A stretch of DNA of 64,000 nt from an uncultured Clostridia bacterium (GCA_948852945.1 CAQPBJ010000001.1:64417-128416); one strand, 5' to 3'. Positions 1 through 64,000 are shown, counted from the first letter of the stretch. The notes: generated by a model not told the origin, from the sequence alone. Translations and numbers: made by a program.

Positions 1-82
1 CTTTTTTATAGGAAAATACTGACAAATAGGCGTTTAAATGATATAATAAAAGGCAGTAATAATTACAAATAGAGAAAGGAAA

Positions 83-637
83 GTGAATATGAGAGAAGAG
101 TTATTAGATGTATTAGATAGCAATGGTATAAAAACAGGAGAAATATTACCAAGAAAAGAAGTACATAAAAAAGGACTATGGCATCGTATTATTGTTGTAG
201 CGATAGTTAATGAAAAAAATGAAGTATTAATACAACAAAGAAGTGAAAATAAAGATAAAAACCCAGGAATGTGGGATATATCAGTAACAGGACATTTATC
301 AGCAGGTCAAGACAGCTTAACAGCAGCAACTAGAGAAATCAGCGAAGAAGTAAGTGTAAGCTTAGGATATAGTGTTGAAGTTAGAGATTTTAGATTCATG
401 TTTTCTTATAGAAAAGAAGAAAAAGTAAATGATGATCACTATGATAGACAATTTTATGATTTCTTTATTTTAAGACAAAATGGACTAACAGCAGATAATA
501 TAAGATTTCAAGCTGAAGAAGTTCAAGCAATTAAATTTGTTTCTATCAATGAATTAAATAAAATGAGAGAAGAAGGAAAATTAGTTAATAGAGACGAATG
601 CTATGATGAATTAGCAGCATACTTATTTAGAATTTAG
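83..637 (+). CDS. NUDIX hydrolase
   Basis: 184-aa ORF. Nudix box GHLSAGQDSLTAATREISEEVSV fits GX5EX7REUXEEXGU. Confidence 0.8.
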   Translation: MNMREELLDVLDSNGIKTGEILPRKEVHKKGLWHRIIVVAIVNEKNEVLIQQRSENKDKNPGMWDISVTGHLSAGQDSLTAATREISEEVSVSLGYSVEVRDFRFMFSYRKEEKVNDDHYDRQFYDFFILRQNGLTADNIRFQAEEVQAIKFVSINELNKMREEGKLVNRDECYDELAAYLFRI

Positions 638-656
638 TAAGAGAATGGAGAAATAA

Positions 657-1280
657 ATGCTATTATATTTGTCATCACAAAAATTTGGAAATAAAACTAA
701 TCTACTAAAAAATTGGATTAAAGAATACGACAATAAAATATTGTTAGTTTTTAATGCAATGGATGCAAAAGGTGCAGAAAAGGTTGAAAACAATATAAAA
801 GAAGATAGAAAATTATTAGAAGAAATAGGATTTGAAGTTACAATATTAGATTTGAAAGAATATTTTGATAACAAGGAAAAATTAAAAGAAAAATTTATGA
901 AATATAATGCATGCTGCATTATGGGAGGAAATGTGTTTGTTTTAAGACAAGCAATGAAGTATAGTGGATTAGATAAGTTATTGCAGGAAAAGCTTACAAA
1001 CGAAGACTTTTTATATATTGGATATAGTGCAGGAAGTTGTGTAACAGGGAAAAATCTAAAAATTTTTGAACAAGTAGATGAACCTAAAAAATATTATAAT
1101 AAAAATCATATTTTTACTGAAGGATTAGATTTTATAGACTACATTTTTATACCACATTATAAGTCCGATTATCATAAAGTGCATCTAATCGAAGAAATAG
1201 TAAAGAAATGCAAAAGACAAAATAAAAAATATAAATCTGTAAGAGATGGAGAAGTAATTATAGAAAATATAAGAGGATAA
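657..1280 (+). CDS. Peptidase S51 / dipeptidase E-like (type 1 glutamine amidotransferase-like fold)
   Basis: 207-aa ORF with a GYSAGS nucleophile-elbow-like motif and the family's overall pattern. Recognised from memory only. Confidence 0.55.
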   Translation: MLLYLSSQKFGNKTNLLKNWIKEYDNKILLVFNAMDAKGAEKVENNIKEDRKLLEEIGFEVTILDLKEYFDNKEKLKEKFMKYNACCIMGGNVFVLRQAMKYSGLDKLLQEKLTNEDFLYIGYSAGSCVTGKNLKIFEQVDEPKKYYNKNHIFTEGLDFIDYIFIPHYKSDYHKVHLIEEIVKKCKRQNKKYKSVRDGEVIIENIRG

Positions 1281-1283
1281 TAC

Positions 1284-1967
1284 ATGAAAAATGAAATTAA
1301 TGAAGTAAGCCAAGAATTAAAAAATCATATTGAAAAAAATATTTTTCCAAAGTATAGCAAATATTATTCACATGGAATGATACATATTAATAATGTAATT
1401 AATAATATGATGATGCTTGCCGATTACTATAATTTAGATAAAAATATGGCATATACTATAGCTAGCTATCATGACTTAGGATTAAAAATTAGTAGAGAAA
1501 ATCATGAATACGAATCAGGAAAAATTTTAGAAAATGATTTGGAAATAAAAAAATATTTTAATGATGAAGATATTAAAGTAATGAAAGAAGCAATAGAAGA
1601 TCATAGAGGATCTCGAAAAGAAAGACCTAGAAACATTTATGGAGAATGCATGTCTGATTCAGATAGAGATTTTGATATTAAGCTTTTAGCTAAAAGACAG
1701 ATAGCAACATCAATAAAAAATTTACCAGAAATTAATGATTTTGATAAACATTTTGAAAACTGCTATAAATATATATGTAAGAGAATAAATAGTAATGGTA
1801 ATTTTAACATATGGACAAACAATCCAGTATTAGCACAAAAAAGAGATGACTTTCAAAAGAATTATTTAGACACAGAATATGCCAAATCAATATATAAAGC
1901 AGAGTGGAATAAAATATCAAAAGACGGAACAATGGAAAAAATAATAAATTATTATGAAGATTATTAA
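1284..1967 (+). CDS. HD-domain phosphohydrolase
   Basis: 227-aa ORF with H...HD metal-binding pattern (HGMIH ... SYHDLG). Confidence 0.65.
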   Translation: MKNEINEVSQELKNHIEKNIFPKYSKYYSHGMIHINNVINNMMMLADYYNLDKNMAYTIASYHDLGLKISRENHEYESGKILENDLEIKKYFNDEDIKVMKEAIEDHRGSRKERPRNIYGECMSDSDRDFDIKLLAKRQIATSIKNLPEINDFDKHFENCYKYICKRINSNGNFNIWTNNPVLAQKRDDFQKNYLDTEYAKSIYKAEWNKISKDGTMEKIINYYEDY

Positions 1968-1982
1968 GGAAGTGAAAATAAT

Positions 1983-2537
1983 ATGATAAACGAATATAAA
2001 GAACATGAAATAAAAGTTTTAGATATAGATATTGATCAATTAGTAAAAAGATTAGAAGAAATAGGAGCCAAAAAAGTTTATGACAATGAACGCACAATAA
2101 TTGCACTAGATACTAAAGAAAGAACATTTTTAAACAAACATGATAAATTAATTAGAGTAACAGACGAAGGCAATATAAAAGTAACAATGCATGTTAATCA
2201 AAGTAAACCAGAAATTAAAGAAGGAATAAAGTTTAAAACAAGTAGATTAAAAGAAACTATGGATTTCTTTCATGAAATAGGTTTAGACCCTATTAGTAAA
2301 GTAAAAGCAAGCAGGATATCGTATGAATTAGGAAAAATTGACTTCGATATAGATAAATTCCCCGCTATTCCAGCATTTTTAGAAATAGATATAGAATTTA
2401 TAAAAGAAGAAGGATATGAACTAGAACAATTATTAAAAGAATTAGGATTAGAAAATAATAAAGTAGTAGTTATGGGAACAGAAGATATTCATAATTTATA
2501 TGGTAAAGATTATTTTAATGAATATAGAGCTAAATAA
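1983..2537 (+). CDS. CYTH-domain protein (triphosphate tunnel metalloenzyme / class IV adenylyl cyclase-like)
   Basis: 184-aa ORF with N-terminal ExExK signature (EHEIKV) and typical CYTH length. Confidence 0.7.
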   Translation: MINEYKEHEIKVLDIDIDQLVKRLEEIGAKKVYDNERTIIALDTKERTFLNKHDKLIRVTDEGNIKVTMHVNQSKPEIKEGIKFKTSRLKETMDFFHEIGLDPISKVKASRISYELGKIDFDIDKFPAIPAFLEIDIEFIKEEGYELEQLLKELGLENNKVVVMGTEDIHNLYGKDYFNEYRAK

Positions 2538-2734
2538 GATAGAAGAAAAAGCATTATATGTTGCAAAAAATAATTAGAATAATGAATATTATAATGACTT
2601 AAATATTATGAAAGAAAGTAGTTCTTTTATAGAAAATCAATACCAAAAGAAAATTTATTGATAAAAATAAGAAAATATTTAAATGAATTAAAATTAAGAG
2701 AATTTTAATAATAATTATAGTTAAAGGAGGGATT

Positions 2735-3733
2735 ATGAGAAAAACTAACAATGAAATAATGATTTATGAAGATAAAGATGGCGTGACAAAAGTAAATGTA
2801 AAATTTACTAATGAAGATTTATGGCTTACACAAAATCAATTAGCTAGTATTTATAAAACTACTCAACAAAATATTAGTCTACATATAAAAAGTATTTATA
2901 ATGATGGTGAGCTTCAAGAAAATTCAACTAACAAGAAATTCTTGTTAGTTCAAAAAGAAGGAAATAGAGAAGTAAAAAGAAATATAGATCATTATAATTT
3001 AGATATGATAATTGCCTTGGGATATAGAGTTCAATCAGAAGTAGCAGTTAGATTTAGAATATGGGCAACTGAAAGACTACACGAATACATACAAAAAGGT
3101 TTTTCAATGGATGATGAAAGATTAAAACAAGGTGGAAATAGATATTTTAGAGAATTATTACAACGAATTAGAGACATTCGTTCAAGTGAAAGAAACTTTT
3201 ATCAACAGGTAACAGATATTTACGCAACAAGTATTGATTATGATCCAAGAAGTGATATGACGAAAAAATTCTTTGCAACAGTGCAAAACAAATTACATTA
3301 TGCGGTTCACGAACATACAGCAGCAGAATTAATTTATGATAGAGTTGATAATGAAAAGCCTTATGTTGGGATGACAAATTTTAAAGGCGATTATGTTACA
3401 ATAGATGATGTAAAAATTGCTAAAAATTATTTGTCAGAAATAGAATTACAAAGACTTAATTTATTAGTATCTCAATTTTTAGATTATGCAGAATTGCAAG
3501 CATTAGAACAAAGAAGTATGAAAATGATAGATTGGATAGAAGAATTAGATAATCAAATACTTTTGAATAGAAGAGAAATATTAGAAGATAATGGAAAAAT
3601 ATCTCACGCAGAAGCAATAAAAAAGGCTGAAAAAGAATTTAAAATTTATCGTGAAAGAGAGATAAAAGAATTACAAAGTGATTTTGACATAATGATAAAA
3701 TTATTAAATAATAATAAAAATGAAAGTAAATAA
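2735..3733 (+). CDS. RhuM-family protein
   Basis: 332-aa ORF. Strong SD (AAAGGAGGG) 7 nt upstream. N-terminal pattern (IYEDKDG..V.V....LWLTQ.Q.A.....Q.NIS.HI..I) and central LGYRV...A..FR.WAT are typical of RhuM. Confidence 0.7.
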   Translation: MRKTNNEIMIYEDKDGVTKVNVKFTNEDLWLTQNQLASIYKTTQQNISLHIKSIYNDGELQENSTNKKFLLVQKEGNREVKRNIDHYNLDMIIALGYRVQSEVAVRFRIWATERLHEYIQKGFSMDDERLKQGGNRYFRELLQRIRDIRSSERNFYQQVTDIYATSIDYDPRSDMTKKFFATVQNKLHYAVHEHTAAELIYDRVDNEKPYVGMTNFKGDYVTIDDVKIAKNYLSEIELQRLNLLVSQFLDYAELQALEQRSMKMIDWIEELDNQILLNRREILEDNGKISHAEAIKKAEKEFKIYREREIKELQSDFDIMIKLLNNNKNESK

Positions 3734-3813
3734 TAAAAAAATGACAACAAGTTGTTGCCAAATAGAATTTTAAATCTGTCGAATTCGACGGGATAATAAA
3801 GGAAGTGAAAATA

Positions 3814-3969
3814 ATGAATAAGACTCAAAATAAGAAAAGCGATAATAGAATAGACGAAAATATGCCAAAAATGAACATCAACTGGTTGATTACGATTTAT
3901 TTAAACCCCTTAGCAACGCCTTATAAATACAGAGATTCCACGAATTTAGATCTTACACATTTTGGCTAA
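3814..3969 (+). CDS. Possible 51-aa small ORF, function unknown
   Basis: ATG preceded by the repeated AAGGAAGTGAAAATA element. No recognisable family. Carries one copy of the GATTACGA..TTTAAACCCCT short repeat. Confidence 0.2.
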   Translation: MNKTQNKKSDNRIDENMPKMNINWLITIYLNPLATPYKYRDSTNLDLTHFG

Positions 3970-4091
3970 AAAGAAGCAAAAATCACTAAAAAATCATAAA
4001 ATCATAGCAAATTTAATGAATTTTATTATAGGAATTCAAAAGGTGATTACGACATTTAAACCCCTCAATAAAAGAGAAAGAAGGTGTTAAT

Positions 4092-4952
4092 TTGAAGAAT
4101 AAATTAGAGACGATATCAAATCTATTTGAAGATAAGGAAATAAGAAGTATTTGGGATAGTGAAAAAGAAGAGTATTATTTTAGCGTAGTTGATGTTGTAA
4201 GTGCATTGACAGAAAGTAATGATGCGAGAAAATATTGGTCTGTATTAAAATTGAGATTAAAAAAAGAGGAGTCTGAGTTGGCTACAAATTGTAGTCAACT
4301 GAAATTAAAATCAAGTGACGGTAAATATTATAATCAGGATGTACTTGATACAAAAGGAATTTTAAGACTTATTGAATCAGTTCCGAGTCCAAAAGCAGAA
4401 CCTTTTAAATTATGGTTAGCGAATCTTGGTAGTGAGAGAATTGATGAAGTATTTGATCCTGAAATCGCAATAAATCGAGCAGTAAATTATTATCGTAATA
4501 AAGGTTATACAGACGAATGGATTAAGGCTAGATTAATGGGAATAGTAGATAGATTTAAACTTACGGACATTTGGAAAGAAGGAGGCATAAACAAACCAAT
4601 AGAATATGCTTTACTAACCAATGAAATTTATAAAGGATGGTCTGGAATGAAAGTTAATGAATACAAGGAATTAAAAGGGCTAAGAAAAGAATCTTTAAGA
4701 GATAATATGACTGATATAGAAGTTGCACTTACAAATATAGGAGAGATTGCAACACGAGATATCGCAAGAGAAGAACATCCACAAGGCTTAAAAGAAAATT
4801 TGAAAGTTGCCAAACGAGGTGGAGGAGTTGCTAAAGGTGCTAGAGATTTATATGAAAAGGAAACAAAAAAATCTGCTATTTCTAAAGACAATGCACTCAA
4901 TTATCAATATGTTAATGAACAACAAAAAATAGAGAGTAAAGTTAATGAGTAA
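4092..4952 (+). CDS. Bro-N domain / DinD-like (DNA-damage-inducible protein D family) protein
   Basis: 286-aa ORF. N-terminal Bro-N-like segment (FEDKEIRSIWDSEKEEYYFSVVDVVSAL) followed by a DinD-like helical region. Confidence 0.6.
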   Translation: MKNKLETISNLFEDKEIRSIWDSEKEEYYFSVVDVVSALTESNDARKYWSVLKLRLKKEESELATNCSQLKLKSSDGKYYNQDVLDTKGILRLIESVPSPKAEPFKLWLANLGSERIDEVFDPEIAINRAVNYYRNKGYTDEWIKARLMGIVDRFKLTDIWKEGGINKPIEYALLTNEIYKGWSGMKVNEYKELKGLRKESLRDNMTDIEVALTNIGEIATRDIAREEHPQGLKENLKVAKRGGGVAKGARDLYEKETKKSAISKDNALNYQYVNEQQKIESKVNE

Positions 4953-5010
4953 ATTCACACATTTACCATTAATTACATTTGAATATATAATTAATTTGGA
5001 GTGTGATTTT

Positions 5011-5286
5011 ATGGATAAATATAATATTGAAGAAATTAAAGAAAAATTAGAAAGATGTAAAAGCATGAAACTGGAAGATGTAACGCTAGATGATGTAGAC
5101 GAAATAAGTTCTATAAAAATAGATAGAAGAAAACCTAGTAATGAAAGAATATTAGATTTTTTGACTAAAGTAAAAAATCCATATATATTTAAAGTGAATG
5201 GTAAATTAGTTAGAATTAGATTTTCAGATACAGATAAAACTGCAGAAGATTGTTTAACTAGAGTATTGGAAAATTTATACAGATAA
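5011..5286 (+). CDS. Hypothetical small protein
   Basis: Start moved to the internal ATG at 5011 with a GGAG upstream. AT-rich composition. No family assigned with confidence. Confidence 0.4.
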   Translation: MDKYNIEEIKEKLERCKSMKLEDVTLDDVDEISSIKIDRRKPSNERILDFLTKVKNPYIFKVNGKLVRIRFSDTDKTAEDCLTRVLENLYR

Positions 5287-5303
5287 AGTTAATTGGAGGT
5301 AAA

Positions 5304-5702
5304 ATGAAAGCAATAACAATTAAACAACCATGGGCAACATTAATAGCAGAAGGTTATAAAGAATATGAATTTAGAACATGGAAAACTAAATATCGTGGAG
5401 ATATATTAATTCATGCAGGTAAAGGGATAGATAAAAAGGCAATGGAGAGATTCAAACATTTAAATTTAGAATATCCAGTTGGTCAAATTATTGCAAAGGC
5501 AATAATTACTGATTGTGTCAAAGTTGATGATAGATTAAGAGATGTATTAGCTAAAAAAGATCCAATAGTATATAAAGGCGTAATAAATAAAACATCGAAT
5601 GATTGGGATGGATATGGATTTAAATTAGAAAACATTGAAAAAATAAATCCTATTGAAGTAAATGGTAAATTAAGCTTATGGGATTATGATTATGAAAATT
5701 AA
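5304..5702 (+). CDS. ASCH-domain protein
   Basis: 132-aa ORF. N-terminal IKQPWATLIAEGYKEYEFRTW..YRGDILIHAG matches the ASCH/PUA-like pattern. Confidence 0.65.
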   Translation: MKAITIKQPWATLIAEGYKEYEFRTWKTKYRGDILIHAGKGIDKKAMERFKHLNLEYPVGQIIAKAIITDCVKVDDRLRDVLAKKDPIVYKGVINKTSNDWDGYGFKLENIEKINPIEVNGKLSLWDYDYEN

Positions 5703-5728
5703 ATAATAAGGAGTTATGGAGAAATAGT

Positions 5729-6076
5729 ATGAAACATAGAATGAATTTAAATAATAACCCCTTTAATCTTATAAAGAATGGAACAAAAACTATAGAATTA
5801 CGATTAAACGATGAAAAAAGGCAACTGCTAAAAGAAAAAGATTTGATAGAGTTTACAAATAGAACGACATTAGAAGTCATAATGGTTGAAGTAGTAAAAT
5901 TATACAAATATTCAAATTTTGGCGAGTTATATAAACATTTTGATAAAATATCAATGGGATACGATAAAGATGATTTTGCAAATCCTAAAGATATGGAAAA
6001 ATATTATTCTAAAGAAGAACAAGAAAAATATGGAGTTGTTGGCATAGAAATAAGAGTGATAGAAGATAGGAAGTGA
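5729..6076 (+). CDS. ASCH-like domain protein
   Basis: 115-aa ORF. F.LIKNGTKTIELRLNDEKR pattern resembles YqfB/ASCH. Second ASCH paralog in tandem. Confidence 0.5.
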   Translation: MKHRMNLNNNPFNLIKNGTKTIELRLNDEKRQLLKEKDLIEFTNRTTLEVIMVEVVKLYKYSNFGELYKHFDKISMGYDKDDFANPKDMEKYYSKEEQEKYGVVGIEIRVIEDRK

Positions 6077-6080
6077 AAAT

Positions 6081-6968
6081 ATGGACAATCAACAAAATAG
6101 GGCAAATATAAACTGGTATCCAGGTCATATGGCAAAAACTAAGAGGCAAATGATAGAAGACTCAAAACTAATAGATGTAGTAGTAGAAATATTAGATGCA
6201 CGTATACCAAAATCAAGCCAAAATCCAGACATAGCAGAAATTATTAAAAATAAAAAAAGAATAATAGTACTAAATAAAAGCGATTTAGCAGATGAAAAAG
6301 AAACAAGAAAATGGATAGAATATTTTAAGAAAAAGAATATAACCGCAATAGAAGCGGATTCTAATCAAGGAAAAGGAATTGAACAAGTAAAAAAATCAAT
6401 TGAAAATATAATGGAAGCAGAATTAAAAGCTCAAAATGAAAAAGGCAGAATTAGAAAAACAATAAGAGTCATGATTATTGGTATACCTAATGTAGGAAAA
6501 TCATCATTCATAAATAGAATATCAAAGAAAACTACAATGACAGTAGGAAATAAACCGGGTGTAACTAAACAAAAACAATGGATAAGAATAGGAAATCAGA
6601 TAGAATTATTAGACACTCCAGGTGTACTTTGGCCTAAATTTGAAAGTGAAGAAGTAGGATTAAATTTAGCATATACAGGAAGTATCAAAGACGATGTACT
6701 AGAAAGAACAGAAGTTGCATATACACTAATTCAATATTTAGATAAAAATTATCCAGAAAAATTATATGAAAAATATAAAATAACAACAGAAAATCTAGAA
6801 AAAATAAAAAATCACCCACAATATTATCTTGAACTAATGTACCTAATTGGAAGAAAAAGAGGAGCATTAATATCAGGAGGAAATATAGATGAAGAAAAAG
6901 TTGCAAATATAATATTAGATGATTTTAAAAATGGCAAAATAGGAAAAATAACACTTGAAAAAGTGTAA
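6081..6968 (+). CDS. rbgA: Ribosome biogenesis GTPase A (YlqF/RbgA)
   Basis: INWYPGHMAKTKR start, circularly permuted GTPase motifs (NKSDL ... GIPNVGKSS ... DTPG). Confidence 0.9.
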   Translation: MDNQQNRANINWYPGHMAKTKRQMIEDSKLIDVVVEILDARIPKSSQNPDIAEIIKNKKRIIVLNKSDLADEKETRKWIEYFKKKNITAIEADSNQGKGIEQVKKSIENIMEAELKAQNEKGRIRKTIRVMIIGIPNVGKSSFINRISKKTTMTVGNKPGVTKQKQWIRIGNQIELLDTPGVLWPKFESEEVGLNLAYTGSIKDDVLERTEVAYTLIQYLDKNYPEKLYEKYKITTENLEKIKNHPQYYLELMYLIGRKRGALISGGNIDEEKVANIILDDFKNGKIGKITLEKV

Positions 6969-6983
6969 AAAGAAAGGAACAAA

Positions 6984-7385
6984 ATGGAGTTAATAGAAAG
7001 AAAAAAAGACGAAACAGAAGTCAATTTGTTATCACCACTAACATGGGCATATGTAGGAGATGCAATCTATGAACTATACATACGAACCAATTTAGTAAAT
7101 AAAACAAAACTAAAGCCACATAAATTACATATAGAATCTATAAAATATGTAAAAGCAAAGGCTCAAGCAGACATATTAAAAAGATTAATGGATGATTTAA
7201 CAGAAGAAGAAAAAGAAATTGTAAGAAGAGCAAGAAATGCAGAGAATCATCATTTACCTAAGAATGCAGACCCAGAGGATTACATGTATTCAACAGCATT
7301 TGAAGGATTAGTAGGATATTTATATTTATCTAAAAAAGACGAAAGACTAAAAGAAATTTTAGAAAAATGTATAATAGAAGAATAA
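6984..7385 (+). CDS. mrnC: Mini-ribonuclease 3
   Basis: 133-aa ORF with LTWAYVGDAIYELYIR RNase III-like signature. Follows rbgA. Confidence 0.85.
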   Translation: MELIERKKDETEVNLLSPLTWAYVGDAIYELYIRTNLVNKTKLKPHKLHIESIKYVKAKAQADILKRLMDDLTEEEKEIVRRARNAENHHLPKNADPEDYMYSTAFEGLVGYLYLSKKDERLKEILEKCIIEE

Positions 7386-7415
7386 GCTACAGGTTGATGC
7401 AGCTTATTCTTTTTT
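7384..7415 (+). terminator. Intrinsic terminator after mrnC
   Basis: AAGCTACAGGTTGATGCAGCTT hairpin followed by ATTCTTTTTT. Confidence 0.7.
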
Positions 7416-7493
7416 GGTATTTAATTAGACAAAGTTATGTAAACATGATATAATAAGCAATATACGACATTTGAAGAATAGGAGAGAAGAGAT

Positions 7494-7781
7494 ATGTTGC
7501 ATCCTGAAATGGAGCGGTTTCGCGTAATGCGAGACCAAGTACACACAGAAGAATTGGAAAAAAGAATGCAATGTGATGAATTTGATCCAAGCTTCTACTT
7601 AGAAGGAAGCGAAGAACAGCAGATGTACATTAAGGGACACGAAGATGGACTGGAAGCAATACCAGGGAAAAGTGTTTTCTTTTTGGAACTTGCTGGAAGC
7701 ATGAGAAAAGCGTATGCACATGGCTTTCGTACAGGAGAAAATATCAAAACCAATCAGGCATTAAGCTCCGATTACGAATAG
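7494..7781 (+). CDS. Hypothetical 95-aa protein (high-GC cassette A)
   Basis: Long ORF in a locally GC-rich segment. TG-n-TATAAT promoter around 7446-7455 and SD GGAGAG. GC-rich terminator at 7788-7824. Uses CGG/CGC/CTG codons. Confidence 0.5.
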   Translation: MLHPEMERFRVMRDQVHTEELEKRMQCDEFDPSFYLEGSEEQQMYIKGHEDGLEAIPGKSVFFLELAGSMRKAYAHGFRTGENIKTNQALSSDYE

Positions 7782-7787
7782 TCAAAA

Positions 7788-7824
7788 GCAAAACCACCAG
7801 CTGAAATTTAAGCAGGTGGTTTTG
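7788..7824 (+). terminator. Intrinsic terminator of cassette A
   Basis: CAAAACCACCAGC...GCAGGTGGTTTTG hairpin. Confidence 0.75.
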
Positions 7825-7896
7825 CATATATTAAAAAATAATAAAAGGATTTGAAAATAAAACCTCAAATCCTTTATTTATAGGCAATTTATAGCC

Positions 7897-7971
7897 TGGT
7901 GACCCCTACGGGAATCGAACCCATGATTCCACCTTGAGAGGGTGGCGTCTTAGCCGCTTGACCAAGGGGCC
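7897..7971 (-). tRNA. tRNA-Glu (anticodon CUC), CCA encoded
   Basis: Reverse complement GGCCCCTTGGTCAAGCGGCTAAGACGCCACCCTCTCAAGGTGGAATCATGGGTTCGATTCCCGTAGGGGTCACCA folds as a cloverleaf. Anticodon loop CUCUCAA. Close to Bacillus tRNA-Glu as I remember it. Confidence 0.85.
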
Positions 7972-8123
7972 ATAATCAGTACTTACTATTTATACCACAA
8001 ATAGTAGGTTTTCGTCAATAGAAGAGAAAAGAAAAAATATTTTATTTTTTGCGAACAAATGTATTGACAAAAAACAAAATAGAAGTATAATATTTATACA
8101 AACAAACGTACGGAGGTATAATT

Positions 8124-9734
8124 ATGATAGGTACATTACATATTAAAAATGTTGGGATTATAGATGATATAAGTATTAACTTAAACGAAGGATTTAACGT
8201 ATTTACAGGTGAAACAGGAGCAGGAAAAACATTAATAATAGATTCATTACAAGTATTAGCCGGAGGTAGATTTTCTAAAGAAATAATTCGACATGGAGAA
8301 AAAAGTTCATTTATTGAAATGCTAGTATATGTAAATAATGAAGAATATATAATATCAAGAGAAGTAAATATATCAGGAAGAAATATCTGCAAAATAAATG
8401 GAAGATTAACAACAGTAAATGAATTAAAAAATTTTATGAAAAAGGTAATAGATATTCATGGACAGCAAGACAACCAAACAATATTAGAATCCTCTAGTCA
8501 TATAAAGTTCTTAGATGATTTTATTGGTAAAAATATAGTTGAAATAAAAAAAGAATATCAAGAAAAATATAATAGATATATACAAATAAAAGAAGAACTA
8601 AGAAAAAATTATGGTGACGATAAAGAAAAACAAAGAAAGTTAGACTTATTACAATACCAATTAAATGAAATTGAAGAAGCAAATTTATATGAAGGTGAAG
8701 AAGAAGAACTAGACGAACAAATTAAAAAATTAATGAACTTCGAAAAAATACAAAAAAACTTAGAAGAGTCACATTATAAATTAGAAGAAGGAATTTTAAC
8801 AGAGCTAAACACAGTAATAAGATCAATAGAAAAAATAAGTGATTATGATAAAAACTACGAGAAAATATTAGAACAGATCCAAAATGCTTATTATAACTTA
8901 GAAGAATCAGAAAGAGACTTATATAACTATAAAGAAAATGTATATTTTGATGAAGAAGAAAAATCAAACATAGAAACAAGAATTGATTTAATACAAGGAC
9001 TAAAAAGAAAATATGGAAATAATATATCAGAAATACTAGAATACATGGAAGATGTAAAAAAACAATTAAATGATATAGAAAACATGTCAGAATATATTGA
9101 AAGAATAAAAAAAGAAAAACAAAAAATAGAAGAAGAATTAGAAGAACTATCAAATAAAATGCATCAACTACGAATAGAATTTGCTAAAAAAATGTCAGAA
9201 GAAATTAATGAAGAACTTAAAGATTTGGAAATGAAAAATGCAAAATTTTCAGTAAAAATAGAATACCGAGAAGAATTCAATACAAATGGAAAAGACAATA
9301 TAGAGTTTTTAATTCAAACTAATATTGGTGAAATTGAAAAACCATTAATAAAAATAGCATCAGGTGGAGAGATGTCAAGAATAATGTTAGGAATCAAAAA
9401 AGTATTAGCTGATATAGATGAAGTGCCAATATTAATATTTGATGAAATAGATACAGGAATTAGTGGAATAGCAGCCAAAAAAGTTGGAATCAAAATGAAA
9501 GAAATATCAAAAAAACATCAAGTAATATGTGTAACACATTTAGCTCCAATAGCTGCTAAAGGAGATTATAATTATTTTATACAAAAAGAAGTTAAAGATA
9601 ATAAAACTAATACAAAAATAGAACAATTAGATGAAGAAGGAACTTTAAAAGAAATAGCTAGAATAGCATCAGGAGAGATAAATGAAATCTCAATAAATCA
9701 TGCTAAAGAACTTAGAAAAGAAAAAGTTGCATAA
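8124..9734 (+). CDS. recN: DNA repair protein RecN
   Basis: N-terminal Walker A (FTGETGAGKT), long coiled-coil, C-terminal ASGGE signature and Walker B (ILIFDEIDTGISG). Confidence 0.88.
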   Translation: MIGTLHIKNVGIIDDISINLNEGFNVFTGETGAGKTLIIDSLQVLAGGRFSKEIIRHGEKSSFIEMLVYVNNEEYIISREVNISGRNICKINGRLTTVNELKNFMKKVIDIHGQQDNQTILESSSHIKFLDDFIGKNIVEIKKEYQEKYNRYIQIKEELRKNYGDDKEKQRKLDLLQYQLNEIEEANLYEGEEEELDEQIKKLMNFEKIQKNLEESHYKLEEGILTELNTVIRSIEKISDYDKNYEKILEQIQNAYYNLEESERDLYNYKENVYFDEEEKSNIETRIDLIQGLKRKYGNNISEILEYMEDVKKQLNDIENMSEYIERIKKEKQKIEEELEELSNKMHQLRIEFAKKMSEEINEELKDLEMKNAKFSVKIEYREEFNTNGKDNIEFLIQTNIGEIEKPLIKIASGGEMSRIMLGIKKVLADIDEVPILIFDEIDTGISGIAAKKVGIKMKEISKKHQVICVTHLAPIAAKGDYNYFIQKEVKDNKTNTKIEQLDEEGTLKEIARIASGEINEISINHAKELRKEKVA

Positions 9735-9781
9735 AAAAGTATTATTTTCCCAAACTAATATAAAGAAAGAGGTGAATATTA

Positions 9782-10219
9782 GTGGAAAATAATAATTTAA
9801 ATGTTTTAGATGAAGTTAACAAAGGTGCTACAATGGGAATGGACGCAATCAAATTTATTGAAGAAAAAAATCATGATGCGAAACTAGAAGAAGCTTTAAA
9901 AGTGGAATATGGAAAATATAAACATATATCAGAAAGAGTAAACAATTTATATTCCGAATATACAACTGTAAAAAAGCCACATGAAACCAGCCAAATGAAT
10001 AAGATGATGACATGGTATGGAGTGCAGATGAGAACAATAACAGATGATACTCCATCTAAGCTATCAGAATTACTAATGCAAGGAACAAATATGGGAATTA
10101 TAGAAGGAAGACGTTTATTAAATAACAATACAAGAATAAAAGAAGACGTAAAAAATATACTAACAGACTTTGTTGAAATGCAAGAAGATAGTATAGAAAC
10201 ATTAAAAAAATTTCTATAA
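9782..10219 (+). CDS. Four-helix-bundle (ferritin-like, DUF2383-like) protein
   Basis: 145-aa ORF with a GTG start after a GAGGTG SD. Family assignment is tentative, from the N-terminal L..LN.....G..M..D pattern. Confidence 0.4.
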   Translation: MENNNLNVLDEVNKGATMGMDAIKFIEEKNHDAKLEEALKVEYGKYKHISERVNNLYSEYTTVKKPHETSQMNKMMTWYGVQMRTITDDTPSKLSELLMQGTNMGIIEGRRLLNNNTRIKEDVKNILTDFVEMQEDSIETLKKFL

Positions 10220-10294
10220 TACAAAAAATCAAACTAACATATAGACAAAAAAATAATAATATGTTATCATACCAAAACTGTAATATGTATATTT

Positions 10295-10399
10295 AAGTCA
10301 TCGGAGGACAGGTGCACCGTATTGCACGAGGTTACAAAATCTCATGTCAGAAAAGATGCCTGAGTAGGCTCAGTTATTTATCTAAATAACGAGCCTTTT
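10295..10399 (+). promoter_or_regulatory. Riboswitch-like leader with intrinsic terminator upstream of the MATE exporter (possibly the guanidine-IV/mepA class)
   Basis: Nested helices CAUC/GAUG (10299-10302/10355-10358), GACA/UGUC and GUGCA/UGCAC. Terminator GGCUCAGUUAUUUA-UC-UAAAUAACGAGCC+UUUU (10367-10399). Competing GCCU/AGGC hairpin overlaps the terminator's 5' arm. Confidence 0.45.
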
Positions 10400-10441
10400 A
10401 TATTGCATAAAAGTAGAAATAAAAGCGAAAGGAGAATACAA

Positions 10442-11773
10442 ATGAAAATACAGTTATCAGAGCACTTTACATATAGAAAACTAATAAAATTTACAATTCC
10501 AACAATAATAATGATGATCTTTACATCAATATATGGAATAGTAGACGGAATATTTGTATCAAATTGTGTTGGTTCTGATGCTTTTGCAGCAGTAAATTTA
10601 ATAATGCCAGCACTAATGATTTTAGGAACCTTCGGATTTATGATTGGAACAGGAGGAAGTGCTCTAGTTTCAAAAACGATAGGAGAAGGAGATAAAGAAA
10701 AAGCAAATAGATTTTTTTCAATGTTAATATATTTACTAATTATAATAGGTGGATTATTAACCATTATAGGAATACCACTAGTAAAACCGATAGCAAGACT
10801 AATAGGAGCAAAGGGAAATATGTTAGAATTATGTACAACATATGGAAGAACCTTACTATTATTTTTAATTCCATTTGTACTACAAAATAGTTTTCAAAGC
10901 TTCCTAATAGTAGCTGAAAGACCAACATTTGGATTAATTATTTCGATAATAACTGGTGTACTAAATATGTTCCTAGATTTTATATTTATATATGTTTTAA
11001 AAATGGGAGTATTTGGAGCAGCTTTAGCTACAGGAGTAAGTCAATTAATAGGAGGAATGGTTCCATTAATATATTTTATAAAACCAAATAAAAGTCCATT
11101 AAAACTAACAAAAACAAAATTTAAAGGAAAAGCGATATTACAAGCCTGCACTAATGGATCATCAGAAATGCTAACAAACCTATCAATGTCACTTGTAAAT
11201 ATGCTATTTAACCTACAACTTATGAAATATGCAGGAGCTGACGGAGTGATAGCATATGGAATAATAATGTATGTAGGATTTATATTTACAGGTACATATC
11301 TAGGATATTCAATAGGCACAGCACCAATTATATCTTATCATTATGGAGCTGAAAATACAGAAGAACTAAAAAATTTATTAAAGAAAAGCTTAATTTTGAT
11401 AACAATAACATCAGTAACAATGACAGTAATAGCAGAAATATTATCAAAAGTGCTAGCATCAATATTTGTAAGCTACGATATAGAACTATTACAAATTACT
11501 ACAAGAGCAATAAGATTGTTTTCAATATCATACATAATTAGTGGATTTAATATATTTAGTTCATCATTTTTTACCGCATTAAATAATGGAGTTGTTTCAG
11601 CAATAATTTCATTTATGAGAACACTAGTATTCCAAATAGCAATGATATATATACTTCCAATTATCTTAGGAATAGATGGAATTTGGCTTGCAGTAACTTT
11701 TGCAGAAGTATTATCATTAATAATTAGTATAATGTTCTTAGTTAGAAATAAAAAAAGATACCAGTATGCATAA
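10442..11773 (+). CDS. MATE-family efflux transporter (MepA-like)
   Basis: 12-TM-like hydrophobic profile. N-terminal L.KF..P....M...S.YGIVDGIFVS pattern. Start set at ATG 10442 with an AAAGGAG SD. Confidence 0.85.
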   Translation: MKIQLSEHFTYRKLIKFTIPTIIMMIFTSIYGIVDGIFVSNCVGSDAFAAVNLIMPALMILGTFGFMIGTGGSALVSKTIGEGDKEKANRFFSMLIYLLIIIGGLLTIIGIPLVKPIARLIGAKGNMLELCTTYGRTLLLFLIPFVLQNSFQSFLIVAERPTFGLIISIITGVLNMFLDFIFIYVLKMGVFGAALATGVSQLIGGMVPLIYFIKPNKSPLKLTKTKFKGKAILQACTNGSSEMLTNLSMSLVNMLFNLQLMKYAGADGVIAYGIIMYVGFIFTGTYLGYSIGTAPIISYHYGAENTEELKNLLKKSLILITITSVTMTVIAEILSKVLASIFVSYDIELLQITTRAIRLFSISYIISGFNIFSSSFFTALNNGVVSAIISFMRTLVFQIAMIYILPIILGIDGIWLAVTFAEVLSLIISIMFLVRNKKRYQYA

Positions 11774-11860
11774 TATATAAAATGCACAAACACCAACAGA
11801 CTAGACCTTTTAAAGTAAATATGATATAATAAAAAAAGCTTTTGCAACAAAGGAGGTAGC

Positions 11861-12058
11861 ATGATGCAAAAGAATATACGGAAAGATGTCGACAGTGCAT
11901 CAAGCAAGGGGATAGTTTCCCAATCCGAAAAAAGCAGCCAAAGAATTGCTAAAGAGATGGTTGTACAGCATAAATGCGAAGAATATTTCTGCTGTGAACA
12001 GAGCTCTTTTTGCAACAACGGCGAAGCGTGCTGTATTAGTTCGCACAGCACACGCTAA
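11861..12058 (+). CDS. Hypothetical 65-aa Cys-rich small protein (high-GC cassette B)
   Basis: TG-n-TATAAT promoter, AAGGAGGT SD, GC-rich ORF. The C-terminal 30 aa contain six Cys (CEEYFCCEQSSFCNNGEACC). Terminator at 12065-12106. Confidence 0.4.
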   Translation: MMQKNIRKDVDSASSKGIVSQSEKSSQRIAKEMVVQHKCEEYFCCEQSSFCNNGEACCISSHSTR

Positions 12059-12064
12059 AAGCGA

Positions 12065-12106
12065 AACAGCAGCCCACCTGTGTAAATAGGTGGGCTGTTG
12101 TTTTTA
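12065..12106 (+). terminator. Intrinsic terminator of cassette B
   Basis: AACAGCAGCCCACCT-GTGTAAAT-AGGTGGGCTGTTGTT + TTTT. Confidence 0.8.
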
Positions 12107-12152
12107 TTATATACTAAATAATTATAGTAAAAGTTTAATTTGTGTTTTAATT

Positions 12153-12854
12153 TTAATCATCTTTAAATTCTTTAGAAAGTTTAGCAATAGCTTTAGTCTC
12201 AATACGTGAAACATATGACCTAGAAATACCAAAAATCTTTGCCACTTGATTCTGAGTCAAAGGAGCAGAGTTATTTAATCCAAATCTGAGAATAAGTATT
12301 TCTTTTTCTCTAGGCTGTAAAAGTGAATCCATTTTTTTATAAAGTTTACTTTGTTTTAATTTTAAATCAATAGCTTCTTCAATACTACGTTCATTATTTT
12401 CTAAAATTTCTTGAAGAGTTATAACATTATCATCTTTATCTTTACCAATAGGTTCGTTAAGATATACTTCTGCATTCAGTTTTTTAGAATTTCTAAAAAA
12501 CATAAGAATTTCATTTTCAATACAACGTGATATATATGTAGATAACTTCACACCTTTGCTAAAATTATAACTATTAATCCCTTTAATAAGTCCAATAGTA
12601 CCAATAGAAATCAAATCATCAAGACTGGCAGAAGCAGAAGAATATTTTTTAGCAATATGAGCAACCAATCTTAAATTCCTTTCAATTAAAACATTTTTTG
12701 ACTCAATACTTCCTTTTTCAAATTCTTTCAAATGAAATTCTTCTTCTTCACTAGAAAGTGGGTCAGGAAAAAGAGCATTATTAGATATATAACCAACTAA
12801 AAAAATAGATGAATTAAGAAAATTAAAAAAACACGGAATAGATAATACAAGCAT
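12153..12854 (-). CDS. sigK: Sporulation sigma factor SigK (pro-sigma-K), uninterrupted
   Basis: Pro-sequence plus YISNNALFPDPLSSEEE, close to B. subtilis YVKNNAFPQPLSSSEE. NLRLVAHIAKKY and GISRSYVSRIE regions. Confidence 0.85.
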   Translation of the reverse strand: MLVLSIPCFFNFLNSSIFLVGYISNNALFPDPLSSEEEEFHLKEFEKGSIESKNVLIERNLRLVAHIAKKYSSASASLDDLISIGTIGLIKGINSYNFSKGVKLSTYISRCIENEILMFFRNSKKLNAEVYLNEPIGKDKDDNVITLQEILENNERSIEEAIDLKLKQSKLYKKMDSLLQPREKEILILRFGLNNSAPLTQNQVAKIFGISRSYVSRIETKAIAKLSKEFKDD

Positions 12855-13050
12855 AGTAGACCTCCAGATATCTATATAAAAATATATGAGATTAAAATAA
12901 AAAAGTGCGTGTCAACATTAAAATAAACTTGTCATAAAATGTCCATATGGCATAAAGTAAGGTTAAAAATTATTTATCACTTGATACAAAATTGAAAAAA
13001 TACAGCCAATATGCTATAATATATGTATCACAACATAAGGAGGTAGCTAT

Positions 13051-13326
13051 ATGGATAGCGAATTAACACGGAGCAGGATCAAACAGATGGAGTATGACTC
13101 ACCACTTCCGTGGGAACACGAAGGCAAAATGAAACACTATGAAGAAGTTTTCATCAACCCCGGAGGAGAGGAAACTCACGAAAAAGCGCAGGAACACCTG
13201 AAAGCCATCCAGAAGGCACACCCGGAAAGCAGCGGCTGGTATTGCCCCTGTGGACATGAAGGTGTGTTCAAGGATGAAACTGATGGCAAGTGGTATGCTT
13301 ACCGCCATCACGCTCAGTATGTCTAA
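13051..13326 (+). CDS. Hypothetical 91-aa protein (high-GC cassette C)
   Basis: TG-C-TATAAT promoter, AAGGAGGT SD. About 47% GC by hand count of the first 60 nt. Terminator at 13344-13372. Confidence 0.45.
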   Translation: MDSELTRSRIKQMEYDSPLPWEHEGKMKHYEEVFINPGGEETHEKAQEHLKAIQKAHPESSGWYCPCGHEGVFKDETDGKWYAYRHHAQYV

Positions 13327-13343
13327 TCCAGAAAAAAGCTACG

Positions 13344-13372
13344 CCCCCGGCTGTTACCAATTCAGCCGGGGG
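13344..13372 (+). terminator. Intrinsic terminator of cassette C
   Basis: CCCCCGGCTG-TTACCAATT-CAGCCGGGGG hairpin. Confidence 0.7.
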
Positions 13373-13460
13373 TAATTCTATTTTAAAAAGACTTTACTAA
13401 GAACTAAATTTGTTATAAAATTTAATAGCTGATAAATAATAAATAAAGGTTGTATCAAAA

Positions 13461-14342
13461 ATGAAAGAACTAGAAGAATGCACATTATGCCCATTTAAAT
13501 GCAAAGTAAATAGAAATAAAAACGAATTAGGAAGATGCCGAGCGGGAAATAAAATTAAAATAGGCTTATATTCACTTCACTATGATGAAGAACCATGTAT
13601 AAGTGGAAAATCAGGTTCAGGAACAGTATTTTTTAGTAACTGTAATTTAAAATGTGAATTTTGCCAAAATTATAAAATAAGTTGTGAATCAAAAGGTGAA
13701 GAAATATCAATAGAAAAATTATCAGAAATATTTTTAGAGCAACAAAATAATGGAGCTAATAATATAAATTTAGTAACAGCTGTACCATACATACCACATA
13801 TATTAGAAGCAATAAAAAAAGCAAAAGAAAAAGGACTAAATATCCCGATTCTTTATAATACAAGTGGCTATGAAAATATAGAAACACTAAAGATGCTTGA
13901 AGGATATATTGATATATACTTACCAGATTTTAAATACTATGATAACGACTTGGCAATGCGTTTGTCAAAAGTAAAAGACTATAGAGAAAAAGCCGAAGCA
14001 GCAATTTTAGAAATGAAAAGACAAGTTGGAGAAAATATATATGACCAAAATGGAATAATGCGAAAAGGATTAATAATAAGACATTTAGTATTACCAAACA
14101 ATATACAAAATTCAAAAGATATTTTAAAATGGATAAAAGAAAATTTAGGAGAAGAAACAACAATTAGTTTAATGGCGCAATATTTTCCAACATACAAAGC
14201 TTTAGAAAATAAAGAAATAAATAGGAAACTAACAAAAGAAGAATATGAAGAAATAGAAAACTATTTATATGAATTAAATCTTAAAAATGGATATATTCAA
14301 GATTTAGAAGATGAAGAAGAAAAATATGTGCCAAAATTTTAA
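13461..14342 (+). CDS. Radical SAM protein, PflX-like (PFL-activase homolog family)
   Basis: CNLKCEFCQNY CX3CX2C motif preceded by CTLCPFKC...GRCRAG. Confidence 0.75.
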   Translation: MKELEECTLCPFKCKVNRNKNELGRCRAGNKIKIGLYSLHYDEEPCISGKSGSGTVFFSNCNLKCEFCQNYKISCESKGEEISIEKLSEIFLEQQNNGANNINLVTAVPYIPHILEAIKKAKEKGLNIPILYNTSGYENIETLKMLEGYIDIYLPDFKYYDNDLAMRLSKVKDYREKAEAAILEMKRQVGENIYDQNGIMRKGLIIRHLVLPNNIQNSKDILKWIKENLGEETTISLMAQYFPTYKALENKEINRKLTKEEYEEIENYLYELNLKNGYIQDLEDEEEKYVPKF

Positions 14343-14354
14343 GGAGGAATGATT

Positions 14355-14981
14355 ATGAAAATAATATATGGAACAAGTAATGAAGGAAAAATAGCAGACA
14401 TGAAAAGAATAATAACAGAAAACAACATTGACATAGAAATATTAACTGCAAAAGATATAGGATTTGATAAAGATATAATTGAAGATGGAAAAACATTTGA
14501 AGAAAATTCAGAAATAAAAGCAAAAGCAATTGCGGAATACTGTAATGAAAATAATATAAAAGGAATAGTAATAACAGATGATGCAGGATTATGTATAGAT
14601 AAACTAAATGGAGAACCAGGAGTATATTCAGCAAGATATGCAGGAGACCATGCACCACAAATAGAATGTATTAACAAAATATTAGACAAAATGAAACAAT
14701 ACGAAAATATGGAAGAAAGAACATGCCAATTTGTATGTGTGTTAACAGCTATTATATTAGCAACAGGAGAAAAAATAGTTGCAAGAGGAGAATGCAAAGG
14801 AAGTATAGCAAAGGAACATGGTAAATTAGGAGGATTAACATATAGTCCAATATTTATACCATATGGATTTACTGAACCAATGAGTAACATGCCAAAGGAA
14901 AAATATGAAAAACAACACAACCATAGAAATATGGCAACAAAAGAAATAATAAAAAATTTAAAAGAAAGAAAAATATTATAA
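14355..14981 (+). CDS. rdgB: Non-canonical purine NTP pyrophosphatase (RdgB/HAM1)
   Basis: GTSNEGKI N-terminus and DDAGLCIDKLNGEPGVYSARYAG motif. Start chosen at the second ATG for SD spacing. Confidence 0.85.
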   Translation: MKIIYGTSNEGKIADMKRIITENNIDIEILTAKDIGFDKDIIEDGKTFEENSEIKAKAIAEYCNENNIKGIVITDDAGLCIDKLNGEPGVYSARYAGDHAPQIECINKILDKMKQYENMEERTCQFVCVLTAIILATGEKIVARGECKGSIAKEHGKLGGLTYSPIFIPYGFTEPMSNMPKEKYEKQHNHRNMATKEIIKNLKERKIL

Positions 14982-14999
14982 TATAGAATAAAAATAAAA

Positions 15000-15032
15000 A
15001 AAGACAAGATTTTTGGAAAAACTTGTCTTTTT
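15000..15032 (+). terminator. Intrinsic terminator after rdgB
   Basis: AAGACAAGATTTTTGGAAAAACTTGTCTT + TTTT. Confidence 0.8.
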
Positions 15033-15211
15033 TATTTACTCCCAATATTAATTATACTATAAAATAGATAATAAATCAAATAATAAAATGCAATAAATTA
15101 AAGAGAATAATATAAGAAAAAAAGAGAAAAATATAATTAGATTAAACTTAAATAGATTTAAAAAAGAAAAAATGGTTTGAAGCATATAAAAAAATATGCT
15201 AATATATAAAT

Positions 15212-15420
15212 ATAAATAAGTTAATAAGTTTCCCTACATGGTGCGTTTTTGACAGAGTTTTTAGAACCTACAAGTTTTGGAGAAGGGAGCATGATCTCTG
15301 AATATGGCGTGTATGCTTGCTTTTTAAGTAAGAAACCCAGAAGTATTTAGGACGGCACCCACCTGTTTTAGGACAGGTCCATAAAAATTCTTATTCATGA
15401 CGGCTGATGTGGGGCATTTT
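15212..15420 (+). ncRNA. Candidate structured sRNA, 6S-RNA-like
   Basis: TTGAAG-17-TAATAT promoter (15177-15205). About 200-nt GC-enriched non-coding segment. 5' CCCUACAU pairs with 3' AUGUGGGG, AGAGUUUUU pairs with AAAAAUUCU, with a central unpaired region. Ends in a U-run. Confidence 0.38.
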
Positions 15421-15448
15421 TTAATTAAGTGATTAAATATGATAGAAA

Positions 15449-15618
15449 CTAAATACAGTGAAAAAGATTATTTTGAAAATGCGCTAGCGACCAAACGTAG
15501 TAAAAACATAGTTTTTACGAAGTGCGAATTTGAGCAATCTACAATATAAAAACGGAGTTTTTTATTCAGGAGATTGCGAAGAGCAAATTTTTAAAATAAT
15601 CTTTTTCACTGTATTTAG
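15449..15618 (+). repeat. Structured repeat element, copy 1 (conserved core 15480-15587)
   Basis: Core TGCGCTAGCGACCAAACG-[hairpin]-AGTGCGAATTTGAGCAATCTACAATATAAAAACGGAGTTTTTTATTC-GGAGATTGCGAAGAGCAAA. About 30-bp outer stem (one G-U). Confidence 0.8.
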
Positions 15619-15689
15619 TGCTAATTATATTAAGAACGCCTTTACAACAAAACCTAAAAATGCTAAAATAAAAAGCACTTGGAGGCAAT

Positions 15690-16514
15690 ATGAAAGTAAA
15701 AGAAGCAATTAAATATGGAATAAATGAATTAAATAATATAGAAGAAAAAATAATAAAAATAAAACTATTATTATCATATTGCATGAACGTAGAAAAAGAG
15801 TATTTAATTACACATGATGAAGAAGAATTAAAAGAGAACGTAACTAAAAATTATAAAATAGGCGTAGAAAAACTAAAAAACAATATCCCAATTCAACATA
15901 TAACAGGAATTCAAGAGTTCTATGGAAGAAAATTTAAAGTAAACGAAAATGTTTTGATTCCAAGATATGATACTGAAATTTTAATACAAGAAACTCTAAA
16001 AGTGGCAAAAGACAATGATAAAATACTAGATATGTGTACAGGAAGTGGAATAATAGGCGTAACTTTATCAAAAGAAGTAAAAAATTCTAAAGTTTATGCA
16101 GCGGACATAAGTGAAAAAGCTTTAGAAATAGCAAAAGAAAATAATAAAATACATAATGGCAGAGTAAATTTTATACATTCAAATTTATTTGAAAATATAC
16201 AGGAAACCAACTTTGATATAATTGTTTCAAATCCACCATATATAAATGAAAAAGATATTCAAAATTTAGAAGAACAAGTAAAAAAAGAACCATACATAGC
16301 TTTATATGGGGGAAAAGATGGATTAGAGTTTTATAAAAAAATAGCAAGAGATGCAAAAAAAACAATAAATCAAAATGGGTACATCATATTTGAAATTGGA
16401 TATAATCAAAAAAATGATGTATTAGAAATACTAGAAGAAAATGGATATACACAAATAAAATGTGTACAAGATTTAAATGGAATAGATAGAGTAATTATAG
16501 GAAAGAAGGAATAA
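15690..16514 (+). CDS. prmC: Release-factor glutamine N5-methyltransferase
   Basis: 274-aa ORF with GTGSG SAM motif and the NPPY catalytic motif (IVSNPPYI). Confidence 0.85.
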
Positions 16515-16516
16515 CA

Positions 16517-17359
16517 ATGTCTTTCTCATCAGAAGTAAAAGAAGAATTAAGTAAAATAAATAACTTTTCTAAAAAAGAATTTATTGAAGCAGAATTAATA
16601 GGATACCTATTATCAGCAAATACAAAAATAGAAAAGAAAAATATAGAGTTTCTTACTGAAAATGAATTTAATATAGAAAGAATATATAAAATTTTATTTA
16701 AACTAGATATAGAGTACGAACCAGAAATAAAAGGCAAAACCTACACAGCTAAAATAGAAAATATAGGATTAAGAAAAGTAGAAGAACTAAAAAAAGAAGA
16801 AGAAAAAAAAGCATTAGTCAGGGGCATATTTTTAGGTAGTGGTTCAATAAATGATCCAAACAAAAAATATCATTTAGAAATATTGTTAAACAATAAAGAT
16901 ATAGCACAATACATTCAAAATATATTAAAAGAATCAGGAATAAAAACAAAAATATTAGAAAAAAATAATACAATTTATATAAAAGAAGGTGAAGAAATTT
17001 CAAAATTCTTAGCCTTTATAGGAGCACAAAAATCTGTATTAAAATTTGAAGACATACGTGTAATGAAAGATATGAGAAATACAGTAAACAGACAAGTAAA
17101 TTGTGAAACAGCAAATCTAAATAAAACAGTAGGTGCAGCAGTTGTACAAATAGATGCAATAAACTTTCTTAAAAAAATGAAAAAATACGAAGAGCTTCCA
17201 GATCCATTAATAGAAATAGCAGAACTAAGAATAGAATATCCAGAAATGAGTTTAAAAGATTTAGGAATGCATCTAGAAAATCCAATAGGAAAATCAGGAG
17301 TAAACCACAGATTAAAAAAAATAATTGAAATTGCAGATGAATTTAAAAGGGGAAATTAA
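16517..17359 (+). CDS. whiA: DNA-binding protein WhiA
   Basis: MSFSSEVKEEL start as in B. subtilis WhiA. C-terminal HTH region (KSGVNHRLKKI). Confidence 0.8.
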   Translation: MSFSSEVKEELSKINNFSKKEFIEAELIGYLLSANTKIEKKNIEFLTENEFNIERIYKILFKLDIEYEPEIKGKTYTAKIENIGLRKVEELKKEEEKKALVRGIFLGSGSINDPNKKYHLEILLNNKDIAQYIQNILKESGIKTKILEKNNTIYIKEGEEISKFLAFIGAQKSVLKFEDIRVMKDMRNTVNRQVNCETANLNKTVGAAVVQIDAINFLKKMKKYEELPDPLIEIAELRIEYPEMSLKDLGMHLENPIGKSGVNHRLKKIIEIADEFKRGN

Positions 17360-18475
17360 ATGAAAGAAATAGGAATATATGTTCACATTCCATATTGTAA
17401 AAGTAAATGCTATTACTGTGATTTTATTTCATTCTCAAAAAAAGATGAAACAATTGAGAAATACATAGAAACAATAAAAAAAGAAATAGATATATGCATG
17501 CTAGGAGGATTCAACATAAAAACAATTTATATAGGAGGTGGAACACCATCTTATATAGAAAGTAAATATATATTAGAAATAATAGCAAAAATAAAAGAAA
17601 AATTTATTGTAGTACAAAATGCAGAAACAACAATAGAAGTAAATCCAGGAACAATAACAAAAGAAAAATTACAAGATTATAAAAAAGCAGGAATAAATAG
17701 ATTAAGTATAGGACTTCAATCAACAGACAATAAAACTTTAAAGCAAATAGGAAGAATTCACACATATGAAGAATTTTTAGAAACATATGATTTAGCCAGA
17801 GAAGTCGGATTTAAAAATATAAATGTAGATTTTATATTTGCACTTCCAAATTCAGATGAATGGGGAACAGCACTACAAATAAGTGAAATAATAAATTTGA
17901 AACCAGAACATATATCAAGCTACTCATTAATATTAGAAGAAAATACAAAATTAAAAGAATTAGTTGAAAGTGGAGAAGTAGCATTACCAACAGAAGATGA
18001 AGAAAGAAAAATGTATTGGAAAATGAAAAATTTACTAGAAGAACATGGCTATAAACATTATGAAATTTCAAACTTTGCTATTCCTGGATATGAATCAAAA
18101 CATAATGTAGATTGCTGGAATCAAAACGAATATCTAGGATTCGGAGCAGCGGCACACAGTTACTTTAATGGAAAAAGATATTCAAATAGTAAAACAATAG
18201 AAGAGTATATCGAAAAATATCATAATAAAAATATAGAAGAAGAACAAAATAAAGAAATGATGGCAAAAGAATATATGATGTTAGGATTGAGAAAAATAGA
18301 AGGAGTATCAATATCAGAGTTTGAAAGAAAATTCCAAATTAACCCACTATTTTATTTTAGATTTGAAATAAGCAAACTAGTTGAAGAAGAACTAATTGAA
18401 ATTGATCTAGATAACATTAAGCTAACAGACAAAGGCTTAGATTTCGCTAATAAAGTATTTGAAGAATTTATATAA
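17360..18475 (+). CDS. hemW: Radical SAM heme chaperone HemW (HemN-like)
   Basis: YVHIPYCKSKCYYCDF radical SAM motif. Position directly before the hrcA operon is typical of Firmicutes. Confidence 0.85.
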   Translation: MKEIGIYVHIPYCKSKCYYCDFISFSKKDETIEKYIETIKKEIDICMLGGFNIKTIYIGGGTPSYIESKYILEIIAKIKEKFIVVQNAETTIEVNPGTITKEKLQDYKKAGINRLSIGLQSTDNKTLKQIGRIHTYEEFLETYDLAREVGFKNINVDFIFALPNSDEWGTALQISEIINLKPEHISSYSLILEENTKLKELVESGEVALPTEDEERKMYWKMKNLLEEHGYKHYEISNFAIPGYESKHNVDCWNQNEYLGFGAAAHSYFNGKRYSNSKTIEEYIEKYHNKNIEEEQNKEMMAKEYMMLGLRKIEGVSISEFERKFQINPLFYFRFEISKLVEEELIEIDLDNIKLTDKGLDFANKVFEEFI

Positions 18476-18479
18476 ATTT

Positions 18480-18512
18480 AAAAGGATATCCTTACCACTG
18501 GATATCTTTTTT
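18480..18512 (+). terminator. Intrinsic terminator after hemW
   Basis: AAAAGGATATCC-TTACCACT-GGATATCTTTTTT. Confidence 0.8.
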
Positions 18513-18556
18513 ATATTCATAAAGAAAAGAGCATCACACCTGATGCCCCAAATAGA

Positions 18557-18778
18557 TTAGGAGAAATACTCCTTATGAAGAGATACGATTAAATTAGCAT
18601 TCACCAAAACCTTCCTAGAGTCGGGGTTCCCATAACTACGGTTAGGGCTCACTCTCTGGCAGGCCTCAATCAAACGCCGCTTTAATTCATCAGAACAGTT
18701 AGATTTTAAAGACCCATTTGCATCAAAAGCAATGTTAAAGAGTTGATCAAATCTTGTTAAATCAGACTGATTCATCAT
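18557..18778 (-). CDS. Hypothetical 73-aa protein (high-GC cassette D)
   Basis: GC-rich ORF with its own CTTGAC/TGTATAAT-like promoter and AGGAGGT SD on the minus strand. Terminator GGGGCATCA-GGTG-TGATGCTC at 18522-18549. Confidence 0.4.
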   Translation of the reverse strand: MMNQSDLTRFDQLFNIAFDANGSLKSNCSDELKRRLIEACQRVSPNRSYGNPDSRKVLVNANLIVSLHKEYFS

Positions 18779-18910
18779 CTACCTCCTGATAAAATTTATC
18801 TTAACAATTATACAATTTTGTCGAAAAAAGTCAAGAAAATGAGTAGAAAAAATACTAAAAATAGTAAAATGTAAAGAGTAAAATAAAACTAGAAAAAAAT
18901 AAAAATAATT

Positions 18911-18989
18911 TTAGCAATATGTATTGACAATTGCTAAAATAGGATATAATATATATATGAAATTAGCAGACGAATAATAAAACTGCTAA
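18911..18989 (+). promoter_or_regulatory. hrcA-operon promoter with two CIRCE-like operators
   Basis: TTAGCAATA-N9-AATTGCTAA (18911-18937) overlaps the TTGACA -35 (18924-18929). TTAGCAGAC-N9-AACTGCTAA (18963-18989) lies downstream of the -10. Both keep the 9-N9-9 CIRCE geometry. Confidence 0.65.
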
Positions 18990-19006
18990 TAAAAGGGGAA
19001 ATAAAA

Positions 19007-20014
19007 ATGCTTGATAATAGAAAGAAAAAAATACTACAAGCAATTATTGAAGAATATATAGATACAGCAGAACCAGTAAGTTCAGGAAACCTAGTAAAAG
19101 AACTAAACTGCAGTAGTGCTACAATCAGAAACGATATGGCGGAACTTGAAAAAATAGGCTTCTTAGAAAAACCATATACCTCAGCAGGAAGAATACCATC
19201 ACAAAAAGGATATAGATACTATATTGATGAACTATTAAGAGACGATAAATTAACAGCAAAAGAAATGCAATATATAAAAAATAAATTAGAAACTACAGTA
19301 AATGAATTAGAAGATCTTACAAAAATTGCAACAACAACACTTTCAGAATTGACTCACTATACAACAATTGCAATAGGTCCGAAAATAGAAACACACACTA
19401 TACTAGATATAAAGTTTGTATTACTAGGAAGTAGAGTAATGATGGCAATAATATTAACAGACTCAGGAATAATCAGAGAAGCCATTATAAAATTTGATGA
19501 AGATGTAACAGAAGAACAAATCAGAAATTTAAATACAATTTTTGCTAATAATATGGTTGGAAAACCAATAGATGAATTAGGTGGAAATATTGAAGAGTTT
19601 ATAACAACAGAAATGAAAAACAGTATTTCAATAATTCAAAAAATTATAGCTGAAATAAATAAAATATTTAAAGAACATGATGATTTAATATTAGAAGGAA
19701 CAAATAAATCATTCGACTTACCAGAATTTCAAAAAGTCGAATTAGCAAAAAACTTTATGAATGTGCTAGACGCAAAAGATTTAGTATCAGAAGTACTAAA
19801 TACAGGTGTAGCAGAAGACATAAATGTATATATAGGCGAAGAACTTCAAGATGAAAAATTAAAAGACTTCAGTGTAGTAACATTTAATCATTTATTAGGA
19901 GATAAAGATATAGGAACAATAGGAATAATAGGACCAACAAGAATGGATTATTCTAAAGTTATTTCCATTATGAAATATATAAGTAAAAAACTAAAAGAAG
20001 ATCACAACGAATAA
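19007..20014 (+). CDS. hrcA: Heat-inducible transcription repressor HrcA
   Basis: N-terminal R..ILQAIIEEYI.TAEPVSS wHTH pattern. Position before grpE-dnaK-dnaJ. Confidence 0.9.
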   Translation: MLDNRKKKILQAIIEEYIDTAEPVSSGNLVKELNCSSATIRNDMAELEKIGFLEKPYTSAGRIPSQKGYRYYIDELLRDDKLTAKEMQYIKNKLETTVNELEDLTKIATTTLSELTHYTTIAIGPKIETHTILDIKFVLLGSRVMMAIILTDSGIIREAIIKFDEDVTEEQIRNLNTIFANNMVGKPIDELGGNIEEFITTEMKNSISIIQKIIAEINKIFKEHDDLILEGTNKSFDLPEFQKVELAKNFMNVLDAKDLVSEVLNTGVAEDINVYIGEELQDEKLKDFSVVTFNHLLGDKDIGTIGIIGPTRMDYSKVISIMKYISKKLKEDHNE

Positions 20015-20034
20015 AAAAAGAAAGAAGGGATAAA

Positions 20035-20544
20035 ATGACAGAAAACCAAGAAAATGAAAACCTAGAAGAAAAGACAACAGAACAAGAAGCACAACAACCA
20101 GAAATTATAGAAAATCAGAATACAACAAATGAACTAGAAGAAATGAACGATAGATATAAAAGACTATTTGCAGAATTTGAAAATTACAAAAAAAGAAACA
20201 TAAAAGAAAAAGAATCACTAAGAAATATGTTAGTATCAGATATAATGATGAGCATATTGCCAATAATAGACAACCTAGAAAAAGCAATAACAACAGGAAC
20301 AACAGACACAGCATATGAAGAAGGAATAAAAATGGTATTAAAACAACTAAAAGATACTTTAGCTTATCATGGAGTTAAAGAAATTGAAACTGTTGGAAAA
20401 CCATTTGACCCAGAACTTCATGAAGCAGTAAGTCATATAACAGATGAAAAACTAGGACAAAACATTATAAAAGAAGAATTTAGAAAAGGCTATATCATAG
20501 GAAATAAAGTAATAAGACATTCTATGGTAATAGTTGCAAACTAG
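20035..20544 (+). CDS. grpE: Nucleotide exchange factor GrpE
   Basis: RLFAEFENYKKR and PFDPELHEAV GrpE motifs. Confidence 0.92.
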   Translation: MTENQENENLEEKTTEQEAQQPEIIENQNTTNELEEMNDRYKRLFAEFENYKKRNIKEKESLRNMLVSDIMMSILPIIDNLEKAITTGTTDTAYEEGIKMVLKQLKDTLAYHGVKEIETVGKPFDPELHEAVSHITDEKLGQNIIKEEFRKGYIIGNKVIRHSMVIVAN

Positions 20545-20603
20545 TTATTAATTTTTTATATATAAATTATACAAAAGAACAAAATCAAATAAAATAAAAA
20601 CAA

Positions 20604-20735
20604 GTCGTTGGGAAAAGAATTATTAATAGATTCGATTTTATCTATATTAGAAGGCAAGGGAGCGTATGTATATACGTGACCGCGTTATAATATAGATAAA
20701 ATTGGAGATAGTGATGATTATTTTTCCAACCCGAT
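20604..20735 (+). other. Long imperfect intercistronic hairpin between grpE and dnaK
   Basis: TTGGGAAAA.../...TTTTCCAACCC and ATTTTATCTATATTA/TAATATAGATAAAAT arms with G-U positions. Apical CGUAU-GUAU-AUACG hairpin. Confidence 0.5.
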
Positions 20736-20749
20736 AAAAAGGAGGATAA

Positions 20750-22624
<1,875 letters not shown>

Positions 22625-22728
22625 TAAATAAAAAAGAGAGCAAGTTAGGGGCAAATAAAATAAAAATAAAAATTTGCCCCAATTTGTTGTATTGTAGATT
22701 ATAAAACTACATAAAAATGGAGGAAAAA

Positions 22729-23886
22729 ATGGCTAGTGAAAAAAGAGATTATTATGAAGTACTTGGAGTAGATAAAAATGCTTCTGATGATGAATTAAAA
22801 AGAGCATATAGAAAACTAGCAAAAAAATACCATCCAGACGCTAATCCAGATAATAAAAAAGAAGCAGAAGCTAAATTTAAAGAAATAAGTGAAGCATATG
22901 AAGTATTATCAGATAAACAAAAAAGACAGATGTACGATCAATTTGGACATGAAGGACCACAAGGCTTTGGCGGACAAAACGGAGGAGGATACTATTCATA
23001 CGGATCAGGCTTTGACGGCTTTGGTGGATTTTCAGGATTTGAAGATTTTGGATTTGGTAGCTTCGGAGATATTTTTTCAGCAGCTTTTGGTGGAGGAACT
23101 AAAAAAAGAAATGGTCCTAGAAAAGGAGCTGATTTAAAACTAAACCTAGAGATAACCTTTGAAGAATCATATAAAGGTGTAGAAAAAACTATAAGCATAA
23201 ACAGAAATAAAAAATGTGAACACTGTCATGGAACTGGAGCAAAACCAGGAACAAATCCAATAACTTGCCAAGTATGTAATGGAACAGGAAAAATAAAACA
23301 AGTAGTAACAACACCATTTGGACAAATGTCAACACAAAAAGTTTGTTCAAACTGTGGTGGAGAAGGAAAAATAATAAAAGAACCATGCCAAGATTGTAAA
23401 GGAAAAGGAACAGTTAGAGAATCAGCAAAAATAAAAGTAAAAATTCCTGAAGGAATTGATGATGGACAAACAGTAGTGCTTAGAGGAGAGGGAGAGCCAG
23501 GAAGTAAAGGCGGACCAAATGGGGATTTGTATATAAATGTTCATGTTAAAAAACATAGTATATATACAAGAAAAGCAGATCACGTATTATGTGATATTCC
23601 AATAACATTTACAGGAGCAACTTTAGGAACAGAAATTGAAATTCCATTAGTAGATGGAACAAAAGAAAAATATAAAATTCCAGAAGGAACTCAAACTGGT
23701 TCAAAATTTGTACTAAAAGGAAAAGGATTCAAGAGCATTAATGGAAGCTGGAGAGGAGACTTTGTATTCACAGTAAATGTTCAAGTTCCTAAAAAACTAA
23801 CTCAAGAACAACGAGACTTAATAACAAAATTAGCACAAACTATGAATGAACAACCACCAATTAAAAAACGTGGAATATTTGGCTAA
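22729..23886 (+). CDS. dnaJ: Molecular chaperone DnaJ
   Basis: J-domain (YYEVLGV..HPD), G/F-rich linker, four CxxCxGxG zinc-finger repeats. Confidence 0.96.
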
Positions 23887-23978
23887 AATAGTAAAAATTT
23901 CAATAGAAAAAGAGCAACAAAATGTTGACTCTTTTTTTTATTATTAATATAATTTATATATACATAGGAGGAGAAAAA

Positions 23979-25136
23979 ATGAAAAAAGTAATATCTTCAG
24001 TAGTACTATTAATATTAATTATGCAAATAGCTACAACATGCTTAGCAACAGAAAGTGATATAAAAAATTCAGAAAATGATGTAAACAATCCAGAAAAAGA
24101 AAATGTAGTTGAAACTGATGTAGATGAAACTAAAGAAAAAGAAGAGATACCTACAATAGGAACGGAAATAGAAAATAATAAAACTGAAAGTGAAAGCGAA
24201 AACGAAAGCAAAACAGAAGATGTTTGGACTGATTTTTCAAATGCAAAAGTTACTATAGAAACAAGTAGTCAAGGAGCAAACCATTTTGCAGAATATCACT
24301 TAAAGTTTTCAGATGTAAAATTAGAAGAGTCAGGAAGAAGCTATAAAATATTATTAACTCATTCTGCTGATAAACCTCAAATTGAATATGGAAAAATAGA
24401 AGGAGCATTTATAATAAATATGAAATCAAATGGCAATATAGACCAATATTTAGAAGAAAATGGAGATATATATTGCCATGTTGCAGAAGAAATATATGAT
24501 ACACGTAAAGCTAAAATAGTTTTTTCAAAAAAACTAGAAAGACCAGCAGAAAACAAACTACACGACAGATTAGTATGCTATTTTTTCCATGATCGCACAT
24601 CATCATTTTATTATGGACCTAAAAAAAGTGATACTGTAAGAAAAATAAATCTAAAAATTGGTACTATAGATGACAAAAACATATTACTTTCAATAAAAAA
24701 CGGAGAGAAAGATTGCTTAGAAAAATTATTAGCTTATGCAAAAACAGCAAAATCAATATATACTGGAACGATTCCATTAGGTAAAGGCGAAAGTATAGCA
24801 AATGACTTAAAAGTCACAAATAAAGGATATTATTATGTATATATGCAATTAGATGATGAAAATGGAAAATATTATCCAGTAGAAGATATTTCGTTATATC
24901 AAGCACATATTTCAGAAAGTGCAGAAGTGACTTTGGCTGATTATCTAGACTCAAACTTTACATGGAATATAGAAAACGGAAGTGGAGGAGCAAGCAATAT
25001 AAAAGATGACCCAACTACATCAGGAATAAAATATCCAAACACAGGAAAAATAGCACTAGGAACAGGAATAATTGTATTAATAGGAGCAACATATATATTG
25101 CACAGAAAAAATAAAAAATATCAAGATATAAAATAA
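23979..25136 (+). CDS. Putative cell-surface protein with sortase-type C-terminal anchor
   Basis: Signal peptide after an AGGAGGAG SD. C-terminus is YPNTG + hydrophobic stretch + HRKNKK (PxTG-like sorting signal). Confidence 0.5.
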   Translation: MKKVISSVVLLILIMQIATTCLATESDIKNSENDVNNPEKENVVETDVDETKEKEEIPTIGTEIENNKTESESENESKTEDVWTDFSNAKVTIETSSQGANHFAEYHLKFSDVKLEESGRSYKILLTHSADKPQIEYGKIEGAFIINMKSNGNIDQYLEENGDIYCHVAEEIYDTRKAKIVFSKKLERPAENKLHDRLVCYFFHDRTSSFYYGPKKSDTVRKINLKIGTIDDKNILLSIKNGEKDCLEKLLAYAKTAKSIYTGTIPLGKGESIANDLKVTNKGYYYVYMQLDDENGKYYPVEDISLYQAHISESAEVTLADYLDSNFTWNIENGSGGASNIKDDPTTSGIKYPNTGKIALGTGIIVLIGATYILHRKNKKYQDIK

Positions 25137-25145
25137 TATAACAAG

Positions 25146-25182
25146 AAAACAGGCGAGGAATTGGTAACCACGCCTGTTTTTT
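25146..25182. terminator. Bidirectional terminator between the surface-protein gene and cassette E
   Basis: AAAACAGGCG-...-CGCCTGTTTTTT, with A/T runs on both sides. Confidence 0.75.
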
Positions 25183-25195
25183 AATACACCTACAG

Positions 25196-25663
25196 CTAAA
25201 AATTGTAACGAAAATGCCTATAAGCACGAGAATCACGGTAAAGTTCTGTAGAACCGAGTTTTGACTGTACAGCAAGACTGGCATTATTTTTCTCTTTTAC
25301 AGCAAAATTAAAGTAAGAAAAATTTTTGCTAAGAGTCTGTGCCAAAAGCTGAACGCCAATTGAAGCATAATCGTTGCCAAAGTAATCTTCGCCAGTAAAG
25401 TAACTGATTTCAGCACCACCTGAGGAATCAGGGGATACATAGAAAACAGAGACTAATCCAACACGTCTTACAAAAAGTCCATACAAAGCATATCCATACC
25501 GATTGTTTTTAGCAATAATACTTTCTGCTTCTGAAACATTTCTAGCACGGAAATAAGCTAAGTACTGAGACATTCCAAGACCAGTTGAAATTTTAACAAA
25601 GTTAGCTGCATCTTTGGTCTTTAATTTTCTGATGGTAAGACCATCAAACGTCTTTTCCTTCAT
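25196..25663 (-). CDS. GNAT-like acetyltransferase, tentative (high-GC cassette E)
   Basis: 155-aa GC-rich ORF. TG-G-TATACT promoter and AGGAGG SD on the minus strand. Weak resemblance to RimJ/RimL-type GNATs. Confidence 0.4.
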   Translation of the reverse strand: MKEKTFDGLTIRKLKTKDAANFVKISTGLGMSQYLAYFRARNVSEAESIIAKNNRYGYALYGLFVRRVGLVSVFYVSPDSSGGAEISYFTGEDYFGNDYASIGVQLLAQTLSKNFSYFNFAVKEKNNASLAVQSKLGSTELYRDSRAYRHFRYNF

Positions 25664-26118
25664 CTAAGGAACCTCCTATTGTTCATGTTTATAGTATACC
25701 ATAAAACACGCCAATAAACAATATTATGTATACTCAGGCAATGATAAAACAATTGAAAATTGACAAACAATTAAAAAAATAGTATAATACATACCAGTTG
25801 TATCGCAAGAGGCGATAAGAAGAGATGTATATAAAAATAAAAAGAGATAATGGTTCGGAAAAATTAAATAAGGTGAAATTAAAGCAATATTTAAATTGTT
25901 TGTATTTGCGTTTTCATAAATAAATTATAAAAAGCGGTGTATATAATTTATATTAAATAGAAAAATGAACGGAAAAAAGAATCATTAAACTCCTTATATC
26001 AAAAAGATATAAAGAGTTTTATTTAGCTATGGCTAAAAATTATGTAATTAAAAACATTACAGAAGATAATTTATTTTATATACTATTTTTATATAAAATT
26101 TTAGGAGGAAATTAAATA

Positions 26119-28053
26119 ATGGAAAACAACGAGAAAAACAATTCTACAAATACGGCTAAAAGAAATAATCAAAGAAATAATAGAATTGTAAGCACAAGAA
26201 AGAAAACAAACCAAGAAACAAAAATAAATAAAGGAAAGACTAAAGAGAGAACATTACAAGAAATAACTCAAGACTTAAAAAATGCAAAAATGCAAAAAGA
26301 AGAAAAAGTAGTTAAAGAAAAGACATCAAATATAAACAGAACAAGAAAACCAAGACAATTAACAAACAAAAAAGAAGAAAATGGATTTAAATTTAAAAAA
26401 GAAAAATTAAAAATAATACCACTTGGAGGAATTCAAGAAATAGGAAAAAACATTACTGTATTTGAATATGGTGATGACATGGTAGTAGTAGATTGTGGAC
26501 TAGCATTCCCAGAAGATGATATGTTAGGAATAGACTTAGTTATACCAGATTTTTCATATCTAGAGAAAAATCAAGACAAAATAAGAGGCTTAGTAATAAC
26601 TCATGGACACGAAGATCATATTGGAGCAATACCATATTTATTACAAAAAATAAATGTGCCAATTTATGCTACAAAATTGACAGCAGGATTAATAAGTCAT
26701 AAATTAGAAGAACATAAATTACTAAAAAGTACAAAATTAAAAGTAGTAAATCAAGGTCAAACAATAACATTAGGAAAAATAAGAGTAGAATTTATAAGAA
26801 GTTGTCACAGTATACCAGATGCAGTAGTGCTTGCAATACACACACCAGCTGGAACAGTAGTACATACAGGTGACTTTAAAATAGACTATACACCGATAGA
26901 TGACGAAAGAATGGACTTTGGAAGACTTGCAGAACTTGGAAATAAAGGTGTATTAGCATTAATGTCAGACAGTACAAATGCAGAAAGAAGAGGATATACA
27001 ATGTCTGAAAGTACAGTTGGAGAAGTATTAGATAAATTATTTTTTAATTGTACAAAAAGAATTGTAGTTGCAACTTTTGCATCAAATGTACATAGAGTTC
27101 AACAAATTGTTAATTCAGCAGTTGCAAATAAAAGAAAAATTGCAGTATGTGGAAGAAGTATGATAAACATGATATCAACTGCAATGGAACTAGGGTATAT
27201 AAATGTACCTGAAAACGTATTTATAGACATAGATATGATAAAAAATTATACAGATGATCAACTAGTAATAATAACAACAGGAAGCCAAGGAGAAACAATG
27301 TCAGCATTAACAAGAATGGCTACTGGTGATCACAAAAAAGTAACAATAACACCAAATGACTTAGTAATCATATCAGCAAACCCAATACCAGGAAATGAAA
27401 AATATGTAGCAAAAGTAATAGATGATTTAATGAAAATAGGAGCAGAAGTTGTATATAGTTCATTAGAAGATATCCACGTTTCAGGACATGCTTGTCAAGA
27501 AGAACAAAAACTAATGTTATCATTAATCAGACCTAAATACTTTATACCAGTACATGGTGAATATAGACAATTAATTGCACACAGCGAAACAGCAAAAAAA
27601 GTAGGTGTAAAACCAGAAAACATATTCCTAACAACTAATGGAAGAGTATTAGAATTAAACGAAGATGAAGCATCATTAACAGGAACAGTTGCCTTTGGAA
27701 AAATAATGGTAGACGGCTTAGGTGTAGGAGATGTTGGAAATATAGTATTAAGAGATAGACAACATTTATCACAAGATGGTTTAATAATAGTAGTAATGTC
27801 AATGGACGAATCAACAGGAGAAATTGTCGCAGGACCAGATGTAATTTCAAGAGGATTTGTATATGTACGTGAATCAGAAAATTTAATGGAAGATGTAAAA
27901 AGAATGTTAAGAGAAGAGGTAGCTAAACTAGAAGAAAGCGGAGTAAGAGACTGGACAACAATTAAATCAAGATTAAAAGATTCTTTAAGAGATTATATAT
28001 TTACAAAAACTAAGAGAAACCCGATGATCCTACCAATAATAATGGAAGTATAG
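26119..28053 (+). CDS. rnj: Ribonuclease J, with a Lys-rich N-terminal extension
   Basis: Metallo-beta-lactamase motif HGHEDHIG, beta-CASP region. A ~90-aa K/N-rich extension precedes LKIIPLGG. Confidence 0.9.
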   Translation: MENNEKNNSTNTAKRNNQRNNRIVSTRKKTNQETKINKGKTKERTLQEITQDLKNAKMQKEEKVVKEKTSNINRTRKPRQLTNKKEENGFKFKKEKLKIIPLGGIQEIGKNITVFEYGDDMVVVDCGLAFPEDDMLGIDLVIPDFSYLEKNQDKIRGLVITHGHEDHIGAIPYLLQKINVPIYATKLTAGLISHKLEEHKLLKSTKLKVVNQGQTITLGKIRVEFIRSCHSIPDAVVLAIHTPAGTVVHTGDFKIDYTPIDDERMDFGRLAELGNKGVLALMSDSTNAERRGYTMSESTVGEVLDKLFFNCTKRIVVATFASNVHRVQQIVNSAVANKRKIAVCGRSMINMISTAMELGYINVPENVFIDIDMIKNYTDDQLVIITTGSQGETMSALTRMATGDHKKVTITPNDLVIISANPIPGNEKYVAKVIDDLMKIGAEVVYSSLEDIHVSGHACQEEQKLMLSLIRPKYFIPVHGEYRQLIAHSETAKKVGVKPENIFLTTNGRVLELNEDEASLTGTVAFGKIMVDGLGVGDVGNIVLRDRQHLSQDGLIIVVMSMDESTGEIVAGPDVISRGFVYVRESENLMEDVKRMLREEVAKLEESGVRDWTTIKSRLKDSLRDYIFTKTKRNPMILPIIMEV

Positions 28054-28060
28054 TTAAATA

Positions 28061-28100
28061 TAGCAGTATCAAGCCTTTTACAACTTGATACTGCTAATTT
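28061..28100 (+). terminator. Intrinsic terminator after rnj
   Basis: TAGCAGTATCAAG-...-CTTGATACTGCTA + ATTT. Confidence 0.65.
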
Positions 28101-28199
28101 GTTGATAACGTGTTGATAACGCAAAAAAATATATATGTTTATCTACAATAAAAACACACATCTCTATTATTTAACATATAAATAATAGAGGTGAAAAGA

Positions 28200-29144
28200 A
28201 TGGATTATGATTATTATACTTCAAATAATAATGGTAAAGATGACTATGGATTAAAATACATAAATGATAAAGGCTATGGTAGAATTTGCAAAGAATATAA
28301 AATTGAATTTCCACCACAACATCAAGATAAACAACCTGGAATGGAATATTTAATGACACCAAGACCAATATTTAACAATCCATATTATAGAGCATCAGGT
28401 AAGTTATACAATAAAGTTGCAATTATAACAGGAGGAGATTCAGGAATTGGTAGAGCTACAGCAATCGGATTTGCCAAAGAGGGAGCAAGTGTTGTAATTG
28501 CATATTATGATGAACATAAAGATGCAGAAGAAACAAAAGAATTTATTGAAAGAATAGGAGGAAAGTGCTTATTACTTTCAGGAGATATAAAAGATACGAA
28601 TTTTTGCAATAAAATTATAGAAGAAACTATTAAAACATTTGGCAAAATTGATATATTAGTTAATAATGCAGGAGTTCAATATCAAAAGAAAAGTCTATTA
28701 GATATAACAGATGAACAATTTGATTTAACAATGAAAACAAATATATATTCTATGTTTTATTTAACCAAAAAAGCTTTAAAACATTTGAAATCAGGAGCAA
28801 GCATTATAAATGTAACCTCTATAACAACATTTAAAGGAGAACCCGAGCTAATAGATTATGTAACAAGTAAAGGAGCGATAGTAGGATTTACAAGGTCACT
28901 CGCTACTAATTTAGCAGATAAAAATATAAGAGTAAATGCAATTTCTCCAGGAGTATTTTGGACACCATTACAACCAGCATGTTGGGAAGCAGAAAAAATA
29001 CCAACACTAGGTTCAGATGCACCAATGGGAAGAGCAGGACATCCTTATGAAATAGCACCATTATTTATTTACCTAGCAAGCGACGATTCGTCATATGTTA
29101 CAGGTCAAGTTATTCACATAAATGGAGGAGAATATAAAGGATAA
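28200..29144 (+). CDS. SDR-family oxidoreductase (YghA/YhxC-like)
   Basis: TGGDSGIG cofactor motif, NNAG, and a Y...K catalytic region. Confidence 0.8.
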   Translation: MDYDYYTSNNNGKDDYGLKYINDKGYGRICKEYKIEFPPQHQDKQPGMEYLMTPRPIFNNPYYRASGKLYNKVAIITGGDSGIGRATAIGFAKEGASVVIAYYDEHKDAEETKEFIERIGGKCLLLSGDIKDTNFCNKIIEETIKTFGKIDILVNNAGVQYQKKSLLDITDEQFDLTMKTNIYSMFYLTKKALKHLKSGASIINVTSITTFKGEPELIDYVTSKGAIVGFTRSLATNLADKNIRVNAISPGVFWTPLQPACWEAEKIPTLGSDAPMGRAGHPYEIAPLFIYLASDDSSYVTGQVIHINGGEYKG

Positions 29145-29227
29145 ACATAAAAAATAATGTTCATATATGGAAAAAAAACAAAGTTTATGATAAAATACCC
29201 ACGTATAAATAAAAAGGAGAGATAAAT

Positions 29228-30850
29228 ATGGATAGAAAAGAATTAGCTGATTTAATATTTCCTGATATAAAGGATGTATCATATTATGAAGAAAAATACC
29301 CTGAAAGAGAGTTAAAAGAAGGAGCACAAGTAGTAAGAGTTGCACCAAGTCCAACGGGATTTATACATGTTGGAGGAATTTTTCAAGGACTAATAGCTAA
29401 AAAAATAGCTAAACAAACAAATGGAATATTTTTTGTAAGAATAGAAGATACAGATCAAAAAAGAAAAATTGAAAATGGAACAGAAGAAATTTTAAATGCA
29501 TATAAAGACTATGATTTATATCCAGATGAAACAGTAGGTAAAGGAAATTACGGTCCATATATTCAAAGTGAGAGAAAAGAAATCTATAAAGCATATGCTA
29601 AAAAATTAGTAGAAGAAGGAAATGCATATCCATGTTTTTGTTCAACAGAAGAACTAGATAAAATAAGAGAAAATCAAACAAAAGCACAAGAAAGAACAGG
29701 ATATTTTGGAAAATGGGCCAAATGTAGAAATATGCCTGTAGATATGGCAATAGAGAAAATAAAAAACGGTGATCCATATATAGTAAGATTTAAATCACCA
29801 GGAAATCCAGATAAAAAAATAAAAATAAAAGATGTCATTAAAGGTGGAATAGATATGCCAGAAAATGACCAAGATATAGTTATTATAAAATCTGATGGAC
29901 TTCCAACATATCATTTTGCACATGCAATAGATGACCATTTAATGCACACAACATTAGTAACACGTAGTGACGAATGGTTATCATCAGTGCCACTACATAT
30001 ACAATTATTCCAAGTTCTTGGATTTAAAGTTCCAAAATTTGCACATACAGCACCATTAGAAAAAGCAGAAGCAGAATCAAGAAGAAAATTAAGCAAAAGA
30101 AAAGATCCAGAAGCAGCAGTTTCTTATTATACTGAAGAAGGTATACCAAAAGAAGCACTAAAAGAATACTTAATGAATATAGCAAATTCAAATTTCGAAA
30201 TATGGAGAAAACAAAATCCAGATAAAGACATGATGGAAGATTTTGAATTCAATTTAAATAAAATGGGAGTAAGTGGAGCTTTATTTGATACAGTAAAATT
30301 ATTAGATGTAGCAAAAGGAGTTATATCAAGATTTACAGCACAAGAAGTTTATGACTTTGCATACACTTGGGCAGAAAGATATGATCAAGAGTTAAAAGAA
30401 ATGTTAGATAACAAAGAATATTCACTAAAAGTTTTAGGTATTGAAAGAGAAAACGCTAAACCAAGAAAAGATATATCAAAATGGTCAGAAGTAAAAGACA
30501 ACATTAGCTATATGTATAAAGATAAATTTGCAAATGTAAAAGATTTTGAATATCAAAAAATAACTGATAAAGATGAAATTAAAAAAATAGTAACAGAGTA
30601 TATAAATAATTACTATAGTATAAATGATGACAAACAAACATGGTTTGACAAAATGAAAGATTTAGCAGAAAAATTAGGATATGCTAGAGAAGTTAAAGAA
30701 TATAAATCAAACCCAGAAGATTATAAAGGACATGTCGGAGACATAAGTACAGTTATTAGAATAACATTAACAGGAAGAGCAAATACACCAGACCTTTATG
30801 AAATAATGCAAGTACTAGGAGAAAAAGAAGTAAAAGAAAGATTATCATAA
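29228..30850 (+). CDS. gltX: Glutamate--tRNA ligase
   Basis: Class I HIGH-type motif (SPTGFIHVGG) and KLSKRK (KMSKS). Long-form GltX. Confidence 0.85.
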   Translation: MDRKELADLIFPDIKDVSYYEEKYPERELKEGAQVVRVAPSPTGFIHVGGIFQGLIAKKIAKQTNGIFFVRIEDTDQKRKIENGTEEILNAYKDYDLYPDETVGKGNYGPYIQSERKEIYKAYAKKLVEEGNAYPCFCSTEELDKIRENQTKAQERTGYFGKWAKCRNMPVDMAIEKIKNGDPYIVRFKSPGNPDKKIKIKDVIKGGIDMPENDQDIVIIKSDGLPTYHFAHAIDDHLMHTTLVTRSDEWLSSVPLHIQLFQVLGFKVPKFAHTAPLEKAEAESRRKLSKRKDPEAAVSYYTEEGIPKEALKEYLMNIANSNFEIWRKQNPDKDMMEDFEFNLNKMGVSGALFDTVKLLDVAKGVISRFTAQEVYDFAYTWAERYDQELKEMLDNKEYSLKVLGIERENAKPRKDISKWSEVKDNISYMYKDKFANVKDFEYQKITDKDEIKKIVTEYINNYYSINDDKQTWFDKMKDLAEKLGYAREVKEYKSNPEDYKGHVGDISTVIRITLTGRANTPDLYEIMQVLGEKEVKERLS

Positions 30851-30915
30851 CTTTACATAAAATATAAAAGATGATATAATAAACAATGAACAAAAAAATA
30901 AGGAGGTCCATTATT

Positions 30916-31341
30916 ATGGCATTATTCAAAACCAATCATCATGTATTGGGAAGAGAACGCGGTACGGTAGAGAAAAATAATGACCTTACAGTCACAGGAG
31001 TAAAAGTACTAATAGATTTATGGTGCTCCAAAGTGATTGAAGAACAGATACTCCGCCGGCTGAATGAAATTCTTGGAGATGAAGATGAAAAAATCTCTGA
31101 AGACGAAATTTGCCAGCGAATTGAGCAGATGTTCAAAGACGAGTTTTCTTCCGTAAAGACCAGCATTAGTCGCGAGCAGAAAAAGGAAACAAGTGAGGTT
31201 ATGTGTCCGTTTTCCATTCATATTACAATTGAGGATGAAAATGAGTATCCAAAAATTGAGATGAAACCGACTAATAATCTTCAGAAAAATGCAACAATGG
31301 AGGTACTGACAATCAGTGTCAGAAGAAAACTATTCAAATGA
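30916..31341 (+). CDS. Hypothetical 141-aa protein (high-GC cassette F)
   Basis: Start at ATG 30916 after AAGGAGGT. GC-rich with CGC CGG CTG codons. Hairpin GGCACGG..CTGTGCC at 31348-31368. Confidence 0.4.
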   Translation: MALFKTNHHVLGRERGTVEKNNDLTVTGVKVLIDLWCSKVIEEQILRRLNEILGDEDEKISEDEICQRIEQMFKDEFSSVKTSISREQKKETSEVMCPFSIHITIEDENEYPKIEMKPTNNLQKNATMEVLTISVRRKLFK

Positions 31342-31391
31342 GAAGGCGGGCACGGCGAAAGCTGTGCCTTAGCTATTATTAAGGAGAAAAT

Positions 31392-31565
31392 ATGGAATTT
31401 AATGTAGGGGATATAGTAGTAACTAAAAAACAACATCCATGTGGAAGCAAAGAATGGACAATATTAAGAGTAGGTGTGGACTTTAAGTTAGAATGCACAG
31501 GATGCGGACACACCATAATGTTAGAAAGACCCAAAGCCATAAAAATTATAAAAAAGAAGATTTAA
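31392..31565 (+). CDS. DUF951-family small protein (57 aa, below the ORF-track cut-off)
   Basis: My translation is MEFNVGDIVVTKKQHPCGSKEWTILRVGVDFKLECTGCGHTIMLERPKAIKIIKKKI. The GD.V..KK.HPCGS..W...R.G.D....C.GC.H pattern is typical of DUF951. AAGGAG SD. Confidence 0.7.
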   Translation: MEFNVGDIVVTKKQHPCGSKEWTILRVGVDFKLECTGCGHTIMLERPKAIKIIKKKI

Positions 31566-31579
31566 TCTATAAAATAAAT

Positions 31580-42429: not shown

Positions 42430-43473
42430 ATGGATAAATATTTTGAAATCTCTGGAAGAAAAATAGGCCCAAAATACGAACCAGTAATAATTGCTGAAAT
42501 AGGAATTAACCATGGAGGTGACTTAGATGTTGCCAAAACTATGGTAGATGCAGCTTACAAGTCCGGACTCGAAATAATAAAACATCAAACACATATCCCT
42601 GAAGAAGAGATAACACCGCTTGCAAAAGAGTTAAAAATGTGTCAAAGTGAAGAATGCAATTTATATGAAACCTTAGAAAAAATTTCTTTAACAGAAGAGC
42701 AAGAAAGAGAATTGCAAAAATATGTTGAAGACAAAGGAATGATATTCATATCAGCACCGTTTTCTTTTGCTGCGGTAGATAGACTAGAAAGAATGAACAT
42801 ACCAGCATACAAAATAAGTTCTACAATGATGAACAACTATCCATTGTTAGAATATGTAGCAAGCAAAAGAAAGCCAATAATTTTATCAACAGGAATGAAT
42901 GATATGGAAGCAGTTAGAAAAGCAGTAAAAACTATAAAAAAATATCACAGTGAATTTGCCCTTTTACACTGCACAAACATATATCCAACACCAGCTGACA
43001 AGTTAAGACTAAATTCTTTAAAAGAATTTGAAGAAGCTTTTCCAAAAGGAATTATTGGATTATCAGACCATTCATTAAATAATTTTTCATCTTATGCAGC
43101 ACTAACTTTAGGTGCATCAATAATTGAAAAGCACTTTACTGATAGAGTTGATAGAACAGGACCAGATATAAAATGGTCAATGACTCCAAAAGAAGCAAAA
43201 GAATTATTAGCATTTGCAAAAGATATAAATAAAATGAAAGAAGGAAAAAAAGAAGCATTAGCAGAAGAACTAGAAGTGAGCGAAAAATTATTTAATACAG
43301 TAGTAACAAGAAGAGCAATAAGAAAAGGTTCATGCTTAACTAAAGATGATTTAACAACTAAAGGACCAAATCAATCTGGAATACCAGCAGAAGACTTATA
43401 TAAAGTTGTATGGAAAAAAGCTAAAAAAGATTTTCCTGCTGATTATCACTTAGAATGGGAAGATTTAGCATAG
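42430..43473 (+). CDS. N-acetylneuraminate/pseudaminate synthase family protein (NeuB/PseI/SpsE-like)
   Basis: IIAEIGINHGGDLDVAK start, HCTNIYPTP, C-terminal SAF-like domain. Confidence 0.8.
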   Translation: MDKYFEISGRKIGPKYEPVIIAEIGINHGGDLDVAKTMVDAAYKSGLEIIKHQTHIPEEEITPLAKELKMCQSEECNLYETLEKISLTEEQERELQKYVEDKGMIFISAPFSFAAVDRLERMNIPAYKISSTMMNNYPLLEYVASKRKPIILSTGMNDMEAVRKAVKTIKKYHSEFALLHCTNIYPTPADKLRLNSLKEFEEAFPKGIIGLSDHSLNNFSSYAALTLGASIIEKHFTDRVDRTGPDIKWSMTPKEAKELLAFAKDINKMKEGKKEALAEELEVSEKLFNTVVTRRAIRKGSCLTKDDLTTKGPNQSGIPAEDLYKVVWKKAKKDFPADYHLEWEDLA

Positions 43474-43560
43474 AATAAACAATAATAAATAAAATAAGCA
43501 AACTTGAATTACTAAAAATAGTGATTTTAGTTTGCTTTGTTATTATATAAGGAGATAAAA

Positions 43561-44079
43561 ATGAAGATAAAAACATTAATAAGCAGTGAAGAATTGCAAA
43601 AAAGAATAAAAGAAATAGGAAAACAAATAACAGAAGAATATAGAAATAAAGAAATAGTAATAATTTGTATATTAAGAGGAGCTGTATATTTTGCTACAGA
43701 TTTAACTAAATATATAGATAGTAATAATTTAATAATGGAATTCATGCAAGTATCAAGTTATGGTAATATGAAAGAATCAACAGGAGAACTAAAAATAAAA
43801 AAAGATTTAGATGTAAATATAGAAGGAAAAAATGTAATAATAGTAGAAGATATAATTGATAGCGGATTTACGATGTTAAATTTAAAAAAATATTTGATAT
43901 CTAAAAAACCAGAAAGCTTAAAAGTATGCACATTATTAGATAAAAAAGACAGAAGAAAAGTAGAAATAGAAGCAGATTATATTGGATTTGAAATTCCAAA
44001 TAAATTTGTGTTAGGATATGGATTAGACTATGAGGAATATTACAGAAATTTACCATATATAGCATATAGTGAGGATTAA
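43561..44079 (+). CDS. hpt: Hypoxanthine phosphoribosyltransferase
   Basis: ILRGAVYF and the VIIVEDIIDSGFT PRPP-binding motif. Confidence 0.9.
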   Translation: MKIKTLISSEELQKRIKEIGKQITEEYRNKEIVIICILRGAVYFATDLTKYIDSNNLIMEFMQVSSYGNMKESTGELKIKKDLDVNIEGKNVIIVEDIIDSGFTMLNLKKYLISKKPESLKVCTLLDKKDRRKVEIEADYIGFEIPNKFVLGYGLDYEEYYRNLPYIAYSED

Positions 44080-44080
44080 A

Positions 44081-45868
44081 ATGTTTGATATAGAAGCAGA
44101 AATAAAAAAATTGCCACATAGACCAGGCGTTTATATAATGAGAAATAAAAACGATGAAATTATATATGTAGGAAAAGCAATATCATTAAAAAATAGAGTA
44201 ACCCAATACTTTAGAAAAACAAATAAAACTCAAAGAATAAAAAATATGGTTTCATTAATTGATCATTTTGAATATATAGTATGTGATAATGAAGCAGAAG
44301 CATTAATATTAGAATGTAATTTAATAAAAGAAAATAGACCAAAATTTAATGTGCTATTAAAAGACGACAAAACATATCCATATATAAGAATTGGGATGAA
44401 AGAAGAATATCCAAGTATATTTATAACAAGAAAAATTCAAAATGATGGGGCAAAATATTTTGGACCATATGCAAATCCAGGTGCGGCAAGAGAAATGCTA
44501 AACTTTATAAAAGAAAAATTTCAAATAAGACAATGTAGAACCTTCAAATCGAATGATAGAGCTTGCTTAAACTATCACATAAAAAAATGTTTGGCACCAT
44601 GTATGAAATATATTTCAAGAGATGAATATATGATACAAATAAACCAAATTATAATGCTATTAGAAGGAAAAACATCTAAAATAATAAAAGAATTAGAAGA
44701 AGAAATGAAACAAGCATCAGAAAAATTAGATTTCGAAAAAGCAGCGAACTTAAGAGATAGAATATCTGCAATTGAAAGAATTTCAGCAAAACAAAAAGTT
44801 TCAAATATATCAGAAAATAATATAGATGTAATAGGAATATATAAAAATGAATTATCTGTTTGCATAGAGATCTTTTTTGTACGTGGAAGTAAAATGATAG
44901 ATAGAGAGCATTACTTCTTTGATGATTTAAAAGACATGGAGCAAAAAGAAATAATATCAGGTTTTATAAAACAATACTATATCGGAAAATTAGAATTTCC
45001 AAATAAAATAATGATACAAGAAGAAATTGAAGATAAAGAATTATTAGAAGAATGGCTTTCAAATTCAGCAAATAGAAAAGTAGAAATAAAAGCACCACAA
45101 AAAGGAGAAAAACTTAGATTTGTGGAAATGGCAGAAAACAATGCTAAAATAACATTGGAAAACAAATCAAAAGATAAGTTTGAAATATTAAATGAACTAA
45201 AAGAAATATTAGATTTAGAAAAATTACCACATAAAATAGAAACTTTTGATATATCAAATATTTCAGGAACACATATAGTAGCAGGAATGTGTGTAGCAGT
45301 AGATGGAGTCATAAAAAGAAATATGACAAGAAGATTTAGAATAAAAACAGTATTTGGTCAAGATGATCCAAGATGTACAGAAGAAGTTGTAACAAGAAGA
45401 ATAAAACATTCAATAGAAAATCCTAAAGGTGGATTTGGAACATTGCCAGACTTAATACTAGCAGATGGTGGAATAACTCAAATAAAAGCTATAAAAAGAG
45501 CATTAAAGGAATATGAATTAGATGAAACAATACCAGTATATGGAATGGTAAAAGATGATAAACACTCAACTAGAGCTTTAGTAAATGAAAACAAAAAAGA
45601 ATATGAAATTTCAGATAACTTATTTTTCTTTATAACAAATTTACAAAATGAAGTTCATAATACAGCAATAGAATATCACAGAAAATTAAGAGAACAAGCA
45701 ATGACAAAATCAGAATTAGACGATATTGAAGGAATAGGAAAAGCAAAAAGAGAAGCGCTGTTAAAAGAATTTGGAACAATTGAAAAAATAAAGTCAGCAA
45801 GTATAGAAGAATTGACTACAGTAAAAGGCATTACCAGACAAATAGCAGAAAAAATTAAAAGTTTATAA
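44081..45868 (+). CDS. uvrC: Excinuclease ABC subunit C
   Basis: GIY-YIG (PGVYIMRN..IIYVGKA), UVR domain, C-terminal (HhH)2. Confidence 0.94.
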   Translation: MFDIEAEIKKLPHRPGVYIMRNKNDEIIYVGKAISLKNRVTQYFRKTNKTQRIKNMVSLIDHFEYIVCDNEAEALILECNLIKENRPKFNVLLKDDKTYPYIRIGMKEEYPSIFITRKIQNDGAKYFGPYANPGAAREMLNFIKEKFQIRQCRTFKSNDRACLNYHIKKCLAPCMKYISRDEYMIQINQIIMLLEGKTSKIIKELEEEMKQASEKLDFEKAANLRDRISAIERISAKQKVSNISENNIDVIGIYKNELSVCIEIFFVRGSKMIDREHYFFDDLKDMEQKEIISGFIKQYYIGKLEFPNKIMIQEEIEDKELLEEWLSNSANRKVEIKAPQKGEKLRFVEMAENNAKITLENKSKDKFEILNELKEILDLEKLPHKIETFDISNISGTHIVAGMCVAVDGVIKRNMTRRFRIKTVFGQDDPRCTEEVVTRRIKHSIENPKGGFGTLPDLILADGGITQIKAIKRALKEYELDETIPVYGMVKDDKHSTRALVNENKKEYEISDNLFFFITNLQNEVHNTAIEYHRKLREQAMTKSELDDIEGIGKAKREALLKEFGTIEKIKSASIEELTTVKGITRQIAEKIKSL

Positions 45869-45872
45869 AAAA

Positions 45873-45908
45873 TATGCAGATTAAATTTATTTAATCTGTA
45901 TATTTTTT
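45873..45908 (+). terminator. Intrinsic terminator after uvrC
   Basis: ATGCAGATTAAA-TTTA-TTTAATCTGTAT + TTTTT. Confidence 0.75.
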
Positions 45909-46050
45909 ACTCTGAACAGTGCGTAAATAAAGGAAAATCGTTGACCAATTTACATAATGATGATATAATGAATTCAACGATTGTGAATGCACGAGCAGAA
46001 GTAACTTATTAACAAAGCAGAACGAAAAATAACAATGGGAGGTCATCAAA

Positions 46051-46566
46051 ATGATGAAACGATTCAGTAAGGTAGTCATGTTCGTGGTCTTGGCGGCTGT
46101 ATTCGCCGGGATATTTATGATTGTGGCCACTGTGCCGCAAATGGTTGTTGAGGTCTGGAAGTATATGAGTATTGATCTCGGCTACAAGTGGGTGATTAAC
46201 ATGCTGGTAGGCTTTTTGGCTGCCATCGCTGTTAATGTCATCTGCAGCAGAGCAGGATGGGGAAAAGTAGGAACGGTAGTATTGGCAATTGTCGTCATGC
46301 TGGTAGTTATAGTAGCTTTCGAATGTGTCGTCTGGCACCCGAAGGAATTTGGAGGAATGATAGCAAGCAAGCTGTCGCCTACCAAAATTATCTATATGCT
46401 ACTGGGCATCTTGGCGTCAATGTTCTCATACGTCGTTGTCGAAATATCCCAGAAAGCTCCGACAGAGCAGAGAGACAATCCTCAGCCACAACCCAGACAG
46501 GCTTCTGGACAGGGGGCAGGTTCACGTGAACCCCGTAGCGGAAGAAATGATCCGATGAAGGACTAA
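46051..46566 (+). CDS. Hypothetical integral membrane protein (high-GC cassette H)
   Basis: TTGACC-17-TG-A-TATAAT promoter (45941-45969), GGGAGG SD. About 4 predicted TM helices and a Pro/Gln/Arg-rich tail. Terminator at 46601-46636. Confidence 0.5.
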   Translation: MMKRFSKVVMFVVLAAVFAGIFMIVATVPQMVVEVWKYMSIDLGYKWVINMLVGFLAAIAVNVICSRAGWGKVGTVVLAIVVMLVVIVAFECVVWHPKEFGGMIASKLSPTKIIYMLLGILASMFSYVVVEISQKAPTEQRDNPQPQPRQASGQGAGSREPRSGRNDPMKD

Positions 46567-46600
46567 TGAAAGATGGAAACACGCTTTCACAATCAAAAAG

Positions 46601-46636
46601 ATGAGTCTGCCGGTAAAACGGCAGACTCATTGATTT
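46601..46636 (+). terminator. Intrinsic terminator of cassette H
   Basis: ATGAGTCTGCCG-GTAAAA-CGGCAGACTCAT + TGATTT. Confidence 0.75.
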
Positions 46637-46739
46637 ATATATAAAATATTTGTTATAATATAAAAAGTAATAAAAAGTATGCATGTTTCTTTTTATCTTG
46701 AATATACATATATAAAGTAAGATAAAAGGAGACAAGCAA

Positions 46740-46847
46740 ATGATAAAAAATAAAATTATTAAAATAACATGTATATTAACAGGAGTATTTATAGTTATAA
46801 ATTCAGTGCTAATTTATAATTTTTGCAAGTTAATAAGCATGCTATAA
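46740..46847 (+). CDS. Possible 35-aa hydrophobic peptide
   Basis: AAAGGAGA SD 7 nt upstream. My translation is MIKNKIIKITCILTGVFIVINSVLIYNFCKLISML. Below the ORF-track cut-off. Confidence 0.3.
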   Translation: MIKNKIIKITCILTGVFIVINSVLIYNFCKLISML

Positions 46848-46869
46848 GTTATCTAGAAAGGATACAACT

Positions 46870-47730
46870 ATGAATATAGCAAATGAGTGGAAAGAATATG
46901 AAATAATAGATATGGCAAATGGAGAAAAACTAGAAAGATGGGGGAATTTTATTTTAGTACGACCAGATCCACAAATTATTTGGAAAAATAAAAGCTTTCC
47001 AAATGAATGGAAAAAAGCAAATGCAAAATATACTAGAAGCAATACTGGTGGAGGAGGTTGGGACTATCAAAAAAGACTTCCAGAAAGCTGGCAAGTAAAG
47101 TATAAAAACTTAACTTTTAACATAAAACCGATGGGATTTAAACATACAGGACTATTTCCAGAGCAAGCTGTAAATTGGGATTGGATGATAAATAAAATAA
47201 AAAATTCAGGAAGAGAAATAAAAGTATTAAATTTATTTGCATATACAGGAGGAGCAACAGTAGCATGCCTTTCAGCCGGTGCATCAGTATGCCATGTAGA
47301 TAGTTCTAAAGGAATGACAACTTGGGCAAAAGAAAATGTTGAAAGCTCAGGACTAAGAAATAGACCAGTAAGATTTATAATTGATGATGTAATAAAATTT
47401 GTACAAAGAGAAATAAGAAGAGGAAACAAATATGATGCAATAGTAATGGATCCACCATCATACGGCAGAGGAAAAAATGGAGAAGTATGGCAATTTGAGA
47501 ATAATATATCTGACTTAGTTGAACTATGTATACAAATATTAAGCGATAATCCACTATTTTTCTTAATCAATTCTTATACAACAGGAATATCATCAAAAGT
47601 ACTAGAAAATTTATTAGAACTTAATATGAAAAAATATAAAGGAAAAATAAGTTCAGGAGAAATAGGACTGCCAATGAAAAATTCAAAATTAGTATTACCA
47701 TGTGGAATATATGGTAGATGGGAAAATTAA
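46870..47730 (+). CDS. Class I SAM-dependent methyltransferase (RlmI/RlmK catalytic-domain-like)
   Basis: VLNLFAYTGGATVA SAM motif and the DPPSYGRG motif typical of this rRNA m5C/m7G-type MTase family. Confidence 0.7.
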   Translation: MNIANEWKEYEIIDMANGEKLERWGNFILVRPDPQIIWKNKSFPNEWKKANAKYTRSNTGGGGWDYQKRLPESWQVKYKNLTFNIKPMGFKHTGLFPEQAVNWDWMINKIKNSGREIKVLNLFAYTGGATVACLSAGASVCHVDSSKGMTTWAKENVESSGLRNRPVRFIIDDVIKFVQREIRRGNKYDAIVMDPPSYGRGKNGEVWQFENNISDLVELCIQILSDNPLFFLINSYTTGISSKVLENLLELNMKKYKGKISSGEIGLPMKNSKLVLPCGIYGRWEN

Positions 47731-47733
47731 AAA

Positions 47734-47778
47734 AGAATACGGCACCCAATATAAAAAAGGGTGTCGTATCTTTTTTGA
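47734..47778. terminator. Bidirectional terminator between the methyltransferase gene and cassette I
   Basis: AAAAGAATACGGCACCC-...-GGGTGTCGTATCTTTTTT. Confidence 0.8.
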
Positions 47779-47792
47779 AAATTCAAAAACAC

Positions 47793-48335
47793 TTAATCTT
47801 CGGGATTCACAGACTGTAAAAACTGTCTAATAAAAAAATCCAGTTCTAATTCCTCATGTGCATGACCAACAATAAACGTCAAATCCAACAACTTTTGGCG
47901 CCTTTCCGCAATGTCCTCATCGTACTGCCTTTGAATCTGAGAATATGTCATGGGAAGCGGACCTTTTTCGTATGTGCGAGCATATTCAGAAAAGCTGACA
48001 AACAAATAGTGATTTACAACATTCATATAGTCATCCTCCGAAGAGAAGACGATAATTGGAGTTGTAATTTCATTCTGTAACATCTGCCAAATGAATTTGC
48101 CACCAGCATCCGGAGTAGGCATGCGGCATCTTCCACCAATGAGCTCTCTTGACATATAGAAATTAAGATCCAGAATGATCAGATCAATGTTCTTAATGTT
48201 ATCAGGCTCATAGACGAAATCCAAAGCTTCCTCACAGTTGTCAAAATGGACATATTCGGTTATATCGTGGCGCTTCAATACCTCTATAGCGTCTTGAAAT
48301 TTGAACCGGTTGTCCTCAATGATTAATGCTTTCAT
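47793..48335 (-). CDS. Orphan receiver (REC)-domain protein with an uncharacterised C-terminal region (high-GC cassette I)
   Basis: MKALIIEDN...DLIILDLNF...IIVFSS receiver pattern. No recognisable output domain. GC-rich. Confidence 0.55.
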   Translation of the reverse strand: MKALIIEDNRFKFQDAIEVLKRHDITEYVHFDNCEEALDFVYEPDNIKNIDLIILDLNFYMSRELIGGRCRMPTPDAGGKFIWQMLQNEITTPIIVFSSEDDYMNVVNHYLFVSFSEYARTYEKGPLPMTYSQIQRQYDEDIAERRQKLLDLTFIVGHAHEELELDFFIRQFLQSVNPED

Positions 48336-48494
48336 ATAGGTAATACCTCCTAGTATATGAAATATAGCTTGAAAGTGTCGCTAACATTATATTATAAAAA
48401 TACGTAAAATTCAATATACTCAGGGTTTATAGAAAATAGTAGTAGATAAAAAATGAAAATTATGATAGAATTTCAAAATAAAGAGAGGAAAAAT

Positions 48495-49187
48495 ATGATA
48501 GATTTAAAAGTATTGTATGAAGATAACCACATAATAGTTGTAGAAAAACCAATAAATATACCATCACAAGGAGATAAAACTGGTGATGAAGATATGTTAA
48601 GCATTATTAAAAAATACTTAATTGAAAAATATAATAAGCCAGGAGATGCATATTTAGGTTTAGTGCATAGGCTAGATAGACCAACAGGAGGAGTAATGGT
48701 ATTTGCCAAAACCTCTAAAGCTGCATCAAGATTAAGCGAGCAAGTAAGAGAAAAAGAATTTGAAAAAGAATATATATGTATAGTAGATGGAAAATTAGAA
48801 AACAAACAAGGAATACTAGAAGATTATTTAATTAAAAACGAAAAGAATAATTTAAGTAAAGTAACAGCTGAAAAAAATAAAAACGCAAAACTAGCTAAAT
48901 TAGAATATGAAGTTTTAAAATATAACGAAGAAACTGATTTATCATTAATAAAAGTTAAACTACATACAGGTAGACACCATCAAATAAGAGTACAATTTTC
49001 TAGTAGAAATCATAGCTTATATGGTGATCAAAAGTATGGAACTAGAGGAAGAGGAAAACAGTTATGCTTATGGGCATATAAATTATCTTTTAAGCATCCT
49101 GTAACTAAAGAAAAATTAGAATTTATAGATTATCCAGAAATAACAGGAAGTTGGATAATTTTAGAAGATACAAATACGAATAAATGA
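48495..49187 (+). CDS. RluA-family pseudouridine synthase
   Basis: HRLDRPTGGVMVFAK catalytic motif. Start set at ATG 48495 after a GAGAGGA SD. Confidence 0.85.
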   Translation: MIDLKVLYEDNHIIVVEKPINIPSQGDKTGDEDMLSIIKKYLIEKYNKPGDAYLGLVHRLDRPTGGVMVFAKTSKAASRLSEQVREKEFEKEYICIVDGKLENKQGILEDYLIKNEKNNLSKVTAEKNKNAKLAKLEYEVLKYNEETDLSLIKVKLHTGRHHQIRVQFSSRNHSLYGDQKYGTRGRGKQLCLWAYKLSFKHPVTKEKLEFIDYPEITGSWIILEDTNTNK

Positions 49188-49192
49188 TTATA

Positions 49193-49231
49193 TAAAACAG
49201 ATAGCATATTATATAATATACTATCTGTTTT
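49193..49231. terminator. Bidirectional terminator between the rluA-family gene and the histidine kinase gene
   Basis: AAACAGATAG-CATATTATATAATATA-CTATCTGTTT. Confidence 0.7.
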
Positions 49232-49237
49232 CATATA

Positions 49238-50590
49238 TTAATAATAAATTTTCATTTGATGTCTGAAAAAATTGTTATTTACTGAGGTATTAAGTGAAAT
49301 ATTATCATATTTTTTCAAAATATTTTTAACTTTCCATAGACCTAATCCGGTATTTTTAGGTTTGGTAGAAAAATTCTTTTCGAAAATTTTATTTGTATCA
49401 ATACTATTCAAATTACAAGAATTTTCAACAGTAATTAAATCGAAATGATTACGAAAATCTTTAGAAAGCATAATGTTAATAACTTTTTTAGAGGATTGAC
49501 TAGCAGCTTCAATACTATTATCAAGAAAAATACCAAGAATTCTAGTAAATTCATAAATATCCATATTTAAGTCATTTAAATCAATAAATACATCAATATT
49601 AAATTCAATACCTAAGTCAGCAGCTTTGTAATATTTTTCAGCAACAATAGACAAAACTGGAGGACTATTTAAAACGTCCTTATTAAAAATAGATAATTTA
49701 TGTAATTCTGAACAATCTTTAAAAACACTAGAATAATATTCTTTAAGACCAGGCAAGTCATCAGTTAATATATATCCGCCAATGGCTTGCATAATATTAG
49801 AAAAGTCATGCTTAAAACCTCTCACACAATCATAAGAATTTGAAAGGAAATTATAAGATTTCTTTTCATAATCAATAGTATTTTCAGCATATTTTAAATC
49901 AAAAATTTTAATCACTAGAGTAACTAATAAAGCAATTAAAAATAAATTAGAAATTATAAAAACAATAACAGTATTTTTTACTGAATACGCATAAATAAAA
50001 TTATAATTCATCAAAACAGAAATAAAAGTACAAATCGAAAATGTATTAATAATAAGTTTACTAGAAAAATCTAATTCAAAAGAAAAAGATTTTGAAAAAT
50101 TCATCTTTTTTAAATAATCTAAAAGTACAAACATAATAAAATAAGTAGGAAGAACAATAAGAGGTCTAACTATAGGTATATTAATCAAAGTTAAAGGTGA
50201 TATGTTTGAAAAGTATGATATGGCAAAAACAAAAGCAGATGTTATAAGCTGAAAAAAAGTTAAAGGTATAACTAAAATAAACATTTTTTGTGTAAATCCA
50301 ATTTTAAATAAAAGACTAATTCCTATAAAAGTTATAAAAATAGTTATTATAGGAAGTACAACAATTGGGAAAAGAATAATTGTTAAAACTTCTAATAAAA
50401 AGCAAAAAGATAAAAATAAAATAGATTTTATTTTTGAAAAATGTAAATTAAAAATATGAACTAAAAATATTTTATAAATAATTAATTCTAAAAAGACTAT
50501 AAAAACAGATATCACTTTAGTCAAAAAAACATTTTTCATTAGTATAATTTCCATAATAACCTCCTTAGTAATATTACCATTTTTTGGCAA
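49238..50590 (-). CDS. AgrC/LytS-type GHKL sensor histidine kinase, multi-TM
   Basis: About 6-7 N-terminal TM helices, H-box-like FKHDFSN, C-terminal ATP-binding region (NTGLGLW). The exact start is uncertain. Confidence 0.7.
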   Translation of the reverse strand: MPKNGNITKEVIMEIILMKNVFLTKVISVFIVFLELIIYKIFLVHIFNLHFSKIKSILFLSFCFLLEVLTIILFPIVVLPIITIFITFIGISLLFKIGFTQKMFILVIPLTFFQLITSAFVFAISYFSNISPLTLINIPIVRPLIVLPTYFIMFVLLDYLKKMNFSKSFSFELDFSSKLIINTFSICTFISVLMNYNFIYAYSVKNTVIVFIISNLFLIALLVTLVIKIFDLKYAENTIDYEKKSYNFLSNSYDCVRGFKHDFSNIMQAIGGYILTDDLPGLKEYYSSVFKDCSELHKLSIFNKDVLNSPPVLSIVAEKYYKAADLGIEFNIDVFIDLNDLNMDIYEFTRILGIFLDNSIEAASQSSKKVINIMLSKDFRNHFDLITVENSCNLNSIDTNKIFEKNFSTKPKNTGLGLWKVKNILKKYDNISLNTSVNNNFFRHQMKIYY

Positions 50591-50712
50591 TGTAACAATA
50601 ACTATAAATTAAAATAAGTGCGAAGTCAAGAGAAAATTGTAAAAAAATGTAAAAACAAAAAGTTCTAAAGAAAAGAAAGAGTAATAAACATAGGAGTAAT
50701 GGAGGTTATATT

Positions 50713-51492
50713 ATGAATAAAAAAATTTTGATTATGCTAACACTGATAGTTTTTATGATAAGTTTTATAACAGTAAGTATGAGTAATAAAACAAAAGCAA
50801 CAGATATAAATCAAAAGATTTGTTGGGGAATAAAAAGAAATGATAATCATGAACAACCAGATTTAGGAAAAGAAAACACTGAATTAATAAAAAAGTATAA
50901 TGGAATAGCAATGGGAAATAAAGAAAGTAAAAATATATATTTAACATTTGACTTAGGATATGAAGCTGGGTATACAGAAAAAATATTAGATGTGCTAAAA
51001 GAAAATGATGTAAAAGCTTGTTTTTTTATAACAGCTCACTACTTTAATACACATAGCGAATTAGTAAAAAGAATGATTGAAGAAGGACATGATGTAGGAA
51101 ATCATACAGTAAATCACAAAAGCTTACCAGAAATACAGGAAGAGGAAGTAAAAAAAGAAGTAATGAATTTACATACAGCAATATACGAAGCATTTGGATA
51201 TGAAATGAAATATATAAGACCGCCCAAAGGAGAATACAGTGAAAAAACACTACAAATCTGTAATGAATTAAATTATCAAACAATAATGTGGTCTTTCGCC
51301 TATGATGACTGGGAAGAAAATAAACAAGGCAGAGAAGAATATGGAAAAGAAAAAATATTAAACAATCTTCATAATGGAGAAGTAATGTTATTACACGGAA
51401 CATCAAAAGATAACATGAACATTTTAGATGAATGCATAAAAAAGACAAAAGAACAAGGCTATGAATTTAAAAAGCTAGAAGAATTTGAATAA
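50713..51492 (+). CDS. Polysaccharide deacetylase (PdaA-like delta-lactam-biosynthetic de-N-acetylase)
   Basis: Signal/TM, then a NodB domain (LTFDLGYE...FFITAHY...GNHTVNH). Confidence 0.75.
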   Translation: MNKKILIMLTLIVFMISFITVSMSNKTKATDINQKICWGIKRNDNHEQPDLGKENTELIKKYNGIAMGNKESKNIYLTFDLGYEAGYTEKILDVLKENDVKACFFITAHYFNTHSELVKRMIEEGHDVGNHTVNHKSLPEIQEEEVKKEVMNLHTAIYEAFGYEMKYIRPPKGEYSEKTLQICNELNYQTIMWSFAYDDWEENKQGREEYGKEKILNNLHNGEVMLLHGTSKDNMNILDECIKKTKEQGYEFKKLEEFE

Positions 51493-51600
51493 TAAAACGA
51501 ATTATATAATTAGGAATGTAAGTATAAATTTCAATTATATAAAAAGATAAGTACTAAATTACCTCTTTAAAGAATATATATTATTTAGAGAGGTAATTTT

Positions 51601-51864
51601 ATGAATTTTAATAAAGTAAATGAAATATTAGATATGCCAAAAGAAGTTGGCACTAATATACCAAAAGTAACTTTAACAGGATTTGAAGAAATAGTAATAG
51701 AAAATTATAAAGGAATATTAGAATACGAAGAATTCTTTATAAGAATATGCACACATATAGGAAACATAAATATAAATGGATTTGGCTTAAAACTAAATCA
51801 AATAACAGATGAAGCTGTTAGTATAACAGGAAAAATAGAAAATTTTGATTTTGAACGCAGGTGA
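51601..51864 (+). CDS. yqfC: Sporulation protein YqfC
   Basis: LTGFEEIVIENYKGILEYEE pattern, YabP/YqfC family. Followed by yqfD. Confidence 0.78.
   Translation: MNFNKVNEILDMPKEVGTNIPKVTLTGFEEIVIENYKGILEYEEFFIRICTHIGNININGFGLKLNQITDEAVSITGKIENFDFERR

Positions 51865-64000: not shown

Follow-up and report, generated by a model that had tools for sequence, protein, structure and literature searches.

The repeat of about 170 nt that occurs three times in the 64,000-nt stretch of DNA analysed here (the window) represents a real, previously undescribed, non-coding family in an uncultured Clostridia bacterium from the mouse gut, with a G+C content of about 28%. We interpret this family, with moderate confidence, as a structured, MITE-like palindromic family that behaves as a small mobile DNA element and is not a demonstrated RNA gene. 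Strains gain or lose the elements as whole units, including their arms, and the elements also flip in place and exchange modules with one another. Strong constraint acts on their pairing, junction sequence and strand-specific motifs, and the helices are free to vary. The near-random orientation of the copies, the lack of signals for transcription and the polymorphism speak against an RNA gene.

Three copies of the element in the window

An earlier note on this DNA had described three copies in the same orientation, sharing a core of about 105 nt. All three were found on the + strand, and the three-way alignment agreed with the shared core, which is interrupted by one variable hairpin. A 36-nt segment of the core occurs exactly three times in the window, as opposed to zero expected from shuffled sequences. 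The copies, the parts of the first core and the neighbouring 6S RNA gene are located as follows.

15228..15419, + strand: 6S RNA gene (RF00013, 81.6 bits, E = 1.6e-14), not part of the element
15448..15619, + strand: copy 1, whole element, with arms 15448-15479 and 15588-15619 and core 15480-15587
15480-15587, + strand: parts of the copy 1 core, namely J1/2 15480-15495, P2 15496-15522, J2/3 15523-15533, P3 15534-15577 and J3/1 15578-15587
31580..31746, + strand: copy 2, whole element, with arms 31580-31611 and 31715-31746 and core 31612-31713
59138..59349, + strand: copy 3, bounded as the insertion relative to empty sites, with core 59188-59320

A weaker inverted repeat around copy 1 reaches out to 15436-15631. 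Copy 3 has a P2 segment of 52 nt and degenerate arms. With a length of about 170 nt, three copies per 64 kb and about 40 distinct copies, the element is small, non-coding and multicopy in the manner of a MITE. Reading frames in the core are disrupted by indels among the copies. A small peptide encoded in the core was also considered and rejected, because the sole ORF (15530-15712) extends into the variable arm, and indels interrupt it in other copies.

A three-way junction with invariant strands and variable helices

The consensus of 35 copies consists of P1, J1/2 (UGCGCUAGCGAYCAAA), P2, J2/3 (UGCGAAWUUGA), P3 and J3/1 (GAAGAGCAAA), and each element has about 40 invariant junction nucleotides. 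The folding z-scores against shuffled sequence were -9.3 and -11.8 for RNA and -12.6 for DNA; the complementary strand folds too (z = -10.5). The outer stem of copy 1, previously given as about 30 bp with one G-U pair, was refined to 32 pairs, comprising 31 Watson-Crick pairs and the single G-T. The perfect 32-bp stem of copy 2 (32/32 Watson-Crick) and the degenerate stem of copy 3, with 7 contiguous pairs only, were reproduced as they had been described, as were the internal hairpins of the three copies, the GCAAUCU/AGAUUGC pairing and the AUAAAAA-CGGAG-UUUUUAU hairpin. The proposed UUUG:CAAA pairing involves invariant bases, for which the CAAA of the 5' block is an equally possible alternative partner.

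The covariation among 35 copies demonstrated that the covarying helices, the G-U pairs and the three-way junction proposed in the earlier note are real. Pairing cells amounted to 90.4%, as opposed to 69% in shuffles and 43-50% with slid partners, and the covariation score was 0.493 versus 0.137. In P1, 29 of the 31 pairs vary on both sides. P1 is 28-32 bp long in 27 of the 39 scored copies, which together contain 1098 Watson-Crick, 19 G-T, 8 A-C and 31 other pairs. Its inner portion of about 10 bp is semi-conserved (TTTWAAAAT/ATTTTWAAA), and the inner 11 nt of the arm have an identity of 0.56 between copies. The outer 20 bp or so are unrelated among most copies, yet almost perfectly complementary; the pairwise identity of the outer arms is 0.425 compared with 0.409 expected from composition. 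The arms are 88% A+T, and the 5' arm is A-rich (A 0.53, T 0.34), the 3' arm therefore being T-rich on either strand.

P2 is a hairpin of 4-8 bp with a loop of usually 3-4 nt, within a segment of 18-89 nt that is represented by about 40 distinct sequences. A symmetric loop (C-G, G·A, N·N, A·G) is always present at its base. One subtype has NNGAAC-nnn-GUGANN instead of a Watson-Crick stem, with tandem G·A pairs and covarying NN positions. The basal stem of P3 is conserved and occurs in compensatory variants (GCAAUCU/AGAUUGC, GCAAUUG..UAAUUGC and GCAAUCG..UGAUUGC), and the distal part of P3 keeps its pairing with a free sequence. The G·A motifs and the excess of G-T over A-C pairs mark the + strand as the folded strand whose fold matters, since the opposite strand would carry C·U or C·A mismatches at these positions. 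The core additionally contains direct repeats (TGCGAA(n)GAGCAA twice) and the 8-bp palindrome CGCTAGCG. In a subfamily (L001, L024, L046, L059 and L060), the inner stem is interrupted by an asymmetric internal loop at a distance of 9-15 nt from the core. Because this loop is kept, any arm-to-arm templating would be confined to the outer stem.

Occurrence of the family

A scan of one genome per species returned a single match (L001), in a MAG of an "uncultured Clostridium sp.", and the 18-nt 5' block, used to scan metagenomes, retrieved 47 loci, 10 of which were G+C-rich chance matches and the remainder AT-rich contigs with genuine copies. About 40 more distinct copies were obtained in this way from rodent-gut metagenomes and one MAG. 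A profile search of all fetched DNA found no new classes, one additional full copy and some fragments. The density was 3 per 64 kb in the window and at least 26 per 940 kb in the large contigs of one metagenome, or roughly one element every 20-35 kb; extrapolated to a whole genome, this amounts to between several dozen and about a hundred elements. Metagenome assemblies frequently break inside the element. The host range is best explained by a narrow lineage of uncultured, 28%-GC mouse-gut Clostridia.

Neither blastn nor pattern searches gave a match in plasmid records, phage records or viral contigs, and an origin from a plasmid, phage or virus was rejected for those collections. The core sequence was not found in the literature searched either. 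The earlier note could place the repeat in no known RNA family, and this is borne out by Rfam 15, which gave no matches at the copies at gathering thresholds; the families tested include hammerhead, twister, hatchet, pistol, HEARO, 6S and Clostridiales-1. At E <= 10, only spurious long-hairpin matches of the miRNA type appeared at the copies, and Clostridiales-1 reached 12 bits against a threshold of 48.

Filled and empty sites in related strains

Filled and empty sites in close relatives, as known for MITEs, were observed at copy 1 and copy 3. The copy 3 site is empty in L067-L073, none of which contains a core match. In L067, L068, L072 and L073, which were read directly, GATTTTTTATT runs straight into TATTG, or close variants of this junction occur, with neither arms nor core. 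The protein encoded downstream of the site in the empty strains is identical to that of the window, which has about 208 extra nt at this position. The TATT at 59346-59349 is a possible duplicated target of 3-4 bp, (T)ATT, judged from one clean filled/empty pair; the 31 other copies have neither a regular flanking direct repeat nor conserved termini.

Copy 1 is absent from L002-L009, in which PrmC is identical and 54 unrelated nt are found instead of the element, constituting a replacement-type empty site. The flank identity shifts from 92% to 99% across this site. Copy 1 is present in the GrpE-identical strains L074-L078, which represent the lineage of the window itself. Copy 2 is present in 7/7 strain contigs spanning its site (L010-L016); L017 and L018 end inside the element, and L019 stops short of it. 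Among strains, the core of copy 2 differs by a CAGGG loop in L010 and by a C>T change in L014 that creates a G-U pair.

Since the sites are empty in related strains, the copies behave as insertions, even though the empty sites could be precise deletions instead of pre-insertion states. According to the earlier note, an autonomous transposon with the same termini and target-site duplications would reduce the copies to simple non-autonomous DNA elements. We found one part of this picture, namely an empty site and a possible direct repeat of 3-4 bp, but no autonomous parent. Neither a transposase or recombinase nor an autonomous parent was revealed by Pfam scans of 20 ORFs of the window. ORF clustering at all loci and the same Pfam scans yielded no gene that recurs beside the copies or is itself multicopy and could be the mobilising enzyme, and this idea was rejected as well. 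A tblastn search with an IS200 TnpA as query, which is a weak test, gave no match in about 0.7 Mb of related sequence.

As a separate observation at the copy 3 locus, L073 encodes a large serine recombinase (205-1848; Resolvase, Recombinase and Zn_ribbon_recom domains) in place of RecO and HPF. Its position upstream of the copy 3 site suggests an integrated element at that locus.

Exchange and rearrangement of arms and modules

Clearly related arms appear where the flanking sequences have nothing in common (L022 and L032, and the group L026, L035, L058 and L041), which implies that the arms travel with the core. The similarities among arms, P2 and P3 are uncorrelated (Mantel r about 0), and the outer and inner parts of the arm are linked (r = 0.24, p = 0.001). 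Where the arms of related copies differ, most changes are complementary and affect both arms, for example in ratios of 7:1, 6:1 and 9:1. Family-wide, the commonest pair changes are interchanges of AU and UA with no wobble intermediate. Such double changes with few intermediates look like templating at the DNA level and not like stepwise selection on RNA.

Rearrangements were also found within and between copies. The orthologous loci L056 and L063, whose flanks are 92-96% identical, contain oppositely oriented elements, the breakpoint lying in the outer arms, and they differ in the core variant as well. In L026, the P3 hairpin alone is inverted. P3 has been lost from L032, L034 and L054:3975 by deletion between the TGCGAA direct repeats. 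The copy at 7003-7230 of L040 (= L061) is a chimera, in which one arm pair encloses the 5' half of a standard core and, behind it, a divergent "type B" core. The type B core has two GAGCAAYC...GRUUGCG hairpins, the same module as in the standard core, which hints at a wider superfamily.

Two other ideas about the arms were rejected. Inverted duplication of the local target can be discounted, as the longest common word was 8.94 with own flanks and 8.96 with the flanks of other copies. When 31 distinct arms were compared with 50,697 phage records as possible spacer-like phage guides, we obtained one chance match (E = 0.4), in what is a weak test, with the low-complexity filter on and with gut Clostridia phages sparsely represented.

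A second repeat of about 30 nt (consensus CTTGTCAGTGGGGACGnCCTTTTTGGCAAC) flanks the copies of one subfamily (L026, L035 (7427), L041 and L058) in inverted orientation. It lies about 45-90 nt outside the core on both sides and produces a composite palindrome of about 290 nt.

Genomic setting of the copies

The copies are intergenic and, whichever way they are oriented, a median of about 45 nt away from a neighbouring gene's stop codon. Their orientation relative to the flanking genes is near random (++14, --10, +-5 and -+2), and relative to the local GC skew it is split 22:14. The neighbours include PrmC, DUF951, GTPase, HPF and NuoE-like genes, and the copies in the window are located 16-28 kb apart among housekeeping genes. 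Copy 1 sits in the replaced stretch, which starts just after the terminal T-run of the 6S RNA. Between two convergent genes, DUF951 (with its stop at 31565) and the minus-strand gene of a GTPase (31763-32347), copy 2 forms the only hairpin. A consensus scan identified no recurring promoter or terminator in or next to the element. In the terminator scan, no terminator on the + strand was attributable to the element, and a weak minus-strand match involved P2 of copy 2.

Several other features of the window were recorded. At gathering thresholds, Rfam 15 found the 6S RNA, a glmS ribozyme and one tRNA. The glmS ribozyme (41697-41853, minus strand, RF00234, 75.7 bits) is upstream of a 612-aa ORF (39731-41569), which is presumably glmS. 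Two near-perfect AT-rich palindromes that lack the core, at 45866-45909 and 49194-49231, have arms of 21 and 19 bp with one mismatch each and 0-2 nt between them. Both coincide exactly with gene ends and share the A-left/T-right polarity of the repeat arms; they could serve as bidirectional terminators or be related to the element as solo arms. The region 2735-6076 (+ strand) contains accessory-looking genes for a RhuM virulence family protein, Bro-N, DUF6870 and two ASCH-domain proteins, with a tRNA nearby (7900-7971, minus strand), and is possibly a prophage or island remnant. A 133-aa ORF at 6984-7385 (+ strand) resembles Mini-RNase III in sequence. The intergenic region between grpE and dnaK is taken up by an imperfect inverted repeat of 49 nt (78% complementary, 26 nt apart) at 20607-20730. 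Canonical CIRCE was found nowhere in the window, although the hrcA-grpE-dnaK-dnaJ operon is present.

Models for the element

We propose that the element is selfish, non-autonomous mobile DNA, whose + strand, when single-stranded, would fold into the three-way junction. This fold would be read by a trans-acting candidate enzyme that is specific for the structure and the core, instead of being recognised by terminal sequence. The arms may stay complementary because one of them serves as the DNA template for the other. The copying could take place either by quasipalindrome template switching in replication, a process established in bacteria, or by fold-back synthesis in transposition. In read-through transcripts, the hairpin is probably a secondary processing or termination signal, as in other bacterial MITEs, and the A-left/T-right polarity together with the position at gene ends fits such a secondary role.

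The earlier note had left the choice between a functional RNA and a hairpin-propagated element distinct from a plain MITE. The latter idea fits, as the termini are not conserved and only their pairing is. For the former we found nothing specific to an RNA gene, considering the near-random orientation, the lack of a recurring promoter or terminator and the double changes between AU and UA. What speaks against mobile DNA is the contrast between near-invariant junction strands and the saturation of P2 and the arms with changes. The invariant junction indicates strong purifying selection, which a host-beneficial function as RNA or DNA would explain equally well.

One alternative that we consider unlikely is a domesticated cis element at gene 3' ends. 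The element would serve as a bidirectional terminator, an insulator or a stabiliser of mRNA 3' ends, in which the A-left/T-right hairpin acts and the core is a passenger or a protein-binding add-on. The short distance to the neighbouring stop codon in either orientation, the position of copy 2 as the sole hairpin between convergent genes and the A-rich 5' side and T-rich 3' side of the arms on both strands are all consistent with this idea, as are the core-less palindromes 45866-45909 and 49194-49231 at gene ends with the same polarity. Moreover, MITE hairpins acting at the RNA level have been documented (PMC3184786). Yet no G+C-rich stem followed by a U-tract is present in the element, which is dispensable in related strains, and the invariant three-way-junction core would be left unexplained. 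Canonical terminators occur beside 9/34 copies and at 5/25 ordinary gene ends in the window. They are no rarer beside the copies, and there is therefore no sign that the element replaces terminators. Replacement of terminators as such was set aside, since canonical terminators are equally rare in both places and this comparison is uninformative.

It is quite unlikely, in our estimation, that the family represents a multicopy gene for a structured non-coding RNA. The + transcript would then fold, with the 30-bp stem serving for processing (e.g., by RNase III) to yield a core RNA of about 110 nt. By the same account, with equally low probability, the released core RNA would bind a protein or catalyse a reaction. 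The invariant junction, the freely varying helices with strong covariation and the tolerance of P2 for 18-89 nt, which is reminiscent of a peripheral helix, are in line with such an RNA. So are the G·A motifs typical of folded RNA, which persist through sequence change, and the 19 G-T pairs compared with 8 A-C pairs. However, G·A and G·T motifs stabilise single-stranded DNA too, and the changes in the arms are mostly double changes between AU and UA with few intermediates. An RNA gene would also have to work with no recurring promoter or terminator in or next to the element, and read-through would reach the wrong strand in about 40% of the copies given the near-random orientation. Finally, the element matches no Rfam family, is polymorphic among near-identical strains and flips in place.

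A more specific version of selfish DNA read by its shape is distinctly unlikely. Here, the three-way-junction core, the inner stem and one outer arm would be heritable, and the other arm would be regenerated by fold-back, by hairpin-primed synthesis or by nicking resembling terminal resolution by an HUH-type enzyme. Such a cycle would resemble the rolling-hairpin replication of parvoviral T-shaped ITRs. It would account for the perfect but hypervariable outer stem of about 20 bp, the sharp ends, the complementary double changes and the flip/flop.

We regard it as very unlikely that the mobile unit comprises only the core and about 10 bp of the inner stem, inserting into the loops of long AT-rich terminator hairpins already in place, such that the outer arms are host DNA. 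The outer arms resemble one another no more than random sequences do, identical arms were seen with different cores and related cores with unrelated arms, and L044 and L065 have further inverted repeats outside the arms. Likewise, the 19-21 bp of the core-less palindromes at gene ends plus 10 bp of inner stem would add up to the observed stem of about 30 bp. Against this arrangement, both available empty sites are devoid of arms as well as core, homologous arms are found at loci with unrelated flanks (L022 and L032; the F1 group), and the distribution of arm lengths is tight.

A site bound as double-stranded DNA by a host protein, such as one with a role in organising or replicating the chromosome, with incidental hairpin potential, could be suggested by the direct repeats TGCGAA(n)GAGCAA, the 8-bp palindrome of the core and the fairly regular spacing (3 per 64 kb; 26 per 940 kb in the contigs of one metagenome), but is highly improbable, because the pairing of P1, P2 and P3 survives complete sequence turnover, the strand-specific G·A motifs are conserved and the element is dispensable in related strains.

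Returning to the mobile DNA that we favour, the usual bacterial interspersed repeats have conserved ends that are read by a transposase, whereas here the ends are free and the central branched fold is conserved. If this fold is recognised by an enzyme, the collection of about 40 or more variants serves as a natural experiment showing which parts of the three-way junction are required, and it points to a mobilising enzyme of uncultured gut Clostridia with specificity for structure. Should the core instead function as an RNA, it would represent a new multicopy RNA class. The element also marks strain-level variation beside housekeeping genes in mouse-gut MAGs and breaks metagenome assemblies.

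Comparison with known systems

Several known classes of structured sequence share single features with the element. Intrinsic (Rho-independent) terminators consist of a short G+C-rich hairpin and a T-run, which the + strand of the element does not have. The inverted repeats are reminiscent of retron msr-msd, but no reverse transcriptase is adjacent, the neighbours being of the housekeeping type (PrmC, DUF951, GTPase, HPF and NuoE-like). Three-way-junction ribozymes and other structured Rfam RNAs likewise combine conserved junction strands with varying, covarying helices; a perfect closing stem of 30 bp, random orientation and insertion polymorphism are atypical of them.

The integron attC sites are similar in that structure is conserved over sequence, one strand is folded and recognised, and unpaired bases matter. 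However, attC sites have conserved R/L boxes (R''/R' core sites) at the base of the stem, a variable centre, and a tandem cassette array with an integrase, whereas the Clostridia element has a conserved centre and a variable base and is dispersed among housekeeping genes.

REP/REPIN sequences, associated with RAYT (HUH/Y1), and IS200/IS605 derivatives (PATEs) are also dispersed extragenic palindromes that are read as a folded single strand and produce no target duplications. In REP, the tagged stems (GTAG/CGTC) are conserved and the loop or spacer is variable, which is the reverse of the Clostridia element. REP/REPIN palindromes are G+C-rich and 20-40 nt long with a GTAG/CGTC tag, as opposed to stems that are 88% A+T with no tag at the ends. 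IS200/IS605 elements have a strong orientation bias with respect to replication, and we rejected a replication-coupled orientation of this kind for the Clostridia element, whose copies are split 22:14 relative to the skew. Moreover, IS200/IS605-derived elements have two distinct subterminal hairpins instead of a single global fold-back, and no TnpA-like ORF was detected in 0.7 Mb, which is a weak test of PATE membership.

The ITR of parvoviruses (AAV) is a T-shaped hairpin, in which a long stem closes two short internal hairpins, and it exists in flip and flop forms. By analogy, the Clostridia element may be compared with it for the three-way junction and for an internal part that is found in two inverted orientations (L056/L063, and P3 of L026). 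It differs in not being located at the end of a linear replicon, with no Rep/HUH gene found among the ORFs of the window, and in that the flipping can be explained by recombination between the arms.

Closest in kind, by analogy, seem to be bcr1, ERIC and the Correia elements, with bcr1 as the closest precedent. The Correia/NEMIS, ERIC, RUP and Nezha MITEs are small, intergenic and multicopy, form a long hairpin from their TIRs, occupy filled and empty sites between relatives and encode no transposase gene (PMC3184786). Classical MITEs keep the sequence of their TIRs, which they share with a parent IS, and have target duplications. In the Clostridia element, only the pairing is kept and the central part is conserved; the identity of the outer arms (0.425) is close to the 0.409 of random sequence, and plasmids, phages and viral contigs contained no related sequence.

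The bcr1 repeat (group A BCR) of the Bacillus cereus group (Firmicutes) is non-coding, about 155 bp long and dispersed in tens to more than 100 copies, whose positions are not conserved between strains. It has a cruciform-like predicted fold with compensatory changes, is mobile and transcribed, and has no known dedicated transposase (PMC3184786; PMC6542083). The Clostridia element resembles bcr1 in being dispersed and non-coding, in its compensatory base changes and in the lack of a known transposase. The two are not similar in sequence, and a blastn search of PLSDB, which includes bcr1-bearing B. cereus plasmids, gave no match (PMC6542083). The element is distinct from BCR group A in sequence and host, and also in its flanks: bcr1 is flanked by 5-bp TTTAT direct repeats, whereas the Clostridia element has none of these and no regular duplication. 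Furthermore, bcr1 copies are alike over their whole length, in contrast to an element with an invariant core and a varying outer stem. Compared with both bcr1 and the MITEs, the layout of the Clostridia element is inverted, with a conserved core enclosed by a hypervariable terminal stem.
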